DNA from: a virus
Taxonomy: Duplodnaviria > Heunggongvirae > Uroviricota > Caudoviricetes
Direction: 5' to 3' (one strand)
Length of the DNA: 64,000 nt
Virus record (IMG/VR): IMGVR_UViG_3300042894_003937
Shown in pieces: positions 1-64,000 of this stretch (positions are counted from its first letter, which is position 1; each line of letters begins with the position of its first letter). Made by a program: the position numbers and the translations under genes. The notes beneath the pieces are model-generated. The model saw only the letters and a list, made by a program, of their open reading frames with translations, did no database searches and had not been told where the DNA came from.

Positions 1-54
1 ATACACGTTATATCAGAACCACGTACTTGGATTAAAGGAACTAAAGTAGTTCAA

Positions 55-486
55 TTGATTAGACCTAGAATACAGGTTATGAAGGTTAATCCATTGGCTC
101 TACAAGAACAACAAAGCTATACAGATAATTTTAAAGCACTTATTGAGAATGTAGATTTAAGTTGTTGTGGAATTAGTTGGTCTAACGGTGTCTTATATGA
201 AAATTGTGAGTCTGCAGTTTTACATTGTTTGAATAAACAATATACTGAAAATACAGGTGCTAGAATGTACTCATATGAAAGAGCAACACATAGAAGAGCT
301 AAATTAGAAAGTAGAGGATGGGAGCAAGTTTCTAGAAATAGAGTTCAAAGAAGAGATTTAAAGATTGACTTTGTACTAGAAAATAAAGAAGAATTTGAGT
401 TTACAAAAGAATGGAATGACACAGAACCACTGACGAAAAGTCAAGATCCACCAGCAAGTATGAGTAGAGGTAAAGTATGGAGCTAA
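55..486 (+). CDS. hypothetical protein (Cys-containing); ORF may begin upstream of the window
   Basis: 143-aa ORF; no recognisable motif; next gene overlaps its stop. Confidence 0.4.
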   Translation: MIRPRIQVMKVNPLALQEQQSYTDNFKALIENVDLSCCGISWSNGVLYENCESAVLHCLNKQYTENTGARMYSYERATHRRAKLESRGWEQVSRNRVQRRDLKIDFVLENKEEFEFTKEWNDTEPLTKSQDPPASMSRGKVWS

Positions 487-689
487 GAAGAGCATTTGTT
501 AAAGAAGACTCATTTTATTTAAAAAAGAATATATTATATGATGTTTATCAAGAAGTATGTGAACCACTTACTTGGACAAAGAATACTTTTTATGTAAAAC
601 ATTCACAAGGAGTTACAGCAGCAGATATAAATGATTTAATCTTTCTTGATGAATTAAGAGATAAAAAAATAGACGAACTATTTAAGTAG
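477..689 (+). CDS. small protein with C-terminal tail motif (..LDELRDKKIDELFK)
   Basis: 70-aa ORF; stop lies inside the palindrome at 657-710; tail motif R-D-K-K-I-D-E-L. Confidence 0.45.
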   Translation: MELRRAFVKEDSFYLKKNILYDVYQEVCEPLTWTKNTFYVKHSQGVTAADINDLIFLDELRDKKIDELFK

Positions 690-710
690 TTCGTCTATTT
701 TTTTATCTCT
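657..710. terminator. perfect inverted repeat (24-nt arms, 6-nt loop) between convergent genes; candidate bidirectional terminator
   Basis: agagataaaaaaatagacgaacta / tttaag / tagttcgtctatttttttatctct; arms are exact reverse complements; T-runs on both strands. Confidence 0.6.
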
Positions 711-1244
711 TCGTGAAGGAACATCTAAAAATCCATCCCATTTCCTAATTTCATCATTCTTAGCTTTAATTAGTTCAGCTCTTTTATTATCATCTAATTG
801 ATTTTTATAAAGCCAATCTAAGTGAGATTTAACATTATCAGAAATATATTTTATAGTACGACCACTAGTATCTATATCTACTAAATCATCTACAGTAAAG
901 ATATTCTGTCTATATAAGAAAAGTTTTTTCTTACCTATTACCGATGGGAAATAACCTAACTCAGAATGATAAATCCATTTTATATTTCTATATCTCTTAA
1001 AATTCCAAATATAGTTAAATATACTTTTCTTTCCATCCATTATAGCACCACCTATAAGACCATTTGTTATTAAATTCCATATCAGAAAGAAAAACAAACT
1101 TGAAAAAAGTACTGCACTAATATTAGTAGGATCTATAATACACATTTTTCCAAACCAAGTACATAAAACTGCACCTAAAATAACCAAACCAATTCCAAAA
1201 AAATGGAATAAAACAAAATTTAACTTACTATTCATATCTTTCAT
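678..1244 (-). CDS. membrane protein (several N-terminal TM helices) with C-terminal tail motif (..RRDKKIDELLK)
   Basis: 188 aa; hydrophobic N-terminal segments; C-terminus is encoded by the other arm of the 657-710 palindrome. Confidence 0.55.
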   Translation of the reverse strand: MKDMNSKLNFVLFHFFGIGLVILGAVLCTWFGKMCIIDPTNISAVLFSSLFFFLIWNLITNGLIGGAIMDGKKSIFNYIWNFKRYRNIKWIYHSELGYFPSVIGKKKLFLYRQNIFTVDDLVDIDTSGRTIKYISDNVKSHLDWLYKNQLDDNKRAELIKAKNDEIRKWDGFLDVPSRRDKKIDELLK

Positions 1245-1515
1245 TATATTTACTTAATTCATTCCAAATTTCTTGTGATGTAAATTGTTCTGCCATATCA
1301 GCAGCAAAACTTTTAACACCTCTATATCCACTTATCCATTCACCTTTACCATCTAATCTGATAAAGACCACAAAACTATTTAAGTTCCAATGTGGTTTAG
1401 TCTCACTATTCGGATTATGAGCACAGTCACCATACCAAACATCAATACATCCTGTAACACAGGGTATTCTTGAGAACCTAACCCATCCTTCTTTTAAATC
1501 TTCAAATTGTACCAT
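1228..1515 (-). CDS. hypothetical protein
   Basis: 95-aa ORF in co-directional block; start overlaps the upstream stop. Confidence 0.45.
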   Translation of the reverse strand: MVQFEDLKEGWVRFSRIPCVTGCIDVWYGDCAHNPNSETKPHWNLNSFVVFIRLDGKGEWISGYRGVKSFAADMAEQFTSQEIWNELSKYNERYE

Positions 1516-1732
1516 CTAGTATTTCATTTATTTTATCTTCTCTACGTTTTGCAATCTCTTTATCACACTGAATTATATAAGCTTCCCACATACCATTTTC
1601 TTGATATGCACTATCTAATGTGTTTTTAAGTTCAACTAAATCCCAAAAATGTAAAGTTTCTATTAGTGAAACTCTTTCAGTTGGTGTTAGTGAAGAAAAT
1701 TGTGTTATGTGTTTCATAATTATTATATACAA
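1502..1732 (-). CDS. small protein with C-terminal tail motif (..REDKINEILDGTI)
   Basis: 76-aa ORF; tail motif. Confidence 0.45.
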   Translation of the reverse strand: MYIIIMKHITQFSSLTPTERVSLIETLHFWDLVELKNTLDSAYQENGMWEAYIIQCDKEIAKRREDKINEILDGTI

Positions 1733-1784
1733 ATATAATGTAAATTATTTAATATATCTAAAATTATTTTACTATATTTGCTAT

Positions 1785-2123
1785 ATGAAAACATTTACAC
1801 ACACATTTGAAATTTCAGACGAAGGTTATTCACTTTTACTTTCTATTCAAAAAGAAGGTTATGTTGAATATAGAGATACTCGTTGGGAATCATTAGAAGA
1901 TTTTCGTGCAGATGATGATGAAACAAAATGGCGTTCAGAAGAACACTTTCTAGAACGTAATCACGGTGGTACTTACTACCTAACTTCAGAACTATTAAAA
2001 TACAATCTAATAGATCATGTTGAAGATGCTTGGCATATAACTTATGAACTAACTGACTTTGGTAAAGAAATGTTATCCTTACAAAATGTTAGAGATCAAA
2101 AAATTATCGAAATATTAAAATGA
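1785..2123 (+). CDS. hypothetical protein with C-terminal tail motif (..VRDQKIIEILK); start placed at internal ATG 1785
   Basis: ORF-track ORF 1620..2123 overlaps the minus-strand gene; the Met at 1785 (MKTFTH..) follows an A/T-rich leader. Confidence 0.5.
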   Translation: MKTFTHTFEISDEGYSLLLSIQKEGYVEYRDTRWESLEDFRADDDETKWRSEEHFLERNHGGTYYLTSELLKYNLIDHVEDAWHITYELTDFGKEMLSLQNVRDQKIIEILK

Positions 2124-2353
2124 TAGTAAGAGTTATTAAAAGTCTAATGGTATGTACCAGTAAAAAGTTAAATAACTTCACTTATGGTAGAGTTTATCGT
2201 TTCATAGATGATCCGGATATATACGATACTGGTTATCATTGGGTTAAAAATGATAAGAAAGTTATTTCAGCAGTTCCGATAAGTTCTTTCAGAACTATTG
2301 AAGAGTTTAAAGAACAATTAGAAAAGATGAAACTTAATGAAAATTTAAAATAA
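2120..2353 (+). CDS. small hypothetical protein
   Basis: 77 aa; ATGA overlap with the upstream gene. Confidence 0.4.
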   Translation: MIVRVIKSLMVCTSKKLNNFTYGRVYRFIDDPDIYDTGYHWVKNDKKVISAVPISSFRTIEEFKEQLEKMKLNENLK

Positions 2354-2358
2354 TATAT

Positions 2359-2562
2359 ATGACACTACAATTTGAAGTCGGAGATAAAGTTTTCTTACAA
2401 TCAAATCCTTTTGAAGATGGTAATTTTCTCACAAGTGGAAAGAAACTTGTTATAGATGTAAAAGATACATCTGATATGCCTGGTGCTAAATCAAATCAAT
2501 GGATTATGGTAGAAGGTTATAATGATTGGATTGATAGTACTTGGTTAAAAAAAATAAAATGA
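2359..2562 (+). CDS. small hypothetical protein
   Basis: 67-aa ORF. Confidence 0.4.
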   Translation: MTLQFEVGDKVFLQSNPFEDGNFLTSGKKLVIDVKDTSDMPGAKSNQWIMVEGYNDWIDSTWLKKIK

Positions 2563-2918
2563 TTAAAGAAATGATAGGATTGACAAAAGCATTAGATTAT
2601 ACAATACTTAAACACTTAGGATTAGAACCTAATGGTAACACACTATATAAGGTATGTTATGAAGGTTTTATTAGTAAGTGTCAACCTTGTTATGATAAAA
2701 TAGTAGAATATCATAAACTACAAAGTGGTAGTGATAAATTAGATGCAGTTTTTAGATTATCAACACCACTATTCATCAAAATACATTCTGATAATTGTAT
2801 TACATACTCTTTATCTCTAAATGATAGAGACCTTTGTTTTTTAGGTGAATTAGATTTAAACGCACTCTTTAAAACAGAAATTAGAGAATATAAATTAGAA
2901 AGTTTATTTGTTTTTTAA
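2541..2918 (+). CDS. hypothetical protein
   Basis: 125-aa ORF. Confidence 0.45.
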   Translation: MVKKNKMIKEMIGLTKALDYTILKHLGLEPNGNTLYKVCYEGFISKCQPCYDKIVEYHKLQSGSDKLDAVFRLSTPLFIKIHSDNCITYSLSLNDRDLCFLGELDLNALFKTEIREYKLESLFVF

Positions 2919-2961
2919 GTAAAATTCCGTATATTTGCTATAGAAATTTAATATATAGTAT

Positions 2962-3264
2962 ATGATAATCGATTTTACTGAATACAAATACGGAACGAAA
3001 TTAAATATGACTTTATCAGACGATAAATCTGATGTAAAGGTGGCCGCAATTGTTGAAGAAATTTCATGGGCACCTAACAGAACCCCGTTTCTAGTACACT
3101 TAATTTTAGACGAAAGTGGAGACACTACTAAATGGCCAAATAAGTCTAAAATAGTTTTAGAAGTGAAGTGTAATGATGAAAAAGAACAAATGTTTCTTTT
3201 AGATTGTCCTGCGATGTTAGGAAGAAAAACATTACGTTGTAAAGCAAAAATTCATTTAAACTAA
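2962..3264 (+). CDS. hypothetical protein
   Basis: 100-aa ORF followed by a terminator. Confidence 0.45.
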   Translation: MIIDFTEYKYGTKLNMTLSDDKSDVKVAAIVEEISWAPNRTPFLVHLILDESGDTTKWPNKSKIVLEVKCNDEKEQMFLLDCPAMLGRKTLRCKAKIHLN

Positions 3265-3336
3265 AATAAGTTCTAAATAGGATAACAACTCTGAGAGGTC
3301 GAAAGACAGGAAATATATCTGGTGCAGTTTAGACAC

Positions 3337-3370
3337 AAAGAGAGAGCAATTTGCTCTCTTTTTTTATTTT
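3337..3370 (+). terminator. rho-independent terminator-like hairpin with T-run
   Basis: aaagagagagcaatttgctctctttttttatttt: stem agagagc/gctctct followed by T-tract. Confidence 0.5.
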
Positions 3371-3406
3371 ATTAGTTTTTTATCTAAAAACTTTAATATA
3401 TAAAAT

Positions 3407-4687
3407 ATGAAATTAAATGAAGCTAAATTTAGAAGTCCAGAGTGGCTAAGAAACTTTGTTGACTTTGAAGTCAATACAGGTGAAGATATTAAAGGTGAAC
3501 CTTCTAAAAGAAAGGCCGCTAAACTTGAGAAAGAAAAACAAGATAAACTTAGAGCAGAAGCTAAAAAAAGAGCAGAAGCTAAAGAAAAAGCGGAAAAAGA
3601 GAGAAAAGAACAAGAGGATAGATATAAAGCTTGGAGAAAACAAGCTGATGAAAAAGAAGAACAAGATAAAATTGAACGAGATCTTAATACTCTTTATCGA
3701 TCAATAATCACTGACTTTAGTTCCGCTCGTTATTCAGATAAGATTAGTACACCACAAAGAAATGGTAAAACTGCGTTCTACTATACATTTGAGAATGGGA
3801 AAGTTATCAGAATGTATAAAAGTGCTACTGATAATAGATACCAGTTAGAATCGGAAACTCATATTTATACACTTGGTGTTATATGGTCAGGTAAATTTAT
3901 AGATTTAGCAAATGAAATGATTAAGAAGGGTACATCAAGACCTACTAGTGGTAGATCTGGTTATGATAGATATGATAGTTATGGTGGTAGTAGATCATCA
4001 GGTTCATCTGGTAGTTCAGGTTCTTCACAACAACAAAGAAAAGCTAATACACCACCAAAATGGAAAGACCATCCGAAAGGAGCAATGTATCAAAACTTAA
4101 AAGATACAGTTAAATTAAGAGAAGAACAATTAAAAAGAGCTAGTGGTTCTGATAGAGAAGCTTTACAAAATGAGTTGAATGCTGCTAAAAGAATGTTAGA
4201 CAATCTTAATAAAAAATATAGTTTTGAAAGTAATATACAGAACTTCTCACAATTCAATCAAATCTTTGAAAAAAGTAAGTTTGTTGATACCGATGAGTTT
4301 AACGAATTATTAGATAAGATAAATGATACTGGAATCACCTCTTTAACAGATATAGAAAAGAAAAGATTAGACCTTTTCTCAATGGATGATGAACCTATTT
4401 TAGATTTAATTGATAGAATGGGAGATTTAACTGCTGAGTTTAAAATAATAAACAAAAAGATAAAACAGTTATCTGACGAAGGTAAATCAGTTGAAGCTAA
4501 GAATTTATTTAGAGATCAATGGGACCCAATGAATGATGAGATGATTAAACTTGAAAGAGAAATCAAAAGTTATGGTATTGAAGTAGGTGACGAAACATTT
4601 ATGTCAATGATGAACAAACACAGAGGTGATGTTTATGGTTATGATGTTGATAATGAAGATGATGATGAATTAGAAATGGATATGTAA
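3407..4687 (+). CDS. K/E-rich coiled-coil protein with Gly/Ser-rich low-complexity segment
   Basis: 426 aa; long KE-rich heptad-like N-terminal region; SGSSGSSGSS tract. Confidence 0.6.
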   Translation: MKLNEAKFRSPEWLRNFVDFEVNTGEDIKGEPSKRKAAKLEKEKQDKLRAEAKKRAEAKEKAEKERKEQEDRYKAWRKQADEKEEQDKIERDLNTLYRSIITDFSSARYSDKISTPQRNGKTAFYYTFENGKVIRMYKSATDNRYQLESETHIYTLGVIWSGKFIDLANEMIKKGTSRPTSGRSGYDRYDSYGGSRSSGSSGSSGSSQQQRKANTPPKWKDHPKGAMYQNLKDTVKLREEQLKRASGSDREALQNELNAAKRMLDNLNKKYSFESNIQNFSQFNQIFEKSKFVDTDEFNELLDKINDTGITSLTDIEKKRLDLFSMDDEPILDLIDRMGDLTAEFKIINKKIKQLSDEGKSVEAKNLFRDQWDPMNDEMIKLEREIKSYGIEVGDETFMSMMNKHRGDVYGYDVDNEDDDELEMDM

Positions 4688-5163
4688 TGAGATATATAAG
4701 AACACTTGAATCATTAAAAGAAGATAAAGAAGAACTTGATCAATTTAAAGAAATAATTAAAATGATTTTTGTTGATTTAATTGATGAAGGATTTTCTCCA
4801 CAAATACTATTACAACAAAGAGTTAAGTCACGTATCAATGATTATACAACTCGTCTGGCAGAAAGTTATAATAACTGTAATGTTGTTTATATTAGACTTG
4901 TGAGAAATAAGTTATGGTCGGACCAAGAAGCATACAACTATCCACAGAATAATAAATCAGAAGAATTTAAAGATAAAATAACTGATTGTTTTGAAACTCT
5001 TCTAGCTTTGTTAGACAGAAGATGGAATGGTGCAAAGATTGAAAAGATTGTTAGACAAGACGCAGTTACTGCTAGTGATACTTACTTTCATGTTTTAGAT
5101 GAAAGAGTATGGAGTAGAGACTTTATATCAATTGCAATTACAATAGTTAAAAAAGAAATATAA
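4687..5163 (+). CDS. hypothetical protein with divergent Fam-A-like N-terminus (MRYIRTLESLKE)
   Basis: 158 aa; stop/start overlap with the neighbour. Confidence 0.5.
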   Translation: MRYIRTLESLKEDKEELDQFKEIIKMIFVDLIDEGFSPQILLQQRVKSRINDYTTRLAESYNNCNVVYIRLVRNKLWSDQEAYNYPQNNKSEEFKDKITDCFETLLALLDRRWNGAKIEKIVRQDAVTASDTYFHVLDERVWSRDFISIAITIVKKEI

Positions 5164-5164
5164 T

Positions 5165-5557
5165 ATGAGATACTTAAAATTATTTGAAGATAACGAAGAT
5201 ATAACTATTGATAAAGATTATATTGAAATGTGTTTCGTTGATTTTATTGATGAGGATAACTTTAAACTAATGTTTCATGGACGAGTAAGTAGCAAAACTT
5301 GTGAGATCACTATTGATATGGAAGATAGTTCTTTACCTTTCTCTAGTTCAATAAGAGAATTTACTATGAGAACTGAACTGAGAAATCAACTATTTAATAA
5401 AATTGAAGAATGTTTATCTAAAGTAAAAATTGAATATCCTACAATGAAACATAAAGTAATGGATATGACTGGTGCTGATCAAACAGAAGTTAAAATTATA
5501 TTATCAGTATCAGAATCTTATATTTCATATAATCCTTCTGGATGGTTTCCGTTATAA
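5165..5557 (+). CDS. hypothetical protein with divergent Fam-A-like N-terminus (MRYLKLFEDNED)
   Basis: 130 aa. Confidence 0.5.
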   Translation: MRYLKLFEDNEDITIDKDYIEMCFVDFIDEDNFKLMFHGRVSSKTCEITIDMEDSSLPFSSSIREFTMRTELRNQLFNKIEECLSKVKIEYPTMKHKVMDMTGADQTEVKIILSVSESYISYNPSGWFPL

Positions 5558-5603
5558 TTTGTATTTTATTAAACTTTTATCTATTTTTGTATAAAATAAA
5601 TAT

Positions 5604-6062
5604 ATGAGAGTAGCATTTTTCCACGGCTTAGAGTCGAAACCCCACAGTGAAAAGAACATAGAATTAGTAAAACATTTTGGTGAATCAAATGTTTATGCGC
5701 CTGCTATGGACTATCGAGATCCTTGGTTATTCGATACTGTATTAAAAGAAATAAAAGAAAGAGATATCCAATTACTTATTGGTTCTTCAATGGGTGGGTA
5801 CTTCTCATATTGTTTATCTACAATCACTGGTATTCCTACTTTATTATTCAATCCTGCCGTGATAGGTCGTTCTTTTGATCCAGTTACTGAATTAGGTAAT
5901 CTACCAGCAAAACACACCGTTGTACTAGGTATGAATGATGATGTAATTGATCCAATTAAATCAACTGCTTACTTTATGAAAAATGGTATAGGTGAGTTTG
6001 AGTATAATAAAGAAGATATAGGACATAGAATTCCTATTGAAATATTTACTAAATACCTATAA
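5604..6062 (+). CDS. alpha/beta-hydrolase-fold esterase (YqiA/UPF0227-like)
   Basis: FFHGLES.., nucleophile elbow GSSMGG, NPAV motif; collinear with E. coli YqiA. Confidence 0.6.
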   Translation: MRVAFFHGLESKPHSEKNIELVKHFGESNVYAPAMDYRDPWLFDTVLKEIKERDIQLLIGSSMGGYFSYCLSTITGIPTLLFNPAVIGRSFDPVTELGNLPAKHTVVLGMNDDVIDPIKSTAYFMKNGIGEFEYNKEDIGHRIPIEIFTKYL

Positions 6063-6114
6063 TCGTTTTTATTTCTGAAAAGTATTCCGTATCTTTGTTG
6101 AAATCAAAAGAGAT

Positions 6115-6813
6115 ATGACAAAAACTACTACAGACTTTACAATAAATCAAAAATTTGACTTTTTAAGTGACTTAACTACTATGGTAGTAAACAATACTAC
6201 ACCATCCATCGTGGTTGTGGGACAAGGTGGACTAGGAAAAACTCACTCTGTGTTAGCAACCATCAAAGACAATGATGTTGATGAAAGTAATTTCTTATTC
6301 ATTAAAGGTTACTCAACTGCGAGAGGTCTTTATAATACTTTATATGATAATAACGGAAAACTGATCGTATTTGACGACTGTGACTCTGTGTTAGAAGATA
6401 AAATCGCACTTAACATCTTAAAATCAGCTCTTGACTCTTACGAAAAAAGAACAATAACTTGGTCTGCTCGTATGAATAAAGCAGATGTTTATCCACAATC
6501 ATTTGATTTCACTGGAAGAATTATCTTTATTTCTAATAAAGACAAATCTAAAATTGATGGTGCTATCTTATCAAGAAGTTTAACTGTTGATTTGAGTATG
6601 ACACCAGATGAAAAAATCGAAAGAATGGAATACATCTTACCTAACATCTTACCAGACTATGAGTTAGCAGTTAAGAAAGATGCTTTAAAATTCTTATCAG
6701 AGAATAAAGAAAGTGATAACTTGAACCTTAGAACATTGATAATGGTGTCTAAAATTAGACATTCTTACAAGAATACTTGGCAAGACTTATCAAACTATAT
6801 GATAAATTCATAA
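6115..6813 (+). CDS. P-loop NTPase (Walker A GQGGLGKT, Walker B LIVFDDCD)
   Basis: 232 aa with both Walker motifs. Confidence 0.6.
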   Translation: MTKTTTDFTINQKFDFLSDLTTMVVNNTTPSIVVVGQGGLGKTHSVLATIKDNDVDESNFLFIKGYSTARGLYNTLYDNNGKLIVFDDCDSVLEDKIALNILKSALDSYEKRTITWSARMNKADVYPQSFDFTGRIIFISNKDKSKIDGAILSRSLTVDLSMTPDEKIERMEYILPNILPDYELAVKKDALKFLSENKESDNLNLRTLIMVSKIRHSYKNTWQDLSNYMINS

Positions 6814-7049
6814 TGACTAATAGATCAGCATACGGAACATTTACCGTTGTTTATATCGACGACTACTATGATACTCTTACTACTGGTAAAGAGTATCAAG
6901 TCGGTATTTATGATATAATCGAACAAGGTTCTTCCGAAGAAAGCTATCTTATTGAAAATGATTTAGGTTACACTGAATGTTTCTATAGTGATAGTTTCAA
7001 AAGAGTAAACAAATCCGAAGAACGTGATATAAAGTTAAAGGAATTGTGA
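6777..7049 (+). CDS. small protein with tail motif (..EERDIKLKEL)
   Basis: 90-aa ORF. Confidence 0.45.
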   Translation: MARLIKLYDKFIMTNRSAYGTFTVVYIDDYYDTLTTGKEYQVGIYDIIEQGSSEESYLIENDLGYTECFYSDSFKRVNKSEERDIKLKEL

Positions 7050-7058
7050 ATATAAACT

Positions 7059-7433
7059 ATGATAAATTTTAAATGGAAAACTAAAAAGTCAGACTCTAGA
7101 GCTACATTCCCATTAGATGTAATCTATACTCGTAATATAAAATTATTATTCGGTATTCAAATAGCGGAATATATTCGTGTAGTTACTTATCCTGGTTGTA
7201 CTAATAAAAGATTTACATATCTACGAAGAGTTCTCACATCTGAAAGTCCGTGGACTCACCTACAAGATCCAAAATGGAAAATCAGAATAACTAGATCTTT
7301 AAATTTACTTCTTCATAAAGATATAGAAGCCAATGAAGTTTTAGAAACAAAATACATTAAAAAGTATCCATTTTTAATGAAAAACTTCTTAGAATTAGAA
7401 AGAGAAAGAAAACTCAAACAACTAGGAATATGA
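7059..7433 (+). CDS. hypothetical protein with tail motif (..RERKLKQLGI)
   Basis: 124-aa ORF. Confidence 0.5.
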   Translation: MINFKWKTKKSDSRATFPLDVIYTRNIKLLFGIQIAEYIRVVTYPGCTNKRFTYLRRVLTSESPWTHLQDPKWKIRITRSLNLLLHKDIEANEVLETKYIKKYPFLMKNFLELERERKLKQLGI

Positions 7434-7461
7434 CAAAAAATCAGTCAACTAATCAAACAAT

Positions 7462-7500
7462 AAATGTCGAGAAAAAACCCGACATTTATATTATTATTAG
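7462..7500. terminator. hairpin terminator between convergent genes
   Basis: aaatgtcg-agaaaaaacc-cgacattt followed by tatattattatt. Confidence 0.5.
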
Positions 7501-7525
7501 TTATATATCATGATGTTACATGTTT

Positions 7526-7720
7526 TTAGTTTATATGGAACTTTTCAATGTTATTTTTTCCACACTTAGTACACTTCTGACGAATGACTTTATACTTTGA
7601 TTCAGCTAAACCAACCGTATTCTCAACCGTTTTGTCTTCCCAATTATGAAGACACTTGTCACGTCTAAGATAAACAATCGCTACCGCAGCAGCACATAAA
7701 AAGAAGAAAGATAAGTCCAT
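7526..7720 (-). CDS. small membrane / CxxC protein
   Basis: 64 aa; N-terminal hydrophobic helix; CTKCGKN. Confidence 0.35.
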   Translation of the reverse strand: MDLSFFFLCAAAVAIVYLRRDKCLHNWEDKTVENTVGLAESKYKVIRQKCTKCGKNNIEKFHIN

Positions 7721-7788
7721 AATGTTTTTTGTTTTGTTTTACAAATATACGAAATATAATCCATATCTTTACAATATAATTAAAAAAA

Positions 7789-8205
7789 ATGAGAGTCATA
7801 TTCACCGACATAGACGGAGTTCTAAATCCACATTGGAAAACAAAGTGGAGCAAGGTTGCTATAGACCAATATAACAAGGTTTGTAGAGACTTTGACTTAA
7901 CGCCTGTAATCACTTCAACCTGGAGACTAAATCACACAATAGAAGAGCTACAAGAGATTTTTACTAAACAAGGTATAACAACCCCAATTTATGATTTCAC
8001 ACCTCATATCGACCAAGCAGATAGAGGAATAGAAATAAAAGAATGGTTAAAGAATAATGCTGTTGATAACTTTGTTATCATAGATGATAAAACTTCCGAT
8101 ATAGAGCGACATATAAATAATGTGGTAAAGTGTCGTAGTTGGATCGGTTTAACAAAAGACGAATATAAAGAAATTGAAATAATACTAAATGAAAGTAATT
8201 TGTAA
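7789..8205 (+). CDS. HAD-superfamily hydrolase-like protein (motif I DxDG: FTDIDGVL)
   Basis: 138 aa; DIDGV near the N-terminus; VIIDDK later. Confidence 0.5.
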   Translation: MRVIFTDIDGVLNPHWKTKWSKVAIDQYNKVCRDFDLTPVITSTWRLNHTIEELQEIFTKQGITTPIYDFTPHIDQADRGIEIKEWLKNNAVDNFVIIDDKTSDIERHINNVVKCRSWIGLTKDEYKEIEIILNESNL

Positions 8206-8413
8206 TATAGGATATGAAGCTACTCACCGTGGTGAAGCAGGGAATGTAAGAATTGTATTTAAGAGAGGTCAAGTATATGATACGTTATCTGAATATGATA
8301 ACTGTTATATGTTCTTATTTGACCACGACATTTATATTATAAAAAAACTGTACTTTCTGACATTAGAACAAGTAGCTAAGAGAAAACTATTCTCGTTTAA
8401 CAAAAAAGCTTAG
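8189..8413 (+). CDS. small hypothetical protein
   Basis: 74-aa ORF. Confidence 0.4.
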   Translation: MKVICNIGYEATHRGEAGNVRIVFKRGQVYDTLSEYDNCYMFLFDHDIYIIKKLYFLTLEQVAKRKLFSFNKKA

Positions 8414-9237
8414 GTTATTTTTTTACCTATTTTCAATTTTATTGAGTACAATCCATATCTTTTAGTAAACTGTTCAGTATCAATATTATCAATAATAACA
8501 TCCTCACACGAGTAGTAATATTTGCTACCCATAAAGGTTTGAAAACAAACAAACTCACTCTTTTTACAATCAAAATCCTCAAAATGAAAGTTGAATAAGT
8601 TATATTGTTTTGACAACATATGTAAGAATGGTATGAAATGATCTTTTACTTCATCCCAAGTAAATATCTGTGTAACACCTGATATTTTAATTACTACTTC
8701 GGTCATATGACCACCATACTGTTCAGTATATTCAACCTCAAAGTTTTTATCTGTAAGGTAAGCTAAGTGAGTATCACAGAAGTCTTCAAGTTCTTCTTTT
8801 GGTGATAAACTCTCATTAAGTTGTTCTTTCTCACCAGATAAATATATATCTATGTAAGATACTACCTCAGTGGATAGTTTATCTAACTGATTTTCAAAGT
8901 TATCTCTGATTACTAAATTTATAGTAGGTCCTAAAATTTTAATTTCACTGATTTCATATTCCTTTTCTAATCTTACACAAAAAGGAATAAAATGATCCTT
9001 AATATCACCCCAATTAAAATCTTCTCTTTCTACACCTCTCTCCGCTCTCTGTTTTAAAGTTAAAGATTCTTTTTTAATTCCAATTGAAACATTTCCTATT
9101 GCATATTGTTGACCAACTCTTATTCGGAAACCTTCATCCATAAGATAAGCTAAATTAGTCTCACAATACTCAGTAAGTTCATTCTTTTGATCTCTCGACC
9201 ATCTATCAAATGCTTCAAATAATTTTATATACTTCAT
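8410..9237 (-). CDS. Fam-A paralog, two-domain (two LAYL..DHFIPF units)
   Basis: MKYIKLFEAF..; EYCETNLAYLMDEGF and DFCDTHLAYLTDKNF; GDIKDHFIPF and DEVKDHFIPFLHML. Confidence 0.7.
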   Translation of the reverse strand: MKYIKLFEAFDRWSRDQKNELTEYCETNLAYLMDEGFRIRVGQQYAIGNVSIGIKKESLTLKQRAERGVEREDFNWGDIKDHFIPFCVRLEKEYEISEIKILGPTINLVIRDNFENQLDKLSTEVVSYIDIYLSGEKEQLNESLSPKEELEDFCDTHLAYLTDKNFEVEYTEQYGGHMTEVVIKISGVTQIFTWDEVKDHFIPFLHMLSKQYNLFNFHFEDFDCKKSEFVCFQTFMGSKYYYSCEDVIIDNIDTEQFTKRYGLYSIKLKIGKKIT

Positions 9238-9668
9238 TTCTTATCATTTATTGTTATAGAGATCTTATCGAGCATCAAATATTTTAAATCTTCTTCATCA
9301 AGTAAATCTTGTAATGAATAACAAATACCACGCATACTTTCATCATATATTACATACGGTTTATCTGACCTATTACTGGATGAATCCTCTAATTCATAAC
9401 GTCTTTCTAATAGTTGTAAAAATGGTAAAATCCTATCTTTTACTGAATCCCAAGAAGTACCTTCATCTTTCTCTATACTTATATTTATACATCTACTATC
9501 AACTGGTATATAACCTTTTTTGGTATTCCAAATCCTAAAATCTATTTCCCAACCTTCATCAACTAAATAAGCTAATGATTGTTCAGTAAGATCCTTTACC
9601 TCTTCTAAAAGATTATCATAATATAATTCAACATCTTTCCAAGATTCAAATAAATTTATATACTTCAT
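9234..9668 (-). CDS. Fam-A paralog
   Basis: MKYINLFESW..LAYLVDEGW..DSVKDRILPFLQLL; ATGA overlaps on both sides. Confidence 0.7.
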   Translation of the reverse strand: MKYINLFESWKDVELYYDNLLEEVKDLTEQSLAYLVDEGWEIDFRIWNTKKGYIPVDSRCINISIEKDEGTSWDSVKDRILPFLQLLERRYELEDSSSNRSDKPYVIYDESMRGICYSLQDLLDEEDLKYLMLDKISITINDKK

Positions 9669-10525
9669 CTTTCCTTTACTATTATTCTTATCCTAGTATA
9701 AAACTTATTGGTAAGCCACTGATCTGCTTCACCACTTACAAGCTCTTCTATATCTTTTCTAGTATCATATTGGTACTGTCTTCCACCATTTTGATAAAAT
9801 ACTATTTCTAAAATATGATACTCTTTATTCAACATATAAATATACGGTGACAATCTATCAGTAATCTCCTCCCAAGTGAAACCCGAACGTTTAACTATTC
9901 TCGTACAAATACAACCAGCATAATTATTAGAACGGTCTGTTACCGGATTATCAGTAGTACCAATCTCAAACCCATCATCCATAAGGTAAACTAAACGATC
10001 CTGAGTAAATTCAAGAACATCATCTTTAAGACTTTCATTAGTTCTCAGTTGCCAAGAATACTGACCAACACTATGATCTAATACAACTACCCTAACAGAA
10101 CTAATTAAAGTAGCATGTTCATAAGAATGATTTTTATAACCTTTAGTCAAACTGAAAATCTTTTCTTTTACCTTGTCATCAATAACATCCTGAAAACTCA
10201 TCTTAACTTGAGCACCTCCTCTAATTTGAAAAAAGATTAAGTTATCCTTAATATCATACTGCTTATCTAAAATCTGTAGAAATGGTATAAATCTATCCTT
10301 TATATGATCCCAATCCATCCAATCAACCGTTCCACCAGCACCAGGTACCCAATTACCATACTGAGTATTATATTTAGGATTAACCAAATCTATTTGAGTT
10401 ACTCTACCGGATTCTCTAAAGTCTAAAGCATAACCATCATCTAACAAATAAGCTAGATACTGCTCACAGAAATCTTTTATCTCACCTGGTTCAATTGCTT
10501 CATTAAATTTCTTTAAGTATCTCAT
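9665..10525 (-). CDS. Fam-A paralog, two-domain
   Basis: MRYLKKFNEA..DFCEQYLAYLLDDGY..IKDRFIPFLQIL plus a second LVYLMDDGF..ITDRLSPYIYML unit. Confidence 0.7.
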   Translation of the reverse strand: MRYLKKFNEAIEPGEIKDFCEQYLAYLLDDGYALDFRESGRVTQIDLVNPKYNTQYGNWVPGAGGTVDWMDWDHIKDRFIPFLQILDKQYDIKDNLIFFQIRGGAQVKMSFQDVIDDKVKEKIFSLTKGYKNHSYEHATLISSVRVVVLDHSVGQYSWQLRTNESLKDDVLEFTQDRLVYLMDDGFEIGTTDNPVTDRSNNYAGCICTRIVKRSGFTWEEITDRLSPYIYMLNKEYHILEIVFYQNGGRQYQYDTRKDIEELVSGEADQWLTNKFYTRIRIIVKER

Positions 10526-10543
10526 AGAACTATATATTAAATC

Positions 10544-10996
10544 CTATTTTTGATCTTCATGCAACAAAATGTAAAAAGAAATACTAACAACATTATCTAA
10601 TGAAACCGTATCTAAATCTTGAATCTTATAATATGAAGTTGATGGTATATTATCCTCATCACGACAAGTAAAGATTATATCATCACCATTATGTTTATAA
10701 ACCTCTAAAATATGATACTTCTTCTTTAAATGATAAACAAATGGAATAAATTGATCTTTAACTTCATCAAAACTAAATGGATTGAATGTATAATGAGGAT
10801 CACTTTCTTCTCTTTTAAGAAAAATAAAGGTAGAAACTAGTTGATTATTTGCATTCACAAAAGTATCACTTCTAAATGAGTAACCATCATCTGCTAAATA
10901 AGCTAAATGAGTAGAACAAAAATCATCCAACTCTTGTCGTAATGCTTTTCTTTGTGGACGATTTAAAGCCTCGTTAAACCTTTTTAAATGTTTCAT
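10544..10996 (-). CDS. Fam-A paralog
   Basis: MKHLKRFNEA..DFCSTHLAYLADDGY..DEVKDQFIPFVYHL. Confidence 0.7.
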   Translation of the reverse strand: MKHLKRFNEALNRPQRKALRQELDDFCSTHLAYLADDGYSFRSDTFVNANNQLVSTFIFLKREESDPHYTFNPFSFDEVKDQFIPFVYHLKKKYHILEVYKHNGDDIIFTCRDEDNIPSTSYYKIQDLDTVSLDNVVSISFYILLHEDQK

Positions 10997-11011
10997 ATAT
11001 TATTTTATTTT

Positions 11012-11944
11012 TTAGTAAAATTGTACTTGTAATTCATAGAATTGTTCAGGAACATCCTGATCCTTTATAACATTTCTAATATCCATATAATAAAAATCTG
11101 CATCATAAACATCAGGTAAGAATCTGTCAAACACAATCGTTCTGTTTCTAGGATTATCATCTATGTAAACTGCCTTTTTTTGCATATGACGAACAATTTT
11201 TTCACGTGGCTCAATACTATACTCTCTTATCAACATATGTAAAAAAGGTATAACCTGATCTTTAACATCATTCCACTGAATTAGATCTTGAGCTCCTTCT
11301 ATAGTACGTCCATCATAACTAATATTTCTTGTTAAACTAACAAAGTAAGATGGTGATGCTCTGTAACCAGACATTTCCCATGTTACACTTAATTGATAAG
11401 TAGTATCATCTAAAAGATTTGCCAAGTAATTTGAACAGAACTCTCTAACATCATCGACACCACCGGCAGATTCATTATAACTCTTTAAGTATCTCATTAA
11501 AGATTCTTGTTCTTTAGTATCATTCTCTAACATTATTTCAATATATTGAATCTCATCATCATCTTCATACCAATTATCCACAACTCTTATAAACTTCTCA
11601 TAAGTGAATTCTCTTGATTCATGTCTCTGACGAACTTCAATCACTGAACCATTATCAGAACCAGAATCATCAAACTTATAATTCTTATGTAACTGAATCA
11701 CAAATGGAACAACATGATCTTTAACTTCACCCCAGTTGAAATTAGTTCTCATTACCTGACCTGAACCTAAATCAACTGTCTTACATAAAATAACCGAAAC
11801 AAATCGAGAAGGTTTCTTCCAATCAGTATCTTCAATTCTTATCTCAAAGTCAGGATCATCCAATAAGTAAGCCAAGTTTGTCTCACAGAAATCTTTCAAC
11901 TCATCTTTATCTAAACTCTCAAAAATCCTTTTTAAATATTTCAT
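11012..11944 (-). CDS. Fam-A paralog, fused doublet (internal MRYLKSYNES leader)
   Basis: MKYLKRIFES..DFCETNLAYLLDD..GEVKDHVVPFVIQL, then internal MRYLKSYNES..EFCSNYLANLLDD..NDVKDQVIPFLHML. Confidence 0.7.
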   Translation of the reverse strand: MKYLKRIFESLDKDELKDFCETNLAYLLDDPDFEIRIEDTDWKKPSRFVSVILCKTVDLGSGQVMRTNFNWGEVKDHVVPFVIQLHKNYKFDDSGSDNGSVIEVRQRHESREFTYEKFIRVVDNWYEDDDEIQYIEIMLENDTKEQESLMRYLKSYNESAGGVDDVREFCSNYLANLLDDTTYQLSVTWEMSGYRASPSYFVSLTRNISYDGRTIEGAQDLIQWNDVKDQVIPFLHMLIREYSIEPREKIVRHMQKKAVYIDDNPRNRTIVFDRFLPDVYDADFYYMDIRNVIKDQDVPEQFYELQVQFY

Positions 11945-12825
11945 TTTGTATCTTCTTTTTCTGTTAAAATAATCTGTAATCTAATTCTAATATCACCAAA
12001 ATAATACTGACCTGCAGCAGTCTTAAAAGACATAACAATCTTCTTACTAGCAAAATTATCCGATAAACTTAATAAAATCTTATCAGCAGCATCCTGTGCG
12101 AAAAACTCAACCTGATTCAATATATCAGATCTAAAATTAGATAACGGAACTGGCTTCTTAAATTGATTAGTAGTGAATACTCTCATCGGTTCAGACCTTA
12201 CACCAATTATCACATTCTCATATATAATACCTGTTCTTAAAATAGATTGCCACTCTTCCGTAGTAAGTGCTCTCTCCATAGAAATTGCTGTCATTGGTTC
12301 AATATTATCAGGACTTTTAGTAACCCTAACCCCTTCAAATCCAGAATCCAATAACTCAACCAAATAATGTTCTACATCATCTGTCTTTAATTCAACAGAC
12401 TCTTTAATAGGTTTCTTTTTTTCAGACCTGTAAGTCCAAGATTTGAGATCTACCCAAACTAAAATCTGTATTAAAGGTTCATTATCATATACATTTGGTA
12501 AAGGATTACCAGATAAAATTGTTTCAATATCAAACTCCGTATCATCATCTCCATCATAAAACTCTATAGTCTGATCTATTATATTATAATCTCTGTTTAA
12601 CATATGTAAAAATGGAATATATGACTCTTTAACATCTAACCAAGTAAAATCAATCACCTCATTATCAACCTTACCCAAACTTATCAAAAATGTCTTATTA
12701 TTATTTGTAGGTGAAACTTGTATTTTGTAACCATCATCTAACAAATAAGCTAGATAAGACTCACTAAAATCACGTAGCTGTGATTCTATATCAACAGACT
12801 CATTAAATCTTTTTAAATATCTCAT
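11941..12825 (-). CDS. Fam-A paralog with C-terminal extension
   Basis: MRYLKRFNES..DFSESYLAYLLDDGY..LDVKESYIPFLHML. Confidence 0.7.
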   Translation of the reverse strand: MRYLKRFNESVDIESQLRDFSESYLAYLLDDGYKIQVSPTNNNKTFLISLGKVDNEVIDFTWLDVKESYIPFLHMLNRDYNIIDQTIEFYDGDDDTEFDIETILSGNPLPNVYDNEPLIQILVWVDLKSWTYRSEKKKPIKESVELKTDDVEHYLVELLDSGFEGVRVTKSPDNIEPMTAISMERALTTEEWQSILRTGIIYENVIIGVRSEPMRVFTTNQFKKPVPLSNFRSDILNQVEFFAQDAADKILLSLSDNFASKKIVMSFKTAAGQYYFGDIRIRLQIILTEKEDTK

Positions 12826-13292
12826 TCTACCAATTTATTTTTCATTCCAACCTGAAGTGTAATCTCTAATAAAGGAACATCATCATATCTACCAGGTAAA
12901 GGATCACCAGATAAAACATCCTTAATCGAAACACAAAAGTTTTGACTACCATTATATAAACAAATACAAGGAACATCCCATTGTCCTGCGTTTCTACTTG
13001 CTTCACCTTTATCCATTATCTCATACTGCTTATCTAACATATGTAAAAAAGGAATATAAGAATCTTTAACCTCATTCCAAGTAAAACCAGTTGCTTTTCC
13101 CCATCCTAAATCCCAATTTAATTTACATAGATTTATATTATAATCATCTTCTTCTCTTCCTAAATAACCGTGTCCGTTCCAGATAACAGATAATTCAAAA
13201 TCACCATCCAACAAATAAGCTAGATAAGTCTCACAGAAATCTCTTAAATCTTTCTCTAAATCAACAGATTCAAATGTTTTTAAATACCTCAT
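12822..13292 (-). CDS. Fam-A paralog
   Basis: MRYLKTFESV..DFCETYLAYLLDGDF..NEVKDSYIPFLHML. Confidence 0.7.
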   Translation of the reverse strand: MRYLKTFESVDLEKDLRDFCETYLAYLLDGDFELSVIWNGHGYLGREEDDYNINLCKLNWDLGWGKATGFTWNEVKDSYIPFLHMLDKQYEIMDKGEASRNAGQWDVPCICLYNGSQNFCVSIKDVLSGDPLPGRYDDVPLLEITLQVGMKNKLVE

Positions 13293-13759
13293 ATCTTTAT
13301 AGTATTTTTTACTACAATACCAATCTCTTTTATATCATCACCAGTCCAATAATCTGGTCTTTTCACAAGTCTTTGACCCCAATCCTCAATCTCATCTGCT
13401 TTCAAAAATAATTGATTTCCCGACATAAAATTGATAATAATACTCGACTCCCTCTGATCTAAATCTTTATCATTCAAATCATACTCTCTTGATAAAATAG
13501 TAACAAATGGAATATAATAATCTTTAATGTCATTCCAATGAAAAGGTTGAATACGACGATCCACTAAAGTTTTACCCAACCATATAATATACGAGTCCCA
13601 GGCAGATTTAGCTCCAGACCTTTCAGTATCAATAACTTCTATCTTAAAACTCGTATCATCCAATAAGTAAGCTAAATAAGTCTCACAGAAATCTTGTAAC
13701 TCTACTTCATCAACCTGACTATATAAATCGTTCTCGAAAATCTTTTTTAAATATTTCAT
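13289..13759 (-). CDS. Fam-A paralog
   Basis: MKYLKKIFEN..DFCETYLAYLLDD..NDIKDYYIPFVTIL. Confidence 0.7.
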   Translation of the reverse strand: MKYLKKIFENDLYSQVDEVELQDFCETYLAYLLDDTSFKIEVIDTERSGAKSAWDSYIIWLGKTLVDRRIQPFHWNDIKDYYIPFVTILSREYDLNDKDLDQRESSIIINFMSGNQLFLKADEIEDWGQRLVKRPDYWTGDDIKEIGIVVKNTIKI

Positions 13760-14202
13760 ATCTTACGTTTTACTTTAAACATTATTTTTCTAACTGGTTG
13801 ATTACCCGGTATTAAATCATTTAGTATCTTTTCCTTTGGTACATTCGCGCCTGAAAAATCTACCAAATTATTAACAAGACTTCCGTCTTTCATACTACGA
13901 GAAACACTAGGTATCAATTCATAATTATCTATCAAAACTTTGAAGAATGGTATAAAATAATCAGATACATCATCCCAAGTAGCATTAGGATAACTATGTG
14001 ATCCATCAGCATTCGTTTCATATCTTCTCCAAATCATACAGTCATAATAACCAGTATTTGGATAAACTGAAGTTCTCATAGCAATGTCTATTCGCCAATT
14101 ACCATCATCTAATAAGTAAGCTAAATACATCTCACAGAAATCTTTTAACTGCTCATACTCATCTCTATTGACCTCTTCAAAAATTTTTCTTAAATACTTC
14201 AT
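13756..14202 (-). CDS. Fam-A paralog
   Basis: MKYLRKIFEE..DFCEMYLAYLLDDGN..DDVSDYFIPFFKVL. Confidence 0.7.
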   Translation of the reverse strand: MKYLRKIFEEVNRDEYEQLKDFCEMYLAYLLDDGNWRIDIAMRTSVYPNTGYYDCMIWRRYETNADGSHSYPNATWDDVSDYFIPFFKVLIDNYELIPSVSRSMKDGSLVNNLVDFSGANVPKEKILNDLIPGNQPVRKIMFKVKRKI

Positions 14203-14216
14203 ACTCTATATATTAT

Positions 14217-14636
14217 TTAAAAATTTCTAAACCACGCTTTTTCAACCCTTTCTCCCTTTTTAACAACCCTAATGTATAAAGTAGCTATCTCAGTATCATC
14301 TGGTAAATCATTTATCTGATTTAATGTTAAAGGCTTTTGTTTAATACCAGAACCACCATGAAAAACAATACCCATAGCAGGTTCAACATCATTATCATAA
14401 TATAATTCGTAATACTTAAATAGAAAATGTAAGAAAGGTAGAACCTGATCCTTTACTTCAGACCATAAAAAATTAATTGGCTCAGAAGTACCCAACATTA
14501 TCTGATGATAATCATCTCCTTCAAACTTTGAAATCCTTACTTTAAAACCCTCATCTAACAAATAAGCTAAATTAGTCTCACAGAAATCTAATAACTCTTC
14601 TTTTAAACTCTCATTGAACTTTCTCAAATGTTTCAT
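14217..14636 (-). CDS. Fam-A paralog
   Basis: MKHLRKFNES..DFCETNLAYLLDEGF..SEVKDQVLPFLHFL. Confidence 0.7.
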   Translation of the reverse strand: MKHLRKFNESLKEELLDFCETNLAYLLDEGFKVRISKFEGDDYHQIMLGTSEPINFLWSEVKDQVLPFLHFLFKYYELYYDNDVEPAMGIVFHGGSGIKQKPLTLNQINDLPDDTEIATLYIRVVKKGERVEKAWFRNF

Positions 14637-14644
14637 ACCTAATC

Positions 14645-15490
14645 TTATTTTTCTTTAATCATAATACCCACCGAATATATACCTTGCTTATCCGAATAAG
14701 AACCAAATAAAGTATCATTCACCACCGAATATAACGGGAAATCACTAAACGCCTCATCAGTATAACCATGATGTAATCTAAACCTAACCTGACTTGTCGA
14801 ACGACCATCTTTCCTCGGATTACCAAATCCAATAATCTGATACCTATTATGTAATAACTTTAATAACGGTATGTAATAATCCTTTATATCATCCCAAGTG
14901 AAAGTATCACTCTTAAGCGCATATTGATTACTAAGTGATAACCAAATCGCAGTAGTATCATCCTCTGAACCTCTAGGAATAAAAATACGAAAACCCTCAT
15001 CCAATAAATAAGCTAAACAACTTTCTACGAAATCCGTTAACTCATCCTTATCTATACTCTCATTAAACATCTTCAAATGTTTCATACCATCCTTTTTAAC
15101 CACAATCGAAAAACTATAAAATAACATATCATCTCGTAAATCCTCTAACCGATCTATATCCTTAATATGTATATCATCCGAATAAGTCGCTTCTATCCTA
15201 ATAATCGATGAACTGCCCTCATAACCCACCTGATACCTATTAGATAACATCTGTACAAAAGGAATAATACGATTCTTTACCGATGACCACTCAACATCAT
15301 CATGATGAATCCTATTGTTTCTAACCGACCTAGGCGATAACAAAACAATCTTATACGATGTAGTAAATCCCCACACCGATACCGACCACTCATCATCGAT
15401 AAGATAAGCTAAGTAATCATTAGCAAACTCCTGTAACTCTGCCCTTTTATCAGTAGATTCATCATTGAAAGCTTCATTCAAATACTTCAT
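14645..15490 (-). CDS. Fam-A paralog, fused doublet (internal MKHLKMFNES leader)
   Basis: First unit EFANDYLAYLIDDEW..SSVKNRIIPFVQML; second unit starts with an intact internal leader MKHLKMFNESIDKDELTDFVESCLAYLLDEGF..DDIKDYYIPLLKLL. Confidence 0.7.
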   Translation of the reverse strand: MKYLNEAFNDESTDKRAELQEFANDYLAYLIDDEWSVSVWGFTTSYKIVLLSPRSVRNNRIHHDDVEWSSVKNRIIPFVQMLSNRYQVGYEGSSSIIRIEATYSDDIHIKDIDRLEDLRDDMLFYSFSIVVKKDGMKHLKMFNESIDKDELTDFVESCLAYLLDEGFRIFIPRGSEDDTTAIWLSLSNQYALKSDTFTWDDIKDYYIPLLKLLHNRYQIIGFGNPRKDGRSTSQVRFRLHHGYTDEAFSDFPLYSVVNDTLFGSYSDKQGIYSVGIMIKEK

Positions 15491-15924
15491 ACCTTTTCAC
15501 CTTTAATTTTAAATTGAATTGTATAAATCTTATAATCATCACGAAGACGACTAGAAGGAACAATCTGCTCCGATATAATATCATCCATATTAAACCAATC
15601 AGAATATGTACTCTCCAAACCAATTATCTCAATTCTTACATTAGGCGAAACAAGCCTACGATCCATCGTAACTAAATCATACCCATTTCTTAAATGTGTC
15701 AAAAATGGTATAACCTGATCCTTTATCTGACCCCACCTCTTATTAGCAAATAATCTAAATGATAACGTCACCTTATAATCTATAATCTTTAAATCAAAAT
15801 AATCTGGTGAAACCAAAACCCTTAAACCATCATCCATCAAATAAGCTAAGTGAGTCTCACAGAAATCTTGTATATCTTGCTCAGTTAAATCTTTATTCTC
15901 ATTATATCTTCTCAAATGTTTCAT
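15487..15924 (-). CDS. Fam-A paralog
   Basis: MKHLRRYNEN..DFCETHLAYLMDDGL..GQIKDQVIPFLTHL. Confidence 0.7.
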   Translation of the reverse strand: MKHLRRYNENKDLTEQDIQDFCETHLAYLMDDGLRVLVSPDYFDLKIIDYKVTLSFRLFANKRWGQIKDQVIPFLTHLRNGYDLVTMDRRLVSPNVRIEIIGLESTYSDWFNMDDIISEQIVPSSRLRDDYKIYTIQFKIKGEKV

Positions 15925-15927
15925 ACA

Positions 15928-16464
15928 TTATTTATTATTTTCAAAGTTAATTAAAATCGGATCTTTGTAAATATATCCATTTTCAATTCTCTGTGTTTGT
16001 TTAGCATTAGGCCAATAAGAAACAAGTTTATATAAACTTTCACATACTTTTATTGAATTTTTATATTCTTTTCTTACTTCACCATTTACTATCCATTTAT
16101 TTCCATGTACATATACCTGATTCGATTTCTTTTCTTTAATATCTTCCATATTATTATAAAATATTATCTCACTATGCCACTGAATATCAAAAAATATACT
16201 ATACTTTTCCATTCCTAGCTTTGTACCCTGATATATCACATCTTCAATATCATCTATATTATGATGACCTGTCAAAATAATATCAATATCAAGTGGTGTA
16301 CCTTCATCATTTAGTAATTTATTCGCAAAACTTCCTAATAACAAAACATCAAATTTTTCCGCATTCGGTATTTTAAAAAAATCCTCTCGCCAAGCAAAAA
16401 ATGACTCTACACTTGGCGACTTCCAATTTATATCTATATCTATTTTTCCGTATTTTATATTCAT
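15928..16464 (-). CDS. putative nucleotidyltransferase (pol-beta superfamily motif GS-x15-DIDI)
   Basis: LLLGSFANKLLNDEGTPLDIDIILTG fits hG[GS]..[DE]h[DE]h; further acidic residue in FFDIQ; 178 aa. Confidence 0.45.
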   Translation of the reverse strand: MNIKYGKIDIDINWKSPSVESFFAWREDFFKIPNAEKFDVLLLGSFANKLLNDEGTPLDIDIILTGHHNIDDIEDVIYQGTKLGMEKYSIFFDIQWHSEIIFYNNMEDIKEKKSNQVYVHGNKWIVNGEVRKEYKNSIKVCESLYKLVSYWPNAKQTQRIENGYIYKDPILINFENNK

Positions 16465-16590
16465 TATTCTAATTTATTTTATCACTCACTAAACCCCTAC
16501 GTGCGTCAGCACGTTTACGACTCCGACGACCCACATTCTTCTTGCCGAAGGCAACGACTCCACCGAAACCCAATTGGTCCCACCACAATC
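16465..16590 (-). other. GC-rich intergenic island with three short palindromes (candidate structured leader / ori / pac-like element)
   Basis: acgtgcgtcagcacgt, ttgccgaaggcaa, ccaattgg; direct repeat acgactcc x2; compositional outlier in an AT-rich genome; immediately upstream of the nucleotidyltransferase start. Confidence 0.4.
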
Positions 16591-17034
16591 CTAATCCTTC
16601 TTTAAACCCTTAACCGTCAACTTAACCGTAGTAACCAAAAAATCCGGTGCTCCATCATTTACTATCTGATCCACCGTAAATACCTTCTTATTTATATCCA
16701 ACTGCTCGGTACTATAAAAATGAATCCATTCAGACAAATCATACCTCCTAGATAATATACGAACCAACGGGATAAACCTATCCATCACCAAAGAATAATC
16801 ATATAACTTATTAGTAAATCTGCCTATTTGGTCTGGACGACCATCAGTTAAAGATAACCTTATATCAAACTCACCATTCCAAGCCGGTCTTATCTCATAC
16901 GTAAATCCATCATCCGACAACGGTGCCAAAAATTGCTCACATAAATCATCCAACCCATCCTGTAAATCATCACCTTTCAACCTAACATAAAAATCTGACT
17001 CCATAAAACTTTTTAAATACCTCATCATATACAT
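16591..17034 (-). CDS. Fam-A-like paralog (divergent)
   Basis: MYMMRYLKSFMES..DLCEQFLAPLSDDGF..MDRFIPLVRIL. Confidence 0.65.
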   Translation of the reverse strand: MYMMRYLKSFMESDFYVRLKGDDLQDGLDDLCEQFLAPLSDDGFTYEIRPAWNGEFDIRLSLTDGRPDQIGRFTNKLYDYSLVMDRFIPLVRILSRRYDLSEWIHFYSTEQLDINKKVFTVDQIVNDGAPDFLVTTVKLTVKGLKKD

Positions 17035-17052
17035 ATATATAAATCTTTAATA

Positions 17053-17661
17053 ATGAAACTATCATCCGAACTAAAAAAATTTATAGATAAAGAATACTCC
17101 AATCACCAATGCTTCCCACCTAAACACCTTATACTACACGCACTAAACAACATAGAAAACACCAAAGTTATCATCATAGGTCAAGACCCCTACCACGGCC
17201 ATAACCAAGCTCACGGTCTAGCTTTCTCCACACTCGACACCACAATCCCACCTTCTCTGAAAAACATCTTTAAAGAGCTTAATAACGATTTAAACATCGA
17301 AACACCAACACACGGTAACCTAACCCATTGGCATAACCAAGGAGTACTTCTTCTCAATACAATACTAACAGTAAGAAAACACCAACCACTATCCCATAAG
17401 AATAAAGGATGGGAACAATACACCAATAACATTATATCAGAACTAAATAATAATAAGAATAATCTCGTATTCATTCTATGGGGTTCACAAGCTCACAAGA
17501 CAGAGAAACTTATCGATACGAATAAACACCTTATATTAAAGTCTGGCCATCCATCACCACTATCCGCTAATGCAGGGAAATGGTTCAATAATAAACACTT
17601 TAGTAAAACGAATCAATATCTCACAGAGAATAATATAACACCTATCGACTGGACACTATGA
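17053..17661 (+). CDS. ung: uracil-DNA glycosylase, family 1
   Basis: GQDPYHGHNQAHGLAFS, VLLLNTILTVR, GHPSPLSA and PIDW are collinear with E. coli Ung; catalytic Asp and His motifs are intact. Confidence 0.92.
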   Translation: MKLSSELKKFIDKEYSNHQCFPPKHLILHALNNIENTKVIIIGQDPYHGHNQAHGLAFSTLDTTIPPSLKNIFKELNNDLNIETPTHGNLTHWHNQGVLLLNTILTVRKHQPLSHKNKGWEQYTNNIISELNNNKNNLVFILWGSQAHKTEKLIDTNKHLILKSGHPSPLSANAGKWFNNKHFSKTNQYLTENNITPIDWTL

Positions 17662-17996
17662 TAACAACTACCGCACTACCTAAATCAAAATACTTTATTA
17701 AGAACGTAATAGAAAGTTTTCACATACAAGGAACTACTATTGAGATAGAAGCATTCTATGATACATTACATAAAGGTAATAGATACTCTTGTACAGTCAA
17801 ATCAATAAGAACACAATATCCAACAGGACACTACAACCGTAAATCATTTAAAGTATGTGGTGGATATGGCAAAGATAATCAAATTACCCATCCAACATAC
17901 GAGAGTATTCTTCTACACGCTTTACAAATGGCCGAACTAGGTAACGATATAATAAGAGACTTTAAACTTAAACTTATACTAAATTCTACTGAATGA
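17658..17996 (+). CDS. hypothetical protein
   Basis: 112 aa; ATGA overlap with ung. Confidence 0.5.
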   Translation: MITTTALPKSKYFIKNVIESFHIQGTTIEIEAFYDTLHKGNRYSCTVKSIRTQYPTGHYNRKSFKVCGGYGKDNQITHPTYESILLHALQMAELGNDIIRDFKLKLILNSTE

Positions 17997-18229
17997 AAAC
18001 AACTGATGGGTACGAACTACCAGAAGAACACCTCGAAGTAATCAGAAATGTCTGTAATGTAAATGGTCAAGACTTTAATATAACTCTTATACAAAAGATG
18101 AAAAGATCTTACCAAATAGAAGGTACTTATAAAGGTATCGATAAACATTATACCGCTGAAATTGAATTCGATTATATCAAACAAGAGATTAGAAATAATC
18201 GAATAAATGATGTGTTAAATAACAAATAA
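17993..18229 (+). CDS. small protein with tail-like motif (..IRNNRINDVLNNK)
   Basis: 78 aa. Confidence 0.45.
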   Translation: MKTTDGYELPEEHLEVIRNVCNVNGQDFNITLIQKMKRSYQIEGTYKGIDKHYTAEIEFDYIKQEIRNNRINDVLNNK

Positions 18230-18273
18230 CTGAATTAAGGTAAATATACGTAAAATATGGGTAGCTACCAAAA

Positions 18274-18302
18274 GTGTATAAAATCCGGTCGTTTTTTATA
18301 CA
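18274..18302. promoter_or_regulatory. palindromic element P1 (gtgtataaaa-N9-ttttatacac); adjacent palindrome GGTAGCTACC at 18260-18269
   Basis: 10-bp perfect inverted arms; near-identical copies at 20265-20294 and 22456-22485; about 130 bp upstream of the RHH gene. Confidence 0.45.
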
Positions 18303-18432
18303 AATTTTTAGTTGATCCTATTCGTGTTTGTAAGGTTGTCCCAAAACCTTTTTCGTGGTCATTACATTTATTTGCGATTGTGGATAACTTTTCGCATTAT
18401 TTAGAATATATATAGAAAGAAAATAGTTGACG

Positions 18433-18624
18433 ATGTTTGAAAGAGCGAAGAAAGGTTTTAAACCACCTAAACCAAAAAAGCAAAGGATAAACTTCTTTAT
18501 GAACAAAGAGGTGTATGACCAGTTTGAGTTGTACTGTGATGCGAACCAATATAAGAGAAACGAATTGATTGAATGTATCTTAGAAGAGTTTCTGAATAAG
18601 TATGGAACAGATAAAAAAAGGTAG
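18433..18624 (+). CDS. ribbon-helix-helix (CopG/Arc-like) DNA-binding protein
   Basis: KKQRINFFMNKEVYDQFELYCDANQYKRNELIECILEEFL: beta-strand/helix/helix pattern typical of RHH; ORF track begins at TTG 18427, ATG at 18433. Confidence 0.55.
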   Translation: MFERAKKGFKPPKPKKQRINFFMNKEVYDQFELYCDANQYKRNELIECILEEFLNKYGTDKKR

Positions 18625-18625
18625 A

Positions 18626-18751
18626 ATGAAAGATATGTTACCAGTGGGTTCATTTTATGTTACCTATGAAGATGTTAGACCATATTGGAGACCTGTTATA
18701 CTAGCGAGAAAGTATAAGATTAAAAGGATTCTGTCATGGCGATTCCTTTAG
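18626..18751 (+). CDS. tiny basic peptide, Fam-D (..WRPVILARKYKIKRILSWRFL), 41 aa
   Basis: Translated by hand; below the ORF-track cut-off; shares the RKxKIKRI core with seven other tiny ORFs. Confidence 0.35.
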   Translation: MKDMLPVGSFYVTYEDVRPYWRPVILARKYKIKRILSWRFL

Positions 18752-18762
18752 TCCCATATGGT

Positions 18763-18864
18763 ATGAGTTATGCTGATTGGGCTAAACGGGTTCATAGACC
18801 GACGAATTTAAAGTGGATAAGAAAGAACTCACGAATGAGAAAGATTAAAAGGATATATGAATAA
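18763..18864 (+). CDS. tiny basic peptide, Fam-D (MSYADWAKRVHRPTNLKWIRKNSRMRKIKRIYE), 33 aa
   Basis: Hand translation; RMRKIKRIYE core. Confidence 0.35.
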   Translation: MSYADWAKRVHRPTNLKWIRKNSRMRKIKRIYE

Positions 18865-18868
18865 TGAT

Positions 18869-18905
18869 AAAACCCACTTAATAGTGGGTTTATCTGTTAT
18901 TATTT
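18869..18905. terminator. hairpin terminator aaaacccact-taat-agtgggttt plus T-rich tail; identical copy at 21755-21790
   Basis: 9-10 bp GC-containing stem, 4-nt loop, followed by atctgttattattt. Confidence 0.55.
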
Positions 18906-18929
18906 ATATACTATTATAAAAAAAAATAA

Positions 18930-19451
18930 TTAAAATGCGTATTGATCAAATGATTTATATCTTTCTCCTTCTTTATATTTATCAAATTTCACTCTTGTAG
19001 ATGTACCGTTATAAATATAACCTTCATTAAATTCTAAAATATATGTTAAATTCCCATCTTTGTAAGAAATTGATTCTTGATCAACATCTAAAACTTCGAA
19101 GTCTTGACCATCTATTGTTATGTAATCATTATTAGGTTGATAGTTTAAACTAATGTTACCTTGAACGGCAGTATTTATAAATTGTTGGGAATTGATAATA
19201 TAATTTTCATTTCCGGGGTTATAATATTTAAGTACTAATTCGGCATTTATCACGAATCCTTTTTCAGGATTTATGTGTTTTTGTTTAACTACGTTTTCTA
19301 TGTTATCATCGGGTGTACATGATTGAAAAGGACTTCCAAGTAGACATGCACCCATAGCGGCACCAATAATTGCTTTCTTACCGAAGTTTGCTAAGCCTTC
19401 GTTAGTTTCTTCACTTTTAGTGAATTTATTAAAATCGTTTAAATATTTCAT
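18930..19451 (-). CDS. secreted/lipoprotein-like protein with Fam-A-type leader (MKYLNDFNKF)
   Basis: Hydrophobic segment AIIGAAMGACLLGSPFQSC after the leader. Confidence 0.55.
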   Translation of the reverse strand: MKYLNDFNKFTKSEETNEGLANFGKKAIIGAAMGACLLGSPFQSCTPDDNIENVVKQKHINPEKGFVINAELVLKYYNPGNENYIINSQQFINTAVQGNISLNYQPNNDYITIDGQDFEVLDVDQESISYKDGNLTYILEFNEGYIYNGTSTRVKFDKYKEGERYKSFDQYAF

Positions 19452-19551
19452 TTTTTGATTATTTTTTTAAGTATATATTATTATTTAAAAATAATTTTTC
19501 TCTGTGTTTAATTAAAGATGATGGTAGACATAAATTGTTACTATATAATTT

Positions 19552-20169
19552 ATGATTATATATACAGACAAAAGTCAATCAGAAGAGGTTGAACCACATC
19601 CAGAACTAATTTTATACTTTCAAGAGACACAAAAATTTTCAGGAAAACTACCAGATGATTATAATGAGGGAAATGAATTCTACAATATAGTAAGTAATAT
19701 TGAACAAAATATATTTTTATTAGATAGATTAAATGAAAGAAATCTACTTAAAGAAAATAACAATATGATAGATTGTGGAATAGGTCTTGGATTTTCTCTT
19801 TTTGATTTTTATTTACAATCTCTTAGTTTAAATAGAAATTTCACATTCACTGGAATTGAAAAACAAAAAATATATGTTGATTATCTTAAAGAAAATCTAC
19901 TATCATTTTGGAATGAAGAGTTGAATATAATTGAAGATGATATAATGAATCATAGTTACAGTGATTATAATATTGTTTATTCATACACACCATTTCGTTC
20001 TGGAAAAAGTTTAAATGAGTTTTATAATAAAATAGCTTATGAAGTAAAAAGTGGTTCAATTATAATTGAGAATGCTAATTGGGGATTAGGTTATCATGAT
20101 TTGTTAAAAAATATTGATTTGTTAGAACCTATTGAGATAGATGATATACATATTTTTGTAAAAAGATAA
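19552..20169 (+). CDS. hypothetical protein, possible SAM-methyltransferase fold (MIDCGIGLG)
   Basis: Gly-rich motif-I-like segment; weak. Confidence 0.45.
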   Translation: MIIYTDKSQSEEVEPHPELILYFQETQKFSGKLPDDYNEGNEFYNIVSNIEQNIFLLDRLNERNLLKENNNMIDCGIGLGFSLFDFYLQSLSLNRNFTFTGIEKQKIYVDYLKENLLSFWNEELNIIEDDIMNHSYSDYNIVYSYTPFRSGKSLNEFYNKIAYEVKSGSIIIENANWGLGYHDLLKNIDLLEPIEIDDIHIFVKR

Positions 20170-20264
20170 TTTCATTATAAAATAGGTTGGAGTCTACTCT
20201 TCTGATCTTATCAACCCGTCATCCAATACAAAGATAAGAAGATTATATGGTTCTACCAAGTAAA

Positions 20265-20294
20265 GCGTATAAAATCCGTACGTTTTTTACACGC
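20265..20294. promoter_or_regulatory. palindromic element P2 (gcgtataaaatccgtacgttttttacacgc)
   Basis: Copy of P1/P3; shares upstream tatgg.t.ctaccaa with the P1 flank. Confidence 0.45.
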
Positions 20295-20334
20295 TTTATA
20301 ATAAAACTTATCATTACAGGTTCTATATAATTAT

Positions 20335-20457
20335 ATGGGTTGGGTAAATAAGAATGTTTGGATAGATGAACCAGAGGATGATGGGATAAGTCATTTCAAG
20401 TTTTTGAGAAGGATTAGAAGGAAAACAAAGATAAAAAGGTTATTTGTCTGTATTTAA
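20335..20457 (+). CDS. tiny basic peptide, Fam-D (..HFKFLRRIRRKTKIKRLFVCI), 40 aa
   Basis: Hand translation; RRKTKIKRLF core. Confidence 0.35.
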   Translation: MGWVNKNVWIDEPEDDGISHFKFLRRIRRKTKIKRLFVCI

Positions 20458-20764
20458 AGGAAAGTGTATTGTGGAGAAAGGTGATATAGTGCAAAGCACT
20501 CTCTGCGTGGGTGGAGTATTAGTTTGTAGGAAGACTTATTGTAGATATGTTTTATATAATCGTAGTTGGTCGAGAAATATAAGTGGTAAGAGTTATATTA
20601 TAATGGCGATAAAGGAAAGTGTAAATGTTTATGTTTCTAATGAAGAGGGAGGTTCTATGTTATTTTCTTTATATGATGATGGTAAGTTACCATATTTAGG
20701 GGATTATTTTATTTCGTTGGTGGATTTTCGTGAGGAAAAATTAGAACAAATTATAGGTAAATGA
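20444..20764 (+). CDS. small protein with C-terminal tail motif (..DFREEKLEQIIGK); start may be the internal ATG at 20603
   Basis: 106-aa ORF; stop overlaps the purN start (ATGA). Confidence 0.45.
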   Translation: MSVFKGKCIVEKGDIVQSTLCVGGVLVCRKTYCRYVLYNRSWSRNISGKSYIIMAIKESVNVYVSNEEGGSMLFSLYDDGKLPYLGDYFISLVDFREEKLEQIIGK

Positions 20765-21336
20765 AAAAGATTATACTTTTTGCTTCGGGTAATGGTTCTA
20801 ATGTTGAGAATATCATTGAATATTTCAATGCAGGTGAAGTTACTGTTGTGGGTGTTTTTACTAATAACTCAAATGCTAAGGTTTTAGAAAAGGTTAGTAG
20901 GTATGGTATTCAAACGGTAATTTTCAGTAGGGAAGATTTTACTTCGGGATTTGTTTTAGATAAGATAATTTCGTTTGAACCGGATTTAATTGTTTTGGCG
21001 GGATTTCTTTGGAAGATACCTGAATCGATTATTAGTTATTATACTAATAGAATAATCAATATACATCCTTCTTTATTACCAAAATATGGAGGAAAGGGTA
21101 TGTATGGAATGAATGTTCATCAATCTGTTTTAGACAATCGTGACAAGGAAACTGGGATTACTATTCATTATGTGAATAATGATTATGATGATGGTGAATT
21201 CATTTTTCAACAAAGTGTGATGATTGATGATTGTTTTTCCGCTGCTGATATTGCGGTTAAAATACATGAGTTGGAATATAGGTATTTACCTGTTGTAATA
21301 AAAAGAATACTGATTGGATATGAAAAATTGGGATAA
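20761..21336 (+). CDS. purN: phosphoribosylglycinamide formyltransferase
   Basis: ILFASGNGSN, LIVLAGFL, NIHPSLLPKYGG and H..V..G.TIHYV are collinear with PurN. Confidence 0.88.
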   Translation: MKKIILFASGNGSNVENIIEYFNAGEVTVVGVFTNNSNAKVLEKVSRYGIQTVIFSREDFTSGFVLDKIISFEPDLIVLAGFLWKIPESIISYYTNRIINIHPSLLPKYGGKGMYGMNVHQSVLDNRDKETGITIHYVNNDYDDGEFIFQQSVMIDDCFSAADIAVKIHELEYRYLPVVIKRILIGYEKLG

Positions 21337-21562
21337 TTTGGCTGTTACAGATAAGTTTAACATTACTGGTCGTGGAGTTGTGTTGATTGTTGATTTCATT
21401 AAGTCTGGTTTATGTACAGAGGTATGGGAGAAGGATTTACCGAAAATTGACGTGGGAGACACGATTTTATATGAAGGTATAACTTATACTATACGAGCTA
21501 TAGATAGTTCAAGGAACACGTTTAATGGTCGTTTAATGACAAGGATAGGAGTATTGGTTTGA
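21314..21562 (+). CDS. hypothetical protein
   Basis: 82-aa ORF overlapping the purN end. Confidence 0.45.
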   Translation: MDMKNWDNLAVTDKFNITGRGVVLIVDFIKSGLCTEVWEKDLPKIDVGDTILYEGITYTIRAIDSSRNTFNGRLMTRIGVLV

Positions 21563-21564
21563 TT

Positions 21565-21699
21565 ATGGATTTAAAATTGAGGATTACGGACTCTATTGAG
21601 AGGAAGTTGGGTTTAAAGGATTCGGGGTTGATAAGTTCTTATTCGTTATATAATACGATTAGGCGGATGCAGATTATAAGTAATTTGTTTAAAAAATAA
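21565..21699 (+). CDS. tiny basic peptide, divergent Fam-D (..LKLRITDSIERKLG..IRRMQIISNLFKK), 44 aa
   Basis: Hand translation; Arg-rich; same island type. Confidence 0.3.
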   Translation: MDLKLRITDSIERKLGLKDSGLISSYSLYNTIRRMQIISNLFKK

Positions 21700-21754
21700 C
21701 CGGATTTTAAACAATGAGACTTGGTATTCTATATTAGAATGAGTTGGATATGAT

Positions 21755-21790
21755 AAAACCCACTTAATAGTGGGTTTATCTGTTATTATT
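21755..21790. terminator. hairpin terminator identical to the one at 18869-18905
   Basis: gataaaacccacttaatagtgggtttatctgttattattt. Confidence 0.55.
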
Positions 21791-21799
21791 TTAGTTAAC

Positions 21800-22390
21800 T
21801 TAGTTGTATACTCTGATTTCTATTGGACTTGATTGTAAAAGGTCATTAAACGGTGTATTATCATAAGAAGTATGTAACTGCATAGTTCCTGTAGTTGTTA
21901 AATCAATTCCTAATATATAGGTGCCACCACTTCCACCATAAGGTAAACCCATAGCCCATGTTTTATTAGTAAACGCTCCATTTATTATATATCCTCCTAC
22001 TCCATTATAAGAAAAAGTAGGTGTAAATCCTAAAGTATTTTCTAACACAACAGCAGTTGGAGCTGCTGTACCACTCTGTGTTAATAAAGCAGTATAAACT
22101 GAGTATAACGGTAATGCAGATGTTCCGGAAGTACCATTTAAACCAGAGGTTCCAGAAGTACCATTTATACCAGAAGTTCCAGAGGTTCCAGAGGTTCCAG
22201 AAGTACCATTTATACCAGAAGTTCCATTTATACCAGAAGTACCAGAGGTTCCAGCTATACCAGAAGTTCCAGAAGTACCAGAGTTTGATTGTGTTAAACC
22301 AGCTAACTGATCTTCTAAATAGTGAAAGTTGTTATCCATTTGAGCAACTGATAATGCTCCGTCTTGTTCTGATCTATATGTAATACCCAT
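21800..22390 (-). CDS. collagen-like repeat tail-fibre-like protein, short paralog (Gly-Thr-Ser triplets)
   Basis: N-terminal 33 aa identical to the 22497..24305 product; (GTS)n/(GIN) triplet run; shared C-terminal domain ending PIEIRVYN. Confidence 0.7.
22287..22390. repeat. about 104-bp near-identical repeat (fibre gene 5' end), copy 1
   Basis: Matches 24202..24305 apart from a few substitutions. Confidence 0.6.
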
Positions 22391-22455
22391 TTTTTATATT
22401 TTTTTTATACTACTCTTTTATTTTGATATAAATAAATGTAGCTCTCTGTGAAACA

Positions 22456-22485
22456 GTGTATAAAATCTGTACGTTTTTTATACAC
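22456..22485. promoter_or_regulatory. palindromic element P3 (gtgtataaaatctgtacgttttttatacac)
   Basis: Copy of P1/P2; lies in the upstream region of the short fibre gene. Confidence 0.45.
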
Positions 22486-22496
22486 CTTTAACAAAT

Positions 22497-24305
22497 TTAG
22501 TTATATACTCTTATTTCGATTGGAGTTCTTAATATTAAATCGTCTGCACCAGTACTACTCTGATTAGTTGCTATATATATATCATTAGAAGTAGTGTCTT
22601 CATTATCAACATAAAAGTCATAATCATTGATAGCCCAATGATTTTTACAAAAGAACACTACGGTTTTTAATAAAGGAAATCCACCAGTACTACTTAAAAA
22701 ATATAAACCGGGAGAGTCTCTATTCCAAACGGGAGTAAAACCTAAAGTATTTTCTAACACAGAGGCTGTTGGTGATGCTGTACCACTCTGTGTTAATATA
22801 GCGGTATAAACTTTATATTTTGGTGCATAAGCCGTAGTTTGAACCGAATTATCTGGGAATGTTATACTTCCAGTTGTACCAAATACCCAGTTTTCAGGTC
22901 CATCATTATCACCAGTTTGTATAGTAACAGTTCCATTATCAGCAATCACTCTACCACTCTGATAACGAATTATTTCTATATCTATTCCAGTTATAGCCAA
23001 ACTCGCAGTTGGTGCATTCTGGTCCACGGTTAAAACTATTGGGTTTGACTGGACCTTATTCGTGATATTTAGGCTTACTGCTGTAGTTGGATCGTAAAAC
23101 ACTGTAAATATGTCTGTTGCTACTTGATAACCGTTTATGAAATTTACTAGAGTTGAATCTGGATTAGTAATAGTTATCAGATTGCCAGACCATGTAGCAG
23201 AATCATAGTTAGATCCTACAGAGCAACTTGCAGAATCTTGAGTGTATAAATTCTTTGAATTTATTTGTACTGTTTTACTAGTGTCACTAACTTTTAAGTT
23301 ATTATCTTCACCACCAATGAATAGATCAGTTGCACTATCATCGATAGGACCACCTGCACGAATATGTATATGATTAGGACTTCCTTCAGTAGGATCTAAT
23401 ATAATGTATTGGTCAGTTTCTAAAGAAGAATCTGGTTTTAATACTATTATTGGACCAAGACCAAGATTGACTGATTCTATTTGACTACCATTAGAATTTA
23501 TAGCACCAGTAATATTCACATCACCATCTACATCTAAAGCTACTGATGGATTGGTTGTTCCTATACCTATCTTACCATCATTAGTAATTCTCATTCTTTC
23601 ATCACCATCAGTTTGCACGATTACGTTTCCTCCCGCGGTGCCTCCACCTCCTGCGTTTATAACGATATTACCACCAGTATTAGCTCCGTAACCAGATTCA
23701 ATGTATACTTCACCACCATAACCATTATTACTTTGTCCTGCATATATTTCAACAAAACCACCATCACCTGTATCTGTGTATCCACCTCTTATCTTAACTG
23801 TACCTCCTTCTGAGATACCTTCTCCTGCATCAACTTTAATATCTCCACCATTTTGTCCTTTACCGGCCCATAGGTAAATGTCTCCACCTTCGCCACTGTA
23901 GGTAAGTCCATTTTGATAACTATCACCACCAGATATGACTAATCTTTCAACGGTCGGAGCAGATCCTGTTCCATCTTGAGTTGATATGATTTTTTGGTAT
24001 ACACTTCCTTTTTCAAATTGAAGGTTATCTCCGCTTCCTGTTCTTTGGTTACCTGGTAAGAATGGAAAACTAATTGCACCGGTTGTACCAAACCCTGCAG
24101 GTCCTGTAGCACCTTGTGGTCCAGTAGGTCCTTGAGGTCCTGTAGCACCATTTATACCAGAAGGTCCTGTAGCACCGGCAGGTCCAGTAGCACCAGAACC
24201 AGAGTTTGTTAAACCAGCTAACTGATCTTCTAAATAGTGAAAGTTGTTATCCATTTGAGCAACTGATAATGCACCGTCTTGTTCTGATCTATATGTAATA
24301 CCCAT
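22497..24305 (-). CDS. collagen-like repeat tail-fibre-like protein, long paralog
   Basis: 602 aa; G-X-Y collagen-like repeats (GATGPAGATGPSG..); Gly-rich beta-rich middle; C-terminal domain shared with the short paralog. Confidence 0.75.
   Translation of the reverse strand: MGITYRSEQDGALSVAQMDNNFHYLEDQLAGLTNSGSGATGPAGATGPSGINGATGPQGPTGPQGATGPAGFGTTGAISFPFLPGNQRTGSGDNLQFEKGSVYQKIISTQDGTGSAPTVERLVISGGDSYQNGLTYSGEGGDIYLWAGKGQNGGDIKVDAGEGISEGGTVKIRGGYTDTGDGGFVEIYAGQSNNGYGGEVYIESGYGANTGGNIVINAGGGGTAGGNVIVQTDGDERMRITNDGKIGIGTTNPSVALDVDGDVNITGAINSNGSQIESVNLGLGPIIVLKPDSSLETDQYIILDPTEGSPNHIHIRAGGPIDDSATDLFIGGEDNNLKVSDTSKTVQINSKNLYTQDSASCSVGSNYDSATWSGNLITITNPDSTLVNFINGYQVATDIFTVFYDPTTAVSLNITNKVQSNPIVLTVDQNAPTASLAITGIDIEIIRYQSGRVIADNGTVTIQTGDNDGPENWVFGTTGSITFPDNSVQTTAYAPKYKVYTAILTQSGTASPTASVLENTLGFTPVWNRDSPGLYFLSSTGGFPLLKTVVFFCKNHWAINDYDFYVDNEDTTSNDIYIATNQSSTGADDLILRTPIEIRVYN
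24202..24305. repeat. about 104-bp near-identical repeat (fibre gene 5' end), copy 2
   Basis: Matches 22287..22390. Confidence 0.6.
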
Positions 24306-24353
24306 GATTTATATTTATGTTTTTTTATATACTATATATTTAATATAAATATT

Positions 24354-24385
24354 AAAAAAACCCACTATTAAGCGGGTTTGTTTTT
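24354..24385. terminator. hairpin aaaccc-N10-gggttt plus T-run (variant of the 18869 hairpin)
   Basis: aaaaaaacccactattaagcgggtttgttttt. Confidence 0.45.
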
Positions 24386-24935
24386 ATTTAACGGCTACTA
24401 TTTCAAAGTAACCGTTATGATCAATTGAACCAACATCAGCAACTCTAGCTTCTTCACCTTTATCTAAACGACAATAAATTCCTACTTCACCTTTCAACTG
24501 AGTAGTATTATAATAATTATTAGTCGGTATATCTTGATATTCTGTTCCATATGAAGAATAGATACCTATTTCACCAGCTTCTTTATTGTATTTTATAAAA
24601 TAATTATTTGTTGGTATATCCTGACTACGACTTCTATAATCTTCAATGTCTTTTGGATCGTAATTCTTGAATAGTAGGTAGTATTCACCATGTTTCATTT
24701 CCAAACCTTTAGCTTCTTTATGTGATAAAGAAGGAGTTGATGCTAAATCTATCCAACTACCGAAATAAAACCAGTTATCTCTTGGCGGCGTTAAAGCAAT
24801 TGCCGATTTAATATAATTATCCCAAAATTTATCATAACCACTCTGAGTAAATTTAACAACAATTTTATCAGGGTTGTTTTTCGTATTTTCATAATTATAT
24901 TCATTAAACTCCTCAAATAATTTTACGTATTTCAT
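24384..24935 (-). CDS. hypothetical protein with MKYVKLFEEF leader and internal YQDIPTNNY repeat
   Basis: 183 aa; two copies of QDIPTNNY..GE(I/V)GIY. Confidence 0.55.
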   Translation of the reverse strand: MKYVKLFEEFNEYNYENTKNNPDKIVVKFTQSGYDKFWDNYIKSAIALTPPRDNWFYFGSWIDLASTPSLSHKEAKGLEMKHGEYYLLFKNYDPKDIEDYRSRSQDIPTNNYFIKYNKEAGEIGIYSSYGTEYQDIPTNNYYNTTQLKGEVGIYCRLDKGEEARVADVGSIDHNGYFEIVAVK

Positions 24936-24985
24936 AATCTTTTATATTTTTTTATATTAAGCGGTATTTCATAATTTTTTTAATT

Positions 24986-25390
24986 CTAATTGAAGATCAA
25001 ACCATTTAATGTAGAAGGATCCACTTTACAATCTCTTTCATCGAATGCCATAAGAATTTTATCACCTTCGTGTAATACACCGATAAGTTTATCATCCATT
25101 CCTTGATCAATAAGTTCTACTACAGAGAATTTCTTCTCACCATTTACATATTGTTTCCAAAATGTTTCAGCTCTTGGTCTAGTTAATCCAAATCCTGTCT
25201 CGTACGATGGATTACCATAAAGACACCATAACACTGGTTTATTATTTTCTTCAATCCATTCAGAAACAGTTAGACAAAAATCACCATGTTCTTCTGGTCC
25301 AAATGTATGTGTAGAAAACATCTTACCATTTGGGTTTTGATACTTAACTTCTTCATTAGTGAAGTTTTCAAATAATTTTACGTATTTCAT
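24986..25390 (-). CDS. hypothetical protein with MKYVKLFENF leader
   Basis: 134 aa. Confidence 0.5.
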   Translation of the reverse strand: MKYVKLFENFTNEEVKYQNPNGKMFSTHTFGPEEHGDFCLTVSEWIEENNKPVLWCLYGNPSYETGFGLTRPRAETFWKQYVNGEKKFSVVELIDQGMDDKLIGVLHEGDKILMAFDERDCKVDPSTLNGLIFN

Positions 25391-25667
25391 AATTGTTTAT
25401 TTTTTTTTCTTATAGTATATATTATTTAATTTCTACTATATTTTTATTCTTTAACACAATAAATTGAGATAGGATAAAGCCAGTGACATTTAGTGGAGAT
25501 AGAGTATAACATATCACCACCTAACATCTTTGTCATCTTGTGAATCAAGAGAATATTTTTTATAGTATATATATTATAGAAATTAAAATTTATTGATAAA
25601 AAGTGTGAATTATATAAAAATCGTTTTTTTTAATAAATATATACTTTTATAAAAAATAATTAAAATT

Positions 25668-26171
25668 ATGAAACACATTAAAGAATTTAATCAAATCAAC
25701 GAAGGTAAAGGTGATTGGATAAGAACAATACAAACACTTTTTGATAAATCTGACGTAGGATCTTTTTCTGGTGATGAAATGGATTTCGAAATGTTTCAGA
25801 AATGGGATAATTTATTACCATATCTTGATCAATATGGTGAAATAAATAACTCTAAGCCTTTAGGTCCTATTGAAGAAACTATTAGACATTTTGAAAATAA
25901 ACAATTAAAGAAAGAATTTATTCCAATGCAAGATATTTCAAAAGAAGAGAAGGAAATCAAAAAGAGAGAAGGCACTCCAAAAGTTTATACTGCCTTCGGA
26001 GAACATGAATGGAATTTAGATAGTTATAATAAAGAATATCAAGATGGTGTTAAAAAACTTAGAAAAGCTTGGATGAGTTTCTTAAAAGAGGCGGGTACAT
26101 TTGCGGGAAAGGCTCATTTTGATATTGATATTGAACCTGGTAGAAAAGTTATTGGAGTACCCAGAAAGTAA
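25668..26171 (+). CDS. hypothetical protein with MKHIKEFNQ leader
   Basis: 167 aa. Confidence 0.5.
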   Translation: MKHIKEFNQINEGKGDWIRTIQTLFDKSDVGSFSGDEMDFEMFQKWDNLLPYLDQYGEINNSKPLGPIEETIRHFENKQLKKEFIPMQDISKEEKEIKKREGTPKVYTAFGEHEWNLDSYNKEYQDGVKKLRKAWMSFLKEAGTFAGKAHFDIDIEPGRKVIGVPRK

Positions 26172-26271
26172 GATTTGAACCATTAAAATCATCATTGACA
26201 CAAATTTAGATGCTGATTACAAATTCGTAGTTCTAAATAGAAACTAAAATAATAAATTATACAAACAAAAT

Positions 26272-26302
26272 AAAAAAACCAGTTAAAGACTGGTTTTTTT
26301 AT
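26272..26302. terminator. bidirectional hairpin aaaaaaaccagt-taaag-actggttttttt
   Basis: Perfect 12-bp stem flanked by A- and T-runs, between convergent genes. Confidence 0.55.
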
Positions 26303-26499
26303 TCTACCTTCTTTTCTATTCTATTTGTTTTCGTATTAAATAACATATCACCACCTATAATCTCATACGCTATCCCATTTATAACCTTTGTTTTACCGTG
26401 GTCTTTATGTGAACGTATTGTTTTGAGTAAGGTTGAATTATCTTCACAGAAAACTCTGTGAGGTGCTTTTCTAGTAGTAGTTGCCATTAGTTTATACAA
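26299..26499 (-). CDS. small hypothetical protein
   Basis: 66 aa. Confidence 0.45.
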   Translation of the reverse strand: MYKLMATTTRKAPHRVFCEDNSTLLKTIRSHKDHGKTKVINGIAYEIIGGDMLFNTKTNRIEKKVE

Positions 26500-26687
26500 A
26501 CAGCATTTACATCTTCATCACCTTCTTGGAACTCCATATCTTCATAGTAACCTTTGGATGGTGTATAATGAACTTCTTGGAACCCATTACCTTCATCATC
26601 ACGTGAGTAGATAACATCCATATCTAATGTTTCTGGGTTTGCTTCGGCAAACTTTTGTAATTGTTCGATATATTCTCTTAGTTTCAT
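26487..26687 (-). CDS. small acidic hypothetical protein
   Basis: 66 aa. Confidence 0.45.
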   Translation of the reverse strand: MKLREYIEQLQKFAEANPETLDMDVIYSRDDEGNGFQEVHYTPSKGYYEDMEFQEGDEDVNAVCIN

Positions 26688-27058
26688 TTTATATTTAATT
26701 GTTTTAGTTTATCTTCTCTTATTTCTGCAATTGATCTAGTATGTAATAACATTTCTTTTTTAATCTTCCAATGCCAATATTGTGTATAAGGATCAAAAAA
26801 CGGTATGAAGTCTTTATGTATGTAACCATTGGTTAGTTTAATAGTTTCATCTTGTTTAAAGTATAAAACTGCACCAGGTTTATCTTTAGATGTGAATGTA
26901 ATGAATATTTCATTATTACTACTCAATATATAATCTTTATTCTTTATAACAAGATAGGTTTCTTTATAATACTTATACTTTGGATAGTAAGTTAAGAATG
27001 AAGCAAGCCAAAATATACTTATTACTACCAGTAATACTGAAGTCAAGATTAGTATCAT
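26684..27058 (-). CDS. membrane protein (N-terminal TM) with tail motif (..IREDKLKQLNIK)
   Basis: 124 aa. Confidence 0.5.
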   Translation of the reverse strand: MILILTSVLLVVISIFWLASFLTYYPKYKYYKETYLVIKNKDYILSSNNEIFITFTSKDKPGAVLYFKQDETIKLTNGYIHKDFIPFFDPYTQYWHWKIKKEMLLHTRSIAEIREDKLKQLNIK

Positions 27059-27351
27059 TATATTTTAGGATAAACTCTTGATTTAGAAACTTCAATAACC
27101 ATCTTAACTTTATCTTCTGTAACTTCAAGAATTTCACCATTTATACTACCAGACATAACAGGAGTATAAACTAGGTCACCTTGCTTCATAGTAGGTGTAT
27201 ATTCTTTTCTTTTCTTTTCAGTTTGTAATGTTCTGTAAGCCGCATAAACTATAAATGAACCTAAGAAGGCTAATAGTAATAATAGAATTAGATTTGTATA
27301 TAAGATTGCATCTTGCATTGCTAAATCAGTAACCGGTAGTTTTGCGTTCAT
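27058..27351 (-). CDS. small membrane protein
   Basis: 97 aa; one TM helix. Confidence 0.5.
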   Translation of the reverse strand: MNAKLPVTDLAMQDAILYTNLILLLLLAFLGSFIVYAAYRTLQTEKKRKEYTPTMKQGDLVYTPVMSGSINGEILEVTEDKVKMVIEVSKSRVYPKI

Positions 27352-27352
27352 A

Positions 27353-27841
27353 TTATATTTCTAGTTTAATGTATTTCGAATCTTCTTTATAATCAATGAA
27401 CGTAATGTCGGTCACCTCATCTTCAATACTATCTTTTATCTTTTGTTTGGTTTCTTCTGAGATTGTGAATAGTTTCATTACTGATTTATAGATAGACCCA
27501 AAAGTCTGTTGTCTACTTTTTATATCATATACTTCTACTAAGCCATCCTTATAGTCATACGAGAACCATAATCCTTCCACCCATACACTCTGTTCTCTTT
27601 TTATATTTAGTGTCTTATCTAACGCTATATCTCTCCAATATGATATAGTCAATGAGTCTACTATTGGTTTAATCCAAGTTAGTAAATTTCTATCATCTAC
27701 TTCATCCTCTGGAAAGTTTACCCAATATGATTTACCATCAGGTCTTTCGATGGTAGCTCTTCTTTCGTCCGTATTATGACCTGAGTATCTACAAGGTTGT
27801 TTTGTCATATTACAAAGATACAATTTATATTTCAGTCTCAC
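27353..27841 (-). CDS. hypothetical protein
   Basis: 162 aa. Confidence 0.5.
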   Translation of the reverse strand: MRLKYKLYLCNMTKQPCRYSGHNTDERRATIERPDGKSYWVNFPEDEVDDRNLLTWIKPIVDSLTISYWRDIALDKTLNIKREQSVWVEGLWFSYDYKDGLVEVYDIKSRQQTFGSIYKSVMKLFTISEETKQKIKDSIEDEVTDITFIDYKEDSKYIKLEI

Positions 27842-28475
27842 AAGAAGACATCACTTCATTTATCTTCTTTTCTCTACTATCTGCAATTATCTGATAGATA
27901 TAATCGGTAAGACCTTCTTGTTTAAGAGTATCTATATTATTGAAAACACTTCTACTTTCTACATAATCTTCTATGAAGAATGGTTGATTCTGTTTTAACC
28001 AATCAATCCAAGCCCTTTGACTATTAATATCAATATTTGGTTTATCCCATTCTTGTTGAATAACTTCACAGTTATCGAATGATGGTAAATGACCGATATA
28101 TGAACCTATCAATTTAATATTTATTTTTAGATGATCGTTATTTCTTGGATCAAACTGGTAAGAATTTATTAGTTTATCTTTGAGTGTTTTACCAACTAAA
28201 GTAAATTTTATCTGACCTTCGTGATAGATACAAAGAGCTATCTTTGTGTTTTGTAGTTTTGATGGATAATTTCCCTGAGCTAACGCACCACCTTGATACA
28301 ATCCTTCTTGATAAGCTTTGGTTTTTAAAGCCGTTTTTAGATGATTCTGTGGTGTATCATAGATTACTTTACCACCAATATAAAAACCTCTTAGTTCTTC
28401 TACTGGTGAGAATGAGCCGTCTTTTTTAATGATTGGTAGTATTTTTATTATGTCACCGTCTTTTAGTTTGTACAT
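27825..28475 (-). CDS. hypothetical protein
   Basis: 216 aa. Confidence 0.5.
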   Translation of the reverse strand: MYKLKDGDIIKILPIIKKDGSFSPVEELRGFYIGGKVIYDTPQNHLKTALKTKAYQEGLYQGGALAQGNYPSKLQNTKIALCIYHEGQIKFTLVGKTLKDKLINSYQFDPRNNDHLKINIKLIGSYIGHLPSFDNCEVIQQEWDKPNIDINSQRAWIDWLKQNQPFFIEDYVESRSVFNNIDTLKQEGLTDYIYQIIADSREKKINEVMSSCETEI

Positions 28476-28484
28476 GATTTTAAC

Positions 28485-28781
28485 TTAATTAAAGCAGATA
28501 TAATTACCTACATAATATCTATTAAAAGTTTGAGGATCGATATAAACCGTTATAAATGTACCATTCTGATTTATATCAAATGAATATTGAGTGTTTCCAT
28601 TATTTCTTTTAGAAGCGATTAAGCCACAACCATAATATCTTTCAGTATAATTTGGATATAAAAATCCAATATTGTAATAAACTGGATTTATATAATTTGG
28701 AATTTGATAATTTGGAATTGGTTCTACAACACATCCACTTAATGTAAATGATAGTACAATTGCTAATATAATTTTTTTCAT
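28485..28781 (-). CDS. lipoprotein (signal peptide plus lipobox LSGC)
   Basis: MKKIILAIVLSFTLSGCVV. Confidence 0.55.
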   Translation of the reverse strand: MKKIILAIVLSFTLSGCVVEPIPNYQIPNYINPVYYNIGFLYPNYTERYYGCGLIASKRNNGNTQYSFDINQNGTFITVYIDPQTFNRYYVGNYICFN

Positions 28782-28785
28782 AGTT

Positions 28786-29013
28786 TTATTTTTTTAGTTT
28801 TTTTATTTCAATTATAAATATGTATTTGAATGCTGCCCACATCCAAAATACGGTAGCAGAGGTAACTACTAGATTTATGAACAATTGTTTTATCGAGAAA
28901 CCTTGTTGGTATATATACCACCATCCACATATACTATTAACGATTAGTGATAGCATACATAAAATCATAAATGTTATATAAATAACATCACCAGGTGTTG
29001 GTTTTACTTTCAT
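28786..29013 (-). CDS. small membrane protein (2 TM)
   Basis: 75 aa, hydrophobic. Confidence 0.5.
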   Translation of the reverse strand: MKVKPTPGDVIYITFMILCMLSLIVNSICGWWYIYQQGFSIKQLFINLVVTSATVFWMWAAFKYIFIIEIKKLKK

Positions 29014-29297
29014 ATTAAATCGTTTTTATATATCTCTACTGCTCTTTCTAAGATTCTTTTCAACTCTTTTTTATCCATTCTTGGGTCTTCAATATCAAAA
29101 TCAACATTAAATGCAAATTTAGGTCGTTGTTCTACTATTTTATCACCAAAGAGCCAATATTTTTTATACACTTCTTCGGTATATCCAAAATAAAAGTTGT
29201 ACCCTTTAAAGATGGCTGTTGATGCGGCATCATTACTATGAGTGTAATGTTTTGAATAAAAATATTCTTCACCTAAAATTATTATACTTTTCATCAT
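29010..29297 (-). CDS. hypothetical protein
   Basis: 95 aa. Confidence 0.5.
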   Translation of the reverse strand: MMKSIIILGEEYFYSKHYTHSNDAASTAIFKGYNFYFGYTEEVYKKYWLFGDKIVEQRPKFAFNVDFDIEDPRMDKKELKRILERAVEIYKNDLI

Positions 29298-29516
29298 TTA
29301 TATCAATTTATTTAATTTTTTATCTCTTTCTACTTCTAAGGTAGCATCTTCAAATTGTCCCAATAAAAGATAGTATGAATCATTATCATAGTTATCATTG
29401 ACTTTAACAATTAAATTAGCATCAAACTTTGAAGTACCAATATAGTCGATTACTTTATATACTTCACCTTCACTTAATCGGTAACCATCCTTTTTTATAC
29501 ATCTTACCCACTTCAT
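29298..29516 (-). CDS. small protein with tail motif (..VERDKKLNKLI)
   Basis: 72 aa. Confidence 0.5.
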   Translation of the reverse strand: MKWVRCIKKDGYRLSEGEVYKVIDYIGTSKFDANLIVKVNDNYDNDSYYLLLGQFEDATLEVERDKKLNKLI

Positions 29517-29905
29517 AACTCTCCTTTGTTTTTTAATTCTCTATATGTTTCATGTTCTACAAACTTACCCTCAACTTTATATCCCCACTGTCTCTTTGGT
29601 TTTGTCACGAAGAAAAGTGTATAAACAACTGGACTTAGCAGTTCTAGTATCTTATGATAGTCTTCACCGTTTCTTATATTGATATGACCAGGTGTTTGAA
29701 GATAAACACCCGTTTGTGTCAGTTCTTTATAAGAACCTTTTAAAACGATTGATTTAAAGTCCCAAGGGTGGTTATGAAGATGTTTATCAGCATCGGCTTT
29801 ATAAATAGCGTGTAACCAGATAGAACCCCAACGTGTTTTAAGGATTTCCCAACGTTTGAAGTGTAGTTCACCGGTTTTCGACTTTATTTCTTTGATTAGT
29901 TTCAT
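29513..29905 (-). CDS. hypothetical protein (His-rich segment HLHNHPWDF)
   Basis: 130 aa. Confidence 0.5.
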   Translation of the reverse strand: MKLIKEIKSKTGELHFKRWEILKTRWGSIWLHAIYKADADKHLHNHPWDFKSIVLKGSYKELTQTGVYLQTPGHINIRNGEDYHKILELLSPVVYTLFFVTKPKRQWGYKVEGKFVEHETYRELKNKGEL

Positions 29906-29906
29906 A

Positions 29907-30017
29907 TTACATTAATAGTATTGTTAATACAAGTATTATACCGAGTATTACTCTTGCTATAGACCAATACTTAGCTTCTTTGGCATTTTTCTTTGCGGTT
30001 TCTTCAAATGGATTCAT
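29907..30017 (-). CDS. tiny membrane peptide (MNPFEETAKKNAKEAKYWSIARVILGIILVLTILLM), 36 aa
   Basis: Hand translation; fills the gap between genes; single TM helix. Confidence 0.3.
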   Translation of the reverse strand: MNPFEETAKKNAKEAKYWSIARVILGIILVLTILLM

Positions 30018-30343
30018 TACTTAGATTTTTTAATCACTATGATGGAATCATTCTCAGATATAACTGATTCTACATTGATAGTTGTTGGTGTTCCCTTATT
30101 TACAAGTATTACTGATTGTTGGTGTTTACCTGATTGATAAGTTGTAGAAACAACTTGGTTATTTAGAATACCTACTTTTACATATTCATTATCACCACAA
30201 GATACTCTATAGACTTTAAGTCCTTTTAGTTCTGCTGGTAAGGTTGGTTCGTCACCAGTTAGTCTTTGACTGGTTACACCTTTATCTTCACAGGAAATTG
30301 TTAGTAGTGCGATACAGAATAGGATTGTTAAGATTTTTTTCAT
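30017..30343 (-). CDS. lipoprotein (signal peptide plus lipobox TISC)
   Basis: MKKILTILFCIALLTISCEDKG. Confidence 0.55.
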   Translation of the reverse strand: MKKILTILFCIALLTISCEDKGVTSQRLTGDEPTLPAELKGLKVYRVSCGDNEYVKVGILNNQVVSTTYQSGKHQQSVILVNKGTPTTINVESVISENDSIIVIKKSK

Positions 30344-30365
30344 TGTTATTTAGTTTATTTTTTAT

Positions 30366-30710
30366 TTATGAGAAATGTGAGAAGATGAATAGGGTTGGTT
30401 CTGTTGTAGGGTATATACCAAATAATTCAACATATTTGGATTTAACCTTTTCTGCATCACAAGAAGCAATGTCAAGGTTTACAAAGTCCCAACCTTCGTA
30501 TTCATCATTACAGTGTTGTACATTAAGTCCAAAGACGTTATACCTACCACACATTCCATCTGTGATTAAAGCAAAGTCTTCTCCTTCAAATCCACACATA
30601 ATGGATTCAAATTTTTCATGGTAAAGGTCAATTTTATTACCTTCATTATCAAGTATTTCATATGGTAGTTTCCAACCATATACAATATAATCACTTCTGT
30701 CTATTCCCAT
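30366..30710 (-). CDS. hypothetical protein
   Basis: 114 aa. Confidence 0.5.
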   Translation of the reverse strand: MGIDRSDYIVYGWKLPYEILDNEGNKIDLYHEKFESIMCGFEGEDFALITDGMCGRYNVFGLNVQHCNDEYEGWDFVNLDIASCDAEKVKSKYVELFGIYPTTEPTLFIFSHFS

Positions 30711-30711
30711 A

Positions 30712-31041
30712 TTAGTTAAGGTTTTGTAGTTGTAGTTGTAATCTTTCGATTTGTTGAGTAATCAATCTTCTTTGAGCTTCTCTTTGAGCTAAACGAATAG
30801 AATCCCATTGTGTTGGTATTTTAGTAGATACTTTTGTTTCTGTATCAAAGATATAAGCACTTAGTATACCACAAGATGTTGTTGTAGCTGAGAATTTCTC
30901 GATAGCTTCGTTTATAGTAATTTCACTATTGCTATCACGTGTTTCTATAATACACATATCATCCTCGGTTAAAGGGACGTTAAATCTGTTGTAAGCACTG
31001 TTTAAAACTAATCTTCTCATTTCATTTTCATTTAAGTACAA
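30712..31041 (-). CDS. hypothetical protein
   Basis: 109 aa. Confidence 0.5.
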   Translation of the reverse strand: MYLNENEMRRLVLNSAYNRFNVPLTEDDMCIIETRDSNSEITINEAIEKFSATTTSCGILSAYIFDTETKVSTKIPTQWDSIRLAQREAQRRLITQQIERLQLQLQNLN

Positions 31042-31094
31042 AGATAAACAAATTTTATGTAAAAAGATATTTTGGAAATGATATTTTTATTTAA

Positions 31095-31106
31095 TATATA
31101 CATAAT
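31095..31106 (+). promoter_or_regulatory. ATATATACATAAT box abutting the start codon (recurrent upstream motif)
   Basis: Same ATATACATTAT-type box occurs directly 5' of the ATGs at 34240, 35189, 54669 and (variant) 42517, 53117, 59930. Confidence 0.35.
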
Positions 31107-31523
31107 ATGAAGATAAAGAGAATAGGTGAATTCAATACCACAAATATCAAGACAAAACAATATAAAGACTATCTTTTAGTCATAGGTAAAAGTTCAGACA
31201 TATTCGACTATTTTGGAGTTGAAGAACTACACGGGTTAAAAAGATCTGAATGCTACGATACACCAGATGATGCATACATTGCCGGGCTTTGTAATCAATT
31301 CCCTGATGATCCATCAAAGCAGTTCTTATTCATAAATGAGATAAGAATTGGAAGAAGCTACAAAGACGTTCTTTTGATAATGCATGAGGCAATGCATCTA
31401 TCATTGGAAGTACATGGATATAACCTACAAGGTGATACAGAAGAAGTAGCAATTACATATGGGGAAAATGTGGCTACAGAGATATGTGAATATCTAAAGT
31501 CGATAGGAATATTGAAGATATGA
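31107..31523 (+). CDS. hypothetical protein with HExxH (HEAMH) zinc-peptidase-like motif
   Basis: 138 aa; LIMHEAMHLSLEVHG. Confidence 0.45.
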   Translation: MKIKRIGEFNTTNIKTKQYKDYLLVIGKSSDIFDYFGVEELHGLKRSECYDTPDDAYIAGLCNQFPDDPSKQFLFINEIRIGRSYKDVLLIMHEAMHLSLEVHGYNLQGDTEEVAITYGENVATEICEYLKSIGILKI

Positions 31524-31529
31524 TAGAAA

Positions 31530-31570
31530 AAAAAGAGAGGGTCTTAATAAGACCCTCTCTTTTATTATTT
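31530..31570. terminator. strong bidirectional hairpin agagagggtctta / taagaccctctct plus T-run
   Basis: 13-bp GC-containing stem between convergent genes. Confidence 0.6.
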
Positions 31571-32395
31571 TAATCCTTTTATGACAGTTGTTCCTGCACC
31601 AAAGACGTTGTTATTACCATAACGTGATACACCTTTATCAGCCCACTTCTCTTCAATCTCAAGTTCTTTCAATCTCAAGATTGCTGGTTGAGACATAAGT
31701 GCTTTAGCTTTCGTATCATACTCAGCTGTTTCAAAACGTCCTCTAGCTGCTTCTACTGTAGATGCTGCGATATTTGTTTCATAAGCTTTCAATTTCTCTG
31801 CTTTCAAGTTAAGTTGCTCTTGTTCTTGTTTAGCGATAATAGCTGAAGCAATAGCAGATGGTAAATCAACATCGGTAACTTCGGCAAATGCAACGTGAAT
31901 ATTTTCTTTAGCTAGTGAAGTTCTAATACTTGTTTCGATTTCACTTTCAACGTTTTCACGTTTAGCTCCATATATTTGTTCGTATCCATATCTACCGATA
32001 GCATCTTTAATAGCTCCGGATGATTGTACATCAATTACACTGGCTTCATAGCCTGGTCCGTGTTTAAGGTGGACAGATGGTGATTTACCTCGTAGTAAAG
32101 CGGCAGATACGGTTACAGATACGGTTACTTCGGTTCCGTCTTTATCAAGTACTTTGGCGGTGTACTTATAAGATTTATATTGTACATTATAGGTAATCAT
32201 TTCTTTCCAAGGAAGGTATGGTGTATACCCTTCACTATAGGTCATGGTTTTATCGATACCGCCGCCGAAGCTATCGAAGAGGAAACCTTCTTCTCCGGGT
32301 TTGATTGTTTTACCACTAAAGGCAAAGATTAAGAATGTGATTACAAGACCGAGTCCTGCTAAAATTTTTACAATTGTAGAAAAGTTTAAGTTCAT
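31565..32395 (-). CDS. SPFH/band-7 (stomatin/prohibitin-like) membrane protein
   Basis: N-terminal TM; band-7-like core; coiled-coil tail EQEQLNLKAEKLKAYETNIAAS. Confidence 0.6.
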   Translation of the reverse strand: MNLNFSTIVKILAGLGLVITFLIFAFSGKTIKPGEEGFLFDSFGGGIDKTMTYSEGYTPYLPWKEMITYNVQYKSYKYTAKVLDKDGTEVTVSVTVSAALLRGKSPSVHLKHGPGYEASVIDVQSSGAIKDAIGRYGYEQIYGAKRENVESEIETSIRTSLAKENIHVAFAEVTDVDLPSAIASAIIAKQEQEQLNLKAEKLKAYETNIAASTVEAARGRFETAEYDTKAKALMSQPAILRLKELEIEEKWADKGVSRYGNNNVFGAGTTVIKGLK

Positions 32396-32610
32396 TATTT
32401 TTTTGTTTTTTTTGTTATTAAATATTGTTGAAAGTCAGGATATTTGAAGATTGCCCATATGGAACCTAATGTTCCTAAAATTCCTATGATTTTAAGAGGT
32501 CTGGCGAGTCTTAGCATTTCGATTGATAGAAATAATAGGAAAGCTACTATTACCATATAAGCCATAAAGACAAAGATGTTGTCACGTGCTGATTTAAAGT
32601 ATTTGTTCAT
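32395..32610 (-). CDS. small 2-TM membrane protein co-transcribed with the SPFH gene
   Basis: 71 aa; ATGA overlap. Confidence 0.5.
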   Translation of the reverse strand: MNKYFKSARDNIFVFMAYMVIVAFLLFLSIEMLRLARPLKIIGILGTLGSIWAIFKYPDFQQYLITKKTKK

Positions 32611-32661
32611 ATTTTTTAATTTGTTTTACAAAGATAGGTATAAAAATTGAATAACCTAACT

Positions 32662-33048
32662 TTACTCTAATATTTTATTTAATTGTTTATCTCTATATAA
32701 TTCAATAGAGAATAATTGTTTTATATTTTCTTTTGTTAGTTCGATATATTGTTTACCTTCCTTAAGCATTGCTCTATCTTTTATTCTTCTTAAAGCTTCT
32801 TTAACATCTACTGATAATGATAATGTAGAATTATCAACACCTTCTTTTAATACTGGTTCTTGCCATACAGGATGAGTATAAACTTTATAGTTATCTATAT
32901 CAAATGAGAGTTTAAGTGTTTCGAGTGATATAATAGGTTCTGTTGAAAGACTTATATTTTGGTGGAGTTTTTCTAGGTCTTGATCTTTCGTTTCTAGATT
33001 GATAGTATATGGAAGTTGCATCATTGTTATGATTGCGTCTATTGTCAT
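32662..33048 (-). CDS. hypothetical protein with tail motif (..YRDKQLNKILE)
   Basis: 128 aa. Confidence 0.5.
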   Translation of the reverse strand: MTIDAIITMMQLPYTINLETKDQDLEKLHQNISLSTEPIISLETLKLSFDIDNYKVYTHPVWQEPVLKEGVDNSTLSLSVDVKEALRRIKDRAMLKEGKQYIELTKENIKQLFSIELYRDKQLNKILE

Positions 33049-33236
33049 AGTATTTGATTTAGTTTATCTTCTCTTAATTCTTGTACAGTAGCAAAGTTTA
33101 CTTTGTGATACCGAGAAGAGTTCCAAGGTATATCAGTATGGTTTTCTAATTGGAATGATTGTGAGGAGGAAAGTATTACCTTATACCATTCTCCTTTTAT
33201 CAGAAATCTTGAACCTCTTACACACAGAACTTTCAT
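33045..33236 (-). CDS. Fam-B small protein (MKVLCV.., ..ELREDKLNQIL)
   Basis: 63 aa. Confidence 0.5.
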   Translation of the reverse strand: MKVLCVRGSRFLIKGEWYKVILSSSQSFQLENHTDIPWNSSRYHKVNFATVQELREDKLNQIL

Positions 33237-33253
33237 ATGGTTTATTTATTTGT

Positions 33254-33353
33254 AGTCAGGACAGGATTCGAACCTGTATGTAACTTTATGTTTCCACTCC
33301 GTCTATAGTTACTACGGTATACTTAGCGTCTTACCAATTCCGCCACCTGACTA
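33254..33353 (-). tRNA. tRNA-like gene (Leu-like D-arm; canonical acceptor and T arms; anticodon arm not resolved, about 100 nt)
   Basis: Minus-strand RNA AGTCAGG-TG-GCGGAATTGGTAAGACGC..ACAGG-TTCGAAT-CCTGT-CCTGACT; 7-bp acceptor stem, GGTTCGAATCC T-arm, GGCGGAATTGGTA D-arm; no canonical 5-7-5 anticodon arm found by hand. Confidence 0.45.
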
Positions 33354-33438
33354 AAAATGAGAGTTCCATACTTCCGGGAAGTCACTCACAACCCACCTGC
33401 TTCTTTGTTTACTTTACAAAGATATGATATATATTTGA

Positions 33439-33672
33439 TTATATAATCTTATTTATTTGTTGTTCTCTCCATTTATCTAATTCCATAAAGTATTTCATCA
33501 TGTAAGCATAGTACTGGTTATTATCATCAGTAATCCATACTGCTATATCACCATCTAAAGAAAATATCTTATCTACGGTATAAACTTTCTGTAGGGTTAG
33601 ACCATCTATTTTAACACCATCAGGATAATGTTTGTTGATGGCTATATTATTTATACAAATGATTTGGTTCAT
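33439..33672 (-). CDS. Fam-B-like small protein (..KWREQQINKII)
   Basis: 77 aa. Confidence 0.45.
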   Translation of the reverse strand: MNQIICINNIAINKHYPDGVKIDGLTLQKVYTVDKIFSLDGDIAVWITDDNNQYYAYMMKYFMELDKWREQQINKII

Positions 33673-33680
33673 TATGGTAA

Positions 33681-33896
33681 CTATATTCCTATTTGTTTTA
33701 ATTTTTGTAATCGATTATTAAGTTTTATTTGGTCTTCGTGTATTTCTAGTTCAGATTCAACGAATGGGAAATTAGAGTTCTCGACATAAACAAATAAAGC
33801 ATCTATATTAGTTATAATACGTCTTGTGCCGGGAATACTTTTAATCTTTACTATATCACCAACATTCATATTAGTCAATGTTTTGAAATTCTTCAA
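33681..33896 (-). CDS. small protein with tail motif (..LQKLKQIGI)
   Basis: 71 aa. Confidence 0.45.
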   Translation of the reverse strand: MKNFKTLTNMNVGDIVKIKSIPGTRRIITNIDALFVYVENSNFPFVESELEIHEDQIKLNNRLQKLKQIGI

Positions 33897-34182
33897 CTGC
33901 TAAGTTATATGCGTCTTGTAGATTTTTATCTGCAGGTCTATTGATAGTTTTGATTAGTTTTAATACTTGACTATGTTTTAACAAACCTTGTTTGATTTGA
34001 TTATCAGTAGGGTTGTGGTATCTATTTACAACCTTTAACAGAGACTTAAACTGTTCTGCTAATGAAGTAGCAGTATGTGCCAGTTTTAGTTCTTCTAAAG
34101 CTTTATTATAAGTAAAGTTAGTTGCTTTGAAGTTATTCATTTCTTCTTTATGTATTTCTTGTAATTCTTTGATAGATGTCAT
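33871..34182 (-). CDS. hypothetical helical protein
   Basis: 103 aa. Confidence 0.45.
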   Translation of the reverse strand: MTSIKELQEIHKEEMNNFKATNFTYNKALEELKLAHTATSLAEQFKSLLKVVNRYHNPTDNQIKQGLLKHSQVLKLIKTINRPADKNLQDAYNLAVEEFQNID

Positions 34183-34227
34183 ATGTCGTTATTTAATACA
34201 ACAAAGATATGGATATTATTTTATAAT

Positions 34228-34238
34228 ATATACATTAT
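34228..34238 (+). promoter_or_regulatory. ATATACATTAT box 1 nt upstream of the ATG
   Basis: Recurrent start-proximal motif. Confidence 0.35.
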
Positions 34239-34239
34239 T

Positions 34240-34686
34240 ATGAAACATTTAAAAAAATTTAATGAAAGTTTAGAACCAGTTGAGATCGATGAGTTAAAAG
34301 ACTTCTGTGAGACATCACTCGCTTATCTATTAGATGATGGGTATCAAGTTAGTGTATATGAATCAAGATTTAAAGATGTATCTGTAAGAGATAAAGTAAA
34401 GTATCCTGAGAAAGAACATACAATTGTAAGTTTGGGTTTAAAAGGAAAAATGGGTTATAGGTTATTCGATTGGAATGATATAAAAGATTATTACATACCA
34501 TTTCTTCAAATGTTAGTAAGAAGATATGAATTACTACCTTTCGGAATGTATGATAAGATTTGTTATTTTAATACCGAAGGTGGTTTTAGATATTTATCAT
34601 TAGATCAAGTTATAAATGATAGGGTTGGCTCAGAACTTGGTAGTCGTTTGTGGGGAATAAATATAATGATAGTAGATAAGATATGA
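34240..34686 (+). CDS. Fam-A paralog (start at MKHLKKFNES)
   Basis: DFCETSLAYLLDDGY..NDIKDYYIPFLQML; the ORF-track start upstream is unlikely. Confidence 0.7.
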   Translation: MKHLKKFNESLEPVEIDELKDFCETSLAYLLDDGYQVSVYESRFKDVSVRDKVKYPEKEHTIVSLGLKGKMGYRLFDWNDIKDYYIPFLQMLVRRYELLPFGMYDKICYFNTEGGFRYLSLDQVINDRVGSELGSRLWGINIMIVDKI

Positions 34687-35123
34687 AACATTTGAAAAGA
34701 TATAATGAAAGTTTACAACCTAATGAGGTTGACGAGTTAAAAGACTTCTGTGAGACTTCATTGGCTTATCTATTAGATGATGGATATAATGTTGATGTTT
34801 CTATAAGAAATTCAGTAGGGTATCCAGGAAATAATCAAGTAATCGTAAGTTTGGGTTTACCTACATATAGTGAAAGTGGTTTACTGGATTATAAAAGGTT
34901 CCATTGGAATGATGTAAAAGATTATTACATACCATTTCTTCAAATCTTAGTAAGAAGATATGAGTTGCTGCCTTATAGAGGTGAGGGTTATGTTTATTTT
35001 AATGGTGAGATGGGATTTGACTATTTCTCATTAGATGAAGTAATAGATGATACGGTCAGTGGTATGAATCACATTGGTAGTAGTTTATGGGGTATAAATA
35101 TAAAAATAGTAGATAAGATATAA
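34683..35123 (+). CDS. Fam-A paralog
   Basis: MKHLKRYNES..DFCETSLAYLLDDGY..NDVKDYYIPFLQIL; ATGA overlap. Confidence 0.7.
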   Translation: MKHLKRYNESLQPNEVDELKDFCETSLAYLLDDGYNVDVSIRNSVGYPGNNQVIVSLGLPTYSESGLLDYKRFHWNDVKDYYIPFLQILVRRYELLPYRGEGYVYFNGEMGFDYFSLDEVIDDTVSGMNHIGSSLWGINIKIVDKI

Positions 35124-35179
35124 ACTATCTCCTTGAGACATATACACCCAGACTCAAACTTTTTAAAAATAATTTTAAT

Positions 35180-35190
35180 ATATACATTAT
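35180..35190 (+). promoter_or_regulatory. ATATACATTAT box overlapping the ATG
   Basis: Recurrent start-proximal motif. Confidence 0.35.
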
Positions 35191-35965
35191 GAAATACTGT
35201 AGAAAACAAAGTGTAAGTTCAGGAAGAACTTTACGCTATATTAAAAGTTTTAATCAAACACTTGAGAACTACTCAACTGTTGCCAATACATTTAGAGGAT
35301 TACGACCATCTATTAAAAATCTTGCCATATTAACCGCACAGAACCCACATGGTGAGCAACATTCAAATGAGTTTAACAAATCTGCGAACCAAGAACTTGA
35401 AGAGGTTCTATCTAAAGCTAAATTAGGTTATAAAAAGGTTAAAGGTTCGTATGTTCAAAAAGAGAAATCATTTATTGTTTTTAATATACCTTATGCAGTA
35501 GCTATAGAAATTGGTACAAGATTTAAACAAGATAGTATTATCTATGGTGAGATTAACGATAAACAAAGTTATGATGATGATGAATCAATGTTATTTAAAA
35601 TTATAGGAACTGATCAAAGTAAGCCAGAAGAATATAAGAAAGTTTTGGCAGAAACTAGTGTTTTTGTTAGTAGAGATAATGCGGATGATTTTTATAGTGA
35701 GATTAAAGGTAGGAAATTTATATTACCATTTTATGATGTGATTGATCAATCTGATGATCCTACGATACTTAATATAAAAAAGGATTATACTGGAAGTAAA
35801 TGGAAAGGTGGTAAAGCGGAACCTACATCAACAACAACTTATCGACTTCCTGATTGGTTATTAAAATGGCAGCAAGATCAAAGGATAAAAGAACATGAGG
35901 AAAAACATTCAATGTACAATAAATCCAAAAAACCTTTCATTAGAAAGGTAACTGGTGATAACTAA
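35189..35965 (+). CDS. hypothetical protein
   Basis: 258 aa. Confidence 0.5.
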   Translation: MKYCRKQSVSSGRTLRYIKSFNQTLENYSTVANTFRGLRPSIKNLAILTAQNPHGEQHSNEFNKSANQELEEVLSKAKLGYKKVKGSYVQKEKSFIVFNIPYAVAIEIGTRFKQDSIIYGEINDKQSYDDDESMLFKIIGTDQSKPEEYKKVLAETSVFVSRDNADDFYSEIKGRKFILPFYDVIDQSDDPTILNIKKDYTGSKWKGGKAEPTSTTTYRLPDWLLKWQQDQRIKEHEEKHSMYNKSKKPFIRKVTGDN

Positions 35966-35979
35966 AAGTAAAGTATAAT

Positions 35980-37230
35980 ATGATACAATCTATAATAGGA
36001 ACAAGTTTTACCGGAGGTTATAATCCACCTTTACCATTTGACATAACTGCTAACTGGAGTTTGACAACACCTGCTGTTGTAGATGAGGTATCTTTTAAAA
36101 CTTTTCTAGAAAGTGGTGAAGATGGAGATGATGAGACAAATGAGTTAACAGGTGTAGTCATTACTGACTTCTTACTTGAAGGAAACAGGTTAACTTGTAA
36201 TCTTTCTGCTAGTGGTTATAATTTTTACCTTAGTTATACAGAAGTTTCAGTTGTAAATAGTATAGGTAATATTGTAGGATTAGAAAATTTGAATTTAAGT
36301 GTTAATCAAATAACATCATTCGATCCCTCTATTGCATTACCTAGTTCATTACTTAGTTTAGCTTTAGGTGTCAATCAAATAACATCATTCGATCCCTCTA
36401 TTGCTTTACCTAGCAGTTTACAACAATTAAGTTTAAGTGATAATCAATTAACATCATTTGATCCCTCTATTACTTTGCCTAGCAGTTTACAACAATTAAG
36501 TTTAAGTGATAATCAATTAACATCATTTGATCCCTCTATTGCTTTACCTAATTCATTGTTAGAATTAAGTTTAAGTTATAATCAAGTATCGATGAACTTT
36601 ACCCCAAGTTTACCATTACCCAGTTCATTACAATATTTAAGCTTGGATAATTCTAATATAGTTACATTTGATCCAGCATATGATTTGCCTAGCAGTTTAC
36701 AACAATTAAGTTTAAGTGATAATCAAATAGTGAATTTTACTCCAAGTAACTCGCTTGGGGGTGGATTACAATATTTAGATTTAAGTGATAATCAAATAGT
36801 AACATTTGATCCTGTTGCAGCATTACCAAGTTCATTACAATCAATATTCTTAAACCGCAATCAAATTGTGACATTTGATCCCACTATAGCTTTACCTACT
36901 GGATTAACAAGTTTAGATTTAACTGGTAATCAAATTGTGACATTTGATCCCACTATAGCTTTACCTACTGGATTATTATACTTACAATTAGCGGATAATC
37001 AAATTGTTACATTTGATCCTAGCATTACGTTACCAAATTCATTAATTGTTTTAAATTTAGTTAATAATCAAATGACAACAGCTGGTTATACTGCATCTGA
37101 ACCATGGGCAAATGCTATGTCTGTGATTCCTGGGAGAGGTAGTGTATATTTTGGTGCTAATCCAAATTCTGTAAGTGGAACAAATCTTGGAACAATATTA
37201 CAATCTAAAGGTTGGAGTGTAAACGTATAA
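35980..37230 (+). CDS. leucine-rich-repeat protein (about 14 LRRs of LSLSDNQLTSFDPSIALPSSLQQ type)
   Basis: Regular 22-residue LxxLxLxxNxL repeats; N-terminal 16 aa identical to the next gene. Confidence 0.7.
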   Translation: MIQSIIGTSFTGGYNPPLPFDITANWSLTTPAVVDEVSFKTFLESGEDGDDETNELTGVVITDFLLEGNRLTCNLSASGYNFYLSYTEVSVVNSIGNIVGLENLNLSVNQITSFDPSIALPSSLLSLALGVNQITSFDPSIALPSSLQQLSLSDNQLTSFDPSITLPSSLQQLSLSDNQLTSFDPSIALPNSLLELSLSYNQVSMNFTPSLPLPSSLQYLSLDNSNIVTFDPAYDLPSSLQQLSLSDNQIVNFTPSNSLGGGLQYLDLSDNQIVTFDPVAALPSSLQSIFLNRNQIVTFDPTIALPTGLTSLDLTGNQIVTFDPTIALPTGLLYLQLADNQIVTFDPSITLPNSLIVLNLVNNQMTTAGYTASEPWANAMSVIPGRGSVYFGANPNSVSGTNLGTILQSKGWSVNV

Positions 37231-37244
37231 AAATAAAGTATAAT

Positions 37245-37982
37245 ATGATACAATCTATAATAGGAACAAGTTTTACAGGAGGTTATAATCCACAAGGTCC
37301 ATCATTTAGACTTATGTTTACAGATATAAGTTTTGCTAATACCCTAGTAGGGGATGCGTCAAATGTTAATGATTGGAATACATATTTAGATTTACCTCTT
37401 TTGGGTACACCTTTCACTAGTGTAAACGTTAGTGGTGATGAAGTGTCTTTGTATGGCGGAGTAGGTATTACATTAAAAACTTCTGCATTTACTATTAATC
37501 TAAAAAAAAATGAAGTTCCTTATTTAGTTTCTGTAGATGATGAAAGTGGAGTGATTGTGGAATTACAAGAAGAAACTTTTTCAAGTCAATCATTATTAAC
37601 AACTGTATCTTTACCACAACTAATTACTGCAGATATTTTCTGTTTTAATGGTTGTGACAATTTAGCCATTATTAATTTACCACAGTTAACAACTGCAGGT
37701 GTTGGCTGTTTTAATACTTGTGACAATTTAGCCATTATTAATTTACCACAGTTAACAACTGCAGGTGCTGGATGCTTTGCTGGTTGTAGTTTAACAACAG
37801 TAACATTACCTCTCTGTACAAACTTAGGTGGCGGTGTTTTAAATGATAATGTGTTTTCAGACATAATTGGAAACACAATTTCTTTAACTATACCTGAGTC
37901 TTTAATGACTTGTAATTCAGGAAATCCAGATGGTGATATTCAATACTTGCAGGCAAATAACACAGTAACAATAATAAGTTAG
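37245..37982 (+). CDS. repeat protein with Cys-containing LRR-like repeats (INLPQLTTAG.GCF..C.NL); start placed at MIQSIIGT
   Basis: N-terminal 16 aa and about 45 bp upstream identical to the 35980 gene. Confidence 0.6.
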   Translation: MIQSIIGTSFTGGYNPQGPSFRLMFTDISFANTLVGDASNVNDWNTYLDLPLLGTPFTSVNVSGDEVSLYGGVGITLKTSAFTINLKKNEVPYLVSVDDESGVIVELQEETFSSQSLLTTVSLPQLITADIFCFNGCDNLAIINLPQLTTAGVGCFNTCDNLAIINLPQLTTAGAGCFAGCSLTTVTLPLCTNLGGGVLNDNVFSDIIGNTISLTIPESLMTCNSGNPDGDIQYLQANNTVTIIS

Positions 37983-37985
37983 ATT

Positions 37986-38050
37986 CATTTAACAGAACTC
38001 TTGTAGTTCTTCTTTGAAGGTGTCACCTACTAAATGGTTTTAAATGTTTC
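37986..38050 (-). pseudogene. degenerate fragment of a Fam-A 5' end (MKHLKPF-frameshift-GDTFKEELQEFC)
   Basis: Near-identical to the first about 70 nt of gene 39100..39636 apart from a 9-nt deletion that causes a frameshift and stop. Confidence 0.45.
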
Positions 38051-38055
38051 ATATA

Positions 38056-39054
38056 TTATCGTTTACCTTTGAATGATTCAAATGTTTTAATCCATTTTTT
38101 ATTAGAAGTTTTTTCCATAGTTAAATCAGGATTACCTAAGATTCTTTTTATAATCTCAAACGCTTCTTCTTTAGTTTTACCAGCTATTTCTTTATTTATT
38201 TGACCAATCTGTGGACCTTTTGCACCATATTTCATAATGTCTTGTGCAGTGAATAAAACAGGAGCTTTCTCTGCTTTAATCTCAACTAATTCTGATTTTT
38301 TGAATTGGTCTTTCAATGGGCATTCTTCATCCCATTTATCATAAGATGGATTATCCCATTTTAAAGATTCTGCATTAAAGTCATTACCCATATTATCCAT
38401 TTTAGAAAATACACATAACTTATAAAAAGATTTAGCTTTTTCATTATTATCAACACCAGGAGCATCCGCGAATATTTTAAATCTTGTGTTTGGATTTAAT
38501 TCACCACCTTCTGATGGTCCACCAGTCACACTTGCCAACCAACCTTTAATAACCATATGTTTTGCACATATATAAACAACTAACTCATTCGCACCACCTG
38601 CAGAAGCTGACTCGGCACCTGCTTTATCATGACCTAAAGAAGTTGGCCATCCCATCTTATTAAAAGAAACAGTATCAAACTTGGCTATATCGTGATAAAG
38701 TGCTGCAGTAATCAAATCTTGATCATTAGTTTCAATTCCTCTACTCATAACTATCTTAATATGAACTAAAGAGTTTCTTTCTGGATGCCACTTAGGATTT
38801 TCATTTATATAAACATTTCTAAGTAATTGTTTTTTTAAATCTGTGCCTAAACCACCAATAAGTGAATCACACTGATCAAAAGCACCTTTATACTTATTCT
38901 CTAGTTCCATACTAACTTGTTTTTCGGTTCTCATAGATTCTGATTTGCCTAAAGCTTCATCAACTATTGTTTGTTGTACATCATTCAAAGAAACACCTTC
39001 AAGTGGATCGACATTCCACTGATCTTTTATTGTTTTTGCATTATCACTTTCCAT
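38056..39054 (-). CDS. HD-domain phosphohydrolase-like protein
   Basis: H..H...YHDIAKF metal-binding HD signature. Confidence 0.55.
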   Translation of the reverse strand: MESDNAKTIKDQWNVDPLEGVSLNDVQQTIVDEALGKSESMRTEKQVSMELENKYKGAFDQCDSLIGGLGTDLKKQLLRNVYINENPKWHPERNSLVHIKIVMSRGIETNDQDLITAALYHDIAKFDTVSFNKMGWPTSLGHDKAGAESASAGGANELVVYICAKHMVIKGWLASVTGGPSEGGELNPNTRFKIFADAPGVDNNEKAKSFYKLCVFSKMDNMGNDFNAESLKWDNPSYDKWDEECPLKDQFKKSELVEIKAEKAPVLFTAQDIMKYGAKGPQIGQINKEIAGKTKEEAFEIIKRILGNPDLTMEKTSNKKWIKTFESFKGKR

Positions 39055-39099
39055 AAAATATTATTTTTTTTATTGTTCTTTTTTCTAATAGACTATATA

Positions 39100-39636
39100 T
39101 TATTTAAAGAATGATTTTAATTTGGTTAGAACAGATTTATTTTCTTGTTTATATCCATCTATTATAAATTCAAACTCTGTTATATAAGATTCTAAAACAT
39201 CATCAGTATCAGTATCATAATAAAGACCTGATTTTATATCATCATTGATTAGTTTATTTACTTGGTAAAATAATTCTGTTTTACGATGAGGCCAGTGTTG
39301 TCTAGCAGCTTCTAAGTCACGTGTTACTTCTATTATGACATCTTTTTTATTTTTACGAGTATGTCCCATTTGTCTAGCATATTGTTTAAGTTCATATTGA
39401 TTAGTAAGTCTGGTTAAGAATGGTATCATATGGTCTTTTATATCGGACCATAATCTAGGATTCTCATTTAATTCTAGTGTAAGTTTGAAACTTAAACCTA
39501 AACCACTTCTAACTAACGTTATAGAAATATTTAATTCTTCATCTAATAGATAAGCTAGATTCATTTCACAGAAGTCTTGTAGTTCTTCTTTGAAGGTGTC
39601 ACCTACTGCTTCATTGAATGGTTTAATATGTTTCAT
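39100..39636 (-). CDS. Fam-A paralog
   Basis: MKHIKPFNEA..DFCEMNLAYLLDEE..SDIKDHMIPFLTRL. Confidence 0.7.
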   Translation of the reverse strand: MKHIKPFNEAVGDTFKEELQDFCEMNLAYLLDEELNISITLVRSGLGLSFKLTLELNENPRLWSDIKDHMIPFLTRLTNQYELKQYARQMGHTRKNKKDVIIEVTRDLEAARQHWPHRKTELFYQVNKLINDDIKSGLYYDTDTDDVLESYITEFEFIIDGYKQENKSVLTKLKSFFK

Positions 39637-39638
39637 AT

Positions 39639-40865
39639 TTAGAGAATGAATTTATTTACAATACTAGATATTTGACTGGCTCCATTTTTACATATATCAT
39701 GGTGTTCTACTCCTGGTATAACTGTTAAAGATGTTTTATCATTAGGAAAATTACCTTTGTCATCTTTTTCAGCTTGTTCCTTAGTAAGTACACCTGAGTC
39801 TGTTTTACCAGCTCTAATAATTAAACACTCAACACTATCATCTAACTTTTCTATTTCTTTTGGATCTCTCTGTAATGATCCAACCATACCAATCGCTTGA
39901 CTGTGTAAGAAATCTATATTATATTTTCTATCTCCATTTTCTATATCACAATAGTAGTTCTTTTTATCTGATGAATCAAATTTATCTTCTACTATCCAAA
40001 CATTATTAGGATTTTTAATACCTGATGAAGTAATAATTGATTTGATGTATTCAATAGATGTTTTACCATCATTTGTTGGTATTTCTTCTTGCTTCACACC
40101 TTTTTTCCAAACTGATGATGGATTAGTTTTACTAGGATAATGTTTACCTACTCTTTCTGTGAATGGTTCATCTATGAATTCAATTACAAGTTCTTTTGTT
40201 GCTCTCCATTTTTCATAATCTGATTGTAATTTGAATTCAAAATCTGATAGTTTTGCTTTACTAAAATCAAAATCTGATGGATTTTTTTTATGTACTTCTG
40301 GTTTATATGTATATTTGAATTGAATAATTTCGTCTTTTGTTGGATTAGTTTGAGAATCTTTTTCATAAAAAGGAAAGGTAACACAATTATACCTTCTCAT
40401 TGTGTTATTTTTCATTGTTGTACTTACATATTTATCAGGTGCTATTGCATTAGGAGCGGCAGCATCTATACATATAAATTTACCTTTGAAATCTGATCCT
40501 AATTCTTTAATTATCCAAAATCCAAAAGTTGTACCCATTGAAAATCCTAGAATAGATAAATTAGGATATGATTTTAATTGTTTTGCGATTTCCTTACATC
40601 TATCTTTACCATTATCTTTAACGTTCTCATCATATGAAAATGTTATTAAGTTAAATGTTTCTTTTAACAGAGAAGCAAGTACCTCGTAATCATCTATTGG
40701 ATTACCACCACCACCTGGAATTAAAAGAAGTGTTGGTTTATTTTTATCATTATCTGATTCTATTGGATAAGGTTGAATAATAAATTTCTCAGGTGATAAT
40801 TTTTCTTTATTATCTTCTAATATAAGTCTAAATTGTTTATATAACTTTAAGTGTTTCATAATCAT
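39639..40865 (-). CDS. alpha/beta hydrolase (GFSMG nucleophile elbow) carrying a Fam-A-type leader (MIMKHLKLYKQF)
   Basis: 408 aa; LLLIPGGGGN..ILGFSMGTTFG. Confidence 0.6.
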   Translation of the reverse strand: MIMKHLKLYKQFRLILEDNKEKLSPEKFIIQPYPIESDNDKNKPTLLLIPGGGGNPIDDYEVLASLLKETFNLITFSYDENVKDNGKDRCKEIAKQLKSYPNLSILGFSMGTTFGFWIIKELGSDFKGKFICIDAAAPNAIAPDKYVSTTMKNNTMRRYNCVTFPFYEKDSQTNPTKDEIIQFKYTYKPEVHKKNPSDFDFSKAKLSDFEFKLQSDYEKWRATKELVIEFIDEPFTERVGKHYPSKTNPSSVWKKGVKQEEIPTNDGKTSIEYIKSIITSSGIKNPNNVWIVEDKFDSSDKKNYYCDIENGDRKYNIDFLHSQAIGMVGSLQRDPKEIEKLDDSVECLIIRAGKTDSGVLTKEQAEKDDKGNFPNDKTSLTVIPGVEHHDICKNGASQISSIVNKFIL

Positions 40866-40873
40866 TAATTTTT

Positions 40874-41098
40874 TTATTCTAATTCATCAAGAAATTTTTT
40901 ATAGTCAAACTTAATCTTCTCTTTTTTGAATTGTTTAACCATATCATTGGCTATCTCTATTCTATTTTCTTTATCTTTGACTTTCTTTAGTATATCAATT
41001 ATACCTGATACCATTTGGTAATAGTTATTATTACCAAGCTCTGCTTTTATTTCAGATTTAGATTCTTTTACTTGTGAGTATGTTTTTAAATGTTTCAT
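40874..41098 (-). CDS. small helical protein with MKHLKTY leader
   Basis: 74 aa. Confidence 0.45.
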   Translation of the reverse strand: MKHLKTYSQVKESKSEIKAELGNNNYYQMVSGIIDILKKVKDKENRIEIANDMVKQFKKEKIKFDYKKFLDELE

Positions 41099-41108
41099 AG
41101 TTTATATA

Positions 41109-42437
41109 TTAAATTATATAAGAGGTAGGATTTAAACTTCCGTAACTTCCATACCCTAAATCAGATATTAAGTCAACTCTATCAGTAAAATCATTATACT
41201 TTATTTTTATTAGTTTAGTTGTAGGGTTTGGTATTTTATTAGGATCTATATCCCAAGATCCTGTTGCATATGTATTAGTTGGTGCCTCACCATTAAGATA
41301 AATATATCCATCTGAAAAAATTGAATTATCATCTGTTATTAATGTATCTATTGGAATGGATTCTTCGATAGCTAACGTATCAATATTCATTCGCACTAAA
41401 CTTCTATGTGAAGTAGTAGTACCCATTATAGCATTACTTATTATTAACTTATCATTATAAACTCCCATCCAGTGTGGCAAAGGTATAAATGATGGAGTTC
41501 CTGCATTTATAGTTTGACTATAAATTTGTCTTTTTCTAATACCATCTAATCCCCATACTTCCATTCCCATTTGACTAAATCCTGAACCGCCGGCAGCATT
41601 ATTAACAATAGGTATGTAAATCTCATCATTATAAATTAAATATGAGGAAAAAGTTCTTACTCTTCTAGATGGAACTGATAAGGTTCCAGTTATTAGTAAT
41701 TCACTATATGTTCCAAGTGTTAAATCCATTTTTAAAATAATACCATTGGAAGTAGTTAATGATGGCATTATATATACATAATCTTTATAAGCTATAATAT
41801 CAGTTGTTTGTTTATTCAAATATTTAGCGGGTAAAGTAAGTGTGATAATATTATCAATATTACCAGAATCTATTCTAGCGACAGTAGTTGTGGCAGATCT
41901 TGATGCTAAATAAAGGTAACCTTTATAGAAACACATACCGTGTACTAGATTTATATTAGATGTTATAAGTTTATATTCAATTTTATCAAACTGAAGAATA
42001 AGACCATTTTTTAATTTACAATTTGTTAATTTTAAAAAGTAAGTATCTGAAGGTCCAAAATTACCACATAAATAAAAATCAGAACCATTTCTAACAATTT
42101 CATTACTGTTTCTAACATTTATACTTGGATCCAAATAACTTTCTAAATCTATTCTACGAAAAGAATCTGTATAATATAATAGCTCACTGCTATTTACTAA
42201 AGTAGATATATAAAAGTCTTCTGGTATATCTTTAAATATACCTCCCCCTGAGTTACTACTCGCGACTGCATTATTAGCCATTTGTAAAGAGTTTTCATAA
42301 ATCTTGAGTCTTCTAAGATGTTCTTCTTTTTGTTTTTGTTGAATTTCTAACGCATCTACTAAATATTTTGTTTCTTTTAAATCTCTCTCCCTCTTTTCTT
42401 CTTCAATTTTCATAAGAATCTCTTCAATTGATTTCAT
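41109..42437 (-). CDS. hypothetical protein, N-terminal coiled coil plus beta-rich domain (structural?)
   Basis: 442 aa. Confidence 0.55.
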   Translation of the reverse strand: MKSIEEILMKIEEEKRERDLKETKYLVDALEIQQKQKEEHLRRLKIYENSLQMANNAVASSNSGGGIFKDIPEDFYISTLVNSSELLYYTDSFRRIDLESYLDPSINVRNSNEIVRNGSDFYLCGNFGPSDTYFLKLTNCKLKNGLILQFDKIEYKLITSNINLVHGMCFYKGYLYLASRSATTTVARIDSGNIDNIITLTLPAKYLNKQTTDIIAYKDYVYIMPSLTTSNGIILKMDLTLGTYSELLITGTLSVPSRRVRTFSSYLIYNDEIYIPIVNNAAGGSGFSQMGMEVWGLDGIRKRQIYSQTINAGTPSFIPLPHWMGVYNDKLIISNAIMGTTTSHRSLVRMNIDTLAIEESIPIDTLITDDNSIFSDGYIYLNGEAPTNTYATGSWDIDPNKIPNPTTKLIKIKYNDFTDRVDLISDLGYGSYGSLNPTSYII

Positions 42438-42504
42438 AAATAAAAAACTTTTTATGTATATATTAAAATAAAATCAGTATAAATGATTTTAAATATCTTA
42501 TTTT

Positions 42505-42516
42505 TATATATACTTT
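42505..42516 (+). promoter_or_regulatory. TATATATACTTT box abutting the ATG (variant of the recurrent motif)
   Basis: Motif variant. Confidence 0.3.
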
Positions 42517-43131
42517 ATGAAATACTTAAAATCATTTAATGAAGGTTCTACTACGACTGATGTAGATTATTATAAATCCGCTATACATTACTTCAATAAT
42601 AATTTGAATAATGATAGAGCATTAGAATATATCAATAAAGCCATTGAGTTATCAGATAGAAAAAGTAATCCATACTATTTCGCTTTAAAACAAATGATTG
42701 AGGAAAAAGGACCTGAACCAAAGTTTGAAAGTAATGAGCAACAGATAGAAGCTTTAAAAGATTTATGTGATACTAATCTAGCTTATCTAAAAGATGATAA
42801 TTTCATTGTAAGGGTTGTTCCTTCTAGACCTGATAGTTTCTATATATTTATTGGATCAGATGGATTTAATCCAAGTGGTGAAAGATATTATTTTAGTTGG
42901 TTATCTGTAAAGAATCATTTAATACCATTCTTTCATTACCTACTAAAAGATTTTAAGATACAAGATAATCCAAAGGGTACTAATAACAGAGGTGTATCAT
43001 TTGTTAGTTATGGTACTTTTAATGATACTAATGAGTATGTTAAGGTTGATCAAATCTTAAATGATGAGATAGAAGATGATAAACAAATAGCGGGTATATC
43101 TATTTATATTAAGTCGGAATACTTTATTTAA
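42517..43131 (+). CDS. Fam-A paralog with N-terminal helical (TPR-like) extension
   Basis: MKYLKSFNEG..DLCDTNLAYLKDDNF..LSVKNHLIPFFHYL. Confidence 0.6.
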   Translation: MKYLKSFNEGSTTTDVDYYKSAIHYFNNNLNNDRALEYINKAIELSDRKSNPYYFALKQMIEEKGPEPKFESNEQQIEALKDLCDTNLAYLKDDNFIVRVVPSRPDSFYIFIGSDGFNPSGERYYFSWLSVKNHLIPFFHYLLKDFKIQDNPKGTNNRGVSFVSYGTFNDTNEYVKVDQILNDEIEDDKQIAGISIYIKSEYFI

Positions 43132-43168
43132 TATAATTATTTAATATATAAAAGAAAAAATAATAAAA

Positions 43169-43624
43169 ATGGAAAATATGTCAAGAAAAGAAATGTGTAA
43201 TATGTTATGTAATATGGGACACGATATGCGAGATCTAGAAGTTTGTTCAAATGAAGAACTAGCACAAATGTGTAGTGGTATGAACCACGATATGGATAAA
43301 GAAATAGTGGAAAATCAATCATCCAGAATCATTAAAAGTTTTAAAGACTTTAGAAAAACATTCGAAGAATTAAGTCCAGAGATTTATAAAAGAGCCGCTG
43401 CTGGTTTTAGAAAAAGAGATGAAAAAGATAGATCTCAACGTAAAATGTTAGGTATGTCGGATGAATATGAAGAAGACTTTCTTTTAGATAAAGAAGGTAA
43501 TCTAGTTGAGGACGAAAAAGGCAATTTTATTAGAAAGGCTGATGCTTCAGCAAAGAACTTAGAAGATCATGCCAAAGAAAGAGAAGGAAGAACCATAACT
43601 TGGGCAAATCAATCTACGAAATGA
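43169..43624 (+). CDS. hypothetical protein with Cys/Met-rich N-terminal repeats
   Basis: 151 aa; CNMGHDM and CSGMNHDM. Confidence 0.5.
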   Translation: MENMSRKEMCNMLCNMGHDMRDLEVCSNEELAQMCSGMNHDMDKEIVENQSSRIIKSFKDFRKTFEELSPEIYKRAAAGFRKRDEKDRSQRKMLGMSDEYEEDFLLDKEGNLVEDEKGNFIRKADASAKNLEDHAKEREGRTITWANQSTK

Positions 43625-43639
43625 CTTTAGATAATTAGA

Positions 43640-43672
43640 AAAGAAGTGTGGTGAAAACTACACTTCTTTTAT
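43640..43672. terminator. bidirectional hairpin aaagaagtgtg..cacacttcttt
   Basis: 11-bp stem between convergent genes, flanked by A/T runs. Confidence 0.55.
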
Positions 43673-43840
43673 TATACCTACATAGTAACCTTTAAAGCTA
43701 CTTTCTTCAATAAGGTTCTCTGTAACTAACCTTTCTATTTGTTGTTTAGTTGATTGCATATCCTCTTTGGTGATATAAGAACTTATATAAGTTATATGGG
43801 TTGGTAGCTTTAAATGTTTTATTAGAACTTCATCTTTCAT
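43658..43840 (-). CDS. small hypothetical protein
   Basis: 60 aa; overlaps the terminator, uncertain. Confidence 0.35.
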   Translation of the reverse strand: MKDEVLIKHLKLPTHITYISSYITKEDMQSTKQQIERLVTENLIEESSFKGYYVGIIKEV

Positions 43841-44268
43841 TATCTATCAATCTTAGCAATTCTATCTAAATGTCTTCCACCTTCAAATCCTGTATTGATG
43901 AATTCATCTACACATTCAAACGCAGTTTCATCAGAGATATATCTTGCTGGTAAAGTAAGTATATTCGCATCATTATGTAATCTAGCCATATTAGCTATCT
44001 CTGCGCTCCAACAAACCGCTGATCTAACACCAGACCATTTATTGGCGGTCATACTGATACCATTACCGGAACCACAGATTAGGATACCGAAGTCACAATT
44101 TTGATTGGTAACATCATTGGCAACTGCGTGAGCGAAGTCTGGATAGTCACATCGTTCTTCTGAGTGACAACCAAAGTCATTTACTTCGATATTTTTGGTG
44201 GTTAGATATTGTTTAACCTTTTCTTTAAGTTCGTATGCTGCGTGGTCGCAACCGATAGATATTTTCAT
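43840..44268 (-). CDS. rpiB: ribose-5-phosphate isomerase B (RpiB/LacAB family)
   Basis: MKISIGCDHAAYELK, ILICGSGNGISMTANK and GGRH are collinear with E. coli RpiB. Confidence 0.88.
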   Translation of the reverse strand: MKISIGCDHAAYELKEKVKQYLTTKNIEVNDFGCHSEERCDYPDFAHAVANDVTNQNCDFGILICGSGNGISMTANKWSGVRSAVCWSAEIANMARLHNDANILTLPARYISDETAFECVDEFINTGFEGGRHLDRIAKIDR

Positions 44269-44298
44269 AGTGGTTTTTATTTATTATAGAATCTTATA

Positions 44299-44487
44299 TT
44301 ATTCTAATTCTATTTGTTTATTTTTTCTTCTATCAGCTTTTCTTCTAGCTACTTTCGCTTTGGCTCTTGCTTTTCTAGCATTACCATAACGTTCACCTCT
44401 TTCTTCTTGCCACGTTGCTTCGCCTCGGTCGGCGTTTAAACTGATGGTGTAACCAGTTCGTGTCGATAGTTTTGATACTTTTTTCAT
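44299..44487 (-). CDS. small highly basic protein
   Basis: 62 aa; RKARAKAKVARRKADRRKNK. Confidence 0.4.
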   Translation of the reverse strand: MKKVSKLSTRTGYTISLNADRGEATWQEERGERYGNARKARAKAKVARRKADRRKNKQIELE

Positions 44488-44723
44488 ATTCCCAATTCTT
44501 TTAACTTGTTATCTCTTGACATTGATTTTGTGATAAACATATTTTTCTTGTAGTAAACTTTCATATCACCTAAGTCGGTTCTAATGAAAAGGTGTTTACT
44601 TTCTACACCATTATAAACAAAACCTCCAAACTCATAAGACTTACCTTTGGTTAGTTCCTTTACTTTGCCTTGACCTGGTATATTTCGGTAGAAGTCTCTT
44701 ACTGGTATTACTATATCTATCAT
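44484..44723 (-). CDS. small protein with tail motif (..SRDNKLKELGI)
   Basis: 79 aa. Confidence 0.45.
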   Translation of the reverse strand: MIDIVIPVRDFYRNIPGQGKVKELTKGKSYEFGGFVYNGVESKHLFIRTDLGDMKVYYKKNMFITKSMSRDNKLKELGI

Positions 44724-44728
44724 ATTCT

Positions 44729-45448
44729 TTACTTTTTAAATTCAAATTGTATTAAACCCCAATCAACTTCAAGGCCGTTTGCGGTAGATTTTATTCCTAA
44801 TATATCACGAATCCCATCATAAATAATATTTTCATTGACTTTATCTAACCCAAAGAAATAAGAAAAGAAACAAAGCATCTCAGATTTATCTTTAAATACA
44901 AACGGATACTGGTTATATTGTGTTCTTATAATCTTTTGTTGTAATAATGGAAATTCATTAAATGAATCTTCTGTAAAGAAAATTCCATTATGACCTAATG
45001 AATTATATTCATTAACAAATTCATTTAAAAAAATATCAACTGCGGTATCTTTTTTTACATCAGAGAAGATAAATGAACCATTTGCTTTCAAAACTCTCAA
45101 ACATTCGTTCACAAATTTAGGAACATCATTCAAATGATGTAAACCACTTAAAGAAAGAACTAAGTCAAATGAATTATCCGAATATGAAAATTGTGTAGGA
45201 TCTACAAGTTGTATATTTTCATTTGTAAAACCTTCTGAAAAGTCTGCCGAGATAAGTTCAATATTGTTAGGAAGATATTTTTTTAAATACCCACCACCAG
45301 ATGGAATATCTAAAACGTTCTTAATGTTTGAAAAATCGGTACTACCGATTAAACTTTCAAATTCATAAGAACGAACATCTGGATATTTCTGCATCGCCCA
45401 GTGATAATCATTTGCTCTTTTTTCAAAAATCTTTTGGTAGTCGTTCAT
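44729..45448 (-). CDS. class I SAM-dependent methyltransferase
   Basis: Motif I VLDIPSGGGYL, acidic loop, FDLVLSLSGLHH, LKANGSFIFSD. Confidence 0.65.
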   Translation of the reverse strand: MNDYQKIFEKRANDYHWAMQKYPDVRSYEFESLIGSTDFSNIKNVLDIPSGGGYLKKYLPNNIELISADFSEGFTNENIQLVDPTQFSYSDNSFDLVLSLSGLHHLNDVPKFVNECLRVLKANGSFIFSDVKKDTAVDIFLNEFVNEYNSLGHNGIFFTEDSFNEFPLLQQKIIRTQYNQYPFVFKDKSEMLCFFSYFFGLDKVNENIIYDGIRDILGIKSTANGLEVDWGLIQFEFKK

Positions 45449-46339
45449 TTACTTATTTATAAAATTTTTCATTTTCCAAGCTTCCAATGTATTTAGAATC
45501 AATCCCGATATAGTCATTGGTCCAACACCTCCAGGTACTGGAGTTATTCTAGCTTTCTTTACAATTTCTTCATAGTCACAATCACCTACTAGTTTACCAT
45601 TATCTAGTTTATTGATACCAACATCAATCACAACTGCACCTTCTTTAATCATATCTGCTGTTACTAAATTAGGTTTACCAACTGCTACAATAACAATATC
45701 TGCTTTTAAACACTCTTCATTTAGAAGCAACTTAGGTGTATTTATATCACACGTGGTTACTGTTGATCTTCCAATGTTAAAATCATTAGATAACATAATA
45801 GAGATAGGTTTACCAACGTGATTTGATTTCCCTATAACAACGACATGTTTTCCTTTTGTTTCAATTTGGTAATACTCTAGAAGTTTCAGAATACCATAAG
45901 CGGTGGCGGGTCTCATTGATTTTTGACCTAAACACATTTTACCAAAGTTAAGTGGATGAAAACCATCAATATCTTTGTAAGCACTTATTTCATTGATAAT
46001 TGGTTCAGGTCGGATATGATTAGGTAGTGGTAGTTGAACTATGAATCCATCGTGGTGAGATTTATTTAGATTTTTGACTTCTAGTAATAAATCATACTCG
46101 GATATAGTTTCATCAAATCTAATTAGGTTGTAGTTGATGTTAGCGGATTCACAAGCTTTTAATTTGGCTTTGACATATGATTCGGATGCGGGGTTATTAC
46201 CGACAAGAATGATTGCTATACTAGGTTTAGCAATTTTATATCCTAATCTGATTTTAGATTCATTTATATGTTCGTCAACTGACTCTTTAATTTGGTTGAT
46301 AATTTTATCTGCTACTAGTTTGCCGTTTAATCTATTCAT
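45449..46339 (-). CDS. folD: bifunctional methylene-THF dehydrogenase/cyclohydrolase
   Basis: Full-length collinearity with FolD: GKHVVVIGKSNHVGKP, PVPGGVGPMT, DVDGFHP. Confidence 0.92.
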   Translation of the reverse strand: MNRLNGKLVADKIINQIKESVDEHINESKIRLGYKIAKPSIAIILVGNNPASESYVKAKLKACESANINYNLIRFDETISEYDLLLEVKNLNKSHHDGFIVQLPLPNHIRPEPIINEISAYKDIDGFHPLNFGKMCLGQKSMRPATAYGILKLLEYYQIETKGKHVVVIGKSNHVGKPISIMLSNDFNIGRSTVTTCDINTPKLLLNEECLKADIVIVAVGKPNLVTADMIKEGAVVIDVGINKLDNGKLVGDCDYEEIVKKARITPVPGGVGPMTISGLILNTLEAWKMKNFINK

Positions 46340-46568
46340 TATTTAATAGTTGATTTAATTTTTGTTCTCTTATATTTTGTATAGTCATAAAGTAGGTAAT
46401 TATTTTACCACTTTCATAACCATAAAGTGAAGGCCAACCTCTCACACCACGATCATTTAGAATGTCTAGGTTAAAACCAGTTAAATCACTTATTAGTTGG
46501 TATTTCTTACCTTTAGTAAAGTTAGCAAATCTGTGATCAACACATACTACCCAATCACCTTTTTTCAT
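46332..46568 (-). CDS. Fam-B small protein (..NIREQKLNQLLNNE)
   Basis: 78 aa; stop overlaps the folD start. Confidence 0.5.
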   Translation of the reverse strand: MKKGDWVVCVDHRFANFTKGKKYQLISDLTGFNLDILNDRGVRGWPSLYGYESGKIITYFMTIQNIREQKLNQLLNNE

Positions 46569-46792
46569 ATCAATTTATCTAATTGTTGTTCTCTCCACTG
46601 TTCTATGGTAAGAAAGTATTTTCTATCTAAAGCATATTCTGTACCTTCTTTAACAAAGAAGTATCTAGTTTTTAGAAATGGTTCAGAATCTTCTGAGTAA
46701 TCATTTCTAGATTTTTCAGTTACATCAATCCATTCACCTAACTTAATACGAAGAGTTCTTAAATGAGTATTTGATACACATATTACTTTCAT
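46565..46792 (-). CDS. Fam-B small protein (MKVICVSNT.., ..EQWREQQLDKLI)
   Basis: 75 aa; 5' 27 nt plus 13 nt upstream identical to the gene at 47138..47383. Confidence 0.55.
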   Translation of the reverse strand: MKVICVSNTHLRTLRIKLGEWIDVTEKSRNDYSEDSEPFLKTRYFFVKEGTEYALDRKYFLTIEQWREQQLDKLI

Positions 46793-47136
46793 ATACCTAG
46801 TTTATTTAATTTCTTCTCTCTTGTCTTATCTATACGATTCAGAAAATCTGGTATATCAGGAACTTCGTGATATTCCCACCACTCTGAACCATCATACTCA
46901 CCTCTTGTTGTCCAAGTACCGTCTTCATACCAAATCATACCATCTAGTTCTTGGCCACCATACCCGTTATTATACTCTCTATCTATATCAGATAAAAACT
47001 GATTATATTCATCTTCGGTGTATCCGGTTGTAAGTGAGAACCTTTCATCTTCATAATCTAACTCTATATAAGCACATTTGATTACTTTACTTTTGGTGTG
47101 TCTAACAAACTCTTCTTTTGCATTTATTATAGCCAT
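46789..47136 (-). CDS. small acidic protein with tail motif (..TREKKLNKLGI)
   Basis: 115 aa. Confidence 0.5.
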   Translation of the reverse strand: MAIINAKEEFVRHTKSKVIKCAYIELDYEDERFSLTTGYTEDEYNQFLSDIDREYNNGYGGQELDGMIWYEDGTWTTRGEYDGSEWWEYHEVPDIPDFLNRIDKTREKKLNKLGI

Positions 47137-47137
47137 A

Positions 47138-47383
47138 TTATATTCCCAGTTTTTCTAATTGGTTATTTCTCCATTTTTGTTTGTAATCTTCTGCCTTGAC
47201 AAAATATCCAGGTGGTATCCATCTTTGTTCTTCCTCAACCCAATTTGAGAAAGTTTCCCAATTATCTATATCAGTTTGCATTACTAATCCAGATAATGTA
47301 TATTCTTTACCTATTACTAGTAATGGTTCGCTTCTTTTATAATTATTTATTACGATAGTATTTGATACACATATTACTTTCAT
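47138..47383 (-). CDS. Fam-B small protein (MKVICVSNT.., ..KWRNNQLEKLGI)
   Basis: 81 aa. Confidence 0.55.
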   Translation of the reverse strand: MKVICVSNTIVINNYKRSEPLLVIGKEYTLSGLVMQTDIDNWETFSNWVEEEQRWIPPGYFVKAEDYKQKWRNNQLEKLGI

Positions 47384-47607
47384 ATACCTAGTTTATCTAA
47401 TTTATCTTGTCTATCTTGTTGAATATCTGCTTCAATAAATTCACCTGTGTGGTTTATAAAGATGTTACACGTATTCGAGAAACCTTTATCACAATTGTGT
47501 TTAACCCCATAGAAGTTTTTACCAATATGAAATACAACACCTTTTACGTTATAGATTTCGGATATCCTTTTGGTTATGATTACGTTATCTCCTATTTTAA
47601 AATTCAT
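47380..47607 (-). CDS. small protein with tail motif (..QDRQDKLDKLGI)
   Basis: 75 aa. Confidence 0.5.
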   Translation of the reverse strand: MNFKIGDNVIITKRISEIYNVKGVVFHIGKNFYGVKHNCDKGFSNTCNIFINHTGEFIEADIQQDRQDKLDKLGI

Positions 47608-47845
47608 CTAATAGTTCTTCTAATTGTTTATTTCTCCATTCTGGTAAAGATATGAAATCTTGTTGTAATACAGTAACCGCATAATTTTTACCATCAATAA
47701 AATCTATTACAATATTTATCTTATCTCCGCTCAGTTGATAATAAACAGGTTGTAATCGTGCTACTTCAAATTGGTCACCTATATTGAAATAATAATCTAA
47801 ATGGTTGAATGAATACAAACATTCTTTAATACATACTACTTTCAT
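47597..47845 (-). CDS. Fam-B small protein (MKVVCIKE.., ..EWRNKQLEELLDEF)
   Basis: 82 aa. Confidence 0.5.
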   Translation of the reverse strand: MKVVCIKECLYSFNHLDYYFNIGDQFEVARLQPVYYQLSGDKINIVIDFIDGKNYAVTVLQQDFISLPEWRNKQLEELLDEF

Positions 47846-48200
47846 CTAATATACTATTTAATTTATTATCTCTTAGTATTTGTGTAAAGTTTACAAAAGT
47901 ATAATCATCCCAATCACCATAGACATCATAGTCCCTATTAGACCTAGAATATAGTTGGTATTCAAATCTTACACCAAATTCCATACTTATTATTCTTTTC
48001 CTTACTAAAATGATAGAACTATGTTTCGTGGATAGAAATTGAGTATATTTTTCAAACATATCTTCTTCTTCACTTTCTTTCCAATCCATCTTCTGATAAG
48101 TAATGCCTTCTTGTTTACTTATCTCGATAAATTGTTTTATATGTTCGAATGTATCACATATAAATGCGGTATTACCGTTTTCTATTATTTCTTTAATCAT
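47826..48200 (-). CDS. hypothetical protein with tail-like motif (..ILRDNKLNSILDESSMY)
   Basis: 124 aa. Confidence 0.5.
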   Translation of the reverse strand: MIKEIIENGNTAFICDTFEHIKQFIEISKQEGITYQKMDWKESEEEDMFEKYTQFLSTKHSSIILVRKRIISMEFGVRFEYQLYSRSNRDYDVYGDWDDYTFVNFTQILRDNKLNSILDESSMY

Positions 48201-48411
48201 TTAAAATCTGATTTATTTTATTATCTCTTAATTGTTGAATTGTAATAAAGCTTTCTTTCCGAAACTGACTTTGTATATTATTATCTGCAATAAGTAAATA
48301 TCCATGTTCATTGATGGATTCCACCTCATATATTTCACCTACTGTTAGAAATCTATAGTGTATAGTATTCGGATTTTCATTTGCCGCAGTTGATATACAT
48401 TTAACTTTCAT
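48193..48411 (-). CDS. Fam-B small protein (MKVKCIS.., ..QQLRDNKINQILND)
   Basis: 72 aa. Confidence 0.5.
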   Translation of the reverse strand: MKVKCISTAANENPNTIHYRFLTVGEIYEVESINEHGYLLIADNNIQSQFRKESFITIQQLRDNKINQILND

Positions 48412-48622
48412 TTAAAATCTGATTTATTTTATTCTCTCTTACCTCTGCGGTCGCATCTTCGAACCATGTATGAATATCATATGTACATTCAAAATCTGCA
48501 TCATTTGTTAGTATGATATAGGTAAGATTACTCCAATCTGATGTCCAGTAACGTTTGACCTCATATACTTTTTGATACGTTAGATTGACTGCCAATGGAT
48601 TCACACACTTAACCCAGTTCAT
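48401..48622 (-). CDS. Fam-B small protein (MNWVKCV.., ..EVRENKINQILNES)
   Basis: 73 aa. Confidence 0.5.
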   Translation of the reverse strand: MNWVKCVNPLAVNLTYQKVYEVKRYWTSDWSNLTYIILTNDADFECTYDIHTWFEDATAEVRENKINQILNES

Positions 48623-48846
48623 TACAATCGTCTTAGTTCAAAGATTTCATCTTCAAAGGTTTTATCTAAATAATCTTGGGCTTCTTGCTCTGAGTCGTCT
48701 TCTAATGATAAACCTAATAGTTCAATTTGTTTTGGTTCATTATCAATGATTTCGTATATGGTAACAAGTTTGCTACCGGTACATTCTAGTACATCGTCTC
48801 CGTAATCTTCTACGGCGATGTCTACTACATAGTAAAATTTTCTCAT
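48622..48846 (-). CDS. small acidic protein
   Basis: 74 aa. Confidence 0.45.
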   Translation of the reverse strand: MRKFYYVVDIAVEDYGDDVLECTGSKLVTIYEIIDNEPKQIELLGLSLEDDSEQEAQDYLDKTFEDEIFELRRL

Positions 48847-48847
48847 A

Positions 48848-49120
48848 TTAGTTTTCTTCTGTTTGTTCTACTTCTTCTACATAAACATCGATTTCATCAC
48901 CATCATCACCTTGATAGTCTAATTCATACTTATATGAATCTTTGACGTAGGTTCCTGGGAAATGTTCTGATTCTGGACTGAATCTAGCTAATCTAGACCA
49001 ATCTTCTGTTGCTTCATAGATTTCTTCTTCTAAGTCTTCTAATGCCAAGTCTGATTCGATTTCTAGTTCAACTCTAACCTGTGCGGTTACATACTGGTTT
49101 AAATAAATTTTGTACTTCAT
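48848..49120 (-). CDS. small acidic protein
   Basis: 90 aa. Confidence 0.45.
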   Translation of the reverse strand: MKYKIYLNQYVTAQVRVELEIESDLALEDLEEEIYEATEDWSRLARFSPESEHFPGTYVKDSYKYELDYQGDDGDEIDVYVEEVEQTEEN

Positions 49121-49121
49121 A

Positions 49122-49394
49122 TTATTGTTTTAGTGTTATTTTTCGTATATCTGGTTTAACAAAACATAAGTCAATACCTTTATTTTGAATTATTTGTTTT
49201 AATTGATCTTCATTCCAATGATTAAGTTGAATAGAAGGTGCTGCAATGTTATGTATCGGTGTTAAAACACTGACATCACCTTCGTCTTCACCTACTGGTG
49301 TAAAGAATATATAATCATTTTCTGATACGTCAAATTGTTCCATTACTAGATTCAATTTATCAATCAGTTGTTTTATTGTTAAAGGTTGTATCAT
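49122..49394 (-). CDS. small hypothetical protein
   Basis: 90 aa. Confidence 0.45.
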   Translation of the reverse strand: MIQPLTIKQLIDKLNLVMEQFDVSENDYIFFTPVGEDEGDVSVLTPIHNIAAPSIQLNHWNEDQLKQIIQNKGIDLCFVKPDIRKITLKQ

Positions 49395-49406
49395 AATTTA
49401 TTTGTT

Positions 49407-49586
49407 TTAAAAATCCTCACTGATTGAATCTAATCTAGATGTCGTATTTACTTTATCCACCTTTTGATTGATAGATTCACATGCAGTTAGATATCCTTTA
49501 ATTTCTTCTTCTGACCAACCTTCAAATGATTGTTCTTTTAAAGTTTTGATATATCGTTTTATCTCTTCAAAATAATAGTTGTTCAT
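49407..49586 (-). CDS. small hypothetical protein (59 aa, MNNYYFEEIKRYIKTLKEQSFEGW..)
   Basis: Hand translation; one residue below the ORF-track cut-off; fills the gap. Confidence 0.4.
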   Translation of the reverse strand: MNNYYFEEIKRYIKTLKEQSFEGWSEEEIKGYLTACESINQKVDKVNTTSRLDSISEDF

Positions 49587-49592
49587 ATTTTT

Positions 49593-50018
49593 TTATAATT
49601 GAATTGGTAATAAGTGTTCTGGTAAGTATTGTTCTGGACAAACGATTGTATAACTATCTATATTGTATTCATACTTTAATAGGTAGTTTATATCTTCCGC
49701 CTTCTTATCATGATAATTGATTATCACATAAGGAATCTTAACTTTATTATCAAGTTTGATACGTATCTTCTGAAAGTCCATTTGTAAGTATCTATATTCT
49801 CCATCAACGGCTCCCATCGCTTTGACATCAGTAGTGGTATAAGTACCAGAACTAGCGGATCCTGCAATCAAAAAGAATGATGCTGATGAATAGGTTTCCT
49901 TTGTCTCACTTTTGACAAGTTGACGTAAAGGAATTTTTTTTGTATGTCTATCTGTATAAGGTTGACCACACGAAGTTAAAAGCACTATGGCTACAAGTAA
50001 AAGGATTAGTTTTTTCAT
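49593..50018 (-). CDS. lipoprotein (lipobox LTSC)
   Basis: MKKLILLLVAIVLLTSCGQ. Confidence 0.55.
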   Translation of the reverse strand: MKKLILLLVAIVLLTSCGQPYTDRHTKKIPLRQLVKSETKETYSSASFFLIAGSASSGTYTTTDVKAMGAVDGEYRYLQMDFQKIRIKLDNKVKIPYVIINYHDKKAEDINYLLKYEYNIDSYTIVCPEQYLPEHLLPIQL

Positions 50019-50029
50019 ATTTATTTTAT

Positions 50030-50278
50030 TTATTTAAGTTGAATCATTGCTATACCTCTGGAGTCATTATACAGAAGTATTTCCTTACCATCTTGTAAGG
50101 TTACTTTGTACAATCCAATACTACGACCATTGGTATGTAATTCACCAGTGATGTATTCGATACTTTTAGCTTTATGATTTTTTGTGGTTACTTCTATAGG
50201 TTCAGTTGGTTTATCTGGTGCGAATAGATCACAAGATGTTGCGGTGATAGCAAGTAATAATAAGATTATTTTTTTCAT
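50030..50278 (-). CDS. lipoprotein (start at MKKIILLLLAITATSC)
   Basis: ORF-track start extended; internal Met followed by signal peptide and Cys. Confidence 0.5.
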   Translation of the reverse strand: MKKIILLLLAITATSCDLFAPDKPTEPIEVTTKNHKAKSIEYITGELHTNGRSIGLYKVTLQDGKEILLYNDSRGIAMIQLK

Positions 50279-50304
50279 ATTTAGTAATTTATTTAATTTT
50301 TTAT

Positions 50305-50691
50305 TTAATTTAATTCCCAACATAAGTCAGATAAAAGTTTATCTCTTTCATCTATCGACTGTATGATTTCTAGTTTATGTTGTTCTGATTTTTCACCATT
50401 ATCTTTCCAACAAGTTTCTTGGTCGAAATCATTTAATGTAGCTGATCTAACTAACTCGTTATAATCTTCATCACGTAGATAACCTTTTAGTGGCATTAAA
50501 CGACCTACACATGTATTCCATGTTAGTTTTCTACCATCATAGGTGATCCAATACAAATCGTGTTCGTCTTCACCTATCGCTACTAATCTTTCGATTTTAT
50601 GGCTTTGAGTGATTACGAACTGGCCTTTTAGTGATTCAAACTCTTGTTTTACTCTTTCTTCTGGTGTCATATTATATTTTTTCGTGTTCAA
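50305..50691 (-). CDS. hypothetical protein
   Basis: 128 aa. Confidence 0.5.
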   Translation of the reverse strand: MNTKKYNMTPEERVKQEFESLKGQFVITQSHKIERLVAIGEDEHDLYWITYDGRKLTWNTCVGRLMPLKGYLRDEDYNELVRSATLNDFDQETCWKDNGEKSEQHKLEIIQSIDERDKLLSDLCWELN

Positions 50692-51043
50692 TTAGTCTAG
50701 AGGCAGTAGCATAATTTGTTGCTAAAGGTATATCATAAACATTACATAGTCTCATAAGCATGTGAATATCTACTGAATGTGGATGTGAAAACATTGGATC
50801 TATAAAGAATAGAACCATATCAATTTTACCTTCTACGATAAGAGTCGCGATTTGTGCGTCTCCACCTAATGGTCCCGACTTCAAACATTCGACTTCTAAA
50901 CCACCTGCGTGTATGATATGTGAACCGGTTGTACCGGTTGCGAATAATTTTACATCTTTTTGTTTAAAGAATTTTAATCGTTTCATAACGAAAGCGACCA
51001 TATCGGCTTTCTTATTATCGTGTGCAATGATTGCTATGTTCAT
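50672..51043 (-). CDS. mgsA: methylglyoxal synthase
   Basis: IALIAHD.., ATGTTG, SGPLGGDAQI and the FF.DP...HPHSVD..L.RL....IP.ATN block are collinear with E. coli MgsA; 123 aa. Confidence 0.85.
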   Translation of the reverse strand: MNIAIIAHDNKKADMVAFVMKRLKFFKQKDVKLFATGTTGSHIIHAGGLEVECLKSGPLGGDAQIATLIVEGKIDMVLFFIDPMFSHPHSVDIHMLMRLCNVYDIPLATNYATASRLIEHEKI

Positions 51044-51091
51044 ATTATATCTTTTTATTTATACAAAGTTACGTATAAAGATTTATATAAC

Positions 51092-51412
51092 CTAATATAA
51101 ATCTTCCGAGTATAAAGTCGTCTTTAACTCTTCAGTCTGACCTGCCATAAAAGCTATTTGACCTGCTTCTTTTCTATCAACAAATCTATTAGTATTGGTT
51201 AAGAACCCTTGTTCGTATTCACCAACACCATCAACCGCGTTTGTGACACTTCTTAGTCCAGTTAAAGAAGCCATAGTCCACATACATTGACCGTGACGAT
51301 GGCCTAGAACAACTAAGCCTTTATCACAGTTTTTTGGTAGAACTTGAGGTATTTCTTTCTTTAAAGGGATTTCTTTGTACCAGATAGCGGCACATAGTAT
51401 GTACTCTTTCAT
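51092..51412 (-). CDS. hypothetical protein
   Basis: 106 aa. Confidence 0.5.
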   Translation of the reverse strand: MKEYILCAAIWYKEIPLKKEIPQVLPKNCDKGLVVLGHRHGQCMWTMASLTGLRSVTNAVDGVGEYEQGFLTNTNRFVDRKEAGQIAFMAGQTEELKTTLYSEDLY

Positions 51413-52044
51413 TAAGCTATATTTAATTCGTTAAGTTTCATTTCTCTTAGAACTTCTAAGTTTATTGATAATGGTTCATTCTTTGAAGCATATCTTTTAT
51501 TATGTTTAATAAGATACTCTTCAATTGTTATTTCATTATCTCCCATATCACTAGGGGATATACCATAAGGAATTACTAGTTTATCACCTAACATGTATGA
51601 ACTAATATAATTCATTTTAAGGTCCCAATCTTTTATCATGGTGTAAACCTTTTGGTAGTTAAGAAAAGCATTGAATAGTACTTCCCATTTAGAGACTAAT
51701 TCTTTTTTAATAATACGCTGGGCTATATCATCTGTTATAGGATAAACTTTATAAGCAAAAACTTGATTATCATATTTAGATGAATAGTGTCTAGGTGTAT
51801 TTATGATGTCGTGTTCAAAGTAGTAGTATTGGTTACCTTGTTTAGTTAAACCATCTCTTATATGGTCGGAAGATCTTGGATAATCTTCGTGTTTTACAAA
51901 AGCGATAGCCGTTTCATCGGTGATTACATCGATGAAAGGTTCGCATTTAGTTAAGGTTTTTATGGATTTATCTCTTATTACTATCATTTTCATATTTTTT
52001 TCTACCCACACATTTTGTTTTTTCTTTTGTGTCCCATAGGTCAC
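51412..52044 (-). CDS. hypothetical protein with tail-like motif (..LREMKLNELNIA); start may be the internal Met at 51993
   Basis: 210 aa. Confidence 0.5.
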   Translation of the reverse strand: MTYGTQKKKQNVWVEKNMKMIVIRDKSIKTLTKCEPFIDVITDETAIAFVKHEDYPRSSDHIRDGLTKQGNQYYYFEHDIINTPRHYSSKYDNQVFAYKVYPITDDIAQRIIKKELVSKWEVLFNAFLNYQKVYTMIKDWDLKMNYISSYMLGDKLVIPYGISPSDMGDNEITIEEYLIKHNKRYASKNEPLSINLEVLREMKLNELNIA

Positions 52045-52171
52045 CTCGTTTATCTTGAGGTATCATATGACAATTATGTGCTTTATCATATTTCTTTGAG
52101 TGTTCGATAATCATATCATTGAATTTATTTCTAACAACCCACGGACATTCTTTACAGGGAGTCTTACACAT
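51968..52171 (-). CDS. small Cys/His-rich protein (possible zinc-binding)
   Basis: MCKTPCKECPW..HNCHMIP; overlaps the neighbour's 5' end. Confidence 0.3.
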   Translation of the reverse strand: MCKTPCKECPWVVRNKFNDMIIEHSKKYDKAHNCHMIPQDKRGDLWDTKEKTKCVGRKKYENDSNKR

Positions 52172-52324
52172 TATTTACGTTTGATTAAAGATAAAAGGTC
52201 TGATAAAATTGGTACAACTAAAAAACATATAATTAGTGCGATACCTGCGGCTGAGTCTGTCATATAATTTCTTTTCACAAAGATAGTAAAAATAATTATA
52301 AAATAAAAATATGTATTGACTAAC

Positions 52325-53035
52325 TTAGGTATTATTATTGATAATAAATTTAGAGCATTCTAATAAAAAATTCATATCCCAAATACTTTTAAACATATTT
52401 ATACTATGCCATACTAATTGAATATTATCTAACTCATAAGTTCCTCCATTCTTTTTGGGATTTATTCTATCTATTGATGGTAATTTTGGACTTCCATTTT
52501 TTAATTCAAAGTCCTGTCCAGTTATTGCACATTTATAATTTTGTTTTTCTAGGACAGACATTAAATCATTTATGGAAAAATAATCCTTTCTATTTCTTTT
52601 ATTCATTAGTGATTGGAAATATTTTTCAAATGAAGAGTATCTATTTAGGTTCAAATTATATTTATTCAAATAGTAATAATCTTTTTTCTGATCTAATGCA
52701 CAATCAGTACAATATTTATGTCCCCATTTAAAGGATGATTCTAGTTTATATTCCTCACATCGATAACATAGAAAATCTCCATTTAAACACTTTAACTCTT
52801 TTAAAACTCTTTTATTTTTATTTCTGACAATCTCTATTCCTTTTTCGACAACTTGGTCTATAGCATCAAATGCGTCATTCCAACTTGGGAAAAATGCAAC
52901 ATGTTTTCCGTCGAATACTAACTGATAAGGATTTTTTGAATATTGTTTACAGTTTGCTATTGTAAGTTTACTAATACCTAAATCTTTTTTCTTTTGAAAA
53001 AGTATTTTAGTTTCGTTTGTCCATTTCTTTCCCAT
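52325..53035 (-). CDS. HNH endonuclease (free-standing, homing-endonuclease-like) with N-terminal Cys-rich module
   Basis: CAITGQDFELKNGSPKLPSIDRINPKKNGGTYELDNIQLVWHSIN is an HNH-type motif; CYRCEEY..CTDC Zn-finger-like. Confidence 0.7.
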   Translation of the reverse strand: MGKKWTNETKILFQKKKDLGISKLTIANCKQYSKNPYQLVFDGKHVAFFPSWNDAFDAIDQVVEKGIEIVRNKNKRVLKELKCLNGDFLCYRCEEYKLESSFKWGHKYCTDCALDQKKDYYYLNKYNLNLNRYSSFEKYFQSLMNKRNRKDYFSINDLMSVLEKQNYKCAITGQDFELKNGSPKLPSIDRINPKKNGGTYELDNIQLVWHSINMFKSIWDMNFLLECSKFIINNNT

Positions 53036-53104
53036 ATATATTGTTTTTAATTTTATATATTATTTCTCACAATACCTATACTGATTTTTATTGAAAAAAA
53101 AATT

Positions 53105-53116
53105 TATATATACTTA
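53105..53116 (+). promoter_or_regulatory. TATATATACTTA box abutting the ATG
   Basis: Motif variant. Confidence 0.3.
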
Positions 53117-53701
53117 ATGAAACATTTGAAAACATTTGATGAGATTACCGAATCTTATAATAAACCAAGAGCTGGTGGTAAGAAACGCTGGTCGGTCAAA
53201 TATAAGAAGTCAATAAATTGCTCTAATGCAAAGGGGTTTTCTCAAAAGCAGTATTGTAAGAGGAAAAGAAAAGGTGGTTCTTATAAGAATGAGTCTGTTG
53301 AATCTGTGATGGGTGGTTTAATTCAAAAAGTTGGTAAGGTTATTGAAGGTGTTGATGAATTGTGTGAACAACATTTAGTTTACTTACAGGATGATGGGTT
53401 TAAATATTTCATTGATATAAATGAAGATCTAAACAGTGATTTATATAATCAAGGTGATGTTATCTTTATTTTAGAGAGAAATCGAGAAGAATTTTCTTGG
53501 GATCAGGTCAAGGATAGGTTTATACCATTTTTGATTATGTTGAAAAGGGATTTCAAACCGTTATCAGATATTGAATTCGCTTTGGGTACTAACTGGAGGT
53601 ATGCGACTAATAATGAGAAGTTTGAAATAAATCTTCTTATAAATGATGCTATTGATTCGTATAGTAACATAGTAGAAATAATTATAAAGATAAACGTATA
53701 A
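53117..53701 (+). CDS. Fam-A paralog with basic N-terminal insertion
   Basis: MKHLKTFDEI..ELCEQHLVYLQDDGF..DQVKDRFIPFLIML. Confidence 0.6.
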   Translation: MKHLKTFDEITESYNKPRAGGKKRWSVKYKKSINCSNAKGFSQKQYCKRKRKGGSYKNESVESVMGGLIQKVGKVIEGVDELCEQHLVYLQDDGFKYFIDINEDLNSDLYNQGDVIFILERNREEFSWDQVKDRFIPFLIMLKRDFKPLSDIEFALGTNWRYATNNEKFEINLLINDAIDSYSNIVEIIIKINV

Positions 53702-53702
53702 T

Positions 53703-54212
53703 TTATATATCTAATTTTACTTGATTTTTCTTTACCTTTATAATAACACCAATACTTATCAAATCTGGATCTGGTGTCCACTTATAATATATATGATCCT
53801 TCCAATAACCTTCTGAATCAAATACATCATCATTAATGACTCTGGCATAACTGAAATTTTTACTAACATTTACAAATGAATAATCGTTCTTTTGACGGTA
53901 TCTAAATCTAACACTTGGTTCACGTGAATCTACATCACCATCGAAAAAAGTACCTATATCATATCTATTAGATAATAATTGTAAGAAAGGAATATAATAA
54001 TCCTTTACATCATCCCATTTAAAAAACTCTCTACCATTATTCTTTGCTAAAAAAATACCAAACTGTCCCGTAGTTGCCCTTGCACGTGGATCGTCACCGC
54101 CCCTAATAGTAACGTTGAAGCTCTCATCCATTAGATAAGCTAATGATGATTCACAGAAGTCTTGTAGGTCTTCTTGGGTTACTCCCTCGTTAAATCTTTT
54201 CAAATGTTTCAT
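53703..54212 (-). CDS. Fam-A paralog
   Basis: MKHLKRFNEG..DFCESSLAYLMDESF..DDVKDYYIPFLQLL. Confidence 0.7.
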   Translation of the reverse strand: MKHLKRFNEGVTQEDLQDFCESSLAYLMDESFNVTIRGGDDPRARATTGQFGIFLAKNNGREFFKWDDVKDYYIPFLQLLSNRYDIGTFFDGDVDSREPSVRFRYRQKNDYSFVNVSKNFSYARVINDDVFDSEGYWKDHIYYKWTPDPDLISIGVIIKVKKNQVKLDI

Positions 54213-54604
54213 TTTAGAAAGAATACTATTTTTTCGACAATCTTTTCTTGTGGAAGATTTTCTAATTCATCATATGAAAGATAAAGTTCTTTGCTATAAT
54301 TACCCACAAAATTTCGATTTGAAACTTGTACTATAATGAATTTATCAGAACCATCTTCTAAACTATTTATTTCATAAACATTATTAAATCTATGTAAGAA
54401 TGGTATAATCTGATCTTTGATTTCTGACCACGGTCTACCGTGTCCATTAGATTGGTAAAGGTATAGTGTAACAAATAAATCTGATCGGTCATTATCAATT
54501 CTAACTTCTAATCCTTCATCCATTAGATAAGCTAGATGGGTTTCACAATAATCTTTTAGATCATATTCGTTTATACTTTCATTAAATCTTTTCAAATATC
54601 TCAT
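54209..54604 (-). CDS. Fam-A paralog
   Basis: MRYLKRFNES..DYCETHLAYLMDEGL..SEIKDQIIPFLHRF. Confidence 0.7.
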   Translation of the reverse strand: MRYLKRFNESINEYDLKDYCETHLAYLMDEGLEVRIDNDRSDLFVTLYLYQSNGHGRPWSEIKDQIIPFLHRFNNVYEINSLEDGSDKFIIVQVSNRNFVGNYSKELYLSYDELENLPQEKIVEKIVFFLK

Positions 54605-54642
54605 AAACTATATATAAATAAAAGTGATTTAATTTTTTAATA

Positions 54643-54670
54643 TATACATTATAAAAATAATATACATTAT
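54643..54670 (+). promoter_or_regulatory. two tandem ATATACATTAT boxes immediately 5' of the ATG
   Basis: atatacattataaaaataatatacattATG. Confidence 0.35.
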
Positions 54671-54878
54671 GAAAAACTTACTAATCTTTGAAGACTTTAA
54701 AGAGGTTCTTATTGTAGAGAAAAATGTGCCGACAAATTCTGAATTGTGGAATACTTGTAAAGCTTGGGCTAAGTCGAAGTATGATGTATGGCCATCTGCG
54801 TATGCTTGTGGTGCTGCTGCAAAAAGATATAAGGCTAAAGGTGGTAAGTGGAAAAAAGCTAAAAAGAAAAAGAAATAA
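54669..54878 (+). CDS. small basic protein (Lys-rich tail KWKKAKKKKK)
   Basis: 69 aa; paralogous N-terminus (M.N.LIFEDF) with the next gene. Confidence 0.45.
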   Translation: MKNLLIFEDFKEVLIVEKNVPTNSELWNTCKAWAKSKYDVWPSAYACGAAAKRYKAKGGKWKKAKKKKK

Positions 54879-55171
54879 TGGAACATATATTATTATTTGA
54901 ACAATTTATTTTAGAGGAAAAGAAAACTAAAGGTGGTTTAGACAAATGGTTTAAAGAAAAATGGGTAGATATATCTAAAACCAATGCTGATGGTTCACAC
55001 CCACCTTGTGGTCGTGATGATGCTGACAAAGGTGGTTATCCAAAATGTAGAAAGGTTAGAGTTGCTGCAAGGATGTCTGCAAAAGAGAAAAAAGCATCTG
55101 TTGCAAGAAAGAGAAAAGTAGAGAAAACCGGTTCGAAAGGTGAAGGTAGAAAACCAAACTATGCAAAATAA
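54878..55171 (+). CDS. small basic protein (K/R-rich C-terminal half)
   Basis: 97 aa; MEHILLFEQF; ATAATG junction. Confidence 0.45.
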   Translation: MEHILLFEQFILEEKKTKGGLDKWFKEKWVDISKTNADGSHPPCGRDDADKGGYPKCRKVRVAARMSAKEKKASVARKRKVEKTGSKGEGRKPNYAK

Positions 55172-55254
55172 TACAAAAGTGATATAATATTTTATATCAC
55201 TTTTTTTATACATTATATTTATCAACAAAGTTATACTCAAATTATATAACGTGT

Positions 55255-56358
55255 ATGAATAAATTAGATAAACAATACACAGACTTGCTACTAGACATTT
55301 TACATAATGGTCAAGCAAAAGGTGATAGAACCGGTACAGGAACAATCTCAGTATTCGGTAGACAGATCAGACATGATATGAAGGATGGTTTTCCTTTACT
55401 AACAACCAAAAAGATGCCATTCAAAACAATCGTAACAGAATTGTTATGGTTTTTAAATGGTGATACTAATATAAAGTATCTAGTTGATAATGGTTGTAAC
55501 ATTTGGAATGGTGATGCTTATAAAAACTATGTCACAAAATTCAAAGAGTATTGGAGTGGAAAAGGATATGATGTACCTACAATGGAAACCTTCGTCGATA
55601 GAATTAAGAATCAACAAGGATTTTCTGAAGAGAATGGTCAGCTAGGTCCAATTTACGGAGCTCAGTGGAGATCTTGGAGAGTTGGTAAGGGAATTGAAAC
55701 TACATTAAAAACTGAAGATGGTGAATCTATATATGAGGCAGGTTCAATGTATATTGACCAAATTGCAAACCTAATCAAAGATTTAAAAACAAATCCAGAT
55801 TCTAGACGATTGATGGTTTCTGCTTGGAATGTGGGAGAATTGGAGAATATGGTTTTACCACCTTGTCATTATGGATTTCAAGTTTATACCAGAGAGTTAG
55901 ATGCAGAGACTAGATATAACATCTGGTTTAATAACAATTATGAAACAGGTATGGAAAGATTCTTTGATCCTAACAAACTACCTGATTATGATAATACATA
56001 TTATATACCGACACCTACCAGAGCAATCTCACTTATGTGGAATCAACGTTCAGTAGATACATTCTTAGGATTGCCATTTAATATAGCTTCTTATGCTCTT
56101 TTATTAGAGATTATTGCAAGAGAAGTGAATATGGTGCCGGATCAATTGATTGGAAATTTAGGTGATGTTCATTTATATTCTAATCATATTGAACAAGCTA
56201 AGGAACAGATTGCGAGAAAAGGATTGGATTTACCTAGTATAATTATAAATAAAGTTATGAAGAAAGCAGATGATTCATTACCTTTATACAATATAACTGA
56301 CTTTAAATTAAATGATTATAAGTCACACGAAACAATTAAAGCAAAATTAAGTAATTAA
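55255..56358 (+). CDS. thyA: thymidylate synthase (ThyA-type, with insertions)
   Basis: DRTGTGT, catalytic LPPCH, WNQRSVDTFLGLPFNIASYALLLEIIA and GD.HLYSNH are collinear with ThyA; 367 aa, so about 80-100 aa of inserts. Confidence 0.92.
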   Translation: MNKLDKQYTDLLLDILHNGQAKGDRTGTGTISVFGRQIRHDMKDGFPLLTTKKMPFKTIVTELLWFLNGDTNIKYLVDNGCNIWNGDAYKNYVTKFKEYWSGKGYDVPTMETFVDRIKNQQGFSEENGQLGPIYGAQWRSWRVGKGIETTLKTEDGESIYEAGSMYIDQIANLIKDLKTNPDSRRLMVSAWNVGELENMVLPPCHYGFQVYTRELDAETRYNIWFNNNYETGMERFFDPNKLPDYDNTYYIPTPTRAISLMWNQRSVDTFLGLPFNIASYALLLEIIAREVNMVPDQLIGNLGDVHLYSNHIEQAKEQIARKGLDLPSIIINKVMKKADDSLPLYNITDFKLNDYKSHETIKAKLSN

Positions 56359-56361
56359 GAT

Positions 56362-56901
56362 ATGGCAAACATTATGACAACTTATGTTAAGGTAGGTAAC
56401 CTTAATGAAGAAACCCACAAAAGATTTGTGGATCTATTTGAAGATACAGAGGATTTACTATCACACTTCAATAAAATATATTCTACTGAATTTTCAGACT
56501 ATGATGAATTAGATAGAGATTGGATGGTAGAAAACATTGGATCTAAATGGATATCTATAGAATGTGACGACGATTTATCTTATAATGATAGTATGGATTT
56601 AGTTTTAGAAACAGCTTGGTCAGTACCAACTGAATACCTTCAAAAGGTGGTTGAATTTATTGGTGATGATGTTGTTGTATATGGAACTTATGAGGATGAA
56701 TCTTATGATCCAATCGGTGCATTCGTATATGCAGTTGATTATGATGATATTGAGGATTATGAAGAGGTTGAATTAGAGCGTATTCATGAAGATGATGATT
56801 ATATGGAATCGATGTATGATGAATTATACCAACTTCGTGATTCTTTATATGAATCATATCTTGAAGTAATTTATGAGAGAGCAAACGAAGAACAAATATG
56901 A
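56362..56901 (+). CDS. highly acidic hypothetical protein
   Basis: 179 aa, D/E-rich. Confidence 0.5.
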   Translation: MANIMTTYVKVGNLNEETHKRFVDLFEDTEDLLSHFNKIYSTEFSDYDELDRDWMVENIGSKWISIECDDDLSYNDSMDLVLETAWSVPTEYLQKVVEFIGDDVVVYGTYEDESYDPIGAFVYAVDYDDIEDYEEVELERIHEDDDYMESMYDELYQLRDSLYESYLEVIYERANEEQI

Positions 56902-57401
56902 AAAGAATACTAACAACACTTTTACTAATAGTTTCAATAGTATGTACCGCTCAAACACCAGTAACTCTCGTATTTGACAATGGTATGACTGTGGTAAATG
57001 GATTTGTAGATGATGGTGTTCAGATTATTCTACCACCGAAATATAACTTCTTTATGTATGGTGAGAGAAACATTATGGGTATTGAACAGTTTGATTCGAT
57101 TGAACAATATAGATTAGTTGAGAAGGAGTTTCGGTATATGTATCAAGCTAGATTATATGGAGATACAGAAGTATCGATAGAGATTCAAGATCATCCAATG
57201 TTTGAATATTGTACTGTGATTTACTTCTTTTATGAGTCTGGCATGTCTACTAATGGTATAACAAATATGTGGACTTCGATGGGTAATGGGGATCATCATA
57301 TTATTATAACGACTTATGAAGGTATTTACTATAAAGCTTTTATAAGAATAAAAGATGGATGTTTGGTAGAACAAAGAGAGTTACCGATATATCATGAGTA
57401 A
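56898..57401 (+). CDS. secreted hypothetical protein (signal peptide)
   Basis: MKRILTTLLLIVSIVCTAQ. Confidence 0.5.
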   Translation: MKRILTTLLLIVSIVCTAQTPVTLVFDNGMTVVNGFVDDGVQIILPPKYNFFMYGERNIMGIEQFDSIEQYRLVEKEFRYMYQARLYGDTEVSIEIQDHPMFEYCTVIYFFYESGMSTNGITNMWTSMGNGDHHIIITTYEGIYYKAFIRIKDGCLVEQRELPIYHE

Positions 57402-57546
57402 TTATATTTGTAGTGTTGATTTAGTAACTGATAATCCAACGGTTATTATTACGTCAACACCTTATGGAAGTAATTGGTCAAGTTTTATAGGCTTCCATTT
57501 CAAATTAAGACGTATAGAAAAGATTAGACGAATTTTCAATGGGTAA
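57394..57546 (+). CDS. tiny basic peptide, Fam-D (..FHFKLRRIEKIRRIFNG), 50 aa
   Basis: Hand translation; overlaps neighbours by ATGA-type junctions. Confidence 0.3.
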   Translation: MSNYICSVDLVTDNPTVIITSTPYGSNWSSFIGFHFKLRRIEKIRRIFNG

Positions 57547-57643
57547 AAATAAATGGAGAAATATATTTCGAGCTAGATTAAGAAAGCATAAAATTAGAAG
57601 GATATTCTCTATGGGAATACCTGAATACTGGCAAAATATTTAA
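57539..57643 (+). CDS. tiny basic peptide, Fam-D (MGKNKWRNIFRARLRKHKIRRIFSMGIPEYWQNI), 34 aa
   Basis: Hand translation; its nucleotides aaggatattctctatgggaatacc are homologous to 18726-18750. Confidence 0.3.
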   Translation: MGKNKWRNIFRARLRKHKIRRIFSMGIPEYWQNI

Positions 57644-57648
57644 AAGAA

Positions 57649-57759
57649 ATGTATCAAAAAACATCAGGAAAATGGAATCCAATTACTAGACATAGTATAT
57701 TACGATCAAATGTAAGAAAGATTAAGATAATGAATATCTTTATGAATATAAAAAAATAA
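57649..57759 (+). CDS. tiny basic peptide, Fam-D (..ILRSNVRKIKIMNIFMNIKK), 36 aa
   Basis: Hand translation. Confidence 0.3.
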   Translation: MYQKTSGKWNPITRHSILRSNVRKIKIMNIFMNIKK

Positions 57760-57766
57760 AAAATAA

Positions 57767-58195
57767 ATGAAAAAGGAAATACAATTAAGATCAATACTAG
57801 ATGATGAAGGTCATTTAGCTAGTCCACAATTACCATCTGATATTAAAAATTATCTAATAGATATTGATGGTACTATTACAGATGATGTACCTAATGAAGA
57901 GCATGAACGTATGTCAGTAGTTATACCTTACTCTGATTCTGTAGAAACATTAAATAGATGGTATGATGAAGGACATGTTATCACATTCTTTACTTCTAGA
58001 ACAGAAGAGCATAGAGACATAACTGAGGCTTGGTTAAACAAGTGGGGTTATAAGTATCATGGATTACTAATGAATAAACCAAGAGGTGGTAACTATCATT
58101 GGGTAGATAATCATATTGTAAAGGGAACTAGATACGAGGGTGTTTGGAGTGATCTTGTTAGAGAAGAAAGAACGATAGAAGTTTTCCCATCATAA
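57767..58195 (+). CDS. HAD-superfamily hydrolase-like protein (motif I LIDIDGTITDD)
   Basis: 142 aa; DxDGT near the N-terminus; FFTSRTEEHRD motif-II-like. Confidence 0.5.
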   Translation: MKKEIQLRSILDDEGHLASPQLPSDIKNYLIDIDGTITDDVPNEEHERMSVVIPYSDSVETLNRWYDEGHVITFFTSRTEEHRDITEAWLNKWGYKYHGLLMNKPRGGNYHWVDNHIVKGTRYEGVWSDLVREERTIEVFPS

Positions 58196-58225
58196 GTAAT
58201 TAAACAATTAAAAATAATAATAAAT

Positions 58226-58555
58226 ATGAAAAAACATTTTAGAGCGACTGAATATTTTACTATTTACGCAGCAACAGAACCAATTGAATTAGACAGTGAT
58301 TTATTCCCAGAGTTTGAGGGAACAACTGAACAGGAATTTTTTGACTACATATCAGAGAATTATAATGACTTAGCAGAGGATGAATCTTTACCAGAAGAAG
58401 TAAGAAATTCTCTTTGGACACTTATTGAAGGTGAGAAGTTTGATTACTTTAATTCATCATATAAAGGTTATGAAGGTGATATTCAAATGGGTAAACCAAA
58501 TGAAACTTGGCATAAGACTGGTGGATTTGAAGTTGAACTTACAACTGGATACTAA
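58226..58555 (+). CDS. acidic small protein, Fam-C (ATEYFT..ELDSD..FEG..E.F.DYI)
   Basis: Paralogous to 62013..62273 and 62276..62569. Confidence 0.5.
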   Translation: MKKHFRATEYFTIYAATEPIELDSDLFPEFEGTTEQEFFDYISENYNDLAEDESLPEEVRNSLWTLIEGEKFDYFNSSYKGYEGDIQMGKPNETWHKTGGFEVELTTGY

Positions 58556-58813
58556 TTGAATCTCGACAATATACAAAAGGTTATCTGTATAAAAAATACA
58601 CGTGAGATTGATGGTGAGATATTTGTAGAAAATAGATTACAGGTTGGTAAGATATATGATATGCAACGTATTTTATATACTGATGATAACTCCTGGGACT
58701 TATGGAATTGTTATATACATGATGGAGAGGTTTTTATAGTACCTTTAGATTTTTTTGAGTATTTAGAACAGTGGAGAGATAAACAATTAAATATTTTATT
58801 AAATAGCAAATGA
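58556..58813 (+). CDS. Fam-B small protein (..KVICIKN.., ..EQWRDKQLNILLNSK)
   Basis: 85 aa. Confidence 0.5.
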   Translation: MNLDNIQKVICIKNTREIDGEIFVENRLQVGKIYDMQRILYTDDNSWDLWNCYIHDGEVFIVPLDFFEYLEQWRDKQLNILLNSK

Positions 58814-59019
58814 GAAAAATAATAACATTACTTGCCATTTTACTTCTTTTTAGTTGTAAAACAGCAGAAGAAAGAATATACAAACATAGTTATACTGATT
58901 CTTGGTATTATACAGACAGCGGAGAAAGATACCAAGTATACCAAACTTCTATGGGTAATAAGTATATTTTAGTTATAAACAAGAAACAAACAAAAACTAT
59001 TAGAAAATACATAAAATGA
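58810..59019 (+). CDS. small lipoprotein (lipobox LLFSC)
   Basis: MRKIITLLAILLLFSCKT. Confidence 0.5.
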   Translation: MRKIITLLAILLLFSCKTAEERIYKHSYTDSWYYTDSGERYQVYQTSMGNKYILVINKKQTKTIRKYIK

Positions 59020-59171
59020 GTAACCCGGCAAGACAAATTCGTAAGAGATTTAGTGATGAAGTAATCAGTAAGTTATTAGAATTGAAATGGTGGGATAAAA
59101 CTGAGTCTGAGATAAATGATATATCTGATATTCTTTGCTCTGATGATATACAAAAATTAAATAAATTATAA
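59016..59171 (+). CDS. small hypothetical protein (51 aa, MSNPARQIRKRFSDEVISKLLELKWWDK..)
   Basis: Hand translation; ATGA and TAATG junctions with both neighbours. Confidence 0.35.
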   Translation: MSNPARQIRKRFSDEVISKLLELKWWDKTESEINDISDILCSDDIQKLNKL

Positions 59172-59752
59172 TGAAAAGAACAGATATTATAAATAAACTT
59201 GTTGTAAAATATAACTACAAATCATATTTAGAGGTTGGTACTCAAGATCCATCATCTAACTTTGATCTAATAAATATAGAACATAAGGTTTCTATTGACC
59301 CATTTCCTAGAGGTGCAGTTACTTTTGTTGGAACATCTGATGAATATTTTGATTCAATTACTAAGGATGTAAAGTATGATATTATTTTTATTGATGGTTT
59401 ACATCATTCAGAACAAGTATTAAAAGATATTGAAAATTCATTAAATCATTTATCTGATAATGGAACAATTGTTTGTCATGATTGTTTACCAACAACTGAA
59501 AAGATGCAATATAGAGAAGATCACGGTGAAGAATGGACTGGTGATGTTTGGAAAGCAATTGCCGAATTAAGAGTTGTACGAACTGATTTAGATATAAAGG
59601 TAGTAGATAGTGATTATGGTTGTGGTATAATTAGAAGAGGTACTAATATACCATATCAAACATCTGAGGATTATAAAACATATTCTCACTTTTCATTAAA
59701 TAGAAATCATTTAATGAATGTTATCTCAACCAATGATTTATTAAAAATATGA
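59171..59752 (+). CDS. class I SAM-dependent methyltransferase-like protein (TylF/CmcI-like fold)
   Basis: LEVGTQDPSS.., DIIFIDGLH, DNGTIVCHD. Confidence 0.5.
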   Translation: MKRTDIINKLVVKYNYKSYLEVGTQDPSSNFDLINIEHKVSIDPFPRGAVTFVGTSDEYFDSITKDVKYDIIFIDGLHHSEQVLKDIENSLNHLSDNGTIVCHDCLPTTEKMQYREDHGEEWTGDVWKAIAELRVVRTDLDIKVVDSDYGCGIIRRGTNIPYQTSEDYKTYSHFSLNRNHLMNVISTNDLLKI

Positions 59753-59874
59753 TAAAATTTGATTTAGACTTAGGACAGAAAGATTGGACTGAAAAAGATT
59801 GGATAGAACTTGATTCACGTATGAGAGCTATCCGAAGAATGATGAAGATAAAAGATATATTTGAACATGACTGA
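59749..59874 (+). CDS. tiny peptide, Fam-D (..WIELDSRMRAIRRMMKIKDIFEHD), 41 aa
   Basis: Hand translation; SRMR.I.R core as in 18763..18864. Confidence 0.35.
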   Translation: MIKFDLDLGQKDWTEKDWIELDSRMRAIRRMMKIKDIFEHD

Positions 59875-59888
59875 TTAAAATTTAATAG

Positions 59889-59920
59889 AAGATTCTAAAT
59901 TTTTAGAGTCTTTTTTTTAT
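59889..59920 (+). terminator. hairpin agattctaaa-ttt-ttagagtct plus T8
   Basis: Stem with one G:U, then tttttttt. Confidence 0.5.
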
Positions 59921-59929
59921 ATATAAGTA

Positions 59930-60340
59930 ATGAAGTATTTAAAAAGTATTTTTGAGTCTAGGAGTGAAAAAGATCTTACTGAGTTACAAGATACTTGTGA
60001 GATGTATCTAGCTTATTTAATTGATAATGGATTTCATGTTGAGATACAAGATTTTGATATAATAGATATAGACATTAGAAATGATTTAGATGCTAATGAG
60101 GAAGAAACTTTTAAATGGTCGGACGTAAAGGATCATGTGATACCTTTAATAACTTTATTTAAGAATGATCATTTTAGATATAAATTAAAAGAGACTGTTT
60201 TATTCTATAAGGGTAAGCCAGATGATATGGTGAGTATTTCTAATTTTAATTCTGGTAGACGCCACATAGGATTAGATGAGAATTTAGAATCAATAAAAGA
60301 AGATCAAGAAATAATTTGCTTAACAATAAGAGTTCGATAG
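59930..60340 (+). CDS. Fam-A paralog
   Basis: MKYLKSIFES..DTCEMYLAYLIDNGF..SDVKDHVIPLITLF. Confidence 0.7.
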   Translation: MKYLKSIFESRSEKDLTELQDTCEMYLAYLIDNGFHVEIQDFDIIDIDIRNDLDANEEETFKWSDVKDHVIPLITLFKNDHFRYKLKETVLFYKGKPDDMVSISNFNSGRRHIGLDENLESIKEDQEIICLTIRVR

Positions 60341-60341
60341 T

Positions 60342-60788
60342 ATGAGATATTTAAGAAAATTTGAGAATTTACAGGATAGATTTACCACTGATGAATTGTC
60401 TGAAATAAGGAATAAGTGTGAGATGTATCTGGCTTATTTAGTTGATAATGGATTTGATATTGATATAGATAATACAGAAAGTACTCATAGTTGTATAGAT
60501 ATAACACAATCTAATACACTGGATGCTAAACTACATTTTACTGAAACTGGTGATGGTGTATCTTGGTCAGAAATAAAGGATAATATTATTCCTTTAATTT
60601 CTTTATTTATGAAAGGTGACTTTGATTGTCAATTATTAAATATAGAATTTTTCTTTTGGAGAAAAAGACCTATACTAGTGGAAGCTGAAGATTTTGAGGA
60701 TTTTATTAATGATAGACCTCATTCATTTTCATTGAAAGATTTAGAAGGTAATGGTATATCGTGTATAACATTAGAAATAAAGAAATAA
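60342..60788 (+). CDS. Fam-A paralog
   Basis: MRYLRKFENL..NKCEMYLAYLVDNGF..SEIKDNIIPLISLF. Confidence 0.7.
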   Translation: MRYLRKFENLQDRFTTDELSEIRNKCEMYLAYLVDNGFDIDIDNTESTHSCIDITQSNTLDAKLHFTETGDGVSWSEIKDNIIPLISLFMKGDFDCQLLNIEFFFWRKRPILVEAEDFEDFINDRPHSFSLKDLEGNGISCITLEIKK

Positions 60789-60790
60789 GT

Positions 60791-61261
60791 ATGAGATATT
60801 TAAAAAAATTTTTTGAGAGTTTTGAAGAAAATGTATTACAAGACTTCTGTGAAACCCATCTAGCTTATTTGTTAGATGAAGGATATGAATTATATATTGG
60901 TGATGAACGTGGTAAGAAAACAATCAGTATAACTATACCGAGTGATGTAAGTGATGAAGATGGTGAGTATGATACTGGTGAATTTGAATGGAATAATGTT
61001 AAAGATCATTACATAACATTTTTAACACATTTGAATAATAAGTATAACGTTGTTCCTTATTTTGATCAAAACTCTTTTGTAGCGTACGATTGGTTTACGA
61101 GAGATGAAAAAGATGTCGTCGAATTTTTTACTAACTCTGCCGGAGTGAAGCCAGGAGAAGAACAATATAGACATTATTATTCAGTACAAGAAGTACTTGA
61201 TGATAAACCTTCAGAATTAGATAGTTGTTTATATGAAATAACTGTAAAGGTGCAATTATAA
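60791..61261 (+). CDS. Fam-A paralog (start at MRYLKKFFES)
   Basis: DFCETHLAYLLDEGY..NNVKDHYITFLTHL. Confidence 0.7.
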   Translation: MRYLKKFFESFEENVLQDFCETHLAYLLDEGYELYIGDERGKKTISITIPSDVSDEDGEYDTGEFEWNNVKDHYITFLTHLNNKYNVVPYFDQNSFVAYDWFTRDEKDVVEFFTNSAGVKPGEEQYRHYYSVQEVLDDKPSELDSCLYEITVKVQL

Positions 61262-61912
61262 TATTGGTTTATAAACGGTATTTACAAATACCATTTTTTC
61301 GTTACTATTGTATATTAGTTGTTTATAAGGTTCATAATTGATTGATTTCATAAAGTTATTATAATCTACTGCTCTCGTATCTATCTCTAGTACTATGATA
61401 GGTTTGTCTCTTTCTATAAGCTCTTTAGCACCTTTTAAAGCATTAAACTCATATCCTTCGAGGTCTAAATGTATTAAATCGATTTTTTCAATAAGAAAAT
61501 CATCTAATTTGATCATATCTATTCTAATACCTTCTCCGATTTCACTTCGAGGTCCCATTTCTAATCCTGATTCATCGATATGTTTTAGACTACTTTTACA
61601 ATTACTTTCACCTAAAGCTTGTTTATATAAGCTAACATTGGTTAAATTATTTAGTACTATTGTTTGTAAAGTACATTTGTGCATTAAAGGATTAGGCTCA
61701 AAAACAAATACTCGATTACAATCTTTTAGTGCTGGTAGAAAATCACCAAATCCGGAACCTGCGTGTATAACATTTCCACCAATTGATTTTATGTATTCGA
61801 TTGTAGTTTCTTCGTGAACACCACCGTCTATAATAGTTTGAGCGGTATATGTGTATTTGATTTCTTCGGGTATTACGTATACTCCGTATTTATTCTGTGC
61901 TTTTAACATCAT
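61256..61912 (-). CDS. FkbM-family methyltransferase
   Basis: IHAGSGFGDF..; IDLIHLDLEGYEFNALKGAKELIERDKPIIVLEI matches the FkbM-domain signature. Confidence 0.65.
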   Translation of the reverse strand: MMLKAQNKYGVYVIPEEIKYTYTAQTIIDGGVHEETTIEYIKSIGGNVIHAGSGFGDFLPALKDCNRVFVFEPNPLMHKCTLQTIVLNNLTNVSLYKQALGESNCKSSLKHIDESGLEMGPRSEIGEGIRIDMIKLDDFLIEKIDLIHLDLEGYEFNALKGAKELIERDKPIIVLEIDTRAVDYNNFMKSINYEPYKQLIYNSNEKMVFVNTVYKPIL

Positions 61913-61920
61913 ATTATTTG

Positions 61921-62002
61921 ATATTGGGATAGGACTCGAACCTACAACGATACAACCTTTGAAAGGATGACATGCCTTTTTGCCATTACGTACTACCCAA
62001 TA
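61921..62002 (-). tRNA. tRNA-like gene (canonical acceptor and T arms; middle non-canonical; possible UCA anticodon loop)
   Basis: Minus-strand RNA TATTGGG..GTAGG-TTCGAGT-CCTAT-CCCAATA-T; candidate anticodon loop TTTCAAA flanked by an imperfect stem CATCC/GGTTG. Confidence 0.4.
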
Positions 62003-62012
62003 ATTGTTCTAT

Positions 62013-62273
62013 TTAATCAGTAAGAACTTCTGTTTCATCACCAGTGATTTTGTTTTTAACAATCTCTTGATCCATTAATTCATCCCATAGTGAATAGTAG
62101 TTATCAGTATCTTCTCCTTCTTTATACATATCAGAAGAATTCCATTTGATGTAATCTTTTGCTTCTTCTTCGGACATTCCTTTTAATTCATGGTAGTCCT
62201 CAGTATTGATTATAAGTTCATCCCTTACTATATAAGTGGTGAAGTATTCTGTTGCTTGTGCTTTAATTTCCAT
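62013..62273 (-). CDS. acidic small protein, Fam-C
   Basis: ..ATEYFTTYIVRDELIINTEDYHELKGMSEEEAKDYI.. Confidence 0.5.
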   Translation of the reverse strand: MEIKAQATEYFTTYIVRDELIINTEDYHELKGMSEEEAKDYIKWNSSDMYKEGEDTDNYYSLWDELMDQEIVKNKITGDETEVLTD

Positions 62274-62275
62274 TA

Positions 62276-62569
62276 TTAGAACATTTCTAATTGAGCATTG
62301 ATTTCTTGAGTCTCATTTGTGATTTTATCTCTACGGATATCTTGATCATTAAGTTCATCTGCCAATGAATCATACATATCTGGATTTGTTGATGGCATTT
62401 CCCATGCATTAGACTCAACATAGTCAATTGCTTCTTCTGCACTCATACCTTCCAATTCTGGATAATCTTCAATGTTTAATTCAATAGGTTCTCTAGTGAT
62501 AGATGTTTCGTAATACTCAGTTGCGAATACTGCGATTGTTTTCTGGGTTGTTTCTGTTTGTTCTGACAT
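62276..62569 (-). CDS. acidic small protein, Fam-C
   Basis: ..ATEYYETSITREPIELNIEDYPELEGMSAEEAIDYV.. Confidence 0.5.
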   Translation of the reverse strand: MSEQTETTQKTIAVFATEYYETSITREPIELNIEDYPELEGMSAEEAIDYVESNAWEMPSTNPDMYDSLADELNDQDIRRDKITNETQEINAQLEMF

Positions 62570-62583
62570 AATTTATATTTGTT

Positions 62584-62751
62584 TTAATTGTTACGTTGTT
62601 TAGATTTCGTGTATAGGTTTTCAGATTTCTTTTGAAGAGAACCGTCACGAACCGCCATTTCGGCAATGAGTTTAGAAAATTTATTTGTTGTTAGTAGAAG
62701 ACCTGAGCCAGACACTATGAAACCTAACTTTCTGAAAATGTAATTTATCAT
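62584..62751 (-). CDS. possible small protein (55 aa)
   Basis: Hand translation, MINYIFRKLGFIVSGSGLLL..; uncertain. Confidence 0.3.
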   Translation of the reverse strand: MINYIFRKLGFIVSGSGLLLTTNKFSKLIAEMAVRDGSLQKKSENLYTKSKQRNN

Positions 62752-62771
62752 TATATTATATTGTTGAAAAT

Positions 62772-62978
62772 TTATTTGTTTAGTAAATCATTTAATAATT
62801 TATCTCTTTTTTCTTCAATTGGTTCAAAACGATCTTTAGTGAACCAAAAGTTTCTACCTAAATCATCAATTATTCGGTAGCCAATCGTATCTATATCAGT
62901 TAGTTGATAGTAAGCATCTATTCTTAATCCTTTTAATCTACCTACACCATCATGATCTTTAATACATTTAACTTTCAT
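62772..62978 (-). CDS. Fam-B small protein (MKVKCIKDH.., ..EEKRDKLLNDLLNK)
   Basis: 68 aa. Confidence 0.5.
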   Translation of the reverse strand: MKVKCIKDHDGVGRLKGLRIDAYYQLTDIDTIGYRIIDDLGRNFWFTKDRFEPIEEKRDKLLNDLLNK

Positions 62979-62983
62979 TGGAC

Positions 62984-63916
62984 TTATCTTTTTATTTTAT
63001 AAGTTGTTATTGTATCGTTACTTATTGATTTTACAATATAGATACCTTGTTGTAGATCATCTATATTATCTCCGACAAAAACACCCGACATATCAAATAT
63101 CTTTACAGAATTTACTTTAGCAGCAACAGTGTTTACTACAACAGTTTGAAATAAATCATTATATCCTTTAGTTGGTACCCAAGTATTTATGTTGGCAAAT
63201 TGTATAGCATAATTTACATTTGTACTATTTGGATCTGGTATATGAAGGTAAAGCTTGTAAGTACCGATTGGTAGATTATAGTTTAGTGGTACACTAATTG
63301 TTTTAGTAGTGCCTTCTAACCATTGATTGGGACTACTGACTTCAAATTTATATTCTGTTCCTAATGTATTTTGAAAAATCAAAAAAACTTTTCTTGTTTT
63401 GAAAACATTGGCCCAACCAGTATTCTTAATATTTACTGTTAAAACATTATTAGTTATATTAGAATTGACCAATTCATATCTATATCCTAATTTCTTTTGT
63501 ATTTCAGTAAAACATCCATTAGTTTGCCAGTTTGATATAACTGTTGGGAAATAATCTTTATTGATAAGACTCCAATTATATCTATTTAGTTCTATCATAG
63601 CGTTAGCACAATCTGTTCTTGGAGCGTTAACCATATTTGATTCCCCACTTACCGGATTGTTTACTGTATTGGTTTGCCAATATGTTACATCAGCAGCAGA
63701 TGGTGTACCATATTTTGAACTAACATTGAATGTACCACTATCACCCCATGTTCCTAAGAAGCTGTCATTGTAAAATCCAATTCTGCCTACAAAAGTATTT
63801 CCATACATTTTTTGTTTAGCAAAAACATATCTAACTTGTAACGGAATAGAAGAATCAAATGAACTAATCATTGAATCCATTACTTTTTTTCTATTATTCC
63901 ATTGTGTAGTTGTCAA
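62984..63916 (-). CDS. beta-rich protein with C-terminal T9SS-sorting-domain-like module
   Basis: C-terminus ..KVNSVKIFDMSGVFVGDNIDDLQQGIYIVKSISNDTITTYKIKR matches the Por/T9SS C-terminal-domain pattern (IYD.SGR.V..GVYLVK..K.IK); no N-terminal signal peptide. Confidence 0.55.
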   Translation of the reverse strand: MTTTQWNNRKKVMDSMISSFDSSIPLQVRYVFAKQKMYGNTFVGRIGFYNDSFLGTWGDSGTFNVSSKYGTPSAADVTYWQTNTVNNPVSGESNMVNAPRTDCANAMIELNRYNWSLINKDYFPTVISNWQTNGCFTEIQKKLGYRYELVNSNITNNVLTVNIKNTGWANVFKTRKVFLIFQNTLGTEYKFEVSSPNQWLEGTTKTISVPLNYNLPIGTYKLYLHIPDPNSTNVNYAIQFANINTWVPTKGYNDLFQTVVVNTVAAKVNSVKIFDMSGVFVGDNIDDLQQGIYIVKSISNDTITTYKIKR

Positions 63917-64000
63917 TACTGTAAAATTACCATCCCCAAATTCTGATGATCCAGTGTAGTACCATTCACCATACCTACCTATAAACCCAGCTTGTATACT

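Follow-up and report, generated by a model that had tools for sequence, protein, structure and literature searches.

Three tandem small open reading frames as probable micro-genes of an orphan family in a phage genome

In T4-type and other large phages, small early open reading frames (ORFs) are arranged in arrays within hyperplastic regions. The locus described here lies in a 64-kb window, the whole stretch of phage DNA that was analysed, whose small genes recall these arrays: they are tightly packed and overlapping on the same strand, they lie between conserved enzymes (thyA, HAD-like, methyltransferases), and their presence or absence differs between relatives. Unlike the T4-type arrays, which are made up of unrelated ORFans, neighbouring small genes are here paralogues of one another, and no promoter or stem-loop boundaries of cassettes were found around the units. 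The peptides of this family, Fam-D, can also be set beside the lambda N protein, in which an arginine-rich N-terminal helix binds RNA and a Trp stacks on the boxB loop. Fam-D peptides are likewise small phage proteins with a placed Trp and, as predicted for one member, a short Arg/Lys-rich helix. However, there is no sequence relationship, the Fam-D Trp is N-terminal to the basic stretch, the 59749 subfamily does not keep the charge, and no cognate conserved RNA hairpin was found here by Rfam or by covariation. MinD and FtsA, in turn, carry C-terminal membrane-targeting helices (…KGFLKRLFGG), whose K-[IL]-K-R-[IL]-F-G look seems to recur at the C-termini of the 20335-type members (…KIKRLFGYG and KIKRIFGIG). 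Those helices are appended to large ATPases, whereas the Fam-D helix makes up most of the protein, and its hydrophobic moment does not rise above that of shuffled sequences in a test that was also insensitive for the MinD peptide.

Small proteins of phages (<100 aa) comprise many uncharacterised families, as reviewed in 'Phage Small Proteins Play Large Roles in Phage-Bacterial Interactions' (PMC11323111), and small proteins have been surveyed in the GMSC catalogue (PMC11364881). Like the surveyed phage families, Fam-D is tiny, often uncalled, lineage-restricted, located in accessory regions and recognised by conservation only. It differs from them in its copy number, at least 7 within 64 kb with three arranged in tandem, in the in-frame shuffling between copies, and in the lack of any PHROG, Pfam or NCBIfam match. 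Because orphan small-protein families are common in phages, we regard the finding as solid but not surprising. Its contribution is a micro-protein family, conserved and multi-copy, in a lineage of large, AT-rich, uncultivated phages. These are probably jumbo phages of an SD-independent host such as Bacteroidota; this identification is drawn solely from the likeness of thyA to that of a Flavobacterium phage, from PHROG matches and from the missing SD sequences.

Arrangement and neighbourhood of the trio

The original prediction placed three small ORFs of 50, 34 and 36 aa between the genes at 56898..57401 and 57767..58195, and this is where they were found:

Upstream gene, 56898..57401, + strand: 167 aa, signal-peptide-like N-terminus; not always the neighbour of the trio
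Overlap of upstream gene and ORF1, 57394..57401, + strand: ATGAGTAA, 8 nt, ORF1 starting within the last codons of the 167-aa gene
ORF1, 57394..57546, + strand: 50 aa, MSNYICSVDLVTDNPTVIITSTPYGSNWSSFIGFHFKLRRIEKIRRIFNG; ATG start; conserved N-terminal head, Trp28 and predicted C-terminal helix; motif codons at 57508-57537
Overlap of ORF1 stop and ORF2 start, 57539..57546, + strand: ATGGGTAA, 8 nt, of the form ATGnnTAA
ORF2, 57539..57643, + strand: 34 aa, MGKNKWRNIFRARLRKHKIRRIFSMGIPEYWQNI; ATG start; net charge +9
ORF2 motif RKHKIRRIF, 57581-57607, + strand
ORF3, 57649..57759, + strand: 36 aa, MYQKTSGKWNPITRHSILRSNVRKIKIMNIFMNIKK; ATG start; diverged paralogue (K-I-M-N-I-F); motif at 57715-57741; tail past NIFMNI unconstrained
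Downstream HAD-like phosphatase-type gene, 57767..58195, + strand: 142 aa; matches phrog_1238, phrog_415 and, weakly, PF24694

The first ORF does overlap the stop of the upstream gene. The ATGA-type overlaps described within the trio, on the other hand, are 8-nt ATGnnTAA overlaps at the first two junctions, and there is no overlap between ORF2 and ORF3, which are 5 nt apart (57644-57648). The distance from the ORF3 stop to the next ATG is 7 nt (57760-57766) instead of 8. Similarly, the core R-K-x-K-I-[KR]-R-I-F ascribed to all three ORFs is exact in ORF2 only, the corresponding stretches being RRIEKIRRIF in ORF1 and RKIKIMNIF in ORF3.

The trio fills 96.8% of the 373-nt gap on a single strand. 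Dinucleotide-preserving shuffles (n = 5000) covered 7% of it on average and 87% at most, with 0/5000 reaching 90%, and three ORFs of at least 30 aa occurred in 0.08%. The minus strand of the gap holds no ATG ORF of that length (>=30 aa).

At least 14 related contigs, the largest of 378 kb, carry the trio in front of the same HAD-like gene (synteny set L027-L038 and L042-L047), and this gene, with a pN/pS of 0.12, is the constant partner of the trio within the lineage. Relatives of the HAD-like gene in 26 IMG/VR loci, all of other lineages, are not accompanied by the trio. The 167-aa gene has no Pfam or PHROG match, no IMG/VR relatives were found for it or for ORF1, and a comparison of the gap with GenBank phages gave no match; thyA is the only part of the window that matches these phages (82%, Flavobacterium phage). 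The 8-nt overlap of upstream gene and ORF1 is present wherever the 167-aa gene adjoins (L028, L030, L036, L042-L045), and the ATGnnTAA of ORF1 and ORF2 is kept in all relatives, with varying middle bases (GG, AG, GT, CA). The junction of ORF3 with the HAD-like gene varies between overlap, abutment and a gap of 7 or 15 nt, and in L027, L029, L034 and L036 stop and start form an ATGA overlap.

A position always directly upstream of the HAD-like gene, with overlaps at the first two junctions and, in these last contigs, at the third, would suit cis-acting leader ORFs, in which translation rather than the product tunes the HAD-like gene through coupling or through pausing on the basic C-termini. 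We consider this improbable: the third junction is not conserved, relatives manage with two ORFs or one fused ORF, and the amino-acid sequence is conserved across paralogues. Moreover, no conserved alternative RNA structure emerged from Rfam or from covariation, and two family members elsewhere in the window, 18736..18864 and 59749..59874, are the last genes ahead of terminator-like hairpins, with no downstream gene to regulate.

Conservation of the reading frames

Comparison of the related sequences shows that the ORFs are conserved, that purifying selection acts on them in their own frames, and that relatives differ through gain, loss and in-frame recombination of the tandem copies. Conservation in homologous regions had been proposed as a check, and the same three frames are open in related contigs, every copy in at least 14 of them. 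Frame-breaking indels in orthologous regions, named beforehand as the observation that would speak against coding, were looked for, and none was found inside the ORF bodies: the indels there (30, 18, 15, 12 and 3 nt) are all multiples of three. Indels of 1 nt are limited to the spacer between ORF2 and ORF3 and to the A-run after the ORF3 motif, and the ORF3 tail frameshifts freely. For each ORF, pN/pS is lowest in its own frame, with 0.27 against 0.98 and 1.68 in the shifted frames for ORF1, 0.51 against 0.84 and 0.68 for ORF2, and 0.49 against 1.11 and 1.52 for ORF3. Substitutions within the motif are synonymous or exchange K with R and I, V and M with each other. Judged by frame retention, indels in multiples of three and frame-specific pN/pS together, the coding signal is clear for ORF1, moderate for ORF3 and weak for ORF2, whose selection signal is the weakest of the three, with a pN/pS near those of its shifted frames, and in which some close pairs exceed a pN/pS of 1 on very few substitutions.

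ORF1 is intact in L027-L034 and L045-L046, and its database orthologues P0031, P0035, P0048 and P0051 are 80-86% identical; its middle part occurs among the relatives in two mosaic versions. An intact ORF2 is present in 12 distinct sequences, among them the divergent version of L042, MKSRWRFRMRAWRRKQKVGRLFQLKWIKIN, in which the frame is still open at a pS of 0.66. It is almost never called by gene callers, and the sole database protein that contains it is an ORF1::ORF2 fusion (P0052). ORF3 has the orthologues P0002, P0003, P0041 and P0053, carries in-frame deletions of 15 and 18 nt in L030 and L029, and is cleanly missing from L028, L044 and L046. The number of copies at the locus is 3, 2 or one in-frame fusion, as in L035, where ORFs are fused in frame; because it varies from 1 to 3, no single copy of the trio is indispensable.

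Could the trio simply be evolutionary debris, that is, an easily duplicating unit of DNA whose frames are open through recent common ancestry rather than selection and whose peptides are inert? The differences in copy number between close relatives would be expected of such a unit, as would the mosaic middle of ORF1, pN/pS values of only about 0.5 on few substitutions in ORF2 and ORF3, the free frameshifting of the ORF3 tail and the confinement of the family to one lineage. Yet at 30% GC open frames decay fast, as the average gap cover of 7% in shuffled sequences illustrates, and here all copies are open throughout the contigs, even ORF2 of L042 with its high pS, with internal indels always in frame and pN/pS always lowest in the ORF's own frame. 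In addition, deep paralogues at four loci share the Trp and the K-I..[IL]-F core in different codons. We therefore hold debris to be an unlikely explanation.

That the triplicated micro-genes are translated had been argued from their triplication. Triplication alone is no evidence of translation, and the coding reading is supported instead by the intact relatives, the indels, pN/pS and the codon variation. We put the probability that the trio represents genuine coding micro-genes of one family at roughly 80-85%. The fuller statement, that these are three paralogous coding micro-genes of an orphan family, with the functional proposal below flagged as a guess, is somewhat better than an even bet. 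Standard annotation omits such genes, as is seen in the uncalled gap here and in the almost uncalled ORF2 of the related contigs, and the locus may serve as a worked example of how a real gene of 34-50 codons can be told from a chance ORF through paralogues, in-frame indels and frame-specific pN/pS.

The family in the window and in sequence databases

In addition to the trio, the 64-kb window contains four members of the family, at least seven in total:

18602..18751, + strand: 49 aa, …RPYWRPVILARKYKIKRILSWRFL; P0049 is identical
18736..18864, + strand: 42 aa, …YADWAKRVHRPTNLKWIRKNSRMRKIKRIYE; last gene ahead of a terminator-like hairpin at 18872-18893
20335..20457, + strand: 40 aa, MGWVNKNVWIDEPEDDGISHFKFLRRIRRKTKIKRLFVCI; richest in database orthologues
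59749..59874, + strand: 41 aa, MIKFDLDLGQKDWTEKDWIELDSRMRAIRRMMKIKDIFEHD; 4-nt ATGA overlap with the methyltransferase gene 59171..59752

A hairpin with a T-run directly follows 59749..59874. Each member has a variable N-terminal head and a conserved Trp, and its C-terminal stretch closes with K-I-x-x-[IL]-F; across the family the core reads R-x-x-K-I-x-x-[IL]-[FYL], near the C-terminus, and the single conserved Trp lies 14-25 residues upstream at a variable spacing. The C-terminal stretch, Arg/Lys-rich in most members, is predicted to form a single alpha-helix of about 20 residues. AF2 modelled the 20335 member as a disordered head followed by a helix at residues 18-39 (pLDDT 83-88), and ORF1 as a helix at residues 27-49 with low confidence (mean pLDDT 57). 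Annotation by fold was rejected, the AF2 models being either a lone helix or of low confidence. Net charge varies from +9 in ORF2 and ORF3 to between -1 and -5 in the 59749 subfamily.

A word-indexed search of 5.8e9 metagenome proteins returned 48 matches at E<1e-3, all of 34-79 aa, in which each paralogue of the window has its own orthologues: P0032, P0034, P0036, P0037 and P0043 for 18736..18864, and P0006, P0013, P0022 and P0026, with the distant P0064 and P0065, for 59749..59874. Among 1.84e9 representatives, searched exhaustively with HMMER, there were 15 matches of 35-64 aa and no longer protein, and the database profile search returned orthologues of ORF1 and ORF3 as well as the ORF1::ORF2 fusion. 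A local HMM of 6 members scored the trio at E values of 5e-11 to 2e-10, these sequences being part of the model, and the untrained 59749 member at 1.7e-4. The trio itself shows the family's length range (34-79 aa), Trp and core, ORF3 departing at two motif positions (M-N for [KR]-R). Searches with the trio in Pfam-A, PHROGs v4, NCBIfam 20, PADLOC 2.0 and PDB sequences gave no match at E<=0.01, and the best match of a PDB profile search had E=1.4. Other members had chance-level matches only (Bromodomain, scoring below its cut-off, at 0.012; PPR, in 2/41 members, at 0.0055). By the Pfam, PHROG, NCBIfam, PADLOC and PDB searches, the trio belongs to a new orphan family that has multiplied in one phage lineage. 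Guesses of an RHH or zinc-ribbon protein for 18427..18624 and for a 62-aa insert in L042 were dropped for want of Pfam support.

The codons of the conserved residues differ among paralogues (K as AAG or AAA; I as ATT, ATA or ATC; R as AGA, AGG, CGA or CGT; F as TTC or TTT). This bears on the view that a nucleotide motif, approximately AGAAAGnnTAARATTARAAGGAT, is what is conserved, as a ribosome-binding site, operator, promoter or small structured RNA in which the ORFs are incidental. The motif is SD-like and purine-rich, every copy is followed by an ATG or TTG within 3-20 nt, the pattern is enriched relative to shuffles, a weak copy at 20231 has no start codon in its frame, and the gap folds somewhat better than shuffled sequences (z = -2.8). 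However, changes in the motif are synonymous or conservative; distant members (KVQRIFG, KIERLF, KITNIF) differ in bases and keep the hydrophobic pattern; the upstream Trp is conserved at a variable distance; and indels respect the frame. SD-like sequences precede 3/84 genes of the window against a background of 6%, and the leaders are A-rich. Because the window genes lack SD sequences, the motif-internal AAGGA is not a ribosome-binding site, and that reading of AAGGA was also set aside on the grounds that the motif varies as codons do. A structured RNA was likewise rejected: Rfam gave no match, and the hairpin predicted at the 5' end of ORF1 (z = -2.8) is without covariation support, with a covariation term of +1.18 and several pairs broken. 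We regard the nucleotide-motif reading as very improbable and already largely refuted.

An even more remote explanation is that the peptides are RiPP-like precursors, in which K-I-K-R-I-F(-G) would serve for recognition or cleavage and the variable tail would become the product. Tandem multi-copy genes and variable short tails after ...RIFG (IGYGLKGESEGID, YGK, MKQLFIGIR, SMGIPEYWQNI) recall such systems. Yet no family of modifying enzymes, proteases or transporters was found among the neighbours in the window and 20 related loci, and the tails are frameshifted without constraint. Many members also lack a core peptide, because only 1-2 residues (E, NG, NE) follow the motif.

Translation and possible roles of the peptides

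The genes would sit mid-operon on the + strand. The starts of ORF1 and ORF2 fall within the last codons of the preceding gene, without an SD sequence to recruit ribosomes, and therefore coupling is their most likely mode of translation: ribosomes may terminate and reinitiate at the ATGnnTAA starts. We give translation by coupling an even chance. The leader of ORF3 appears to be A-rich, as for other genes of the window. Sigma-70 and terminator scans were uninformative. A promoter of the Bacteroidota type (-33 TTTG, -7 TAnnTTTG) was considered and rejected, the -7 element not being enriched (104 observed vs 101 expected) and none being tellingly placed.

As to function, we can offer a guess, which is possible but far from probable: the shared C-terminal helix might be a common module that docks either to RNA or DNA, as a polyanionic target, or to an acidic surface of the host, and the variable heads might diversify the effect, so that the peptides, as products of the accessory, early-type gene regions, would act in trans in host takeover or anti-defence. 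Against this guess, the charge is not conserved, no structural or sequence relative was found, and the helix is not significantly amphipathic by a hydrophobic-moment test of low power. In this test the best 18-residue windows of ORF1-3 were compared with 2000 shuffles (fractions 0.28, 0.11 and 0.26, respectively); because the MinD control peptide also fails, it has little power. If the peptides do act as effectors in trans, the relatives with one, two or three copies and the in-frame hybrids would form a natural, ready set for structure-function work.

A more specific version, which we find doubtful, would make Fam-D a set of modular, fast-evolving effectors, in which a conserved docking helix is joined to interchangeable heads and diversified by duplication, loss and in-frame recombination. 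Such a phage-encoded arms-race toolkit, as opposed to inert ORFans, could for example consist of decoys or inhibitors, directed at a defence system of the host or at the translation apparatus that works without SD sequences. This version cites the ORF1::ORF2 fusion, the two versions of the ORF1 middle, and the family proteins P0038 and P0056, each of which carries the motif twice. It also cites a 30-nt double-hairpin mobile element that inserts in frame into Fam-D micro-genes.

Three micro-ORFs upstream of the HAD-like gene

Between the 167-aa gene (56898..57401) and the 142-aa HAD-like gene (57767..58195), the three small ORFs of 50, 34 and 36 aa claimed by the original prediction are indeed present:

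57394..57546, + strand: ORF1, 50 aa, ATG-initiated
57539..57643, + strand: ORF2, 34 aa, ATG-initiated
57649..57759, + strand: ORF3, 36 aa, ATG-initiated

Together they cover 96.8% of a 373-nt interval. When this interval was shuffled 5000 times with dinucleotides preserved, ATG ORFs of 30 aa or more covered 7% on average and 87% at most, and three of them arose in 0.08% of the shuffles; the opposite strand of the actual sequence has no such ORF. In a window of 30% GC, such cover of the gap by three ORFs is well beyond chance. The ORFs had been described as chained by ATGA-type overlaps, the first of them overlapping the upstream stop. Overlaps do exist at the upstream-gene/ORF1 and ORF1/ORF2 junctions, but each is of 8 nt (ATGAGTAA and ATGGGTAA, respectively) rather than ATGA, and ORF2 and ORF3 stand 5 nt apart. 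Seven nucleotides, not 8, lie between the ORF3 stop and the next ATG. The core R-K-x-K-I-[KR]-R-I-F, said to occur in all three, is exact only in ORF2 (RKHKIRRIF); ORF1 has RRIEKIRRIF and ORF3 RKIKIMNIF. The observation is real, with its details corrected.

Ribosomes terminating on the preceding gene may well re-initiate at the overlapping ATG and so translate ORF1 and ORF2, while ORF3 would be initiated on its A-rich leader. Across the 84 long ORFs of the window, start-codon leaders are A-rich and G-poor, with no Shine-Dalgarno (SD) enrichment; in 85% of genes an A directly follows the ATG, and the stop codons are TAA (56), TGA (20) and TAG (8). Leaders of this kind fit the SD-independent initiation of Bacteroidota. 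At the nucleotide level (ALTERNATIVES), the motif could be taken for an RBS or operator, since it is purine-rich with AAGGA a few bases 5' of the next start codon; however, SD-like tetramers precede only 3 of the 84 long genes, the background rate, and the RBS reading was rejected. The gap folds somewhat better than its shuffles (z = -2.8), and the 5' half of ORF1 (57394-57480, + strand) can fold into a long, imperfect hairpin through an inverted repeat at 57413-57427 / 57446-57460. This hairpin is kept in relatives mostly via sequence identity, without covariation; its covariation term is positive and several pairs are broken, so that a conserved RNA was rejected as well. Rfam returned no match, promoter and terminator scans were uninformative, and it is very improbable that the nucleotide motif itself is the conserved element.

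Conservation and copy number in relatives

The contigs encoding homologues were fetched as L027-L047, the largest being 378 kb. As the original prediction proposed, reading-frame conservation was checked: the indels within the ORF bodies (30, 18, 15, 12, 3 and 3 nt) are all multiples of three. One-nucleotide indels are confined to the ORF2/ORF3 spacer and to the A-run after the ORF3 motif, where they alter just the last few residues of ORF3. The ORF1/ORF2 overlap ATGnnTAA is retained, with two variable middle bases, and motif substitutions are either synonymous or K/R and I/V/M exchanges. Nei-Gojobori counts, pooled across every pair of distinct sequences, gave the lowest pN/pS in the proposed frame for each ORF.

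pN/pS in the proposed and two shifted frames (HAD-like gene as baseline)
ORF1: proposed 0.27; shifted +1, 0.98; shifted +2, 1.68
ORF2: proposed 0.51; shifted +1, 0.84; shifted +2, 0.68
ORF3: proposed 0.49; shifted +1, 1.11; shifted +2, 1.52
HAD-like gene: proposed 0.12; shifted +1, 1.79; shifted +2, 1.97

Constraint on the three ORFs is weaker than on the HAD-like enzyme, and for ORF2 it is marginal; that they are functionless debris of duplication is unlikely. The relatives' frames, indels and pN/pS support the earlier reading of tandem micro-genes that are probably translated, and sequence comparison shows ORF1-3 to be conserved coding micro-genes, three members of a single expanded orphan family sitting mid-operon.

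The same HAD-like gene lies directly downstream of the trio in all fetched contigs, and the neighbour on the other side varies (the 167-aa gene, a 179/183-aa gene or thyA itself). The HAD-like gene also has relatives in other lineages, on 26 IMG/VR contigs, and none of these carries the trio. That the ORFs are leaders acting in cis on the HAD-like gene is judged quite improbable. Three ORFs are found in the window, L027, L029, L030, L031, L034, L036, L045 and also L042; in L028, L044 and L046 ORF3 is cleanly gone, and L035 carries a single in-frame ORF1::ORF2 fusion. The middle segment of ORF1 occurs in two alternatives, …SNWSSFISFHFKLRR… and …NVWITTMRCLDR…, both keeping the Trp and the motif. 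ORF2 of the divergent relative L042 (MKSRWRFRMRAWRRKQKVGRLFQLKWIKIN; pS 0.66 versus the window) retains the Trp, the Arg-rich stretch and K-V-x-R-L-F. In this contig, an unrelated 62-aa gene (933-1121; MKSPLTGKEMKLMSEPSTLEYRGKEYEVIHRFYLCEV…) without a Pfam match stands between ORF1 and ORF2.

An orphan family of small peptides

When the window was translated in six frames and scanned with the motif and an HMM, four further members of the family, termed Fam-D, emerged, every one on the + strand:

18602..18751, + strand: 49 aa, overlapping the 18736 member in tandem
18736..18864, + strand: 42 aa, last ORF before a terminator-like hairpin (18872-18893)
20335..20457, + strand: 40 aa
59749..59874, + strand: 41 aa, last ORF before a terminator-like hairpin (about 59886-59918)

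A variable N-terminal part leads to one invariant Trp; after a linker that differs in length comes R-x-x-K-I-x-x-[IL]-[FYL], near the C-terminus. The Trp-to-motif distance is not constant. Conserved residues use different synonymous codons between copies (K AAG/AAA; I ATT/ATA/ATC; R AGA/AGG/CGA/CGT; F TTC/TTT), which places the conservation at the protein level. A further frame at 20186-20260 (+ strand; …NTKIRRLYGSTK, then a stop) has the family core (KIRRLY at 20231) but no ATG, GTG or TTG after the preceding stop and an HMM E-value of 0.46; decay of a former copy, or chance, may account for it.

A profile of the seven window members, searched against 5.8 billion proteins, matched 48 at E<1e-3, each of 34-79 aa and unnamed or 'hypothetical', which fall into orthologue groups of single window paralogues: P0031, P0035, P0048 and P0051 for ORF1 (80-86% identity), and P0002, P0003, P0041 and P0053 for ORF3. 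For ORF2 the sole match is P0052, in which an ORF1 head is fused in frame to an ORF2 body. Run exhaustively on 1.84 billion cluster representatives, HMMER yielded only 15 proteins at E<=1e-3, all of 35-64 aa, and no larger protein containing the module. Neither Pfam, PHROGs, NCBIfam, PADLOC nor PDB sequences matched the family, the gap had no match among GenBank phages, and ORF1 had none in IMG/VR. The family is new to curated libraries, yet it is one more orphan family of phage small proteins.

AlphaFold2, given the family alignment, modelled the 20335 member as one helix (residues 18-39, pLDDT 83-88) behind a disordered head; the low-confidence ORF1 model has a helix at 27-49 beginning at the Trp. 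Net charge is +3 for ORF1, +9 for ORF2 and ORF3, and -1 to -5 in the 59749 subfamily, so what is conserved universally is not charge but the Trp together with the hydrophobic K-I..[IL]-F pattern. The helical hydrophobic moment did not exceed shuffled controls in a test of little power. The peptides resemble arginine-rich helices of the lambda N type, and also the membrane-targeting string at the MinD C-terminus (…KRLFGG); we take both likenesses as leads only, and tests for membership confirmed neither. Our guess, with a probability of roughly 0.25-0.3, is that the C-terminal helix would be a shared docking module, for polyanionic RNA or DNA or for a host surface, with variable heads diversifying its activity, and that the family would act in trans as host-takeover or anti-defence peptides. 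RiPP precursors seem scarcely credible.

Genome setting and a palindromic element

The window encodes thyA, folD-like, purN-like, methyltransferase, HNH endonuclease and LRR genes and many small ORFs, with no tRNA genes; its closest DNA match is the thyA of Flavobacterium phage vB_FspM_immuto (82%). It is most economically, if not conclusively, read as a large uncultivated phage with a Bacteroidota-like host. The thymidylate synthase (55255..56358, + strand; 367 aa) is spanned at residues 6-366 by a Pfam profile of 266 positions, and the excess of about 100 residues is therefore present as insertions; the L029 version has 276 aa.

In L039 (3575-5410; also L040 and L041), the counterpart of window 18.4-18.9 kb has grown into an unbroken row of ten tiny genes of 39-124 aa, several with looser motifs (KVQRIFGL, AIRRIFGI, RIKSIFGL) and one with two motifs. 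Relatives thus carry a bigger and more varied set of family members than the window does. A double-hairpin element of roughly 30 nt, tAGTGC-nnn-GCACT CTCTGYR-nnn-YRCAGAG-Ta, occurs in both orientations:

window 20488-20518, + strand: degenerate copy inside a TTG-ORF (20444..20764)
L039 3148 (+), 3230 (-), 3975 (-) and 4061 (-): same copies in L040 and L041

Its second stem shows compensatory variants (CTCTGTG/CAGAG, CTTTGCG/GCAAAG, CTCTGCA/GCAGAG). Its appearance suggests a miniature mobile palindrome whose insertions leave reading frames unbroken, and it is reminiscent of the Rickettsia palindromic elements. Two of the L039 copies lie in frame within Fam-D micro-genes, adding SADAESALHY and FAYAKSASHY, and in P0017, P0046 and P0055 the opposite orientation is read as SAKHSLRRQS, at differing positions.
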